Positions 1 to 64,000 of a stretch of 64,000 nucleotides of DNA are shown in pieces. The DNA comes from Octopus sinensis. Lineage: Eukaryota. The stretch covers positions 34,608,464 through 34,672,463 of the forward strand of contig NC_043011.1 of assembly GCF_006345805.1 (NCBI RefSeq). Reading direction: 5' to 3'. The notes under the pieces were generated by a model. That model saw only the letters and a list, made by a program, of their open reading frames with translations. It made no database searches and was not told the origin of the DNA. The stretch's first letter is position 1; each line of letters begins with the position of its first letter. The position numbers and the translations under genes were made by a program.

Positions 1-2572
1 AGGATTTATATAAGGCCTCAACGGTTGATCATGCACCTCAGCAAGATTATATGCCAACCTTGTCAAGAGATTTTCATTTAATAAAATTGTTGCCAAGGTA
101 TAGATTTACTAATCTACTGTTTTCACATAGGGTGCCTCAAGGATTTATATAAGCCTCAACGGTTGATCATGCACCTCAGCAAGATTATATGCCAACTTGT
201 CAAGAGATTTTCATTTAATAAAATTGTTGCCAAGGTATAGATTTACTAATCTACTGTTTTCACATAGGGTGCCTCAAGGATTTATATAAGGCCTCAACGG
301 TTGATCATGCACCTCAGCAAGATTATATGCCAACCTTGTCAAGAGATTTTCATTTAATAACATTGTTGCCAAGGTATAGATTTACTAATCTACTGTTTTC
401 ACATAGGGTGCCTCAAGGATTTATATAAGGCCTCAACGGTTGATCATGCACCTCAGCAAGATTATATGCCAACTTGTCAAGAGATTTTCATTTAATAAAA
501 TTGTTGCCAAGGTATAGATTTACTAATCTACTGTTTTCACATAGGGTGCCTCAAGGATTTATATAAGGCCTCAACGGTTGATCATGCACCTCAGCAAGAT
601 TATATGCCAACTTGTCAAGAGATTTTCATTTAATAAAATTGTTGCCAAGGTATAGATTTACTAATCTACTGTTTTCACATAGGGTGCCTCAAGGATTTAT
701 AAGGCCTCAACGGTTGATCATGCACCTCAGCAAGATTATATGCCAACTTGTCAAGAGATTTTCATTTAATAAAATTGTTGCCAAGGTATAGATTTACTAA
801 TCTACTGTTTTCACATAGGGTGCCTCAAGGATTTATATAAGGCCTCAACGGTTGATCATGCACCTCAGCAAGATTATATGCCAACCTTGTCAAGAGATTT
901 TCATTTAATAAAATTGTTGCCAAGGTATAGATTTACTAATCTACTGTTTTCACATAGGGTGCCTCAAGGATTTATATAAGGCCTCAACGGTTGATCATGC
1001 ACCTCAGCAAGATTATATGCCAACTTGTCAAGAGATTTTCATTTAATAAAATTGTTGCCAAGGTATAGATTTACTAATCTACTGTTTTCACATAGGGTGC
1101 CTCAAGGATTTATATAAGGCCTCAACGGTTGATCATGCACCTCAGCAAGATTATATGCCAACCTTGTCAAGAGATTTTCATTTATAAAATTGTTGCCAAG
1201 GTATAGATTTACTAATCTACTGTTTTCACATAGGGTGCCTCAAGGATTTATATAAGGCCTCAACGGTTGATCATGCACCTCAGCAAGATTATATGCCAAC
1301 CTTGTCAAGAGATTTTCATTTAATAAAATTGTTGCCAAGGTATAGATTTACTAATCTACTGTTTTCACATAGGGTGCCTCAAGGATTTATATAAGGCCTC
1401 AACGGTTGATCATGCACCTCAGCAAGATTATATGCCAACCTTGTCAAGAGATTTTCATTTAATAAAATTGTTGCCAAGGTATAGATTTACTAATCTACTG
1501 TTTTCACATAGGGTGCCTCAAGGATTTATATAAGGCCTCAACGGTTGATCATGCACCTCAGCAAGATTATATGCCAACCTTGTCAAGAGATTTTCATTTA
1601 ATAAAATTGTTGCCAAGGTATAGATTTACTAATCTACTGTTTTCACATAGGGTGCCTCAGGGATTTATATAAGGCCTCAACGGTTGATCATGCACCTCAG
1701 CAAGATTATATGCCAACCTTGTCAAGAGATTTTCATTTAATAAAATTGTTGCCAAGGTATAGATTTACTAATCTACTGTTTTCACATAGGGTGCCTCAAG
1801 GATTTATATAAGGCCTCAACGGTTGATCATGCACCTCAGCAAGATTATATGCCAACCTTGTCAAGAGATTTTCATTTAATAAAATTGTTGCCAAGGTATA
1901 GATTTACTAATCTACTGTTTTCACATAGGGTGCCTCAAGGATTTATATAAGGCCTCAACGGTTGATCATGCACCTCAGCAAGATTATATGCCAACCTTGT
2001 CAAGAGATTTTCATTTAATAAAATTGTTGTCAAGGTATAGATTTACTAATCTACTGTTTTCACATAGGGTGCCTCAAGGATTTATATAAGGCCTCAACGG
2101 TTGATCATGCACCTCAGCAAGACTATATGCCAACCTTGTCAAGATATTTTCATTTAATAAAATTGCTGTCAAGGTATAGATTTACTAATCTACTGTTTTC
2201 ACATAGGGTGCCTCAAGAATTTATATAAGGCCTCAACGGTTTATCATGCACCTCAGCAAGACTATATGCCAACCTTGTCAAGATATTTTCATTTAATAAA
2301 ATTGTTGCCAAGGTATAGATTTACTAATCTACTGTTTTCACATAGGGTGCCTCAAGGATTTATATAAGGCCTCAACGGTTGATCATGCACCTCAGCAAGA
2401 TTATATGCCGACCTTGTCAAGATATTTTCATTTAATAAAATTGCTGTCAAGGTATAGATTTACTAATCTACTGTTTTCACATAGGGTGCCTCAAGGATTT
2501 ATATAAGGCCTCAACGGTTTATCATGCACCTCAGCAAGATTATATGCCGACCTTGTCAAGAGATTTTCATTA
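1..2572. repeat. 139-bp tandem repeat array (~18.5 copies visible, runs off the left edge)
   Basis: Unit aggatttatataaggcctcaacggttgatcatgcacctcagc...ttttcacatagggtgcctca recurs at 1, 140, 277, 416 and onward. Copies are near identical, with occasional 1-2 bp indels and more substitutions in the last few copies. Confidence 0.98.
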
Positions 2573-2756
2573 ATGTTACATTCGAATCATCCTTCAGTAC
2601 GTCAGCGACGGTTATTCAATGAAAAATCCTCCGATTTAGGCCGATTCATCAGCTTCATTGCAGGCATTCCTGTCGCAATGCAAAGAATTAGAACATCGAA
2701 AGGGATACTCGATCTATTTTTAATACGTTATTTACTGTATAGCGTTTGTTTTTCTT

Positions 2757-3790
2757 ACGAGAGTTGGGGAAAACGTCCATTGGTTGGCGAAAATACTCTC
2801 ATTGAATGTGAGCAAATGTGATGTGTTTTTCAACATACTCCTCCTTGCAGTCCACACAATCTGTACTGCAGTGCTTGAATCCCCTGATGAGAAATCTTGC
2901 ATCCTGTTGCTCCCAAAATGTCATCAGCAACAGATATAACGTCATCATTACTACGATACTGATTCACAGGCAAGTTTTTTTTCACGTTGGGACACAGGTG
3001 AAATAAGGAAAATAAAGAGGCTGATCAAGCAGTTTGAACTCAGAGTTGCAAGTAAGGACTCGTGTGGTGGAGTATTGTCCCGTTTAAACAGTTCTCCTGG
3101 GCATTTGGTCTTGATGGCTTTCCGTAACTGCCTCAGAAAGTTGGCATATTACTCTCCATTGATGGTGTGGCCCTTTAGCATATGGTCAATAATCACAATA
3201 CCTTTTTTATCCCGAAAAACTGAGACCATCACCTTCCCTGCAGATAAAACGACTTGGCATTTTTGGAGCAAGTGATGATGGGTATTCCACTGAATAGATT
3301 GTCATTTTGAATCTGGCTCAAAATGATGAAGCCAACACTCATCCTAACTTCGGAAACGTTCAAGGAAACCAGCTGTTTCTGCCTCAAACAATGTCGGATT
3401 TTTCCGTGGAACCCACGGAGCAGAAACCTTCATTATACAAAGTTCATTCTCAATTGTTCCACAGGTTATGCTAATAGCATTGGCTATTTGATTTATAGGC
3501 AATCGCCAGTGATCCATTGCAATGTGGTGAACATGATCAATGCTTTCCTTGGTGGTGGTGGTGGTGGTGGTAGTGGCAGGGGGTGCGATAACTCCAGACC
3601 TTGGGTCATTTTCAAGGCTCTCCCTTTCCCTTCTAAATTCAGCTGCCCCTTTTTACGCTTTCGAGCGTTATCGCCTAATGTAGCAATCATATTAACATAA
3701 AAATCGTTGGCGGGAGTGGGGTTAAACCCCTTACCTGCTGGTACTTGATAACACCACGATATCAAATTTTATCTGTTTTTTAAAAGAGGT
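2757..3790 (-). mobile_element. Degenerate mariner-like DNA transposon remnant
   Basis: Begins tacgagagttgg, similar to the termini of the mariner at 5603-6815. The interior resembles the reverse complement of transposase sequence, with no intact ORF. Confidence 0.55.
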
Positions 3791-3879
3791 CGCTACTAAT
3801 TACTTTTGAAGTCTGCTTTGGAAAGTCTGGTGTCAGTTTTCCCGGAAAGAAATAATGCAGTTATTTATAAGAAGAATTT

Positions 3880-4105
3880 GAGGCGTCGAGCTTGCAGAAT
3901 CGTTAGCACGCGGGACGAAATGCTTAGCGGTATTTCGCCCGTTGTTACGTTCTGGGTTCAAATTCCGCCGAGGGCAATTTTGCCTTTTATCTTTTCGGTG
4001 TTGATAAATTAAGTACCAGCTGATCACTGAAGGGAGGGGGTTCAATGTAATCGACTAGTCCCCTCCCCACAAAATTCAAGCCTTGTGCCTGTAGTAGAAA
4101 GGATT
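3880..4105 (+). mobile_element. tRNA-derived SINE (family 1)
   Basis: gcagaatcgttagcacg...gttcaaattccgccgag...ttgcctttt...aagtaccag motif, repeated many times in the window. Confidence 0.8.
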
Positions 4106-5602
4106 AATAAGATGAGTTGAAATTCGTGTATGCAAGATTTAACAGCTCTAGCATCACACCATCATAGTCATCGTATGAACATTTCAACCACGCCTCGCAA
4201 CTTGGAGATCTCAAGTTCAAATCCTGCTACTTTGTTCTCCACTGATTAGATAAAACTCATGTTGGTGGTTTATAAAGATAGCAAGTCAAACATTTAATGT
4301 CAATATTAAAAATGTTCTGCTTATGAAAGCTTTACTAATCAAACCAGAATTCAGGCACTCGCGCGCGTAGAGAAATTCAAATCCCCGTGGCCGCCATGAA
4401 AGCTTACAGGTTTCTTGCACAACATAACACCTAGCGCAATACAGCATAGTAAATTTACTATTTGCTTAATTTTGAGTCTGTTGAGCAAGAGGACCACTCC
4501 AGGTTTAGAAAAGTCGGGAATCTGGAAAGAATTTGTGACCAGAGTTTTCGGAAAATCGATGTTGTACCTGGATAAAAGTGTTAGCGACTCGATGTGTCCT
4601 TGCTTATCTTTCAAATATTCTATGAATTCACGAATCTCTTTTATTAGTTTCAGGTATAGCTCTGCGGCCATGCTGGGCGACCACTTTGGAGGGTTTAGTC
4701 ATTCAAATCGACACAGTGCATATTTTTATGTGTTGTATTTATTCGGGTTCCTTTTGCCGAACTGTGGGACGTAAACTAAGCATTCTTTGAGTTTGGGTTT
4801 GTTTTTCACCGCTTTGATAACCGGTGAAACAGAAACATGGGATGAAACGAACACATACTGATAATATCCGTGCGTGCATATGTACATACATACGTACGAA
4901 CTAACCAATGACGGATTTACGCACAGTTTCTGTCAATCTAATTCCATATACAGTAGAACTCACTCGCCCAAGTTAACACGCAGTCTTTTACTATTAATTG
5001 TTGGAACATGGGAAAATACATCCGCGTGTGTTATTTAAGGACAATGTCCTATGACACTCTGGAAACAATTCTGTGTTGAAAGAATTGCCTGTGGGTTGCG
5101 AAAGCTTTATATGAAATATTTTATAACCCTATAAATTGTTACTAGTTGCAGTCGTAAGCAACAGAAGCCGTAATAACTAGCATGTTTTCTCTATACAGAC
5201 AAATTTCTAAAGTGTAATATAAAATTAGTGATATACGGTATTACTATAATATATAATTATTTATGTCTAACCAACACCATACATGTATCAACAGGTGTGC
5301 AAACACCTTATATCTATATATATTATCGTTGTAAATAGATTAATAGGAATCGATTGAATTGGTTTCAGTTACGTGTTGGAATTTCAACAGTGACTAAGGA
5401 CTCGATTTGACTGTCTAGAAACATACTGTTTGTAAATTCACTACTTTCTACTAAGAGCTTAATTAAAGTAAATCGACCAGTTTACATATTTTACATTCTG
5501 GGAAGTTATTTCGATTACCAAGTTACTAAGTTAACAGATTTTCATTTCGATGTTATACTGTATTATAGTATGTACGTATAAATGTTTAACCAATATTATA
5601 TA

Positions 5603-6815
5603 CGAGGGTGGGCTGAAAGGTTCACAGGCTAACTATGAAGGAGTGATGCTAGAGCTGTCAAATCTCATATGCAGTAATTTTAACTCCTCTTGTTAATAAC
5701 TGCATTGTTTCTTTCCAGGTAAACTGACATCTGGCTGTTCAGAGAGGACTTCAAAACTAACTAATGACGACTTTTCTTGAAAATGGACAAAATTTGACAT
5801 CGTGGTGCTTGCAGAAAACGGGTTTAGCCCTCAAAGATATCTGTGCTGACATGGTTGCTACACTAGGGCATTACTCTCCAGCTATATCGACCGTGCAAAA
5901 GTGGGCCGGTGAATTTGGGAGGAGAACAAAATCTTGAAAATGACCCTCGATCTGGGCGTCCTGCAACTCCCATCACAGAAGAAAACATTCACCGGGTTCA
6001 CCACATGGTAATGGATTATAGGTGACTAACTATAAATCAAATAGCATATCCTGTAATAGAGTTGAGAATATCCTGCACAATGAAGTTGGTATGACGATAG
6101 TTTCTGCTCAGTGGGCGCCACATTTGATATCTGATTAGAATCCTACCGTGCTGATTTACATCACGGGAAAATCTGACATTGTTTGAGGCAGATCCAGCTG
6201 GTCTCCTTGAACGTTTTCTGTCCCAGGATGACTTGGTTTCAACGCTTTGAGCCAGAAACAGAGACAACCCATACAGTGAAAACACCTCTCCTCACCTGCT
6301 CCAAAGATGGTCAAGGTCATTTTATTTGCAGAGAAGATGATGGCCTCAGTTTTTCGGGATGTAAGAGGTGTTGTGTTTATTGACTATCTTCAAAAATGCC
6401 ACATCATCAATGTAGAGTACTATGCCAACTTGTTGAGGCAGTTACGAAATACTATCAAGACCAAACGCCCAGGAAAACTGTTTCATCAGGACAATGCTCC
6501 AGTACATAAGTCCTTACTTCTAATGGCTACTGTGAGTGACTGGGTTAAAACTGGTTGATCAGTCACCCTATTCTCCTTATTTGGCCCCCATCTGACGATC
6601 ACCTGTTTCCCAACGTGAAAAATCACCTGGCTGGGAACCAGTATCGTAGTAGCATCTGGTGTTGATGACTTTTTGAACAACAATGGGATCCAAGCACTGC
6701 AATACAAATGGAATTGTGTGGGCCACAAGGGGGACTATGTTGAAAAATAAACCTCATTTGGTCATACACCATGAAAGTATTTTGGTCAGCCTATGGGCAT
6801 TTTCGCCAACTCTCG
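5603..6815 (+). mobile_element. Full-length but decayed mariner transposon
   Basis: TA-flanked imperfect TIRs (ta|cgagggtgggctgaaaggttcacaggct ... agcctatgggcattttcgccaactctcg|ta). Transposase fragments include MMASVFRDVRGVVFIDYLQK, YYANLLRQLR and LFHQDNAPVH, with frameshifts and stops. Confidence 0.9.
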
Positions 6816-7537
6816 TATGTATGGACAGATGCAAGAGCTTGCAGGCAGAAAAAGGAAGCTCAACCGATGAAAGACATTTCAACATAGAATTGAAACCATT
6901 CCGAAGGGTATACCAGCGTAGACCCAGATGACTCATAAAAACGTAGTTACAGTGCTATGATTTTGATGAGTAGTCTGCTCCCCGAAGGTTGTTCTGGGGC
7001 TAAAGGAAAACAAAAATGCCTGCTTTGTTCATACAGAAGATGCTGGTTGTATTTATTTAGGGCCATTTTCATTGTAAGTTCAAATGCGACCGAAGTCGAT
7101 TTCATTCTTTCATTCTTCCACAGTTGAGTAAAACAATTAGTATCTGTTTATTGGTTTCGATAACCTATCGCTGATTAGGTTAGGTTGAGTAATCAATATC
7201 ATCCCTGAAAATAACTTCGTCCCTGCCACTCAGAGTGAAAATTGAGCTTAACCGACGTCATGTGACTATCGGAGACTCCATCAGCAATCCACCGGACATC
7301 CCATACACTCAACTAACTGATACACAAGAAAGTAAATGAAAAAACAAATAAATAGATAGAAACCTACAAATCAAGTAACAAATGATTTATTGTCATTTAA
7401 AGCACAAATAAATATGTAAATATACAAATAAACAAATAAATGAAATTTACATCTTTTTGCTTCGTAATACAGTTTATTTCATTTTACGGTAGACATTTTG
7501 GATAACAGAATTTAGAGTGATGTTGTTTTCGTTAGTT

Positions 7538-10705
<3,168 letters not shown>

Positions 10706-10728
10706 GTCTGAAACGTGAAAATAATCAC

Positions 10729-10770
10729 GATAGATAGATATATAGATAAATAGATAGACAGGTAGGTAGG

Positions 10771-10815
<45 letters not shown>

Positions 10816-10854
10816 TGATAGATAGACAGACAGATAGATAGATAAAATATAGAC

Positions 10855-10914
<60 letters not shown>

Positions 10915-10949
10915 GGGTAAACAGACAGACTGATAAACAGATAGATAAT

Positions 10950-11021
<72 letters not shown>

Positions 11022-11088
11022 TAGATAGACAGACAGACAGATAGATTGATAGATAAATAGATAGATAGATGGATGGATAGATAGATAT
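10729..11088. repeat. (GATA/GACA)n microsatellite in intron 1 of gene A (continues at 12206-12268)
   Basis: Directly visible. Confidence 0.95.
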
Positions 11089-12204
11089 GTTTCTTTATTA
11101 GCCACACAGGGCTGCACACAGATAGAACAAATTACAAGGTAGAGCTTTTCTTTTGAAGGTATTAAAAAAAAAAAATAAATAAAAAAAAAAAAAAGGAAGG
11201 GGGAGGTTCGATCAAAAGGGATCGTAAAAGGAGAGAAAGAGGACAAAAATAAGGGGGTTTAAAAAAAAAAATTAAAAAAAAAGGGGGGGAGAGGAAAAAA
11301 AATGATCAATAGGGATCGTTATCACAGAAATGTCAATATGAAGTGTAAAGGGGAGGACAGGTGAGGTTTACCCGTGGAAAGAAAAGCCTGCGGAAAAGAC
11401 CACGGTAACCTCGGTCAATGAAGTCACATTTTATATTTCTTTTTTTTTTTTTTTTTTGCAAATAAGCAACTCTCTGTTTTCGATTTCTGGGTTCATAGGA
11501 CTATGCTCAAGGTGGCTTCGTCATTCATACGTGCCATTCTTGCTACATTCACCCATCTTTTTTTAAAACATTCGCTAGACAAAACTTGCCTCTCTACTCT
11601 CACTTTCCTTTTCAAGTGGTACTTGAAGAAGTTGATGAGAGATTGACCAGAGAGGAAAGTGTTTGTCTCCAATCCTTTCAGACGCGTCCACAGATACATT
11701 CTTTCGCCATAGCCACAAGGATGATGAAAATAGCTCTTCCTTCCCGTTTGAAGGAAGGAGGCGTGACAATATTGACGATAGACTCAGCTGATAAACCGAC
11801 TCGTCCCACACGTGACAGCAGTTGTTCGACATAAGCCCACAGGTCGGAAATTGTTGGACACTGAACGAGTGCGTGCAGAACGGTTTCGTCGCTCTGACCG
11901 CATCTCGGGCAGGTCGGCCCCGTGTTTCTCGAGCCGTGTCTGTAGAGCTTATCCCGAACGGGTAGCGCTTCTCGGTAGCACTGCCAGGCCAGGGATCTCT
12001 GGAAGTTGTCCATGGGCCCTGGCCCGAAAGTCGTCCCGAACAGGCGGGTCAGGTACTCCTCGTCGACGTCCAGGTTCGCCCCGAGCTCGTCGTCGTACCT
12101 CCCCTCCACTAAACCCCTATAGAATGCTTTGGTTGTGTTGAAGTCACTTAAGGTCGACCCAGGACGGCAGAGTTGCTTGAGAGCAACGCGACACTCGCGG
12201 TGCC

Positions 12205-12205
<1 letters not shown>
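11089..12205 (-). mobile_element. 5'-truncated L1/Tx1-like LINE 3' end, inserted in the GATA microsatellite
   Basis: ORF 11678-12109 has the zf-RVT-type motif CPRCGQSDETVLHALVQCP. A 3'UTR and AATAAA lie near 11095, with GATA repeats on both sides. Confidence 0.8.
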
Positions 12206-12269
<64 letters not shown>

Positions 12270-12279
12270 AAGAAATGTA

Positions 12280-13516
12280 CAGAGTGTCCCGAAATTAAGG
12301 CAAATTTCAGGCTTTAATAACTAGCAATACATGTGATAAAATATGAAAATTATACATCATAAAAGCTTAGTGTATCTTCTTTTTGTTTCGGACTAAATAA
12401 ATTCAGATTTATAAATTTGATAATGGCTATAGACGGAAATACAATCATAACCTTCCACAAAGAAGGCGAAAGTAATACAGTAATAGCAAAAAACGCTTAA
12501 AATTAACCGAACAGCAAACATTCTGGAAAATTGTCAAGAAATTTCAAGACACTGGTTTCACCGCTGATCGACCTGGACGTGGCCGAAAAAGCTTATTTAA
12601 AGTACCAGAGAAAAGATACGCCGAGATCCTCGTAGTTCTGGCAGAAAACTGGCTGCCACAACAAAAATAAGCCGAACATCGATGCATCGAATGCTGAGGG
12701 AGGATCTCAGGACACACCCCTGCAAGACGATCCGTCGTCATGAGCTCACGCATGTTTATAAGGCCATGTGACTGGAGAGAAGTCATCTTATCCTACGCCA
12801 GATTGCTGAAGGCATGCTGCCCAACCTGGCGTTCACTGATGAAAATAAATTTGACATGGAACAGATAGTAAACCACCAGAATAACCGACTTTGGAGTGCA
12901 TCTGGCTCCGTCGAGGTGAGACTCATAAATCGACGTCAAAATACACAGTCAGGTATGGTTTGGGCGGCTGTGACATCCACTGGAAGGTCTCCCTCGGGTG
13001 TTAAGATTAACACCCAGCAATACATTAGCGACATTCTGGAAGCTGAACTGCTGCCTTGGGTGAATGAGCACTGTGAAGAAGCACCTTGGAGTCTCCAACA
13101 GGACTCGGCACCATCCTACAGCTCCCAACTGACACAACACTGGATTCAGAAAAAACATTCCGTCGTTCATAGGCTCTCAAGAAGCCCCAATCTCAACCCG
13201 CTGGATTTTTCTGTTTGGTCCATTTTGGAGACGAGGATCTCGAGCACTCCTCATGCTTCGCTCGACTCTCTGAAGGCAAAACTGCGCCAAGAACGGGTTT
13301 CGGTTCCGCAAGAACAGCTGCATACTACGTGTGAAGCAGTCGCTCCTAGACTTAAGGCTGTGATTCGAAACAGAAGTGGTTATATCGAATAAATATAGTA
13401 GAATCCTAATTGTGTTTCTTTTACCATTGCATTGCAATGCTCGGACACGAAATATAACAATATTTTGCTTTGGAAAAATTGAAAATAGTTGGTTGCCTTG
13501 AATTTAGGACACCCTG
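12280..13516 (+). mobile_element. Tc1/mariner-superfamily transposon (maT/DD37D-like), decayed
   Basis: TA-flanked TIRs ta|cagagtgtcccgaaattaaggcaa ... ttgccttgaatttaggacaccctg|ta. ORF 12814-13392 contains FTDENKF, MVWAAVT, LQQDSAP and SPNLNPLDFSVW. Confidence 0.9.
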
Positions 13517-13617
13517 TAGATGGATTCTTGTTAGAGAATTAGAATATGAACTGCTAATTATGAGACTGAGAGAAGAAATTAGACAATTCCTTCCAATGCA
13601 CTAATAAAAATACATAC

Positions 13618-13669
13618 TGAATTGTGCATGAGATGTGTGTTAAAAAAACAGAACAAGCCGTTTTATATA
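13618..13669 (-). promoter_or_regulatory. Gene A TATA box (13662-13669) and short non-coding first exon ending at donor 13618
   Basis: Minus strand ttacTATATAAAacgg...acatctcatgcacaattca|gtatgt, with the same layout as 31098-31152. Confidence 0.7.
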
Positions 13670-14344
13670 GTAATCCATGACTAACAGCTGTGTCGTTCTC
13701 ATCTAATTGAGAAACCATTGAAATTGACTGAAGAGAAGCAGAAAATGCTGATATAATCGCTTTAGAGATAAGTGGTGAGGAACATATTTACAAAATTGTC
13801 TCGAAAGCAACAATTTTGCTGTGAGTTATAAATATTTAGTTACGCAGAATAAAAAAAAATGTTTGACCTCATCAACTTTGTTTTTCACATACAGTTTATC
13901 AAAGACTTATATAATATCACAACGGTCGAAGTTGACCATGCACCTCAGCAGGCTTGTATGCAAACCTGAGTGAGATATTTTCAATAAGACTAGATGTCTT
14001 ATTCAATCACTCCACTCTACGATAACCACAACGGTTATGGAAGGTAAAAGCCACCTATCGATCGACTTCATTACAGGGATTTCTGTCATATTGCATAGAA
14101 AAGGAAGAAACCACGGCTTACTGCTCGATCCTCTCTCATTTTTGCGAATCCTTTGCTCAGGTACACTACATATTCATTGACCCTCAAATGAATAAAGGTA
14201 GCAGGATTGTATGTTACAGTGCATTTCTATATATTAAAACGGTAACCTTTATCGTATTTAACATAAAATAGTGGTAAAAAACATCAATAGATACAATATA
14301 CAAGATTCTTTTTTATCTTGCTAAAACATATCCAGTATTTTGAA

Positions 14345-16280
14345 GGTTAAATGACTGGTAGCAGCAGTTATGCTGGATTTAGATGATGAGATAACGCTGT
14401 TATCTGTAGAAGTAATGGAAGAAAGAAACTGGACGGGTCAGACAGTAAAAATGTTGATCCAGGCGGAGCCACTGACTCTGGAAAAAAATTCCATAGGTCA
14501 TTGAGGTGGTAGAGGCTAAATTAGTCGTGATGGTAGAGGGGAGGAAGCTCCGCTGTTTCAAGTGTAGATTGAAAGGCTATGTTAGATCAGATTGTAAGAC
14601 CGCACAGGAAGAAACAGAAGAGGAAGAAAACAAAGAAAACAAAGAGGAAAGAAAAAGAAAAAGACAGAGTCGAAGAATAACAAAGAAGGGGAGGGTTGGG
14701 ATATTGTTAAAAACAAAAGAAAAATAAAACTAACCTCCCCAGAAAAAAAGAACTATAAAAAAGGCGAAAAGCTAGGGAAAAAAAGAAAAACAAAAGAAAG
14801 AATTATACATGGCGGTAAGGGTTTCTAATATGAGGCTAGTACACCGCCTATAGTGCATAAAAAACATAAAAAAGATAGAAAATGAAGATGTGAGAGAAGG
14901 ACACGAGATTTACAACGTGAATCAAAAAACATATATTTTTGTGAACGAATATAGGGAGGACGCAGGCCCATTGAGATGGGATATATCACCCCAAATCTAT
15001 GAATGCATACATAATCCGACTTCACGAGCCAGAGAAAAAGAAGAGGAGGCGGATTCGTGCGTGGCCTCACGTCGAGCTGGAAACAAGGACGTTTCCTAAA
15101 TGACGTTAGGTCAAGAAAGTTAGATGTTATTGTGGCTACTGAAACCTGGTTAAAAGGGCCAAGAGGTCTGCTTCCGCTCCTGGACAGTTACGAGAAATAT
15201 ATTTCTCCAGGCCGGCCTGCGGGTCGGGGTGAGGTGTTGGTCCTACTAAAAAGAAACAGGGTTTCAGAGAAAAAGTTGATTTTTTTCTGATCCAGAAGGT
15301 AGGCTGGTCGTCTTAGATTTGACTTTCATTTGTGGTAGGAAAACCAGACTGGTGGCAATTTACGCCTCCAATTCTGGTCAGACTGAAAACCTAGAGAAGT
15401 TTCGTGGTACATCGCATTCGTTAGTTTTGTTAGGAGAATTTAACACTATTCACGATGCACGCGTGGATTGTGTTAGCTCGAGTACGAATAGGAGACCAAA
15501 TCCTGGCTTCCGGGATCTACTAAGTCGCTTTCAGCTAGTAAATCCATACAGACTAGAATTCCAAAAACGCTCCATTATGGACGTGGTTAAGTGGTGATGG
15601 GTCTTCAAGGTCGTATATAGATAGGATCCTAATTAGAAAAATAAAGACATGGCTAAGTGTCCACAGTTTCACCGGGTCAGCTACAGTGATCACAAGTTTG
15701 TCACTTGTAAGCTGAACTTAGATAAGTTACATAGCAAAGGCTCTGGCTACTGGAAACTCAATAAGTTCCTTTTGGCGATTGAGGAGTACAGGAACCAGAT
15801 TAAATTATTGATACAGAGAGCATTGACAGGTACCATCATTAACCATCATGGTGGTGTGCCCTAAAAAGAGCCATTAAATTTGAGTCTATTAGATATAACA
15901 TAGGTTTAGTGGCTAGAGAACATAGGAGGGAAGTAGAACAAGCTAAGACCCTAGAGGAAGCCATGGTGACTGGTAGTGTATCTCAGGTAAAGGCAGAGAG
16001 ACTGGAATTAAAGCAGCGCCTCGAAGCCAAACACAAGGGGTGTATTGTCAGGACTAGACTTCGAGCAATGGGTTGCGAGGTGATCAGAGCCGCTGGTGGA
16101 CTCGAATGGTGGAAGCCCAACGTAGAAATTATTCCACTATTCGATCTTTGGAGAATCCACAAGGTGAGTTGGTAAACGAACCCGAGGAGATGTGTAAGAC
16201 TTATCAAGAGCACTTTGCCCATCGTGAGGAGCGATGGACCGCATAGTAGGTTGGACCTTACGGAGTTCCTCGTCGGGCTG
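14345..16280 (+). mobile_element. Degenerate L1/Tx1-like LINE 5' half (ORF1 zinc knuckle + APE endonuclease)
   Basis: CFKCRLKGYVRSDC knuckle-like motif. DVIVATETW, VLLGEFN and YSDHKFV...GYWKLN endonuclease motifs appear in broken frames. Confidence 0.8.
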
Positions 16281-16885
16281 TGGGTAGTAGCCCTTTGTGG
16301 GTAGTAAAGAAATAGGTATTTCGTCTGCCGCTGCGTTCTGAGTTCAAATTCTGCCGAGGTCGACTTTGCCTTTCATCCTTTCGGGGTCGATAAATTAAGC
16401 ACCAGTTACGCACTTGGGTCGATGTAATCGACTTAATCCGTTCGTCTGTCCTTATTTGTCCCCTCTGTGTTTAGCCCCTTGTGGGTAATAAAGAAATAGC
16501 TATTTCGTCTGTCTTTACGTTCTGAGTTCAAATTCTGCCGTGGTCGACTTTGCCTTTCATCCTTTCGGGTTCAATAAATTAAGTACCCGTTGCGATCTGG
16601 GATCGATCTAGTCGACTGGCCCCCTCCCACAAAATTTCGGGTCTTGTGTCTGGAGTAGGAAAGAAAGGCGGCGAGCTGGCAGAAACGTTAGCTCGCCGGG
16701 CGAAATGCGTAGCCGTATTTCGTCTGCCGTTACGTTCTGAGTTCAAATTCCGCCGAGGTCGACTTTGCCTTTCATCCTTTCGGGGTCGCTTAAATAAGTA
16801 CCAGTTACACATTGGGATCGATGTAATCGACTTAATCCCTTTGTTTGTCCCCCCCTGTGTTAAGCCCCCTGTGGGCAGTAAATAA
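16281..16885 (+). mobile_element. Tandem family 1 SINE copies
   Basis: Three successive gttctgagttcaaatt...gtcgactttgcctttcatcctttcggg units. Confidence 0.85.
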
Positions 16886-17318
16886 ATACATGTTTAAGTT
16901 TTCTTCGGTCAGTTCTCATTTTATAAACATCAAACTGTATACGTGATAGAGTATGGCATACATTTTAAGAATTTTAAGTGAATTAATGAATATCAAATAG
17001 GCACTGCTTTAGAAGTGCATTATTAGAATCTGTTTAATACAATATTTTAAAATTGTTTTCAAAGTTTATATTATATTTTAAGTATATATTTAAGCTTTGT
17101 CCAGAAAATCCTGATATCCGAGTCACTTCCGGTCCCAAGCTTCTCGAATATTTGATCCGGTACCAAACTCAAAACTTGACTTCAGTAACACTGGCAGCTA
17201 CACTACATAGCAATTATAACGCGGAAACGACGCGATGTTTAAGTAGTAACGACAATAGAGTACTCAACTGTATGCGTGCGCGAGTGTGTGTGCGTATGTA
17301 CAACGTGTAGTGACTTAC

Positions 17319-17433
17319 ATTTGACAGGCTGCGTCGCACAAGAACGTCCAGAACTTTTCAACGTTGGCTTCACAAGCTTTCACACAGTCGCCACTCAGAT
17401 TCAGACCTTTGATGTGCTGAATTACATCGTTGA
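17319..17433 (-). CDS. Paralog B: orphan mature-peptide exon (NDVIQHIKGLNLSGDCVKACEANVEKFWTFLCDAACQ)
   Basis: tttctcttacag| acceptor and |gtaagtc donor intact. 115-nt open frame, same phases as genes A and C, 24/37 aa identical to gene C. I found no signal or terminal exon of its own. Confidence 0.75.
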
Positions 17434-17961
17434 CTGTAAGAGAAATTGGGGAAAAAATGTTGAATAATGATGCTTGTAATGTTGAATAATTAATATAAGC
17501 GCAAGAATTTCATACATTTATGAGGAAGAATACAGTCCGGGAGACGAATAAAGGCACGGAAACCGGCAATACGTATTTTGTCTTTCATATTTAATGAAGT
17601 GCGTCACGTTGAGAAGTATAATTAATAGACAGAATCTATCTATATCATGTTGATATTTATTGTGGAAGGGCTTATGAAATTTTATGACATTTATACTTTT
17701 CTCGTTGTTATCGGCGAAGTAATGAAAAATGTCTTCGAATATTCAGTGAATAATACAAAGTATTAGTGATTTACAAAGTTTTCAGTGACAAGCAGAATGA
17801 TTCTTTCAAATTTTGGTACAAGACGAACAGTTATTTGAGAGGAAAGAAAAAATCGATTAAATCAACGCCAGTAGTCGAGTGATACTTATCGACACTGAGT
17901 CATAAAAAACAGAGTCGGCCTCAGCAGAATTTGAACTAAGAACGTCGAAATGTCGCTAAGC

Positions 17962-18130
17962 CCTTGTTTGCGTGAGCCTGCCGTACTACAGCTGTCTGGG
18001 TTACAGGGTTGTCAGTTATTATGATGACATGGCTAGTCCAACGTAACTGAGCCTTCAGCAACATTGACTCAATGTTTGTTAAACAAGTTCTGTCTAGCCC
18101 TTCTTGGTTTGTCACACTGTCTGTCATAGT
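17962..18130 (-). mobile_element. RTE-like LINE 3' fragment
   Basis: IESMLLKAQLRWTSHV resembles the C-terminal region of RTE ORF2. Confidence 0.6.
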
Positions 18131-18165
18131 CGAGAAAAAAACAAGACAGCGGTTCTAGAGAGCAT

Positions 18166-18203
<38 letters not shown>

Positions 18204-18207
<4 letters not shown>

Positions 18208-20261
18208 TAAACCAAACAAGAAAACAAAAAAACACAACAACGCAAGGACGTGGAACAAATAAAGTATTATTGGACGCTCAATAGCCTAGATTTGTTCGTG
18301 AACGACTGCAACGCGTTGGTCCACCAGTTTAACTTTAAACAAAGACCCCTCCGAGACAACCTCACTCGGGCTGAATTGATTGCCCTTCACCACCTCCGTC
18401 GCCGCAATGACATTGTCATCAAACCGGCGGACAAAGGCGGAGCAGTGGTGGTGTGGCGCGCAGATCTATACAGGGAGGAAGCGCTCAGCCAGCTTCAAAA
18501 TCCCCTCTTCTATCGCCTCCTCCCATCCGATCCCACCTCTTCTTACCAACAGCGAGTGTCCTCCACCATCCTCGACTTCATCTCCTCTTCTGCTCTCCCC
18601 CCAACCGCCACGAACCTCATCGTCCGCACACCCCACACCTCCACCATCTATTTCCTTCCCAAAATTCATAAACCCAATAACCCTGGCCGCCACATCGTTT
18701 CCGCCTGTAATTGCCCCACTGAACACCTTTCCCTATACCTCGACCACATCCTGCCCCCTTTAGTCGCAGCCCTCCCATCCCACATACATGACACCAACCA
18801 CGCCCTCCGTCTCTTCAATTCCTTTTCCTTCCCTTCCAGCCCCTCACACCTCCTCTTCACCTTAGACATAAAATCCCTATATACGGTAATTCCCCACAAC
18901 GACGGTCTCTTAGCCCTCCAACACTTCCTCGACCGTTGTCCCGACCCCACCCTCAGCACCCCACCCTTCTCATCCTGGCAGAGCTCGTCCTCACCCTCAA
19001 CTGTTTCACGTTCGCCAGGGAAACGTACCAACAGTAGGCCGAGGTCGCGATGGGAACGAGAATGGGCCCCAATTTCGCCAATCTCTTTCTTGGCTACATT
19101 GAGGCCAGAGTATTCTCCCAATTCTCCGGGCCGACCCCAGAACTATACGGTCGCTACATAGACGACTGCATAGGCGCCACCTCCATTTCCCGCGAACAAC
19201 TCTGCCTTTTCATCTCTTTCCTCTCTAACTTCCACCCCTCTCTTCATCACCAACACAACTTCTGTCACCGGTTCCAACCAGCGAACTGTACGTATCAGAC
19301 ATTCTTTTACGTGTACTTCGTCTGGCCTCATATACTGCATTAAATGCAACCTCTGCGGAATGCTGTATATAGGACAGACGGGACGCCGGTTGTCAGACCG
19401 ATTCGCCGAACATCTAAGGGATATTCGTCTACGGTCCTATTCTCCCGTCGCACGTCACTTCCGTTCGGCCAGCCATTCCCCCGATGACATCTCTGTGTTT
19501 GATCTCGCCCAACACAACGGTCCTCCACAATCCAGGCTTCTCTTGGAGCAACGTTTCATCTTCACTCTACAAACCAATACCCCACACGGACTCAACACAT
19601 CCCCCTCCTCTTAGTGACTGCGCTCCACCTCTCTCTCTCCCTTTTTTTTCCTCATACAGAAACACACACACATACTCACGTTTCCACGAACACACCTACT
19701 TCCAACACACCACACACAAACAACCTACATGCACATGTACGCACACATACTACAACCTACATGCACATGTACGCACACATACTTCCACACCTTTACACTC
19801 ACCCACACACCCCACGCGCACACACACATGCCCATGCACACACACCAACAAACAATACTCATACAGATACGCACACTCTTATAAACACCTAGCAGAGACA
19901 CACACACATACACGCACGTAAGCGCACACACGAACACAAGCACGCGCATGTACCTTACGCCCACACAACTCCATTTCAAACCCCACGCACACGCATACAT
20001 TCACACACACACATACATACGTACACACACATACATACATACATTCATACATACATACATACATACATACACACACACACAAAACATACACATACACACA
20101 TACACACACACATATACATACATACATACACACACACATACATACACACACACATACATACACTCATACACACACACATACACACATACATACACACATA
20201 CACACACATACATACGCACATACATACATGCATACATACATACATACATACATACATACAT

Positions 20262-20293
<32 letters not shown>

Positions 20294-22307
20294 GTACACG
20301 CATGCACACATACATACATACATACACACACATACACGCATGCAAACATACATACACACACACAAACATACATACATACACACACATACACTTACACACA
20401 TACACACATACATACACACATACACACACATACATACATACATACATACATACACACATACATACATACACACACATATACACACACACATACACACACA
20501 CATACATACATACATACATACATACACACATACATACACACATACACACTCACACATACATACATACACATATACATACATACATACACACACACACATA
20601 AATACACACACACACATACATACATACATACATACATACATACATGCATATGGGGTTGGCTCACACATATAAACCCCTACATTTGTACACACATGCACAT
20701 ATATACATACATTCACTCCCATGCACGTACACACACACGCACACACACATTTACATATATATACAATACACGCACACACACATACACACGTACAAACACA
20801 CACAAATTCACATACACACCGACACATATACATACACATAATATATACATACACGTGCACGCACACATACACATACGTACACACATATAAGCACGGACAG
20901 ACACATACAAACGCACACATACACGCACACACAACTACACGCACATACACACACACACACACACAAATGAACCCACACATACATCCCATACACACGGCAC
21001 ACGACCATACATACACGCACACCTATACAAACACGCACACAATTACACATACATATATATACACACACACGCACACATACACTAAGTTAAGCACAGTTAC
21101 TCGCCACACACCCAAACTCTAAGCATACACACACAAACACACACATACAAACACACACACTACAAACAAAACACACACACGAGACAGATACATACACACA
21201 CACACACATACCTCTTTGTTTTTGACCTGTGATTGGACCTAAAACACCACTCCTTAATTCTTACATACTGGCCTGCTACTAGCCACGCCATACAGACATA
21301 CACACACACACGCACACACACGCACACACACACACACACACGTGTCATCATTGCACACATACACACACCCGCGCACACGCTGACCTCCCCGCGCGCACAT
21401 ACCCACACACATTCCCCCTCTCACTTTCCTTACCAGACTGTCTTTGATAAACTCTCCTGTCTTTAAAAGACATTATTCTTCTTCTATCTTACTACTTCCG
21501 TCTTTCAGTATGTGACCTCGTGAGTACCACCGGCGATTTTTTTTTCCCCAGCTCCAAAAGGCAATCCTGATTGTCGTGACGCTGCGGGGACCCGTGGAAG
21601 AATGCGCAAAGTTTGAGGAAAAGTTATCGTAGTCACGGACAGATTATTTTTGATTTCCAATCACGATTTCAGTGGCGTACTCCGGAAGAATGGTAACAGT
21701 AATCCTTAGGTGTAAAAATCCAGGAATTGGTATCCAAGGCACTAAGTATCCGTGTGAGCGTGCAGTATATAAAGTTAATCCAAACAAGAAAACAAAAAAA
21801 CACAACAACGCAAGGACGTGGAACAAATAAAGTATTATTGGACGCTCAGGAAAGAAGGGAAGAAGGAGGGTTTAACGTTTCGAGCGGAGCTCTTCGTCGG
21901 AAACATAGGAGAAGAAAAGATCCCGAGAAGGGAAGACAGAGGAAAAAAATCGCCGGTGGTACTCACGAGGTCACATACTGAAAGACGGAAGTAGTAAGGT
22001 AGAAGAATAATAATGTTTTTTAAAGACAGGAGAGTTTATCAAAGACAGTATGGTAAAGAAAGTGAGAAGGGGAATGTGTGTGGGTGTGTGCGCGCGGGGA
22101 GGTCAGCGTGTGCGCGGGTGTGTGTATGTGTACAATGATGACACGTGTGTGTGTGTGTACGTGTGTATGTATGTGTGTATGGCGTGGCTAGTAGCAGGCC
22201 AGTATGTAAGAATTAAGGAGTGGTGTTTTAGGTCAAATCACAGGTCAAAAACAAAGAGGTATGTGTGTGTGCGTGTTTGTATATGTATCGTGTGTGTGTT
22301 TTGTTTG

Positions 22308-22358
<51 letters not shown>

Positions 22359-22555
22359 CGTAGAGTTTGGGTGTGTGGCGAGTAACTGTGCTTAACTTAG
22401 TGTATGAGTGCGTGTGTGTGTGTATATATATGTACGTGTAATTGTGTGCGTGTATGTATATGTGTGCGTGTATGTATGGTTGTGTGCTGTGTGTATGGGA
22501 TGTATGTGTGTTTGTACGTGTGTATATGTGTGTGCGTGTGTGTGTACGTGCGTGG
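18204..22555. mobile_element. Penelope-like retroelement complex: plus-strand RT + GIY-YIG (18283-19614) with long CA-rich 3' region, and an inverted copy of the 3' region (~21700-22555)
   Basis: IVIKPADKGGAVVV, YFLPKIHK, LDIKSLYT, MGTRMGPNFAN, YGRYIDD and LYIGQTGRRLSDRFAEH. ~20900-21545 is the reverse complement of ~21945-22555. A ~78-bp direct repeat lies at 18204 and 21771. Confidence 0.88.
21868..21908 (-). ncRNA. Minimal type I hammerhead ribozyme-like motif (variant core) in Penelope-like terminus
   Basis: Minus strand gttt-CCGACGA-a-gagc tcc gctc-GAAAC GTT-aaac. Stems I and II pair. The core differs from the canonical CUGANGA. Confidence 0.55.
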
Positions 22556-22813
22556 GAATATATATATATATATTTATATATTTGTTTATTGCCAACGAGG
22601 GACTAAACATAGAGGACACAAACAAGGACAGACAAAGGGATTAAGTCGATTACATCGACCCCAGTGCGTAACTGGTACTAATTTATCGACCCAGAAAGGA
22701 TGAAAGGTAAAGTCGACCTCGGCGGAATTTGAACTCACAACGTAACAGCAGACGAAATACGGCTACGCATTTTGCCCGGCGTGCTAACGATTCTGCCAGC
22801 TCGCGCCTTTATT

Positions 22814-22942
<129 letters not shown>

Positions 22943-22952
22943 TAATCAATAT

Positions 22953-23955
22953 AGGCCGTTCCTTGATTGTTGATGTTGAACTTAAAAATGGTCTATGACT
23001 ATTTAATTTTTTCCCACTAGGCCGCTGGTGGCAAAAAAATTCTACAAAATTTTTTTTGCCACCCTATATTGATTAATTATGAATTTTCTGGTTAATTCCG
23101 TAATGGAATCGACGGCTTATATTTATTTGCTGCCGATAAATTTGGCGCGAGTGCGATGATTTGAAAATTTTAGGTCAGATATTACCTTGGCTGGGTCGGA
23201 AATGCCTCGTGAAAATATCTGTTCCGACTTGTGGCTATTTCTTACTGAAGAATCTGAGGGCCTATGGAAGATTGGCTTGATTTAATTTAATCAGGTTAGT
23301 TTACCATTAAACAGCAGATGAAACGGTGCATCGTATAAGAAATTACAAGGTAAATGTTTTTTAATTTTCTCCTGTTACGGAATTGACTTTTATTTGCGGT
23401 TGAAGCTTTGGCTGTTATTTCTAGTGGGTGAATGGCCTATTATGGCCGTTCCTTGATTGTTGATGTTGAACTTAAAAATGGTCTATGACTATTTATTTTT
23501 TCCCACTAGGCCGCTGGTGGCAAAAAAATTCTACAAAATTTTTTTTGCCACCCTATATTGATTAATTATGAATTTTCTGGTTAATTCCGTAATGGAATCG
23601 ACGGCTTATTTTATTTGCTGCCGATAAATTTGGCGCGAGTGCGATGATTTGAAAATTTTAGGTCAGATATTATTACCTTGGCTGGGTCGGAAATGCCTCG
23701 TGAAAATATCTGTTCCGACTTGTGGCTATTTCTACTGAAGAATCTGAGGGCCTATGGAAGATTGGCTTGATTTAATTTAATCAGGTTAGTTTACCATTAA
23801 ACAGCAGATGAAACGGTGCATCGTATAAGAAATTACAGGGTAAATGTTTTTTAAATTTTCTCCTGTTTACGGAATTGACTTTTATTTGCGGTTGAAGCTT
23901 TGGTTGTTATTTCTAGTGGGTGAATGGCCTATTATGGCCGTTCCTTGATTGTTGA
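22953..23955. repeat. ~490-bp tandem duplication (2 copies plus start of a third) between (TA)n tracts
   Basis: ggccgttccttgattgttgat starts at ~22953, ~23444 and ~23936, with near-identical intervening sequence. Confidence 0.93.
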
Positions 23956-24015
<60 letters not shown>

Positions 24016-24097
24016 CATATATATATATATGTATATAATATATATAATATATATAATATATACATTATATATATATATTATATATATATATATTATG

Positions 24098-24131
<34 letters not shown>

Positions 24132-24132
24132 G

Positions 24133-24211
<79 letters not shown>

Positions 24212-24386
24212 TATATATAATATATGTATATATTATATATATATATTATATATGTATATAGATATATTATATAATATATATATGTATATATATATATATA
24301 TATATGATATATATATATATATGTATATGTATATGTATATATATATAATATATATATTATATAATATATATATGTATATATATGTA

Positions 24387-24446
<60 letters not shown>
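23956..24446. repeat. Degenerate (TA)n microsatellite
   Basis: Directly visible. Confidence 0.95.
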
Positions 24447-24449
<3 letters not shown>

Positions 24450-24607
24450 TTTGGCGGGCTTCTTACAGTTTGCCCAGGACTGTAGTAAAAAACATAATAT
24501 ATAAATAAAAAAATGAAATCCATGTTCTTTTTGTGTGTCTGATAAAGTTTATTTCATTTTTATGTTACATATGTAAAAGAGAATTTAGAATGAAAGTGGT
24601 CCAGTTG

Positions 24608-24632
24608 TTAGTCGCCGCTTCCTCCCAAGACA
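24608..24632 (-). CDS. Gene C terminal coding exon ((I)VLGGSGD*)
   Basis: Strong polypyrimidine acceptor ttttttttcag|t, in-frame stop, and downstream AATAAA. Confidence 0.8.
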
Positions 24633-25229
24633 CTGAAAAAAAAATCAAAGAAAAGAAATTTAGTTTATCAATTATTTTTACATTTATTATTGTACGTTCA
24701 AACGGTACTTACTCTACCCACCCCTAAACGATGAAATGCAACAGTGACAGCAGAAGAATTTGAACTCAGAATATAAAGCTAGAAACAAATACCGTGAAAC
24801 GTTTTGTTCGACGTGCTAACAGTTTCACCAGCTTGCCGCCGCGCAGCCTCCGGCCTAGTAAATGCCGTTTTGTTCTCGTAACTTTTAACCCCTAACTCCC
24901 ATAGCAATACCTGCACGTATAATCCTTTCTATTATAAGTAAAAAGCCTGAAATTTTAAGGGAGAGAGTTAGTTGATGACATCGACCCTCAGGGCTCAACT
25001 AGTACTTATTTCATCAACTTCGAAAGGACGAGAGGCAAAGTCGACCTCGGCGGAATTTGAACTCAAGAAGTGAGAAACGAACGAAATGCTGCTAAGCATT
25101 TTCTCCGGCTGCTAATGTTTCTGTCCGCTCGCAATCTTACCAGCAGCTAGAATAATTGCATTTTGTAATTAAATGCTTCTTTTTATAGTAAAGGACTATT
25201 GCATAATGTGAATAACTCATATCTATCTA

Positions 25230-25284
<55 letters not shown>

Positions 25285-27486
25285 CTGAAGTTGTCTGTGT
25301 ATGGCAGGTTTGGTAGCCTTCAACTAACACTATCTCCTCCGAGACCCTGCGGCGCAAGTTGAGCAAAATTGAGAGTATGATAGAAGAAGGCTTGCTCTTC
25401 ATTCCGTAGAAGATAAAATTCAAATCGGACCATGTTAAGACCAAAAATTATTTACATCAAAAAGGTGTTTTTTTTCTATGAAAATCCCTATTTTTTACGA
25501 TTTTTTGACTGCTGTGTCGCCATCTTTCAGTGTATTTCAAAATTTTTACTTTTCCAAAATTCCAATTCTAAAGGATCGAAACAAACCCAAGCAACGCTGG
25601 TCGATACTGCTAGTAAGTGATAATTTAATATTAAGTTAGATATGTATTTTTCATAGACATTAATTGAAATATTTTGTTAGATTCTCCAAAATAGCTTGTT
25701 GAATTTAAAGTATGAAGGACTAAAGATTAGGTGTGTGTGTGTGTGTGTGTGTGTTTGTGTGTGTGTACTTGAATTCTGATTGGATGAATACAGCTTTAAT
25801 AAAAGAACATTTCTAATATCCACATTAAATGTTTGACTCGCTGTTTTCATAAACTTCCAACATGTAATTTATCTAATAACTTGAAACCCAAGCAAGCAGG
25901 ATTTGAACTTGAAATCTCCAAGTTACTGAAACCTATACCATAAATGGTGTATCAGAATTATTTACCCATTAAAACATTGGATTTTCTTTCGCAAAGCAAT
26001 ATAAGTTCTTGTGTATTGTATCGATTGATTCTCGCACTTCTATTCTGGCAAATACTGAAGAGGCTATATTTGCTGACGAAGTCTGAGTAATATTATTTTC
26101 TACTCTAAGTGCAAGGCCCGAAATTTGGTGGGAGGGGGCCAGTCGATTAGAACGACCCTAGTATGCAACTGGTACTTAATTTATCGATCCCGAAAGGATG
26201 AAAGGCAAAGTCGACCTCGGAGGGAAGTCTGAGTAATATTGAAACATATTTTGCGTTGTCTCTCGTACTTAGACAAACCAATATCTAGTTTTTAAGTTGC
26301 AATATAAATATTTCTAATTTGGCTTCCCGTTATGTACCTGCATTAAATATAATACACAGATTCTATTTTAAACAAATACTTCTTCCCTTGCATATATCGA
26401 ATTTTTATTTAGCCATCAAGCTGATTGCGACATCAATGTTTTCCTGTATCAGTGACAACGGATTTTGTCACGCCTGCCAGTGATTGCTTGCTACAGATGA
26501 AAGCCAAAAATATAAAAATGCGCATTGAGCAGTGTGCCACCACTGCTGTTGCACGATTTTCGTCAGTTTTTGAGACATTTTTGGGGATTAATTAAGTTTG
26601 TACGTCTATAAGAGATATTGTTTTGGGACAAATACCGTAGTTAATTTGGCTTTCGTGATATATCTGCGTTTAATAAGATACACAATTGCTATTTCGAATT
26701 AGCGTTATTCAATGTGTCTTTCATTGTATTATTTATTTTCCCCTGTTTCTTTTTTAATCATTCAACTAAAACTGAAGGGAAAGGCGCTGTGCCCAATATA
26801 TTTTTCAAGGCTCTGGAAAACGGTGGAAAGAAAAGAGAATGTTACCACCAGATCAGAGACCCAAGCAAGACACTGCAATAGATTAAGTTTCTGCTTAAAG
26901 CATTCGGATGATGACGCTAAAGCCGAAAGAAAGGAATAAGTTGACCATCCTAGACAAGTAACATCCTCTACCGTGGTTTTCCACACAGTCTCTGACAACT
27001 AAATTTTACTAATAATATCTTGGTAGATCGGAAGATATGCGGGTGTGAGTCGCAAATAACTTAATTAATTGAAATAGTAAAACTAATGAGAAAAAATAGC
27101 AATTACCATTAATGAAATTTATTCTCAAGAAGAACAAGGGCGGTAATCCCCGAAATTTTGTTCAACCAAAAGTTGAATTTAGATGGAAACAGAAACAAGC
27201 AGTGAGAGGAGTGAATCTAATCTCTGGCAACTGCATTGACAACTCCAGGTATGTTTCAGTCTCAATGGACCTCCTCAGCAAAATATAGAACATTCTATAA
27301 TTGCCAGGATGTCAGGACGACTAACAAAAGTAGTTTGGTTGTTTCTTTGTGTATACGTGCGTATAGGCGTATGTGTGCGTTAATCAATGTATGTATATGT
27401 GTGATGTGTGTGCGAGTGTGTATGCGTGGTGTGTATGTATGCATGTGTGTATGCACGTGTATGTATGCATGCTTGTGTGTGTATAC

Positions 27487-27530
<44 letters not shown>

Positions 27531-28834
27531 TGCGTGCGTGTGTGTGTGTGTATACGCTGTACAGTAACTTACATTTTACAGGCTGCGCCGCACAAGAAAG
27601 TCCAGAACTTTTTAACGTTAGCTTCACAAGCACTCACACAGCCGTCGTCCAAATTCAGATTTCTGATGTGGTTAACTATATCAGTTACTGTAAAAGAAAT
27701 GAGAAGAATTGCTGTACAATGATGTTTGTAATGTTAAAGTTTAACAAGTACAAGATGGCCACTCATTCTGATGGGAGAATGCAGTCGGGGAGACGAAAAC
27801 GACAGACTGGAGTCATTAAGATTCTAACACAGAACTTAGCAGATGTAATTATGCACCGCAAGGGAATTTTCCGTTGCTCAACTGCTTATCCTTTAAATGT
27901 GATATCTACTTCTCTTCTCAGGTGCATTATTTCTCTGTTGAGTTGGTCATAAGTGCTTTTATTCTATCCTCATTCCCAGAACTGCTGCTCTCTAGAGCTA
28001 ACCACCCACGTCTTGTTTTCTTCTTCTCAACTATAACATTCAGTTCTTTAAGCTTTCTATCAATCAGCATCTTTTGAATATATAGGTTCCTTCTTTACTT
28101 TTTCTTTGTAGTCCCTTAAGCCACAGTGGCTTCAAACCCTGTTTGGGACTAATCGTATAAAATAGATAGAAAAACAGATAAATAAAAACCCATTGCCTTT
28201 AACAACGTTTATAGCGATTTCTAAAAATGCAGCCCCTTTTAATAGTGTTTGTAACGTTCAGCTATACACAGGAAATGGCTTTAAACTGCATCCGGTAGTG
28301 GGCCCCTAGTTCGGGAGTTCCAGGGTTCTGAGGACTGTAGAACTACCTTTTACTCACCATTGTTCCCAGATCTATTCTCACCCGAAGTAGTAGCACCCGT
28401 CAGGCCCCCAGATATGGATTAAATAGTATGTAATCACCCGAGCCAGGATTCACTGAAATCGTGGGATGCAGCATGGTGTCTGTGAACTATTTCGGCAAAT
28501 GAATATAGTAAATCAGTGACGAATATGTTTATATATATGTGTGTGTGTGTGTGTGTATGTATATATCGCCATGTTGATTCGCTAGCCTCTGCACGCATTT
28601 TTTTTCTCTCTCCTTCTTTCTGTGTTTTTTCTCTGTGTATCTTTCTGTTGAAGAGCGTAGGCTCGAAACGTTAAAGACTTGTTTTATTTATATTTCCTGA
28701 GCGCCATACTAATACAATTGTTTGTTTGTATTCCACCTGCCTTCGTCTTTTGTTTATTTCCGTAAACCTGCCTTCGTCTTTTTGTCTATTTTCATAAAGC
28801 TTCCCGTTATATATATATATATATATATAAATAA

Positions 28835-28925
<91 letters not shown>

Positions 28926-30148
28926 CAAGTATGTATGTGTGTGTGTGGTTTTGTGCCTGTTTGTTCCAGCTACCACCTGAAACTGGTGTTGGCTTCTTTA
29001 TTTCCCCGTAACCTAGTGGTTCGGCAAAAGGAGCCGCTAGAATAAGTTCCAAACTTTAAAAAAATAATTACCGGGGTCTGAGTTGTTCGACTAAACCTTT
29101 TCAGGCGGTACCCCAGCATGGGCGCAGTCCGTTGGCCAAAACTGGTAAAAAGTAACAGATGAAAGGCAATGGTTCCACACACGCCGTCACGTGCGAGTGC
29201 CCATGCACAACAAAGCCCCCATCACGGGCACTAAGCACCTACTACTGCAGAGCCGCTCTAACCACCCACGCAGCCTTCCTTTCTATGCAGTCCTCAACCG
29301 GCATTTTAGAGGCTTTTTATCTTTTACCTTTTACTCGCTTCGGTCATTGGATTACGACCATGCTTCGGATATTTAACCGAACAAATCGACTCCAATCACA
29401 TATTTTAAAATGTGGCACTTATTCTATCGATCTATTTTACCGAACTGCTAAGTTACGTGGACGTAAACAAACCAACACAGATTGTCAAGCAGTGGGGAGA
29501 CAGATGCAAGACACAAAGGCGTAAAACACACACACACACATATGTGTGAGTATGTGCGTGTGTGTGTGTGTGTATGTGTGTGTATGTGTACGACGGATTT
29601 CAACGTAGTTTCCCTTTACCAGATCCCCTCACAACGCTTTGCCCGGCCCGGGAGTATAGTAAAAGAAACTAAACCAAGGAGTCACGCATTGAGATTGAAC
29701 CTGAAACCACATGTTTGGGAGACAAACTTTTTACCACACAGCCATCCATAAAAATTCATTATATATTTAACGTTATGTTGGAACTGCTCAGAGGGCGTTA
29801 GTGACTGTTACAAGATCAAAAAAGAGATGTTTGAGTAAAAATGGCAGATGAGCACCGTTTTGGGACAAATTGGGAAAAAGAGCGAAAAAAAATGAAGAAT
29901 CCGTAATCTTAAGAAGCGCAGAAGACATTGGATTACATGATTCTGAAGGAAAGGTAATCGCTTTGAGTGTTGACCTGGGGTTAAACAACAATAATATCAT
30001 ACAATCATATCTCTCATTCTAATGCACAAAGAGTCTTTATACAGTTCTGTTTTTACTTACTTGAAAGTCTTTTGTCGACCTCCTCATCATAGAGGCTGGC
30101 AGCGAAGACGATGGGAAGCAATACTAAAAACAAAAGGACGACCTTCAT
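24608..30148 (-). CDS. Gene C: secreted 4-Cys peptide precursor, join(30061-30148, 27573-27687, 24608-24632), 75 aa MKVVLLFLVLLPIVFAASLYDEEVDKRLSITDIVNHIRNLNLDDGCVSACEANVKKFWTFLCGAACKIVLGGSGD
   Basis: GT-AG junctions with consistent phases (88+115+25=228 nt). Signal peptide, acidic propiece and KR dibasic site. AATAAA at 24548-24553 (minus). Confidence 0.9.
25270..25614 (+). mobile_element. Non-autonomous Helitron-like element
   Basis: Starts tatataaagctgaagttgtc and ends with a degenerate hairpin plus gatactgctagt. An inverted copy lies at ~44655-45008. Confidence 0.6.
27573..27687 (-). CDS. Gene C mature-peptide exon
   Basis: tttcttttacag| and |gtaagtt sites, 115-nt open frame, C-x3-C-x11-C-x3-C. 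Confidence 0.9.
28638..28680 (+). ncRNA. Minimal hammerhead ribozyme-like motif in a Penelope-type terminal fragment (~28565-28810)
   Basis: tcttt-CTGTTGA-a-gagc gtag gctc-GAAACGTT-aaaga. Stems pair. One core base deviates from CUGANGA. Confidence 0.55.
30061..30148 (-). CDS. Gene C signal/propeptide exon
   Basis: ttttcag|acATG start and |gtaagta donor. Encodes MKVVLLFLVLLPIVFAASLYDEEVDKRLS. Confidence 0.9.
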
Positions 30149-30186
30149 GTCTGAAAAATAAAAATAAACGACAGACAGACAAATAT

Positions 30187-30252
<66 letters not shown>

Positions 30253-30333
30253 GGATGGATGGATGGATGGATGGCTAGATAGCGATAGAGAGAGAGAGGT
30301 AGATGCTTGTTGTGTGTGTTTATGTATGTAGAC

Positions 30334-30413
<80 letters not shown>

Positions 30414-30444
30414 TGCCCGGAGAAGACGACCGAACCCGATCGCT

Positions 30445-30479
<35 letters not shown>

Positions 30480-30499
30480 ATGAACCTGCAGAAGGATCA
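30414..30499 (+). pseudogene. 18S rRNA 3'-terminal fragment (dispersed pseudogene), fused to a SINE
   Basis: tagaggaagtaaaagtcgtaacaaggtttccgtagatgaacctgcagaaggatca matches the conserved eukaryotic 18S 3' end, with 2 substitutions in the terminal helix. Confidence 0.9.
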
Positions 30500-30505
30500 A
30501 AGAAA

Positions 30506-30904
30506 GGCGGCGAGCTGGCAGAAACGTTAAGCACGCCGGTCGAAATGCGTAGCCGTATTTCGTCTGCCATTACGTTCTGAGTTCAAATTCCGCCGAGGTC
30601 GACTTTGTCTTTCATCCTTTCGGGGTCGATAAATTAAGTACCAGTTACGCACTGGAGTCGATGTAATCGACTTAATCCGTTCGTCTGTCTTTGTTTGTTC
30701 GCTCTGTGTTTAGCCCCTTGTGGGCAGTAAAGAAATAGGTATTTCGTCTGCCGCTACGTTCCGAGTTCAAATTCCGCCGAGGTCGACTTTGCCTTACATC
30801 CTTTCGGGGTCGATTAAATAAGTACCAGTTATAATCGATTTAAACCGTTTGTTTGTCCTGGTTTGTCCCCTCTGTTTCTTGTTCCTTGTGGGCAGTAAAG
30901 AAAT

Positions 30905-30905
<1 letters not shown>
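30506..30905 (+). mobile_element. Family 1 SINE dimer within GATA microsatellite (intron 1 of gene C)
   Basis: ggcggcgagctggcagaaacgtt head followed by two core units, with GATA arrays at 30185-30412 and 30906-30984. Confidence 0.85.
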
Positions 30906-30984
<79 letters not shown>

Positions 30985-31097
30985 AAAGAAGAAAGGATTC
31001 TTGTTAGAGTATTTAAGCAGACACGAAGTTCAAAAGTTGAGGTCGAGTAAGGAAATTAGGAGAAAATTCATCCAAATATACCGGGAACAAAACTTAC

Positions 31098-31152
31098 TGA
31101 AATGTGCACAAGATGTGGTTTGTCAAAAGCAGGATATAAGGCCCTTTATATA
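31098..31152 (-). promoter_or_regulatory. Gene C TATA box (31145-31152) and short non-coding first exon ending at donor 31098
   Basis: Minus strand ttacTATATAAAggg...acatcttgtgcacatttca|gtaagt, homologous to 13618-13669. Confidence 0.72.
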
Positions 31153-31699
31153 GTAATTTTGAGTGACATCTGTACTATTCTCATAGAACTGAGAAAATAA
31201 GGATGTTAAAGGGGACATAAAAACAAAATAAACCAAAAAAATAATAAAAAAGTATAAAATGTAATCTGTAGATAATGTTGAAATATGTGTACATACACCT
31301 GACTTAATTCCAAGGATTTGGACGTAAGCTATAAAGATTTCGCTAAGTTCTCAAGTTGAGTTTGATATTATTAGTTAGCTAGTTACCTAATTTGTTAGCC
31401 AACTAGCTAGATAGATAGATAAAGATGCTTGTTATTGTAATTAACCAATTGCTGTCCAAAGCATCTTTATAAATTTGTCCTAAACAGCCTTGTTTGTTTT
31501 CAGTTTACCCTTATTTCATACGCTCTCAGTAAGGTAATGCTTTCATTTCATATATCCCAAGTTACTCTAGTGGTTGAAAAAAATCTGAGTCGTGTGTCAC
31601 ATATGATGTATAGATACCAGAGAAACTTTGCATCACATTTAACCAGGGAACGGGCAAAGGGTTGAAGATACACAATGTTTTAAAGATTAGACCGAGAGA

Positions 31700-32310
31700 A
31701 GAAAGCCATCCATCCATCCATCTTCTCCGCCCAGACTCTTTGGGAGGCATCTTCTTCATAGGAACAACCATCATTAGAATTTCCGGTTGGATTCCCAGTA
31801 GGGAATATTATCCAACCATCACGTTCATGATCTACCCCTAGGTCACCTGCCGGTTACCTCGACATGAAGAATCCGCCTTGTGATTCTTTCCTGCGACATT
31901 CTAATCACATGTCCATTTTACCGGAGCTGTGATCTCTCAATGCAGAGAAACAGCGACTCAGCTTTGGATAAACTCCTTGATCTGCGAACTACTCACTCTA
32001 TCGAGTAACGTTACTCCAGAGATTATTCGAAGGAACGACATTTCGGCCTCTTGTAAACGCGATCGTACTGCTTCGCTCTTTACTCAATATTCATGACCAT
32101 AAGTGAAGATAGATACAAAAATCAAATTGAAGATAGCGAGTTCGGCTTTCTTTTACCAACTTCTCTTATTCTTAAAGATCGAATGCTGAAGTTGGTGCAA
32201 TACCGTTTCAGTACCTCCAATTCTAATTCTAACAACCAGTTCAGCCTCCTGCTTCTTATCACTCGTGAGTACAGCTTCGAGATACTTAAACCTCTCTACT
32301 TGTTTCATTG
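31700..32310 (-). mobile_element. RTE-like LINE 3' fragment, decayed
   Basis: QVERFKYLEAVLTSDKKQEAELVVRI and related downstream sequence. Confidence 0.6.
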
Positions 32311-32420
32311 ATGTTTCACTAACATACAAATAATGCAAAATTTACTAAAACACAAAACTTATTGAAGTGTGAATGGGATATGGCGTATTGTTTAATTTTC
32401 CTTTGTATCAAGTACAAATG

Positions 32421-32635
32421 TACGAGGGTCGAACGAAAAGTTCATGCTCTCATGGAATGTGATCAAATGAGGTATATTTTTCAACATAGTACCCCTTCCG
32501 GTCCACACATTTCTTCTAGCGGTGTTACGGTGCTTGGATCCCACTGGTGGGGAAACTTTCATCCTATTCAAAAAAGTCATCAACTCAAAAAAGTCATCAA
32601 TTGCAGACATGATGTCATCATCACTACGATACTGG
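32421..32635 (-). mobile_element. Mariner terminal fragment
   Basis: ta|cgagggtcgaacgaaaagttca. The following tatttttcaacatagtacccctt matches the reverse complement of the 3' end of the 5603-6815 element. Confidence 0.65.
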
Positions 32636-33222
32636 CAATGTTTCGACCCATGTTTGCCAATATGAGCTTAGGAGATTTTTATAATTTTTATGCTAAAAAT
32701 TTATTACCATCTGCATTGTATAGTAAATAGTTTTCTAATAGATGTGACGAAGATTTTCCCAACTGCAATTACTACTACTATGTACAATAGTGGGTTATAC
32801 TAGCAACTATTTAATCGCTTACTGCAATTTAGGGTGCTAGATGGAGTGTCTATGGTTGTTAACTTATCCTTAAAGTATAGGATGTTAAAGTATTCTGAAC
32901 AAAAAGCCCTTACAGATTTGTTCATTAGCAAATAAGTACGAAAGCAGAATGGATATATTTCTAATTCCTTCAAGAATTTCTTAGGCTGATTTGTATACTT
33001 CTGAATATATTGTAAGGATTCATTAGATTTGTAGAGTTGAAAATCTGGAGACATTTGAGTTTGAGTGACATCTAGGAAGTAAGCGTGGGTGAGGTTGGTT
33101 TCCGCTGTAAAAACCTGCACTCTTGACGAAAGAGTGCAGGTTTTTCCTTCCACCTATCCGTTGTTTATAGGTTTCAGTTGTGCAATATCAGAGATCCATC
33201 ATCTCGATACAATCCTCTTCGA

Positions 33223-33650
33223 AGGCGGAGAGATGGCAGAAACGTTAGCACGCCGGGCGAAATGCTTAGCGGTATTTCGTCTACCGCTGCGTTCTGAGTT
33301 CAAATTCCGCTGAGTCCAACTTGGCCTTACATCCTTTCGAGGTCGATTAAATAAGTACCAGTTACGCACCAGGGTCAATATAATCGACTTAATCCATTTA
33401 TCTGTCCATGTTTGTCCCCTCTGTGTGTAGCCTCTTGCGGGCAATAAAGAAATAAGAAACGTTAGCACGCCAGGCGAAATTCTTGGCAGTATTTCGTCTG
33501 TCTTTACGTTCTGAGTTCAAATTCAACCGAGGTCGACTTTGCCTTTCAACCTTTCGGGTCGATAAATTAAGTACCAGTTGCGTACTGGGGTAGATCTAAT
33601 CGATTGGCCCCTTGCCCCAAAATTTCGGGCCTTGTGCCTAGAATAGAAAA
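33223..33650 (+). mobile_element. Family 1 SINE dimer, inserted in an old Penelope-like remnant (~32800-33800)
   Basis: Two SINE core units. The flanking ORF 32800-33153 has YFLDVT...SLQYIQKYTNQP, reminiscent of the PLE RT thumb region (weak). Confidence 0.7.
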
Positions 33651-34253
33651 GTATATAATCCTCTTCTAATGCCTGTGAAGTAACTCCTAAGTCAGTGTAG
33701 TTAGTACAGGTCTATCTGATTGCAGACCTTCGCTGGGCCACTTTCCTCCTCGATAGCATCGAAAGAGATCTTAGAATATTTGTCTATTCCTCATAGATTT
33801 ATCATATGTTGTCAGTAAAGACGGGGTGGGTCAAAAAATAAATTTTGAATTATTATATGCACAATGGAAATCTTCGCTATTTAAAGCAGAAAAATCTGGG
33901 AAGAAAATGCAAAACTCAAACTATGCATACGTACGTACATACATACATACATACATACATACATACATACATACATACATACATACATACATACATGATC
34001 GGACGTGTAGGTGTAGAGGACCGTTTTAAAAGTCTGTTTTGAACGCCTTCCTCTAGAAATATGCTGACTTCTACAACCTAAATCGGCAACTGGTTTATTT
34101 CTCCAACAATTGGTAAGAGAAACACCTTTTACTATCCAACGTCGTGCTATCCTGAACGAATTGAAAATATACATCTATACCACGTGGGATCTCGCTAACA
34201 CGATTATGGCTGAAACTAACACCAATCAATTAATTAATAATTTTACCAAGTAA

Positions 34254-34803
34254 AGCGCAGGAGTGGCTGTGTGGTAAGTAGCTTGCCTACCAACCACATA
34301 GTTCCGGGATCATTCCCACTGCGTGGCATCTTGGGCAAGTATCTTCTACTATAGCCTCGGGCCGAACAAAGCCTTGTGAGTAGTTATTTTGTAGACGGAA
34401 ACTGAAAGAAGCCCGTCCGATGTGTACATATGTGTATATATATATATGTGTGTGCGTATATGTGTTCGTGTGTCTGTGTTTGTCCCCCAAACATCGCTTG
34501 ACAACCGATGGCGGTATGTTTACGTCTCCGTAACCTAGCGGTTAGAGCCCGATAGAATAAATACTAGGCTTACGAAGAATAAGTCCTGGGGTTGATTTGT
34601 GTGTCTGTGTTTGTCCCCCAAACATCGCTTGACAACCGATGGCGGTATGTTTACGTCTCCGTAACTTAGCGGTAAGAGCCCGATAGAATAAATACTAGGC
34701 TTACAAAGAATAAGTCCTGGGGTTGATTTGCTCGACTAAAGGCGGTGCTCCAGCATGGCCGCAGTCAAATGACTGAAACAAGTAAAAGAGAGTAAAGAGA
34801 GAG
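34254..34803 (+). mobile_element. Family 2 SINE with internal ~130-bp tandem duplication
   Basis: Head gcgcaggagtggctgtgtggtaagtagcttgc and tail ggcggtgctccagcatggcc...gaaacaagtaaaagag. tgtgtctgtgtttgtcccccaaac...ggggttgatttg is present twice. Confidence 0.85.
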
Positions 34804-34846
34804 TATGTAGCTCGGTACGTTAAAATAACCCTTATAGGTAAAATTA

Positions 34847-35051
34847 TACAAATATTCTATAATTATAAACATAATTAGAATTAGAGGTTAGCTAATTGCC
34901 TCTCCACATACCGAATGTAGAAATAGGCCTTCGTAAAAAAAGTGTGTTACTGTCGTGGAGATTTTTAACTCCTATTTCTAAATTCTGTATGTGGTGAGGC
35001 AATTAGCTGACCCCTACTTATAATTATGTTTATAATTATAGAATATTTGTA
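34847..35051. mobile_element. MITE-like inverted-repeat element
   Basis: tacaaatattctataattataaacataatta ... taattatgtttataattatagaatatttgta, with ~80-bp imperfect arms and TA ends. Confidence 0.75.
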
Positions 35052-35106
35052 TATGTAAATATATATATGTGTGTGTGTGTGTGTGTATACATATGTGTGT
35101 TTATAT

Positions 35107-35139
<33 letters not shown>

Positions 35140-35324
35140 GTATATATATGTTTATGTATATATATATGTGTGTGTGTGTGTATTTAGATATATATATGCA
35201 TGTATATATGTATATATGTATATGTATATGTATATATATATGTATATATATATATATATATGTATATATGCATGTATATATATGTATATATGCATATGTA
35301 TATATATTTATATATATGTATATA

Positions 35325-35384
<60 letters not shown>

Positions 35385-35404
35385 CTGTGTGTCTGTGTGT
35401 GTGT

Positions 35405-35698
35405 GGAGGCGCAATGGCCCAGTGGTTAGGGCAGCGGACTCGCGGTCGTAGGATCGTGGTTTCGATTCCCAGACCGGGCGTTGTGTGTGTTTATTGAGCA
35501 AAAACACCTAAAAGCTCCACGAGGCTCCGGCAGGGGGTGGTGATCCCTGCTGTACTCTTTCACCACTCTTTCTTCTGTTAGCCTGCTCGCTTAGCCAGCG
35601 GGATGGCGTCATTCGAAGGCTAAAAACAATGCGAACGCATTGTGACCAGCGATATGTAGCAACATCTGATGGTCTGGTCGGTCACGTGATCACGTGAT
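35405..35698 (+). mobile_element. Family 3 tRNA-derived SINE
   Basis: A box tggcccagtgg and B box gtttcgattcc followed by a non-tRNA body. A second copy lies at 59700-59860 (minus). Confidence 0.8.
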
Positions 35699-35719
35699 AT
35701 ATATATATATATATATTGT

Positions 35720-36112
35720 TGTATTTAGGAATGGTCATTTTGCCAGTTTAGCCAATAAAAACACACGCACTATATATTTGGTGTTACTTTGCTTCAGCGT
35801 TATTTATTTTTACATTAATCTTAATCTTATTTCGGCCAGAGTTCTTTCGTCACACTCCTATGACCTCATCAGTGATCCTTTGCTTTCTTCTTTCTTATTT
35901 GTGTGTCTCTCCTTTTTGAGGGTCAGCCATTTTGTATTTTGTATTCCTATTGTATGTGACTTCATTTGCGCATGCGTATACCTCTATGTGTGTCTATGTT
36001 TAGTTAGTGTGTGTGTGGGGAGGATTGCCTGTAATATTTGTATCTCCTGTTTATATACGTTTCTGTAATTTGTTTTTGTTTATTTTTATTTAGTTCATGT
36101 GTTTGCACCTAC

Positions 36113-36164
<52 letters not shown>

Positions 36165-36165
36165 G

Positions 36166-36241
<76 letters not shown>

Positions 36242-37735
36242 TGTATATAGTTATTTACTTTCATTTGTTTATTTATCTGTGTATTTTATTTATTTTTTTA
36301 GTTTTGTTTATATTGTTACCAGTTTATGGGAATCTTCTGTCATATGCTGCGGTGTGTGCTAGTGTTCCATTCCAGTTTCCTAGTCAGGCTAGGTTTATCT
36401 TCTATTATGTGTGTAGCTTCCGTAATTTGTCTGATTGTTGCGTCTGTTCTATGTGTGGACAAGATTTTAACTTCTATGTTGTTGATTGATCCCCCATGTT
36501 CCTGCTCGGCGTGTTGGTACAGAACCGATGAGCTCTTTCCTTCCTTGAGTTCTCTCCAATGGACATTTACCTGTTCTCCTATGCTCCGCGCCGTTTCCCC
36601 TACATATGTCGTTGTCTTATTACTGCATCGTCCCTCTATACATCTTATACTATAGACTACATTTCTGGCTTTACAGTTTGTTTGTGGGTTAAATCTACAC
36701 ACAGTACAGTTCCTATACGTACAGGGGTTCTACTAAAAGGGTAGGTTCTACCGATTATGGATTTGATAAGGTTGCCTGGCCTTTCAACAACCTTAATCCT
36801 TAGCTTAAGTTTGTCTAGGGCCCTTCTAAAGCGGTACGCCAGTTCATCTCTAGGGGTGGTGTCGACGAACATGACACTCTGGTATTTGTGGCTATCATAC
36901 CAAGAGTTGGCCTTCCCTATTTTCTTCTTTGTTCTTTCAATAGTGTCCCATGACTTGCTCCTATAGAGTGGGCAAATCCCATTCCTATCATTACATAAGA
37001 TAGTATCAAATTTCTTCTTGGCTCCTTTGAATACTCTGATCCTTTCTTTATGATTGTAACCTGGGAACTGCATGCGGTGAACGAAATGTTGTATGTGTCT
37101 CTTTAACTCTGTAGGCTCGCACATGCGGGACACATTTCGCATTATTCTGACGAGGTCTGCCATCAAAATATTGAATTTGGCATTGTCCGCGATAGCTGAG
37201 TTCCGGTGGATCAAGTATTTGGAGGCCATAGGTTTGGCATAGTACGAATGAAGGATTCGGGTTTTATTATTTTCAGTTTCTAGCCAGAGTTCTGTGTCTA
37301 GTACTGGTAGTCTATGGTTAGGATAGTCTATTGTGACCTTAATACTCTGGTGGATGGAGTTAGCTATTTGCTGAATGCTCTCCATAGTATTAGTTTCTAT
37401 TTCTATTTCAAGAGTACTCTCTTGTGGGGGTGCCTTTACCACTATGTTGATATCATCAACATAGCGAGAGTACATGTTCACGAGAATGGAGTTCTGTGTT
37501 AGACGTTCCTTAAGCCTTCTGTCCCACCATACCATTAAAAGTTTGGCCACGTCACCGGCGATACTAACGCCGATGGCTGCCCCCTCGTCCTGGGCATATA
37601 TTTTGTTGTTAAACTTAAACGTGTGGCCTTTTAGGGTAACTCTTATACTAGCTCCTAGGGCATATGTGATCATTTTCTTTACCTGATGGACATTTGCGGT
37701 CCATCCGCTCCATCTCTCTATATGGGTCTTCCTAT
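35720..37735 (-). mobile_element. Penelope-like retroelement (5'-truncated RT + GIY-YIG)
   Basis: ORF 36657-37673 has GAAIG, YSRYVDD, LPVLD and YYAKPMAS. ORF 36340-36702 has NVVYSIRC...YVGETARS...EH-like GIY-YIG motifs, linked by a frameshift. Confidence 0.88.
35832..35880 (-). ncRNA. Minimal hammerhead ribozyme in the 3' region of the Penelope-like element
   Basis: Minus strand ggatca-CTGATGA-g-gtca taggagtg tgac-GAAA-gaa-CTC-tggcc. Canonical core, 4-bp stem II, short stem III, imperfect stem I. Confidence 0.65.
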
Positions 37736-38555
37736 AATATATGTGTGTGTGCTCGCAAACACATCATATGTATGTATTTATAATGAATAAGCTGCGTCTA
37801 TTTGCAAAACAGAGATATTTAATGTCGTTTGTTTACTATATATGATATCTGTAGTATGGAAAGCGCACAAATATAAGTGCAAACCCATTTAGAAAAGCTT
37901 GTATTCCCTAATGTGTGTGTATGTGTGTGTGTGTGTAGTGGGATGTATAGGTAGAGGTTATCTGTGTGAAGTGAGAACAGTTATTTCAATATGTGCTTTA
38001 TCTGTACGAAGATTTGTATTTGCGTATGCTTATATCTGTGTATGTGCAAATGTATGCATGTATGTAAGTATGTATATGTATATATGTATATATATTTGCC
38101 TAAATATGGATGTATGTATCTATGTATGTATATTTGAAACGAAAGCGATAGATTTTATCTTTAATGATATTTTATTTCACTTACTGCTGATAAAACCGTT
38201 TGGTAATGACATATGCGTCACATAGTTGCCACCTACGTCTAATCTCTGACAATTTCCCACTTTTACGTTTCATGAAAATGTATTTAACAATTACATTTAA
38301 AACCTTAACAACAAATTCAGAACACGCCGTTTAGCAATTAACACTGAATATTTGCTCTATGTCAGCCAAGATCAAGTGCCCCTAAAATGAGAACTGTTCC
38401 ACCCAAGATCATCACCTTATTTGTAGTCGAAATGCATTATCAGCTCAAGTCTTCCTTTATTTCTAAGACCCATGACCTTTACGTTTTATTATTTTCAAGA
38501 ACTGTGAGATGTTTTATAATTTTCAAGAACTGTGAGACGTTTTATTATTTTCAAG

Positions 38556-39165
38556 AGCTGTGAGCTGGCAGAATCGTTAGCACGCCGGGCGAAATGCCTA
38601 GCGGTATTTCGTCTGCCGGTATTTCGTTACGTTGTGAGTTCAAATTCCGCCGAGGTCAACTTTGCCTTTCATCCTTTCGGGGCCGATAAATTAAGTACCA
38701 GTTACGCACTGGGATCGATGTAATCGACTTAATCCCTATGTCTGTTCTTGTTTGTCCCCTCTATGTTTAGCCCCTTGAAGGCAATAAAGAAATAAGAATC
38801 GTTAGCACGCCGGGCAAAATGCTTAGTGATATTTTGCTCGTCGCTACGTTCTGAGTTCAAATTCCGCCGAAGTCGACTTTGCCTTTCATCCTTTCGGGGT
38901 CGATTAAATAAGTACCAGTTACGCACCAGTGCGTAATCGGCTTAGTCCGTTTTCTGTCCTTGGTTTTCCCCTCTGTGTGTAGCCCCTTGTGGGCAGTAAA
39001 GAAATAAGAAACGTTAGCACGCCGGGCGAAATACTTAGCGGTATTTCGTCTATCTTTACTTTCTGAGTTCAAATTCCACCGAAGGCGACTTTGCCTTTCA
39101 TCCTCTCGGGGTTGATAAATTAAGTACCAGTTGCGTACTGGCGTCAATCTAATTGACTGGCCCAT
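38556..39165 (+). mobile_element. Family 1 SINE trimer
   Basis: Three head-to-tail units joined at aaagaaataagaa. Confidence 0.85.
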
Positions 39166-39399
39166 TGATTTAATTAAATCAGTATAAATAAAAAACAAAA
39201 TAGAATAATAATTTTATTAATAAAAAATACAAAAATCACATGTATAAACCAGCAGAAAAATATCGGTAACTCACGTTTAAACCATCAAAACATACATATA
39301 TGATATTTCCTTTTATCAAACATATTAAACAAAAAAATAGGAAAATAGGCCTGAGAACATTCTGTCCCTGAAAATTAAACCGAAGAATTTAATGAATGA

Positions 39400-42100
39400 G
39401 TAATTGCCTTTAGGAAAGTTAATTTATCGTTACCTATCATAAGATTGTACATGGTTTTTTATCCGCGTATCTATTGTCTGGTATTTTCTCTTTTTCTGAT
39501 GATTATCTCTTCTTTGTGCATGAATTATTTTGGTCTGTGTAAGAGATTCTTCGTTTCAAAGAGCATCAATAAGCTTCCAGATGTTTCGGTGCTTACTGGT
39601 TATTGATGTGAGCAATTGTGGGTGAAACCCCTCAAGAGCATTGCTCGTCCGAGGCAATTCCTGAATTACTCGACTGTAATCATTCCAAAAATTCACTGGA
39701 TACAAGGGCTCTTCTCGTCTGCCACGTCTTCCTCTCTTTGGTCCAATGTATGTCAGCTCGAAATAGCTTATAAAATCTATTGGAATTGATTCGTCCTCAC
39801 AGAGATCTTCATAAGTATCAATTACTTCTTCTGGTGGTAAAAATGCCAGTGCGCAGAACATTTTTATTTTAGTGGCAGAAGAAGCATCAGTACAATATTG
39901 AAGTTTATACCCGAGTTGGCATAACATCCTATAAACTGTCTGGCAAAAATTAAATAAACAACCCTCTGGGGCACATGCAAATCACAAACCCAGAAGTTTT
40001 CTTTGATGCCACAACACTCCAAAACCAAACAACAACCATCGACCACATAGACATAACAGAGAGGGATGTAATATCTGCCATAGAAGAAATGAGAATAAAC
40101 TCAGCTGCTGGACCAGATGGATTCCCAGCAGTCCTCCTAAAAACATGCAGGCATGCCCTAGCGGGACCACTGAAGAAGCTCTTCAGTGGTTCCTTGGCTA
40201 ACGGTAAACTGCCCAGGGCGCTAAAAGAAGGCACCATATGCCCTATCCACAAAGGAGGGAGTAGAGCAGAGGCCAAAAACTACAGGCCAGTCTCCCTGAC
40301 GTCACACATAAGTAAGGTCATGGAACGAATCATCAGAAAAAAACTGATCACGTTCCTCGAAGAAACTAACCGTCTCACTGACACACAGCATGGCTTTCGC
40401 CCAGGAAGAAGCTGCCTTACGCAGCTGTTACAACACTACGACTGGGTACTGAAACAACTACTGGATCGCTCACAGGTGGATGTGGTATATCTCGACTTTG
40501 CGAAGGCCTTTGACAAAGTCGACCACAGAGTGATATGTCACAAATTACTCAGACTCGGCATAACAGGAAAAGTAGGTGAGTGGATACATGACTTCCTGAA
40601 GGACAGAAGCCAGATGGTTGCAGCCAATGGAGCCCTCTCGGGAAAGACACCAATAGCAAGCGGGGTGCCACAGGGCACAGTCTTGGGACCCTTGCTGTTT
40701 TTGGTGGCGCTCTCTGACATGCCCTTGGTAGCACAAACAACATCCCTCACTAGCTATGCTGATGACACAAAGGTAGCACAGGCAATCAAAACCCAGCTGA
40801 TGCTGACCTTTTACAACAAGATCTGGATGCCATATACAAATGGGCTGAAGACAACAACATGCAATTTAATGCTGGTAAATTTCAAGCCTTACAATATCAA
40901 GCTGTAAACACATATACATTACAACACAACTATACTGGTCCAGGAGGGATCGAAATCCCAGTATCGAAATCAATACGGGACCTGGGGATAGACATGAGTG
41001 ACGATGCATCTTTTCTTCACACATCGCGAAGGTGGCGACAATGTGCAGACGACTCACTGGCTGGATCCTGAGGACATTCCGGACAAGAGACTGCGAGACC
41101 ATGTTGACACTATGGAGGACATTTGTCCTAAGCCGCCTGGACTACTGCTCCCAACTGTGGTCACCGCATAGTGTCAAACTAACCACAGAGCTTGAGACAA
41201 TCCAAAGACATTTCACCAAGAGGATTTCCACCATGAAAGAAAAGAACTATTGGGAGAGGCTTAGGGAACTCAATTTGTACTCCTTGGAACGAAGACGAGA
41301 GAGATATGCAGTGATATACATATGGAAAATCCTGGAGGGACTAGCACCAAATTTTGGAATTGAGAGCTGTTCCAATCCCCGTACAGGACGTCACTGTGTG
41401 GTGCCAAAGGTCCCGTCTTCCACATCCAGGGTAAGGAGCAGATACTGTAATAGCCTGGGGTTCAGGGGCCCTCAGCTGTTCAACAAACTGCCAAGAAAAC
41501 TAAGAGATCTACATGATGCGGATGTGGACATTTTCAAAAAACATCTAGACAAGCTGCTTTCCGGGATCCCAGATGAACCCACTGCAAGGTACGAAGGTAA
41601 CCTAAGGGCAGCAGCTACAAACTCTCTCTTAGATCAGTGGCCAGCCACGGCAAACTGGACTTAGAGAGGGTAGCAACAAGGGCGGTGCCCCAGCATGGCC
41701 TCAGCCGGATGGCTGAAACAAGTAAAAGAGTAAAAGAGTAACCTACGCTGGTGCTTCCAGTAAAATTATGGTCACAGCTGTTACAAATTGCCAGTTCAAA
41801 GTCAATCAATACTTGACGCGGCTTAATATTGGTCCGCAATTTTTTTTTTTATTTCAAGAAATTTTGTCATATGTTGCTTGTGTTTTGTCCGGCAGTAGAA
41901 TGAAAGCTCGAGGATAAGTACTACCATTTATGATAGCATGAATGATGAAAAGCTGATACCATGCACTTGGTGATGATTTGAATGTACCATCCATTCCTAA
42001 AAATGAGGTATTTTCCAGTTGTTGAAGACCTTCGCTAGAGGCAAACATCAAAATGTTTCATCTCTTCACTTCCCTGAAGAGACGATTACATTGTTTTACA
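39400..42100 (-). mobile_element. MULE (Mutator-like) transposase remnant split by a LINE insertion (pieces ~41742-42100 and ~39400-39962)
   Basis: MDGTFKSSPSAWYQLFIIHA, LLPDKTQATY and VLIDFELAI, then GCLFNFCQ, ALAFLP and PRTSNALEGFH. Confidence 0.8.
39963..41741 (+). mobile_element. CR1-like LINE, 5'-truncated, with frameshifts
   Basis: AAGPDG, NYRPVSLTS, QHGFRPGRSC, YLDFAKAFDKV, GVPQGTVLGP, YADD and LYSLERRRER. Ends in a (gagtaaaa) tail. Confidence 0.92.
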
Positions 42101-42378
42101 CCACTTATTCCTTTGGAATAATATCAGTGAAATCTTCGAAATATGTGTCGGAAATAAAAGTATTTGAATTATACTTGCGGTAAACTCCATTTATTTATTT
42201 ATATATTATACAAAAAATTCCACGTAAACCCGAAGTTTCTACCTTTAAAAACAAGGAGTTACAACCTCTTTGCTTGTGTGATTCTTTACTACCCAGGTAA
42301 CTATTTATCTATTTTTTCCGTGTTAATTGTTAACAAGGGAAAAATACACTCATCTATTTATATATAATATAATATGTA

Positions 42379-42557
<179 letters not shown>

Positions 42558-42578
42558 ACATATATATATTAAATATAT

Positions 42579-43607
42579 TGTTACGGAATCACCCGTCGCC
42601 GCTCGCCCGTACGGGCAAGTTCGCCACGGAACCCAGAGAGAGGAGAGATACAACAACAACAACAGCAGCAGCAGCAAGAAGAAGACACAGAGGCAACCGA
42701 GAGAGACACAAAGAGGCAAGGCACAACTGGCTTACATTTAACACTAGTTTATATGACAATCAATTGTTACACATCAAATACATTTCAGATACATTTAAAG
42801 GAGGACATGCACGTGACAACTCAATACATCATACAACAGATTAAAGCATTTAAAGGAAACAACAAATCAATACAGGTATACAACACATCCAGGTCAGTAC
42901 ATCAGCATTTCAAAGGTACACGTCCGAAGACACAGTTCTGTTTCAAAACACATCAACAAATAACGTTCACAGTTCTTTAAAGTCTTATTCTATTTTCTTT
43001 TGTAACATGTATCAACACAATTCTGAACATAAATACCACAACTCGATAATCGACACATCGACAAGTCCTTTACTCAATTCACAATGTTCTTTTCACAGTC
43101 TCATTTCTTTTCACTGTTCATTTCGATTCCTTGTCCTTCTTTTTCTACACATATCAATACACAATTCACGTACCTTAATTCCTAATTAGAATAGCCAGTG
43201 TCCCATATTGCACTTCATCTCTCTCAGTACCACTAACTCCAACTTGCCAAGCTCCTGAATCCCAACCGCCTTGACTTCCAAAATCCGACTGTCCTTTATC
43301 ACTACCCTCAATCTGTCTCTTAGCCTTATACTCTCTCTATCCCGCCTGGTCCTATGTCCCTATCTCTATCGGCGCTGCTGCTCTCACTCTCTCATGACAG
43401 CTCTCAGATCCCTTACTCTGTCTTTCCACTGCCAATATTCTCTCTATCTTCCTCTTCTTCAAGGGGTGTTTAGAACGACCTCTAGTTCACCCGAAAGGGG
43501 TCGCAGGTCCACCTAGAACCGATCAATCCACCTGAATCTGACAGGACAATGGGTTTATCCCATAAGTAGGTCACAGCCAACTGTCCTTAGATTGAACCTT
43601 CATAGCA
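42579..43607. mobile_element. Probable solo LTR
   Basis: tgttacgga...ttcatagca (TG..CA, imperfect terminal IR), flanked by atatat on both sides. Non-coding, ~1030 bp. Confidence 0.6.
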
Positions 43608-43656
43608 ATATATTATATATATATTATATATATGATATATATATTATATATATATA

Positions 43657-43773
<117 letters not shown>

Positions 43774-43864
43774 TATATTGTATATATATATTATATACAT
43801 ATTATATATATATTGTATATATATAATATACACTATATATATATTATATATATATATATATACA

Positions 43865-44610
43865 TGCAACCTTTCATGTGCATATTGCTAAATTGGCAAT
43901 GAAATGTAGGCGGCTGACCGGATGGATTCTTAGAACCTTTAGAACAAGAGACCAGGAAACCATGATGGTCCTCTGGAGGACACTTGTCCTAAGCCACTTT
44001 GACTATTGCTCTCAGCTATGGTCACCATCCAGTGTCAAGTTAATCACAGAACTTGAGGCGATCCAACGAAGCTACACGAAGAAGATAGCCTCTGTGCAGC
44101 ATATAAGCTATTGGGAAAGACTCAAGAGATTGAGACTCTATTCCTTAGAGCGTAGGCGAGAAAGATATGCCATAATATACATCTGGAAGATCCTAGAAGG
44201 ACTTGTCCCAAACTTTGGCATCGAGAGTTACACAAATGCCAGAACTGGGCGCCACTGCATAGTACCAAGGACTCCAAATTTGCCATCAAGATGTAGGACA
44301 AGATACTGTGATAGCCTGGGCTTCCGAGGCCCACAGCTCTTCAATATCCTCCCGAAGAACCTAAGAGACCTGCATGGGGTGGATTCAGATGTCTTTAAAA
44401 TGAAACTGGATCTCTTCTTGTCAGGTGTCCCAGATGAACCAACTTCACGGCAGGAGGTGTAGATGAGGGCAGCTGCATCGAACTCTCTCATGCACCAGAT
44501 GGCATTTGCTAAAAAGCATTCGTGAAGTAAAATCATGTAGCAACACCAAATGGCGGTGCCCCAGCATGGCCACAGCTTGTGAGCTGAAACTAAATAAAAT
44601 AAAAAATTAA
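43865..44610 (+). mobile_element. CR1-like LINE 3' fragment (related subfamily)
   Basis: ORF 43878-44462 is homologous to 41032-41664 and has the same ggcggtgccccagcatggcc tail. Confidence 0.9.
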
Positions 44611-44654
44611 AAAAATATAACAAATATATATAATATATACATTATATATATATA

Positions 44655-45008
44655 TTAGCAGTATCGCCCGGCGTAGCTCAGGTTTGTTTCGATCCTTTAG
44701 AATTGGAATTTTTGAAAAGTAAAAATTTTGCATTATGTGGTTTGTTATTCTCTGCAAGTGAACAGCAGTCAAAAACTCGTGAAAAATAGGGGTTTTAATA
44801 GAAAAAAAAAGCACCTTTTTTATGTAAATAATTTTTGGTCTTAACATGGTGTGATTTGATTCTTTTCTTCTACGGAAGGAAGAGCAAGCCTTCTTCTATC
44901 ATACTCTCAATTTTGGTCAACTTCCGCCGCAGGGTCTCGGAGGAGATAGTGTTAGTTGAAGGCTACCAAACCTGCCACACACAGACAACTTCAGCTTTAT
45001 ATATATAG
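44655..45008 (-). mobile_element. Non-autonomous Helitron-like element
   Basis: Reverse complement of 25270-25614. Confidence 0.6.
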
Positions 45009-45948
45009 ACAAGAGAAGAGACCACTCAGTGGATCCCTTATATGCTAAAAATAATATTAATTTCTACTCTTATTATCTTTTATCATGCTTTGCTACCTTT
45101 TATACTATCAGGTTTGGTGAAATTATTCTTAAAATTATTTATTGCTTTTTTAACTACTTTTTTTATTTCTTTATGTTCGATTGAATTAACAGCCAACTCT
45201 CGCGCTTGTATGCACGCGCGCGCGCACACACACACACATATATATATACACACTCACACACGCACACACTCACGCACACACGCACGCACGCATGCACACA
45301 CGCATGCACACGTACATATTATTTCGCAACAGATAACTAATCTTCATATATATGTACAGTCGTTACATGTAAATGTAATCATTAAAACTACTGAGTTGTT
45401 CCCCTTACAACGTATCTATTTCTGAATGCAGAAATATTTTTTTTTAATCACTCTTTTTGCCATAGCAACCACATCTTTATAGCTTACGAATTTTAGCCAT
45501 CGGGGGTCGCATCCTCACTACGCATTTAGTATCACTGCCAATTTTCAGCTCGATCCTAGCACGTCTAGTCCCATTGAATCCTTACTAAAGCCAAAGGGTC
45601 CAAGTTTCTTCCTTTTTCATATAGGTAGATAATATATATATATACAATATACATGATATATATATATAATATATATTATACATATATTTTATATATATAA
45701 TATATTATATATGTATAATATATATTATATAATATAATATATATTATATATTTATAATATATATTATATATATATATATACACATATATATATATAATAT
45801 ATTATATATTTATAATATATATTAAATATATATAATATATATTATATATATTATATATTTATAATATATTTTATATATATATAATATATATTATATATAT
45901 ATAATATATATTGTATATATATATATTCATATATATATAAATATATTG

Positions 45949-45980
<32 letters not shown>

Positions 45981-45984
45981 ATAT

Positions 45985-46050
<66 letters not shown>

Positions 46051-46051
46051 T

Positions 46052-46335
46052 TAGGCGCAGGAGTGGCTGTGTGATAAGTAGCTTGCTAACCACCAACCAC
46101 ATGGTTCCGGGTTCAGTCCCACTGCGTGGCATCTTGGGCAAGTGTCTTCTGCTATAGCCCCGGGCCGACCAAAGCCTTGTGAGTGGATTTGGTAGACGGA
46201 AACTGAAAGAATCCTGTCGTATATATGTATATGTATATGTATGTGTGTGTGTATGTGTGCCTGTGTATGTCTGTGTTTGTCCCCCTAGCATTGCTTGACA
46301 ACCGATGCTGGTGTGTTTACGTCCCCGTCGCTTGG
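46052..46335 (+). mobile_element. Family 2 SINE (3'-truncated)
   Basis: aggcgcaggagtggctgtgtgataagtagcttgc head. Confidence 0.8.
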
Positions 46336-46760
46336 TTGTTTTGCTAAATTTTTCTTGGGAACATTTCTTAGTGGTAAGACCATAGCGGATCTATTTCTAG
46401 CATAAGAGTGACCACATAGTGGTTTCCCTCTAATATGTATATATATATATATAATGAATATTATGATGCTTAATTTAATTTCTATGAGTGGCATAATATC
46501 ACGAAATTTCCATTTGGTTGATCTCGGGATTTGATTGTTTGCTATTTTACCGACACCCTAGGAATGGAAAGCAAAGTCAGTCATAGCAGTATTTGAACTC
46601 AGAACAGGGAGGAGAGTTCCGCCTGGAAACCATTTTCTCCTGTACTCTACTTATTCTATCAATCCGCCGCTGTCTTCAGTGTTGTGGAATCTGTCAATAG
46701 TGATACAACTGATATTGACCATGTTGATGACAACAATCACAGCTCTTCCATCAATGTTTC

Positions 46761-46870
46761 TTAAACGATTATAAAGGTCGACGCAAGAAACAACGCACCG
46801 CTTATGAGAAGGCAGACACCGTTCAGAATGAATCCAAACTTGTAAGAACCAGTGACGTCACGAAGGTAAC
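46761..46870 (-). CDS. MCT-like gene coding exon 5
   Basis: ccacag|gt acceptor; encodes GYLRDVTGSYKFGFILNGVCLLISGALFLASTFIIV*. Confidence 0.88.
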
Positions 46871-49225
46871 CTGTGGAATAATTTAAATAAAACAAACGTT
46901 AATAACACAAAATATATTAAAAATAAAAAAGAAGAAGGTCATTGAAATTATTAGTTCATAACGAGGAATAAATCACAAGAACTGATTTCCTGTGCACGTA
47001 CATGGTAACATATGCTTGTGGAGGAAAAGGTGGAATTATATCGACTGATATCTATTTTGTTGATATCTTGAAATGAGAAAGGCAGAATTAGCTTTGGTAG
47101 GATTCAAACCAGTTTAAAACGCAAATACTTTTATTAGATGGGACTTATCTTAATTTTGTCCCTCTGGAAATTTGATTTGTAGTGACCGAGGAGACTGTGG
47201 AGAACAAGTAAAAAGTAAGTGATAAAATACTTACCTGTAAATGGAAAACTTATTGTTCCAATTATTCCTGAGCCTAATATCATCAAGCCGATTGCATCCG
47301 ACATTCTTTGAGATCCAATAAAATCCACCATCACCGTGTTCGAGATGGAAAAATATATACCACTGGAGATTCCATAGCAAGCGCAATACATTGCGAACAG
47401 AAAGAATTTGGTATAGAATGATACAAAGCAAGCAGCTACTCCATGAGTGATGAGGGTAACGCCAAGCAGTTGAGCTCGGTTCAAAAATTTTCGGTCAGCT
47501 AAGAGAACCATGAGCAGACGACCCACAAAATCGGCCACCCCACCAACTGTAAGAAAAATAACTCCGTCCTCAGAGGACATGTCTAAGTCTACCGCATGAG
47601 CTGGGAAAAATGCTTGTGGCATGGAGGAAGCTGCAGTCCCAAGAATTGTTCCAATGTATACTGAGATGAATTTTTTTTCCCTGAACAGAGTAAAATCTGG
47701 AGCTTCCAAAAGTTTACGAAAATTTCTTCTAAGTCCAACTAATGTTCGTACTAAAAGCGGTTTGGTATCAGTTTCAACGCTGCGATTCTTCATCGTACCA
47801 GAAGAGTTTTCGGTTGAATAAGCATTTTTGCCACCGTCTTTTAAATCGGTTCGTTCTTTAGTTACAAGAGACGACAAAGGTGAGTCCATAGTCGACTCTT
47901 TTGATCCTACTGATTTCAAGCTATCTCTTTCTTTTGAGTCTGTCAAAAACGGAGAGATTTTTCCGTCATCATCTGATTCTAGTTTTATCGATTCGGTTTG
48001 TTTTTCCTCTTTAGCAGTCGTATTTCTTTCATTTAGTTCTACATCGGTAGAACTGGTGACTTTCGAACGTGTTGTTGTGTCATAGTAACTGATGGGGCGT
48101 AGAAGGGCTCCAAAAACAAGGCATTGTAGAAAAATACCAGCATTCAGAAGAAGAGCTCCGCGGACTCCGTAGGTTACTATAAGATAGTTGAGTAAATACG
48201 GAAGAGTGAACTGTCCGACGCTAACACCACAAGCAGATATCGCATTTGCTGTGCCAAGGTAGCGGTTAAAGTAGGTACTCTGCATAACGATGCAAGATCC
48301 GTATATAAAAGCAAGTCCCGCACCTAATATCAGAGCAAGGAAAAGAGAGAAAGAAAAATAGACAAATTATTGTTGTAGTTAATTAGGAATTTTAAAATTG
48401 GCAAAATAAAACATTGTACAATGAATTTCAATATATATATTTGATAGCATGCAGGTAGGGAGAGTACGGTGGTTTAAGTCTGTGCTTGTTATCACTTGGG
48501 AATGGAAAGAAAGTCGATGACCACAGGATTTGAAATTAGAATCTAAGGGACATAACTAGCACGGCATTTTGTCCGACGCTCTTCTGTTTCCAGCTTGTAC
48601 CATTCAAATATTGTTATTATGATGATAATATGGCAAAACGACGAGCTGACAGAATTGTGACCGCATCAGACAAGATGCTTAGCGGCATTTCTTCTGGTTC
48701 TTTACGTAAGTACCGATTGAGCATTGAGCATTGGGGTCGATGTAATCGACTAATCTCTCTCCTAAAATTTCTGACCTTGTGCTAAAGTTTGAAACGATAA
48801 TGATGATAATAAAGCGGCCAGCTGGTAGAATTGTTAGAGTGTCGAACAAAATATGATGTGGTGTTTTTTCTGGCTCTTTGCGTTCTGAGTTCAAATCCCG
48901 CACGCGTCAGTTTTATCACCTTATGCCCGCCTTTTTGGCGCAGATACACTCTTATATTTGCATCTACACATCTTCTTCTTCCTTCCTTCTTAACTCACTC
49001 CACAGAAAGTTTTTCCCTCTTGGTAGCCGTTGCCTATTTCCTCTCCCTTTCTCTCTCTCTCTCTCTAACTGTTCCTATTTCTCTCTAAACTTTTCTCTTT
49101 CTTCTGATGAAGAACTATCCTCCGAAGCAGCAAGACTCTTTCTCTTTCCATCAAAGCGTTAGGCTGATGCATTATTTGTAAAACTTTGTTCCTCCTGTAT
49201 TATCCATTTTTATTGTATATATATA

Positions 49226-49284
<59 letters not shown>

Positions 49285-49503
49285 ATATATATATATTATA
49301 TATATATATATATATGGTCTTTTACTTGTTTCAGTCATTTGACTGTGGCCGTGCTGGAGCACCGCCTTTAGTCGAGTAAATGGACTGTGTAAGCCTAGTA
49401 CTCATTCTATCGGTCTCTTTTGCCGAACCGCTAAGTTACGGGGACGTAAACACACCAGCATCGGTTGTCAAGTGATGTTGGGGTGACAAGCACAGACACA
49501 CAA

Positions 49504-49576
<73 letters not shown>

Positions 49577-51418
49577 TATAATTCTACGACATTTCAAACA
49601 ATTACCTGATTAATTAACTGTTATTACTTTAACCGAATATATCACTTACCATTAAGTAAATGGATGAAGGGTATTACGAATACATCTTTTGAAATAGAAT
49701 CAAAGATGAAAGTTAATGAACAGAGAGTACAGCCACAAATGACGAATGTCCTGAATGAGATGAATTTTGCCAGAAGGTTCATTGCTGCAAATCCTAGAAA
49801 AATAGAATATAAGAGTAAAGTAAAGGCGGAAGGAAGGTTGGAAGGGGGAAATAAAATGAAATAAAGGGAAAGGGGGAGATAGAAAAGGAAAAAAGAGGAG
49901 AAATAGGGAGGAGAATGGAGAAAAAGACGGGGAAAGCGTTTAAGTCAATTCAGCCTTAAACGGCGAATATCATCAATTGATGTTTCGAAACTTTTACACG
50001 GATACAGCCATAACATCGGATGCCCGAGCGCTTACTTTGTCAGATGCGCCTGAGCGTAAACGGCCCTTTTCGATAAGGGGGAAAAATCAAGGTACAAATA
50101 GATTTATGCAGCAATGAAGAAGTTTTTGCTAGCTTCTTTTCATTGAATGATGTAGATGATGATGATGGTGGTGGTGTTTTAGATAGTCCAGAACAAAGTG
50201 TTATTTGTTCACCGATTTTTCTTTATTTATACATTGATTAAAAAGAGACAATGAACAATGTCTAGGAAAAACATTAAGTGAAGCCTAGTAACCATGATCT
50301 AGCAAATGGGACCCTATCTCAGTGAGGGGAGCCGGTGAGCAATAATGCCGTCCAGAAGAAGGCCCTAAAACGGCGATCATTCTCTCCTGGTGACCCCCAT
50401 AAGCCTGCTAGCATCCGGTATGCGGAACTTTCAACAAGCAGCACTTGCATTTGCAAGTTGTTTGTAAAAACTCTAGATAGAATATCATTTTCATAGTCTT
50501 TGTACTAATTTAAAGTGAAAATAAGTATAAAAATGACCCTTAAGAAACAACATATTCATTTTTTTGATTTTTGCCTGTTTGTCATACACATTCATGCAAC
50601 TGTTTCCTGCTGTTTGGGGTTTAGGAAAAAACACATGGATACGAAGAAAGACAATAGACGGGAGAAATGAGTATATGAGGTCTGACTTAGATACAATACT
50701 TCATTACACTTATAGAAGAAAACTAGAGAGCTTTCGTGATGGTCATGCTTTCCTGGAAAATATTGGCCGCCTAAATCTGAAGTGAATAACTTTTAGTCAG
50801 AAATTGAAATGAAACCAGATTACAGACCTGGTTTATCCAGGAGTTTATTTGTTCTCTGGACATAGTTCTCCCTAAAGAAATTATTACACATTGTTGCTGT
50901 TGCTGCTGCTAAATAGCACAAGACAGTCTTGATCCTGGAGCAGACCTGTGATTATTCAAACCGTCGTCGTCGTCATTGTCCGTCATATCGTCATCATCAC
51001 AGGAAGCCATTGTGTCTACTTCTACCTTGTTCTCAGCTAAGCTCACTAATGCTTGTTCATTTAAAAGAAAATATATATGTGAAATGCTGATCAAGTGGAA
51101 TCCCTCACTGTCTTGAGCAATTGAAAAGTGTATACGTCAAAACCTTTAGTGCATCCATCACAACCAGATGCAGTTTTTATAATCCGTTCCTTTAGCCATT
51201 CGAAGATCGAAATTGACGGGAGTGATCATCGTAACATATGACGTCTTAACTGTTATAAATAATCGATCAAATCTTACCTATCATCACGAAACTGTAATGT
51301 CTCAAGTGCTATATCTTATCTCTTATGACTTACCAGTTACGACTGAATGGTTGTGCCTTACGGTTGTGATATCTTGACTGTTACAACAAAATACTAAGAC
51401 TTTACGTAATTTATGTGC

Positions 51419-51488
<70 letters not shown>

Positions 51489-53275
51489 ATGTATGTATGC
51501 ATGTGTAATCAAAACCCGTAATCAAAATTATGGTTTTCAGTAGTAGTCCTGATAAACTTTCGTTTATTTTGCTTCTTAAATAATTAGCTTTTTGCTTGTT
51601 CGTTTTTATAACGTGTGTTTTATTTTCGAATTTCTTCCCCGAAATTCTTAAGAATGTATCCGTTCCTACAACGTTTGTGGTAAACACTTCTTAAGATTGC
51701 GTTCAGAGGACGAAACCATATTGAGTTATTTGTAAACATGTTATTATAACATACGAAATATTATATTTGTAATTGTTAAGCCAAATTATTGACAAAAAGA
51801 CAACAGTCGTAAACCACTTGCAGTCATATATCCTGTTCCATGTTTTCTTATTACTTTGACCACACTGTGTATTTGTTTCCGATTCTGGCATTTAGATCAA
51901 CCATTAATATGACTTTATCGTGATACGAATTTTACTGATAACACTTTGCAATTTAGAGTAGAAAAATGCCACGTAATTGCTCAGTGCTGATAAAGTAGGT
52001 GCATGTGCACTGATAACGTGCATAAATGAAGAATTACCTATGGGTATACGAAATGTAATGAGACACTCATCAACAGCTTGGAGTATGGATGACAACTTAC
52101 GGAGTAAGATGATTGACGGCAAATCCAACACCATGAATTCTTGACTCATCTGCCGGCTTTCCGCTCCAAAAAATGCATAGCTACTACCAACTCCCTACTA
52201 CAGACATTAAGTTACTTGAAACCTTTCATTTGCGCTTGACTGCGCAATATCTGCAACATAAAACGGCAAGATCTGATATCAAATGTCAAAATTTTAGAAA
52301 AATGTGATATGTCCATTATTGAAAGCATGCTGTTGAGAATTCAGTGCGGCTGGGCAGGACATGTTGAAATCAAGATGATCGCATTTCAAAAATTCCTTTG
52401 TATGACCAGTAAGTTGAGGGATTCCGCGGTTAAGTGGTAAGGATAACTGCTAAGGGATAAGGATAAATTGAAACAATCATTAAAATTCCTACGTCTTGGG
52501 GAAGTTATTCTCTAGATCGAGCTAAGTGGCTTAAAATCTCTCATGATGCATCTAAACATTTTGAGTTGAAAACACAGAACAATAATCCTGTAATCAATAA
52601 ATATATTTATCCAATCCCAGGAAAGTCAAAATTATAGTTGTTCCCATTGTGACTCCATTGCAAAATCCCTTCCTGAACTCAAATTACATTCACGTATCCA
52701 TACCAACCTGATGCAGTTTTTATAATCTGTTCCTTTAGCCATTCAGAAATCGAAATTGACGGGAGTGATCATCGTAACACATGACGTCTTAACTGTTATA
52801 AATAATCAATCAAATCTTACCTGTTATCACGAAACTGTAATGTCTCAAGTGCTGTATCTTATCTGTTATGACTTACCAGTTATGACTGAATGGTTGTGCC
52901 TTTCGGTTGTAATATCTTGACTGTTACAACAAAATACTAAGACTTTACGTAATATATGTGCGTGTGTTTGTGTGTGTGTATGTATGTGTATATGTATGTA
53001 TATATATGTATATGTGTATATATATATTTCGTTTTTGGATTTGGTTTGCAAGATTCTTTATAAGAGTTTGTATGTTGAAGCATATTCTGTTGTGTCTGGG
53101 GAGAGTCATTTTCTTTTTGTGCCTTATAATATAACACACTCACCGGTAAAATTTCACTTTTTTTCATTTTTTTAAAAAATTTCTATTTTCCAAAAATTTT
53201 CGTTGCGTCTTGCAACCTTTTTAATAGTTTTGACTCTCATTTTTGACTGTATATATATATATATATATAATATAT

Positions 53276-53322
<47 letters not shown>

Positions 53323-56300
53323 TATATATATCAAATGTAATAGTTAAAGTGTTGTGTGTTGTGTTTTACACGTTATATTCTTACCTGTTATACAATTTGC
53401 AACATATTCTGTACTGAGAATTATTGATATGGCCGATGATGACGCACTGAATAAATGCTGAATTTCCAATAAAAAGATGCCAAAGCTCCGGGCATTACCA
53501 ATCACAATCAACATTAATAATGTGGTAGCTGAAAACAGACAGACGAAAAATCAAACAGCGTTGCTTGGGGAGAAAGAGGGAACATTCAAATCCATTCATT
53601 TATATCTCTCTATATATAAACGGCAGTTTGTCTGTGTGTGTTTCTGTGTGTCTGTTAGGTTGTACCCTCACCCTGACCACGGCTTTCAACCGATTCTGAT
53701 GAAACTTGACACACGCATAGCCCAAATTCATAATTCAAAACTAACGCAGCGAAAATTTTGAAAAGTTCCCCCAGTTCTGAAAAAATTCGATAAATTCGAC
53801 ATGGGGTCGAGAATCAGAAACACAAACCACAGACTGTCTAGGGGACGCAACTCGACCTTTTTAATAAAAAAAAATTACCATCATTTTTTTTCCATTTTTT
53901 TGGCTATAACTCTCTAAAAATGCTTTATAGTTATTTCCCTTACAAACCCGAGCAACGCCGGGCGATACTGCTAGTTAATAAATAAATTGCAATAATAAAT
54001 CTCTGAACGAGGTATAAACAGTAACTGCACGACAATGTGAGGTATACTTGCCATCTCAATATGGCTAACCACTAAGGGTGGGTGTTACTGTAGCTTGTAG
54101 CCCCAGGAGAACATCGTCTCCAGCTGGCTTTAGGCACACTTTCTGTGACCTTATGGTATTTGCAAAGGGAGGTCATCCTTCCCTCGTCAACCTAAGTGAT
54201 ACGCACGGACTGCAGTTTCTAGGTATTGACCTGTCCTCAGCGTAGGTTGACGAGGGAAGGATGACCTCCCTTTGCAAATACCATAAGGGCACAGAAAGTG
54301 TGCCTAAAGCCAGCTGGAGACGATGTTCTCCTGGGGCTACAAGCTACAGTAACACCCACCCTTAGTGGTTAGCCATATTGAGATGGCAAGTATACCTCAC
54401 AATAAATAAATTATTCCTTGTAAATAATTCCTTATAAATTTTCCCTGAATTGTTAGCAATTTCTTTCTCTAAACAGGAATTAGTATTGGTTGAGTGGTTA
54501 AAGTGGTAAATAGAACGTGTTGTAGTTTTCTGTGTGTACGGAGTTCAAATCTTGTCTTAATGGGTGTCAACTTCGCCCTTGGTCTCCTCTTTTAGTGGCG
54601 GTGACCCAGCATGGCCACAGCGTTTGGGCTGAAACGCATAAAAGACGAAAAGAATAAATAGGAAAGTTCTGTGTGTGTGTGTGTGTGTGTGTGAACATGC
54701 TTTAGTAGCTCACGTCTCTCTCTTCGCTATCTCGAATATCTAATAACCACAAACGTCGACTGTTTTCTTAGATTATGTACAGAAATACTTGAAGGGGGCG
54801 GATCTGTTGTTTGTATAGAAAATATCTATTCATCTGATTGTAAATAGTTATTCATCTGATTATAAATATCGAAGTTTACATTCTTTTCTTCAAATTTTCT
54901 GACGAAATTTAGAATTTTTGTCTTTATATTTGCATAAGATGTGCTCGGAAAGATACAGTTAAAAATTCATCTCTTCTAATTATAAGAGAAGTCAAACATT
55001 ATCCGTACTTTCACCATAGCATATCTTTATTATTGTCACACCACCTTCTGTGCATGCGTGCTTATTGTTGTGCAGAAGGCAGTGTGACAGTAATAAAGAT
55101 ATGTAGGGCGGCGAGCTGGCAGTGTGATAATAATAAAGGTATGTAGGGCGGCGAAATACTTAGCGGTATTTCGTCTGCCGTTACGTTCTGAGTTCAAATT
55201 CCGCCGAGGTCCCCTTTGCCTTTCATCCTTTCGGGGTCGATTAATTAAGTACCAGTTACGCACTGGGATCGATATAATCGACTTAATCCGTTTGTCTGTC
55301 CTTGTTTGTCCTCTCTGTGTTTAGCCCCTTGTGGGTAGTAAAGAAATAGGTATTTCGTCTGCCGTTACGTTGTGAGTTCAAATTCCGCCGAGGTCGACTT
55401 TACCTTTCATCCTTTCGGGGTCGATAAATTAAGTACCAGTTACGCACTGGGGTCGATGTAATCGACTTAATCCTTTTGTCTGTCCTTGTTCGTCCCCTCT
55501 ATGTTAAGCCTTTTGTGGGCAATAAAGAAGTAAATAATAAAGATTTGTTATGGCGAAAGTGCGGATAATTTTTTTTATTTCCTCTTGTTAGTTAGTTAGT
55601 TAGTTAGTTAGTTAATTTGGCTCAAAAGCAAATAGCAAGGCCATGTAGGGGGACATGGAGTTAAGTACAGGGTGGTGTTCATGTAAAGAGTTCAGGCCAC
55701 TTGAGGTCCAGGGAGGCTTTGAACAAAGCGGTCGTCGGCATCTTCACCATCTCGTCTGGCAGCCTGTTCCACGGATCCGCAACCCGGACGGAGAAAGTCC
55801 TCTCCTTCGATTGAGATGAAATCGTCGCAGGTAGAGCTTTTCGGAATGACCCCGCAGCCGACGCTCCGGAGCAGGAGTGAAGAACAGCTCTTTCGAGAGG
55901 TTACACTTCCCGCTTATGATGTTGTGGGCGAGAATGAGATCACCACGGCGGCGGCGTTTTTCAAGAGAATAAAGGTCGAGCGTCCTCAGCCTTTCTTCGT
56001 AGGACAAATTTTTGAGACCATGAACCATGCGGGTAGCCAGCCTCTGGACTCTTTCGAGGTGCTGTATGTCTTTGAGGAGATAAGGAGAAGAGGCTTGAAT
56101 CCCATACTCCAATATGGATCTCACCAGCGTGACATAGAGTGGCAGGAATATGGCTGCTGTGAGCATTCCGAATGACCGTCGAATCAAAAACAGAATTCCG
56201 CGCGCTTTGTTGGCAGCATGGACGCACTGGGCCGAAGGCGAAAAGGAGGAATCCACCAAGATACCCAGGTCCTTTACCTGATCGGTCCTCTCCAGCAGCA

Positions 56301-59300
56301 GACGACCCGGCTCGAAATCAAGTTGAGTTGCAGGAGTAGAGCCGACAGGCAGATGACAGCACTTTGACACGTTCAGACACAGGTCCCAATCGTTATACCA
56401 CTTTCAAATTTGGTGGAGGCATCGACGAAGATCCTCTATACTACCGCGAGGAGCGACCAGTTTGATATCGTCGGCAAATAGAAGGGTGTGTTGCGTGAGG
56501 TCGTCGGGCAAGTCATTTATGAAGACTAAGAACAACAAGGGCCCAAGCACTGAACCTTGAGGCACGCCACTGCTCGCACTGGAGACGTCGGACCGCGAAC
56601 CATTAACTTGAACTTGGAAGGAGCGATCTGAGAGGAAGGCACCAACCCATCGTACAATATCCGGATGGAAACTATATGCTTGAAGCTTGACAAGTAGTAG
56701 GCGGTGGTTTACCGAGTCAAAAGCTTTCGCAAAGTCCAATAAAACGATGTCAACAGCATCACTATCATCGAGGATGCGCGTCACCAATTCTTCCATTACT
56801 AGTAAGTTGGTCAAGCATGATCTCTTCGGCACGAAGCCGTGTTGGGAATCAGTGATCGAGGCTGTGCTTAGGGGGTGGAGCATCATACTTTTCTTAAGGA
56901 TGGTTTCGAACATCTTGCTGATTATTGATGTAAGGGAAACCGGTCGGTAGTTAAGCGGGTCTTCGCGGCTCCCTTTCTTGAAAATTGGGCAGATTATCGC
57001 TGTTCTCCAGTCTGCAGGTATAACATCCGTCGCCAATGACATATTGAATAGTCGTGTTAAGGGCTCGTAGATGACCGGAGCCAACGCTTTGATAACACGT
57101 GGGTGTATGCCGTCAGGGCCGTGACACTTGTTTACATCGAGGCCTTGAATAACACGTTTGACCTGGTCCCGCGTGATGATCAATCGAAGCATTGGAGGTA
57201 CCGATCTATCAAATGGAGGGGGTTCACGACCATCATCTTGTTTGAAAATAGTTGAAAAAGCCTCGGCAAATAATTGACTCTGTTGATAAGGGTCCTCAAT
57301 CGATACGCCTGTTGAGTCTACCAACGTTGCAATCTGGTTGTTCAAGCGGGAATTCCGCTGGACATGGGCAAAGAAGGTTTTTGGATTGCTACTGGCATTT
57401 GCCGCGATTTTGTATTCATAACTGAAGCGTTCTTTCTTTTCAATTTTCACGGCTCGGTCTCGTTGAGTTTTGTACACCTCAAAAGCTGCAGTCGAATCCA
57501 GATTTTTGAATTCAGCCCAAGCAATATCTCTGAGTCGACGTTCTCGTTTAACTTTCTTCATCACCCAGGGCTTGTGTTTCTTCCTCTTGGGAAGTCCAAC
57601 GGGAACTGCCTGGTCAGTCAAACAGATTACATATGCTTTGAGGGATGACCATAGTTCGTCAACTGAGGACAACGTCATCAGGGAACGCCAGTCCAGAAGC
57701 GCGGAAGCCTCGGTTAGAATTTCAAGATTAATTGCAGAGAAGACTCTACGTGGCAGCGAAGTAATCGTGGGCGTGGAAAAAGTTGTGTGCATGACGAACT
57801 TCAGGACCGCATGATCACTCTTGGCAAGAGGGGCGCACACAGATACGTCTGACACTGATCTTGGATAGCGGGAGAATACCAGATCTAGCATAGATGGCTG
57901 CTGCCCAGACCGATGCCTTGTCGGATATTCAACATGTTGCGATAGAAAACAATCTTCAGCCACGTCAAGAAGGGCCTGGCCGAACCGGGAAGATGTTGTA
58001 CAAATTGATGCGGGCCAATCGATCGTGGGAGCGTTGAAGTCGCCTAGTACCAAGCAGTCATGCGAAGCTGAAACGAATCTTATCGCCTCGAGTAGATGAG
58101 CATCGTCCTGGGGTTCGGCTAGAGGCGGCCTGTAGACAGCCAACACGGGCAGGCAAAACTCAGATAGGCTCAGCTTGCAATAGACGGCATCGAATTTGGT
58201 TGTAGGTTGAGCATTTGTGGGTAGAATACCGCAGGACGGTTTGTGCTCAGACTTAACATACACAGCAACACCCCCACCTCGCCTTTTTCCTCTGACACAT
58301 CTGAAAAGGACGTAGCCCTGCAGGTGGATCTCTGAGTCCTTTACTGCTGGAGTCAGCCAAGTCTCGGTGATAGCTATCACATCAGGGGAGTCGCGTAGGG
58401 CCAGTGTAAATAGTTCACTGAACTTTGGGAATAAGGAGCACGAGTTGGTGTAGACGATGCTGAGCTGTGAAGTCTGAGGGGCGGTTGTTGGGGAACAAGC
58501 AGAATAAAGGGCATCAGAGATAGCATCGTTGATGGGGGTATCAACTTCACTTCGATTTGCCCTCACATTACTTTCCCTGTCAGCACTACAGCATGGGACC
58601 AGAGGTAGGACTTGATTATCTGTCCATCTTGGATTCGTAAACCCTTCTCTCCCATTTGTTTCCTCATCTTTAGCTCGGATATCAGGTTCCTCCGGCGAAT
58701 TCTCTCTCTTAGTGAGTATTCCTCGCGAAAACCCATATTGGGGTCCTCCCAGGCATGCGTCTGAGCTCTGTTCAGAAAGACTGAAGCCTCCCGATCAGAA
58801 GAAAAGATTACCCTTATTGGCGTGGTCTAGTATCTGCGGTTGGGTTCGCTTGGAATCTTCCTAGCCGAGCGACCTTAAGAACACTGACATTTTCGTTCAC
58901 AGAGAACAATTTTCCAACCAAAATGGAAACAAAATTAATGTCATCTTTTAGGCGGTTTATGCCTGTATCACAGGTGGATTCAGCTTTGCCATATATTATT
59001 GCCGATCTTGAGTGGGCAAAAAGTTCTCTACTATGAGCTGCGGTATTCGATTCTTCATTGGAGGATTTCGAAAGGGTGGTTTCATAGCCATCGGACTTAT
59101 GTCGGCCTGTGGGGTCGATCGGAATGGATTTAGTGGTCATAATTTTCCCGCCTGGTTTGGAACTGCACTGCCTCTTCTTCGGTTTGGGGGAGCACCACTC
59201 CCCAGATGAACCCACATCGAGATCGTTCAGAATTGGTTGAGCAATGGCATTAATGGGAAGGACAAGTGAAGGAGAATCCAAACAGATTGTGTGTGTGTGC

Positions 59301-59340
59301 GTGTGGTGTGTGTGTATGTGTGTGCGTGTTTGTATGTATG

Positions 59341-59376
<36 letters not shown>

Positions 59377-59904
59377 ATATATATTATTTTATTCTTTTAT
59401 TTGTTTCAGTCATTTGCCTGCGGCCATGCTGGAACGCCGCTTTTGTCGAACAAATCGACCACAGGACCTATTCTTCGCAAGCCTAGTACTTATTCTATCG
59501 GTATCTGTTACCGAATCGCTAAGTTACGAGACGTAAACACACTAACATCGGTTGTCAAGCGATGGTGGGAGGAAAAAACACAGATACGTATATAGATATA
59601 TATGTATATATTTACATATATTTACATATATTGTTTGTTTGTTTGTTTGTTTTTCCAGTTTCAGCTCTTGAGCTGTGGCCATGCTGGGGCACCGCCATTG
59701 TGGTGAAAGAGTACAGCAGGGATCACCACCCCCTGCCGGAGCCTCGTAGAGCTTTTAGGTGTTTTCGCTCAATAAACACACACAACGCCCGGTCTGAGAA
59801 TCGAAACCGCGATCCTGCGACCGCGAGTCCGCTGCCCTAACCACTAGGCCATTGCGCCTCTATATATATATTTACATATATGTACATACATATATACACA
59901 TATT

Positions 59905-59947
<43 letters not shown>

Positions 59948-60259
59948 TCATGCAATACATATATATACTCATGCAATACATATATACACAGGGATAAATA
60001 CACATACACCCTGACACACATACATTCACACAAATGCGAGCGCACGCACACACAGACATACATCTACTGAACCAGATGTACAACATACACAAACATCTGT
60101 ATGTCTGAGTGAGATTATTATTAAACTGGGAACCATAAGAAAAACTATAACTTTACCTGTCAAGACAACCCACGCCCATCCACGGTCTATAGGCCTTCTG
60201 TCAATACGCATTGTCTGTGTTGTTTCTTTCTCCATTGTGTCTTTATCATTACTGTTCAT
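46761..60259 (-). CDS. SLC16/monocarboxylate transporter-like MFS protein, join(60157-60259, 53385-53528, 49650-49793, 47235-48323, 46761-46870), 529 aa
   Basis: N-terminal PIDRGWAWVV motif typical of SLC16, plus YFNRYLGTANAI, YGVRGALLL, GALLRP and GYLRDVTGSY. All introns are GT-AG and phase 1. Total 1590 nt open. Confidence 0.92.
47235..48323 (-). CDS. MCT-like gene coding exon 4 (1089 nt)
   Basis: Corresponds to ORF 47134-48285, trimmed by tag|gt acceptor and ag|gtaag donor. Confidence 0.92.
49650..49793 (-). CDS. MCT-like gene coding exon 3
   Basis: tttttctag| and |gtaagtg; encodes GFAAMNLLAKFISFRTFVICGCTLCSLTFIFDSISKDVFVIPFIHLLN. Confidence 0.87.
51163..52985. repeat. ~260-bp direct duplication (51163-51430 and 52705-52975) around decayed RTE-like LINE fragments
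   Basis: gatgcagtttttataatc...aaaatactaagactttacgtaat occurs twice. VISAHAPTL (APE-like) and an RWAGHV-like sequence lie between the copies. Confidence 0.8.
53385..53528 (-). CDS. MCT-like gene coding exon 2
   Basis: gttttcag| and |gtaag; encodes ATTLLMLIVIGNARSFGIFLLEIQHLFSASSSAISIILSTEYVANCIT. Confidence 0.88.
53607..53975 (+). mobile_element. Non-autonomous Helitron-like element
   Basis: 5' tctctatatataaa and 3' hairpin cccgagcaacgccggg followed by cgatactgCTAGt. Confidence 0.7.
54036..54401. repeat. Near-perfect inverted repeat, 159-bp arms (54036-54194, 54243-54401) with 48-bp spacer
   Basis: The arms are reverse complements with one mismatch seen by eye. Confidence 0.95.
55105..55530 (+). 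mobile_element. Family 1 SINE dimer
   Basis: Two core units. Confidence 0.8.
55587..59285 (-). mobile_element. Near full-length CR1-like LINE (ORF1 remnant + APE-RT ORF2), intronic in the MCT-like gene
   Basis: ORF 56404-58566 has AITETWL, LGDFN, KSDH, GPDG, NYRPVSLTS, DFAKAFD, GVPQGSVLGP and FADD. It continues after a frameshift in 55744-56370, with a (TAAC)n 3' tail at 55587-55615. Confidence 0.93.
59700..59860 (-). mobile_element. Family 3 SINE head joined to a CR1-type tail (59650-59700)
   Basis: Reverse complement of 35405-35565, followed by ggcggtgccccagcatggcc...gctgaaact. Confidence 0.7.
60157..60259 (-). CDS. MCT-like gene coding exon 1 (exon probably starts at 60360 with 5'UTR)
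   Basis: MNSNDKDTMEKETTQTMRIDRRPIDRGWAWVVLT then ag|gtaaag donor. Confidence 0.88.
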
Positions 60260-60559
60260 CTCCAGGTAAATCCTCCAGGTAAATGCTCCAGGTAAATACT
60301 CCAGGTAAATCCTCCACTGATTCTTGTCGGTTGTTTTCCTGTCTCCAGCAACTTAGATACCTTTTGAATAATAAATGAGAAAACATTAGTGAGAAACATT
60401 TTGGTGTAATTTAATATCATTGCAGCAAGTTTATTTGGTATATATAGTAACAATAACAGGAAAGCACACAAACCCAACAACAACTAAAACACCAAAAGAA
60501 ATAAGAGTAACAGCAACTGCACCAAATGCAACTTAACATACAAACAGTGACGTCAGTGC

Positions 60560-62673
60560 ACCAGTACATTTGAAGGAAGTTCATCTAATGGTGGGTGTTC
60601 TTGAGGAAACGCTAGGTGTTGATGAGGACTAACTGGTTTGTCTAGAGGACTTCTGGACAAGGGTCTACCGTGGATAACTCCCAGAAATTCCTAGCCTGAT
60701 AGTGCCACTTAGGGCCAGTACTGGCTTGAGACGAACTACAGGCATGGAAGCAGTAGCCGGTGGAACTGTCCAAGATGCATGCAAAATGACAAAACCCCAA
60801 TACGTGCATAGTGCTGCATCCAATCATTTGTAGAATTATGTCGAACAGTTGTTGTCACGTACAGGGCGAATCCAGGCAGAAGCGTTAGCACGCCGGGCGA
60901 AATGCTCAGCAGTATTTCGTCTGTCGTTACGTTCTGGGTTCAAACACCGCCGAGGTCGACTTTGCCTTTCATCCTTTCGGGGTCGATAAATAAAGTACCA
61001 GTTGCGCACTGGGGTCGATGTAGTTGACTTAATCCCTTTGTCTGTCTTTGTTTGTCCCCTCTATGTTTAGCCCCTTGTGGGCAATAAAGAAATATATTTT
61101 GAAGTTCAGCCTCTCGTTAACTTTTAACAAAATGTGGCAGGTGGTGTTTCTCTGTTTCATGGTTATGGCAAAAAAAATTTGTGTTAGACAAAGCTGAAAA
61201 GATTGAGAAGTAACACTTTTCTCTTTGGTCAAGTCTCTTCTGACATTTTAAAGTTCCGCCTGTAAAGGAAAGTAAAGGTGGAGAGGAACAAGCTTTCCCC
61301 CAGAAAAGTTGTCAAAAGATTAGGGTTAAATTGCTCGGGGTCTAGTTCGGTCCGGATTTCCAGGTGGACAAAAAACTGGGATAAAGTAACGAGCAAAGTT
61401 GCTGCTCTCGCCCAAAAATGAGCTAAGAGTAAGGTATCCCTGAAAGGTCGAGCAGAGGTGGCTAACGCATACATCATATCCGTCATCTGCTTCTGTCTGA
61501 CTTTCATGCTTTGTTCCAGACCCAGTTTTACTGGACTGAAATGTACACTCTTTCACTTCTCGTGGAAATGATGCATTCCCATGTTCAAGCAACCCATCTG
61601 CTTTCAACACCCGCTGCGTGGTGGACAGTCATGCGCTGAGGCTATGACATCTCCAGCGCTTCCTTGACGGTGAAGAGGTGTGTTCGCTGTTCGCCAGACG
61701 CATGTTTTCCCAGCTCGTCTTCAAGGAGCTGCAGCCTTGGGTCAGTCAGAGACCGAGAGAGAGCGTTTGAAAAGTTGACTGTCTTCGAGCACTCACAGCC
61801 TTCAGTCAGTCGGGTGCTGGGATAGTAGAAAATCCACTTTGGTGTTCTATAGAGGATTAGTGGTGGGTAAAAACGATAACGTTCTTGGGGAGATCTTGGG
61901 CGTCGAAAACAATTAACTAGCCACTCTCTTCTAGAGAAATTTCGGTCCAAGGCCAATGGATAACTTCCAGAAATCCCTGGCCTGGCAGTGCTACAGGGGA
62001 GAATTACCGGTTTGAAATAAACTCTACAGGCATAGAAGTGCGGTCAGCCAAATATATCCAAGTTGTGTGCTAGGTAACGAAACTGTCGCGCGCACACTCA
62101 TACACCTGTCAGCTGTAGAACAGATCCGGCTATCAACTGAATCCGTCATGAAGATCATTCCTTCGTCATCTTTTAAACGGGAAGGGCATGCAGTTTTTAT
62201 ATGATTGATGGCCATGGTGAGAGAGGTTAGATTGTATAGTAGACGCGATTGAAGGGGCTGAAAACAAACACTTTCGCCTTTGGCCAATCCCTCATCAAAT
62301 TCTCCGAGTTTCACGTGAAGAAGAAAATAAGGGTAGAGAGAGAAGTGTTGCCTTCCAGCCATTTTATTCAAAGGTAGATGAGAGTGGCGAGCATGGTGCG
62401 AGTGAATGGGCCTGCCCTCGGGATAAGACTGTAAAATGAAGATGAAAAACTGAGAAAAGGTACCTGCCCCAGAAGTCAGGACATCTGTGGTTTTATGGGA
62501 TTTTTTCCTGCTGAGGAATACTCATACTTAAAATTGTATTTCTATTTTTCTTTTGTTAAACTTATTTACACATAAAACCTTCACACCAAAACACACACAC
62601 AAACACACACAAAGTTTTGTTCTGAGCCGTTTTTAATGTTTTTCTTAATGTAAACCCTTTGTGGTCAATAAAG

Positions 62674-62719
<46 letters not shown>

Positions 62720-62754
62720 TACAACTACTACTAGTATTATTATTGTTGTTGTTG

Positions 62755-62811
<57 letters not shown>

Positions 62812-62831
62812 TATTATTATTATTATTATTA

Positions 62832-62862
<31 letters not shown>

Positions 62863-64000
62863 CATCGCTAGACGGAGAGTTCGGTGAAAGTGCTCGGAGT
62901 TCAGTTGGAAGGAAGCTGTCTCTGAAAGTCCAGGCGGAAGCAGCGAATGCATATATCGCTTCGGTGGTTTACTACCGCCTAGCCGTCGTATCTTGTCCTA
63001 AGAAAACTCTCTAATCAGATTGGAGCGCTTGCTTGTCCGATTCTTGTGGGAGAGTCATGTTCCGCTAGTCAGAAAATCCCTCTGTTGTCTACACCTACAC
63101 CATAATGGTCTTGGGATGCCATCCTTGATAATGCAGTGCCACGCTTTGAGGCTATTGCTCCTACAGAAATATCTAAATCACTGCGATGGTGTGAAACGAC
63201 GGCGACGAAAATAAGAGTGAACTGGTGTGGAAGTCCTTCGTGCGACACATCTTTCCGCAGCTCATCTCATTGACATAGCTGCAGTCATGGGTCAAACGCA
63301 GACCAAGGTTGGGCGTCTGGCATCCAGAATGTTGCTAGGAGCTCACTGCATTGTACCAGCTGCGTTAAACCATTAGCGGGAAAACAAGCCTAGATTTCTA
63401 TAGGGAGCTAGTTGAAGATATGAGCGATGATGACCTAGAACCTAATCTAGGCATTGATGAGAACAGTTTGAGTAGTCACTTCCAGAGGACCTTCGGGTCG
63501 AAAATCATGGACAATTTCCAAAAGTTTTTGCCCGAGATGTTTACTGGTGGGACGAAACCGTCCTGCATGCAATAATTCAGTGTCCGTGCATTAGAGAGTT
63601 GTGGGATTGCGTGGAGCAGCTGTTCTCGCGTGTAAGACAAAGTTAGCTGTCTTTCGATTGTATAGTGAAGATCGACGCACCACCTTCCCTTGGGAGAGAA
63701 GGGATGCATATTTTTCTCTGCTTAGTGGCTGTCGCAAAATAAGCCAAGTGGTGGACCCGTCTGAAAGGTTTGAAGACAGGCATTTTCGTATCTGGCCAAG
63801 CCCTCATCAATTTCTTCAACTATCATTTGGAGAAGAAGGTGAGGCTAGAGAGGGAGGTGCTGCCTTCTAGTTTGTTTATGAAAAAGTAGTCAAAAGTGGC
63901 TGGACTGGTGAGACTGAATGGATTAACTTTGAGTATGTTTTTCTAAGCAGGAGGGAAGAAACAGGAAGAGGGTATTTCTTCACGCCTTGGAGATGGCAGA
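60560..64000 (+). mobile_element. Several decayed L1/Tx1-like LINE 3' fragments, with a family 1 SINE (60875-61092) and a trinucleotide microsatellite (62677-62865)
   Basis: RKLSLKVQAEAAN, ERLLVRFLW and GLGMP. Repeated atggataacttccag..ctggcagtg segments are related to the 11089-12205 element. Confidence 0.7.

What the first reader, a model, noticed from the sequence alone, without database searches (positions are those of the whole stretch)
1..2730. The 139-bp satellite is an in-situ amplification of a peptide-gene upstream region, implying another paralog left of the window
A diverged single copy of the repeat unit lies at ~13878-13987 (ttttcacata...acttatataa...caacggtcgaagttgaccatgcacctcagcaggcttgtatgcaaacc), about 210 bp upstream of the gene A TATA box. 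Homology continues beyond the array: 2604-2712 (acggttattc...cttcattgcaggcattcctgtcgcaatgcaaagaa) matches 14031-14132 (acggttatgg...cttcattacagggatttctgtcatattgcatagaa). Inference: the array sits in the promoter-proximal region of a further paralog whose TATA box and exons lie left of position 1. The 18 or more copies could multiply cis-regulatory sites. The array is highly homogeneous with more diverged edge copies, which suggests a young array.
Basis: partly seen in the sequence, partly recalled or inferred. Interest (0 to 1): 0.72.

Follow-up and report, generated by a model that had tools for sequence, protein, structure and literature searches.

The report
Satellite born from peptide-gene upstream DNA
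A 139-base stretch just upstream of a spliced octopus gene for a small, predicted secreted peptide is repeated head-to-tail 49 times at this one place in the genome (likely about 6 to 40 times in other samples); it likely grew from the gene's own upstream DNA, and it likely does little to the gene's activity, which has not been measured.

Summary
The prediction holds. Left of the window lies an intact paralog ('gene C'): TATA box, 4 exons, a 76-aa open frame and a GT-AG splice joint in 4 of 4 laid runs. It is one of 8 clustered genes for an unnamed mollusc 4-cysteine peptide family. The array has 49 units (6.79 kb), starts 350 bp upstream of C's TATA box, and was found nowhere else in the genome.

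Three parts of the reading need correcting:
(1) The unit is a hybrid across the joint of an older ~400-bp block duplication, not a simple copy of gene A's -210 segment. That segment lies 1.2 kb or more upstream in other paralogs.
(2) The array is not newborn. It is tandem in more diverged haplotypes, at roughly 6-45 copies by contig depth, and its edge units keep ancestral bases.
(3) Nothing supports multiplied regulatory sites. The segment is no better conserved than its neighbours, and paralog B is spliced without it.

Verdict: a single-locus promoter-proximal VNTR of a known kind, with an unusually traceable origin. An effect on expression is untested. The scan had not reported this locus or family before.

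The parts
1..2568 (.). Distal 18.6 units of the 139-bp array. The whole array has 49 units and starts left of the window at L011:5782 (window -4218; G000:C15:34604245-34611031; window coordinate = L011 position minus 10000). Also left of the window, so not listable as parts: the first copy of the duplicated block (end of F plus Q, L011:5597-5807, whose last ~22 bp form the start of the unit) and gene C on the minus strand (TATA L011:5426-5432, 350 bp from the array; exon-1 donor at 5380; exon 2 4800-4889; exon 3 3908-4022 with C-x3-C-x11-C-x3-C; exon 4 coding part 1105-1132)
   Evidence: array; block; gene C:
2569..2692 (.). Unique right flank: segment F of the second copy of the duplicated upstream block, homologous to 13988-14100 and to paralogs D, E, H
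2750..3880 (-). Decayed transposon-like fragment (mariner-like motifs) standing where the second copy of segment Q would be
   Evidence: the family label rests on short recalled motifs only
4195..4525 (.). Ancestral upstream sequence (segment R) resumes, collinear with paralog D
13868..13987 (.). Single unamplified copy of segment U upstream of gene A
13988..14352 (.). Segments F, Q and the start of R upstream of gene A, in the ancestral order
7530..13667 (-). Gene A: TATA 13661-13667, exon 2 10618-10707, exon 3 9301-9409, exon 4 from 7553; 70-aa open frame
24600..31140 (-). Gene B: exon 2 30061-30150, exon 3 27573-27687, exon 4 from 24632; no U segment found upstream; spliced form seen in run X16
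17319..17433 (-). Lone exon-3 copy, with no exon 2 or exon 4 found beside it

Best explanation
The array is a single-locus, 49-unit large minisatellite beginning 350 bp upstream of the TATA box of an intact, spliced peptide gene (gene C); it likely arose in place from that gene's own upstream DNA in two steps and is likely close to neutral for the gene's expression. Step 1 (inferred from segment order): a ~400-bp upstream block U-F-Q was duplicated in tandem, creating a Q|U joint. The first copy then lost U, most of F and the 1 kb in front of them. The second copy lost Q where a transposon-like fragment now sits. Step 2 (inferred): a 139-bp piece spanning the Q|U joint, whose two ends share a short ATT(T)AAT microhomology, was duplicated by slippage or misaligned repair. 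Step 3 (inferred): unequal exchange within the array changes copy number and sweeps new variants through the interior, leaving ancestral bases at both edges. Shown: the gene, its splicing, the segment order, the single locus, the edge-to-interior gradient and the tandem joint in other samples. Rough: copy numbers in other samples. Untested: any effect on transcription.
For: Gene C; joint 4022-4800 with GT-AG ends in 4 of 4 runs, exon-3 pieces with 0-2 other letters. Segment order, as offsets in paralog D: gene C reads 1-157, then 1475-1680, then 1278-1384 repeated, on to 1501, then 1778-2244; gene A reads 1-256, then 1270-1747. The two F-end copies in C match at only 24 of 32, so the block duplication is old. 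The unit start aligns to the Q end of A and D, the rest to the U start of D and H. The outermost unit keeps TGAC and TTTGTTTTTCAC as in A and D, and C18T occurs in 9 units, all at the edges. Single locus: a 16-mer gives 51 matches, 48 in the array, 1 upstream of A and 2 elsewhere, against 2 for the reversed control; both outliers lack further homology. Tandem 'goes back 142' joint in 3 of 4 DNA runs; the fourth (X2) has very deep unit contigs but no listed joint. Near-neutrality: U is 59-75% identical between paralogs, against 60-73% for Q (D-E 99%), 68-80% for M and 66-78% for the core promoter. No U was found upstream of B or F, and B's exon 3-4 junction is in run X16 (table 7).
Against: Neutrality is argued only indirectly: no expression was measured against copy number. 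The array starts only 350 bp from the TATA box, and 46 of 49 units carry a TATA-box match on the gene's sense strand, so an effect is plausible. A and C share an A/T-rich insertion in U that D, E and H lack, so step 1 could also be ectopic exchange between paralogs rather than simple tandem duplication. Many interior differences are single-base losses in homopolymers (one C lost in 16 of 49 units) and may be long-read errors. Contig depth is not a copy number, as the tool warns.
Confidence: 0.66

Rival explanations
1. The array multiplies an activator site and raises or tunes gene C expression with copy number.
For: Promoter-proximal position. A core ATGCACCTC-like word is recognisable in A, C, D and E. 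Copy number seems to vary. Precedents exist, such as a 61-bp repeat in the human reduced folate carrier promoter (PMC3899988, passages).
Against: U is no better conserved than neighbouring DNA. It lies 1.2-2.4 kb away in D, E and H. It was not found at B or F, and B is spliced.
Confidence: 0.13
2. The long array dampens gene C, through local heterochromatin or through 46 sense-strand TATA-like decoys and upstream starts that interfere with the real promoter.
For: 46 of 49 units match TATAWAWR on the gene's strand. Copy-number-dependent suppression of neighbouring genes by TCAST1 satellite is described (PMC5615363, passages).
Against: Gene C is spliced in both laid runs labelled as the same organism as the best DNA holder (X16, X19), so it is not silenced. 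No RNA was laid on the array. TATA-like words are common in DNA of 36% GC.
Confidence: 0.13
3. The array is a spliced micro-exon series or part of an antisense transcript on the + strand.
For: By eye each unit has donor-like, branch-like and acceptor-like words on the + strand. Such arrays were noted elsewhere in this genome (unchecked notes).
Against: The implied exon is 106 nt, not a multiple of three, and the within-unit intron only 33 nt (counted by eye). The longest stop-free run over three units is 68 codons. Rfam gives 0 matches at E<=1.
Confidence: 0.04
4. The unit is a piece of a dispersed transposon, SINE or retrozyme that inserted here.
For: The genome search tool warns that it skips very common words. 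The window is rich in SINE-like repeats.
Against: The exact-pattern scan shows no excess outside the cluster. Both flanks continue directly into paralog-homologous DNA. No Rfam match; folding z -1.55.
Confidence: 0.02
5. The 49-copy length is an assembly artefact.
For: Interior homopolymer indels look like raw long-read errors.
Against: Unit-specific substitution pairs recur in an ordered way (C80T with C118A in 3 units). Short-read contigs of other samples show the tandem joint, and one run (X2) has a depth ratio of about 30-45.
Confidence: 0.02

Closest known systems
[quoted passage not shown]
   Same: Head-to-tail units over 10 nt, a single locus, just upstream of one gene, apparently variable in copy number.
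   Different: The unit is longer (139 bp) and the array 6.8 kb. No link to expression or factor binding is shown. The unit is a hybrid across an older duplication joint, traceable through unamplified copies in four paralogs.
First stage of satellite birth: de novo duplication at one place, then local amplification (Ruiz-Ruano model as reviewed in PMC5615363, passages)
   Same: A short tandem from unique sequence at one location, amplified locally, probably by unequal crossing-over.
   Different: No spread to other loci was found. The source is gene-upstream DNA, not an rDNA spacer or transposon as in the examples I read there.
Drosophila Rsp and 1.688 satellite loci and the accretion model (PMC5411766, passages)
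   Same: Homogeneous centre, more diverged ends, a transposon-like fragment next to one end.
   Different: Much smaller, inside a gene cluster, and not known to be heterochromatic.
For the peptide: framework-XIV CS-alpha/alpha conotoxins vil14a/flf14 (PMC4278219, passages)
   Same: Four cysteines; the model predicts two helices over the two C-x3-C pairs.
   Different: No sequence or fold match was found. The mature part has an extra predicted N-terminal helix. Disulphide pairing and activity are unknown. It is a resemblance only; equal Cys spacing is recalled, not from a call.

Membership tests
Single-locus VNTR/minisatellite | Head-to-tail units longer than 10 nt | tested here: met
   139-bp period, 49.0 copies; size definition from PMC3899988
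Single-locus VNTR/minisatellite | Confined to one locus | tested here: met
   the DNA searches carry the tool's caveat on common words; the exact-pattern scan has its own reversed control
Single-locus VNTR/minisatellite | Copy number differs between individuals | tested here: inconclusive
   Unit-to-flank contig depth ratios: X7 5.9, X4 4.8-7.7, X3 16-26, X2 30-45, against 49 in the assembly. Direction is clear, but contig depth is not a copy number
Satellite under concerted evolution | Homogenised centre with diverged, more ancestral ends | tested here: met
Satellite under concerted evolution | Heterochromatic, cytologically visible block | not testable with these tools
   No chromatin or FISH data
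Regulatory promoter VNTR (INS-VNTR type) | Lies in the promoter-proximal region of an expressed gene | tested here: met
   350 bp from the TATA box; gene spliced in 4 of 4 runs guessed to be RNA
Regulatory promoter VNTR (INS-VNTR type) | Copy number changes expression, or the unit binds a factor | not testable with these tools
   No paired DNA and RNA of one animal; contig depth cannot rank genes
Transposon-, SINE- or retrozyme-derived satellite | Unit homologous to a dispersed element | tested here: not met
Transposon-, SINE- or retrozyme-derived satellite | Ribozyme or structured RNA in the unit | tested here: not met
   0 Rfam matches at E<=1 over 2000-2800; folding z -1.55
CS-alpha/alpha framework-XIV peptides (for the gene product) | Four cysteines in two C-x3-C pairs | tested here: met
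   C46, C50, C62, C66 invariant in 17 of 17 aligned rows; P0004 and P0012, which lack part of the Cys pattern, and P0005 and P0016 were left out of that alignment
CS-alpha/alpha framework-XIV peptides (for the gene product) | Helix-loop-helix fold with I-IV, II-III disulphides | tested here: inconclusive
   Model of P0001 has helices 46-53 and 56-72, mean pLDDT 69.5, pTM 0.40; pairing not examined; fold searches gave nothing clear
Eclosion hormone (PF04736) | Six conserved cysteines (recalled) and a Pfam match | tested here: not met
   Four invariant Cys only; no PF04736 hit in 15 proteins scanned; the Atlas score of 0.79 is at chance level

The most novel reading that the evidence does not exclude
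A promoter-born satellite acts as a heritable dial on one member of an undescribed mollusc family of 4-cysteine secreted peptides. Its roughly 8-fold change in copy number among closely related octopuses, with a sense-strand TATA-like site in nearly every unit, shifts gene C's share of the family's output, most likely downward as the array grows. The unamplified paralogs would serve as built-in controls.
Probability: 0.2. Interest if true: 0.7.

Novelty: new member of a known kind. Interest (0 to 1): 0.42.

Why it matters
The origin of most satellites cannot be traced because the source sequence is gone. Here four paralogs keep unamplified copies, so the block duplication, the new joint, the microhomology-bounded first repeat and the later homogenisation can each be read, and the array has not spread. 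If copy number does vary several-fold 350 bp from a TATA box, it is a clean test of whether such arrays change expression in a cephalopod. The locus also exposes an unnamed peptide family (octopuses, argonaut, two bivalves), one member of which was detected in an octopus salivary-gland proteome. Without an expression effect it is an ordinary, well-resolved VNTR.

Tried and rejected
Expression depth as evidence: rejected. In one search the contigs matching gene C exon 3 have depth about 2300-2700 (X9), 813 (X20), 71 (X16) and 11.8 (X19), while contigs of other paralogs' exon 2 reach hundreds to thousands in every run. Gene C looks scarce in the two runs labelled organism A. The tool says contig depth cannot rank genes, tissues are not given, array length in those animals is unknown, and X2 (labelled B) also has a deep array. 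I did not use this as evidence.

RNA runs: no RNA holder was on record; RNA is the tool's guess for the four runs laid.

Eclosion-hormone lead from the Atlas (score 0.79): at chance level; papers (passages; listing) gave no octopus link.

Fold searches: Foldseek 0 matches; VIA best Z 4.2, rmsd 3.5, 64 aligned, none at Z>=5. Uninformative for a small low-confidence helical model.

Pfam: no family at its cut-off for 15 proteins; the weak Conotoxin hit (E 0.19) covers residues 1-51 of one protein.

Bacterial promoter scan: not applicable to an animal.

Other family loci (C15:34.21-34.31 Mb, C8:18.725-18.795 Mb): no U-F-Q segment and no 139-bp array.

The F-end comparison was out of register and was redone. 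The unit split merged three units and was redone. The script did not join gene D's exons, so open frames are shown for 7 of 8 genes.

Skin-mucus proteome supplement: 0 of 6 accessions found (PMC10138644, supplement search only).

Literature: ten searches found no description of this array or a name for this peptide family. Subscription papers are not covered, and the octopus genome paper I asked for was not held.

Full report
The observation. The array is real: period 139, 18.6 copies in the window, 98% matches. A genome search placed the window at G000:C15:34608464-34672463 and showed the array running on to the left. Negative coordinates below count left from the window's first base (L011 position minus 10000). 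On the joined stretch the array spans -4218 to about 2570, with 49.0 copies. The single copy at 13882-13987 is 71-73% identical to the units. The match continues through the right flank to 2687 against 14100 (149/230, E 2e-20), far above 300 shuffles (56 against a maximum of 17).

The predicted paralog exists. In the 10 kb left of the window, the minus strand carries a TATA box at -4574 to -4568, an exon-1 donor, a 90-nt exon 2, a 115-nt exon 3 and an exon 4, giving a 76-aa open frame. Four runs that the tool guesses to be RNA all join exon 2 to exon 3 across a 777-nt GT-AG intron, with 0-2 other letters in the exon-3 pieces; two also show exon-4 letters. Gene A's exons find eight genes between -61 kb and +31 kb (A, B, C, D, E, F on the minus strand; G, H on the plus strand) and one lone exon 3. 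Open frames are shown for 7 of the 8. More family members lie about 330 kb further left and on contig C8.

The gene family. The closest protein is an uncharacterised 75-aa protein of Octopus bimaculoides (83% over 89% of the query). A profile search found 12 representatives. Those with names are from Octopus, Argonauta, Mya and Solemya, and all are hypothetical or uncharacterised. Members have a hydrophobic N-terminus, an acidic piece that mostly ends in KR (gene A has MR) and four cysteines invariant in the 17 rows aligned. No Pfam family passed its cut-off and no fold match was clear. One member (A0A0L8GWF6, P0010) was identified by a single peptide in an O. vulgaris posterior salivary gland proteome (PMC7693380, supplement search and passages). 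Its best match here is the separate locus at C15:34.28 Mb, not gene C. A secreted defence or venom-type role is therefore a lead only.

Where the unit comes from. I use paralog D as the reference order: promoter P (1-256), middle M (to 1270), U (1278-1384), F (to about 1500), Q (to 1680), R beyond. Gene A reads P then U-F-Q-R, having lost M. That is why U sits 216 bp from its TATA box, against 1238, 1224 and 2376 bp in D, E and H. Gene C reads P, then 1475-1680, then U repeated, then F to 1501, then a transposon-like fragment, then R from 1778. The simplest history is a tandem duplication of U-F-Q followed by two deletions. The overlap (end of F) is present twice in C and matches at only 24 of 32, so this step is old. 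The repeat unit begins with about 22 bp that align to the Q end of A and D and continues with U. It therefore spans a joint that none of the other paralogs showed. The left edge starts ATTTAAT and the right edge ends before ATTAAT, a microhomology that could seed the first 139-bp duplication. The mechanism is inferred.

How the array evolves. Of 49 units, 27 have no substitution. The ten outermost average 3.8 substitutions and the other 39 average 0.46. C18T occurs in nine units, all at the two edges. The outermost unit keeps bases found in A, D and H, so the interior type is the derived one. This is the pattern described for Drosophila satellites under unequal exchange (PMC5411766, passages). 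It shows active turnover rather than recent birth.

Other samples. On a stretch holding the promoter and one unit, 3 of 4 DNA runs gave a contig that goes back 142 letters from the unit's end to its start, that is, a tandem array. Their flank contigs differ from the assembly by 3 letters (X3) or by 9-10 letters plus a 26-bp piece the assembly lacks (X4, X7). Unit-to-single-copy depth ratios are about 6 (X7), 5-8 (X4), 16-26 (X3) and 30-45 (X2). The tool warns that contig depth is no copy number, so these are rough. They suggest that the array predates the split of these haplotypes and is longer in the samples closest to the assembly.

Not a dispersed element. DNA searches with the unit, with gene A's upstream copy and with the flank hit only this cluster (the tool skips common words). 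An exact 16-mer gave 51 matches: 48 in the array, 1 at gene A and 2 elsewhere, the same as the reversed control. The two outliers have no further homology. Rfam found nothing, which answers the retrozyme lead from earlier scan notes.

Does it regulate gene C? I could not measure this. Against a special role: U is 59-75% identical between paralogs, no more than Q, M or the core promoter. It was not found at B or F and only weakly at G, and B is spliced in run X16. For a possible effect: the array starts 350 bp from the TATA box, and 46 of 49 units carry a TATA-box match on the sense strand. Promoter repeats can act through binding-site number, spacing or chromatin (PMC3899988, passages), and satellites can suppress neighbours in proportion to copy number (PMC5615363, passages). 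I put near-neutral at 0.66, activating at 0.13 and dampening at 0.13.

Verdict. The origin is more complex than stated, the array is older than stated, and the regulatory idea is unsupported so far. It is a new member of a known kind, a single-locus promoter-proximal VNTR or first-stage satellite, valuable for its traceable origin and as a testable case. Ten literature searches found no description of it, and the scan's own notes hold nothing on this place or protein.

Noticed in passing
window 17319-17433 (-): Lone exon 3 of the peptide family with an open frame and splice sites but no exon 2 or 4 beside it. It lies downstream of gene B on the same strand, so it may be a remnant of a ninth gene or an alternative exon.
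   Followed up: partly
L014-L017 (window -61650 to -39400): Genes G and H are a recent duplicate pair on the opposite strand, differing by one residue. H has a 1.3-kb mariner-like insertion with 39-bp inverted ends about 160 bp upstream of its TATA box.
   Followed up: partly
L012 and L014 (window -15940 to -15765 and -31437 to -31262): Segment Q is 99% identical between paralogs D and E while the adjacent M is 80% and U 75%, which suggests gene conversion between upstream regions.
   Followed up: no
L017 and L015 (window -63425 to -63522 and -46721 to -46816): A weak second U-like copy (E about 3e-6 to 6e-6) lies about 435 bp nearer the promoter in H, and one in G, hinting at an older duplication of similar block size.
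   Followed up: no
L011:5442-5450 and 5590: Run X7's haplotype has six substitutions and an insertion 10-18 bp upstream of gene C's TATA box. X4 and X7 carry 26 bp of promoter-like sequence that the assembly lacks.
   Followed up: partly
L011:4800-4891: One contig of run X16 has another paralog's exon 2 (12 differences, as for D or F), then 181 other letters, then gene C exons 2-3. D and F lie downstream of C, so this is probably an assembly chimera.
   Followed up: partly
window 2756-3878 and 5682-6817: Two decayed transposon-like fragments, 67% identical, in inverted orientation to each other.
   Followed up: partly
window 25731-26066: Inverted homolog (72%) of paralog D's far-upstream segment inside gene B's last intron.
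   Followed up: no
window 11400-12200 and 14350-16280: Long stretches that read by eye like decayed LINE elements, one in gene A's first intron and one just upstream of gene A. Not tested.
   Followed up: no
L026 (window 66994-67396): Seven 58-bp tandem copies, 97% matching, of what looks like a SINE head just right of the window.
   Followed up: no
G000:C15:34.22-34.28 Mb and G000:C8:18.74-18.77 Mb: Further members of the peptide family in two other clusters, without the U-F-Q upstream segment.
   Followed up: partly
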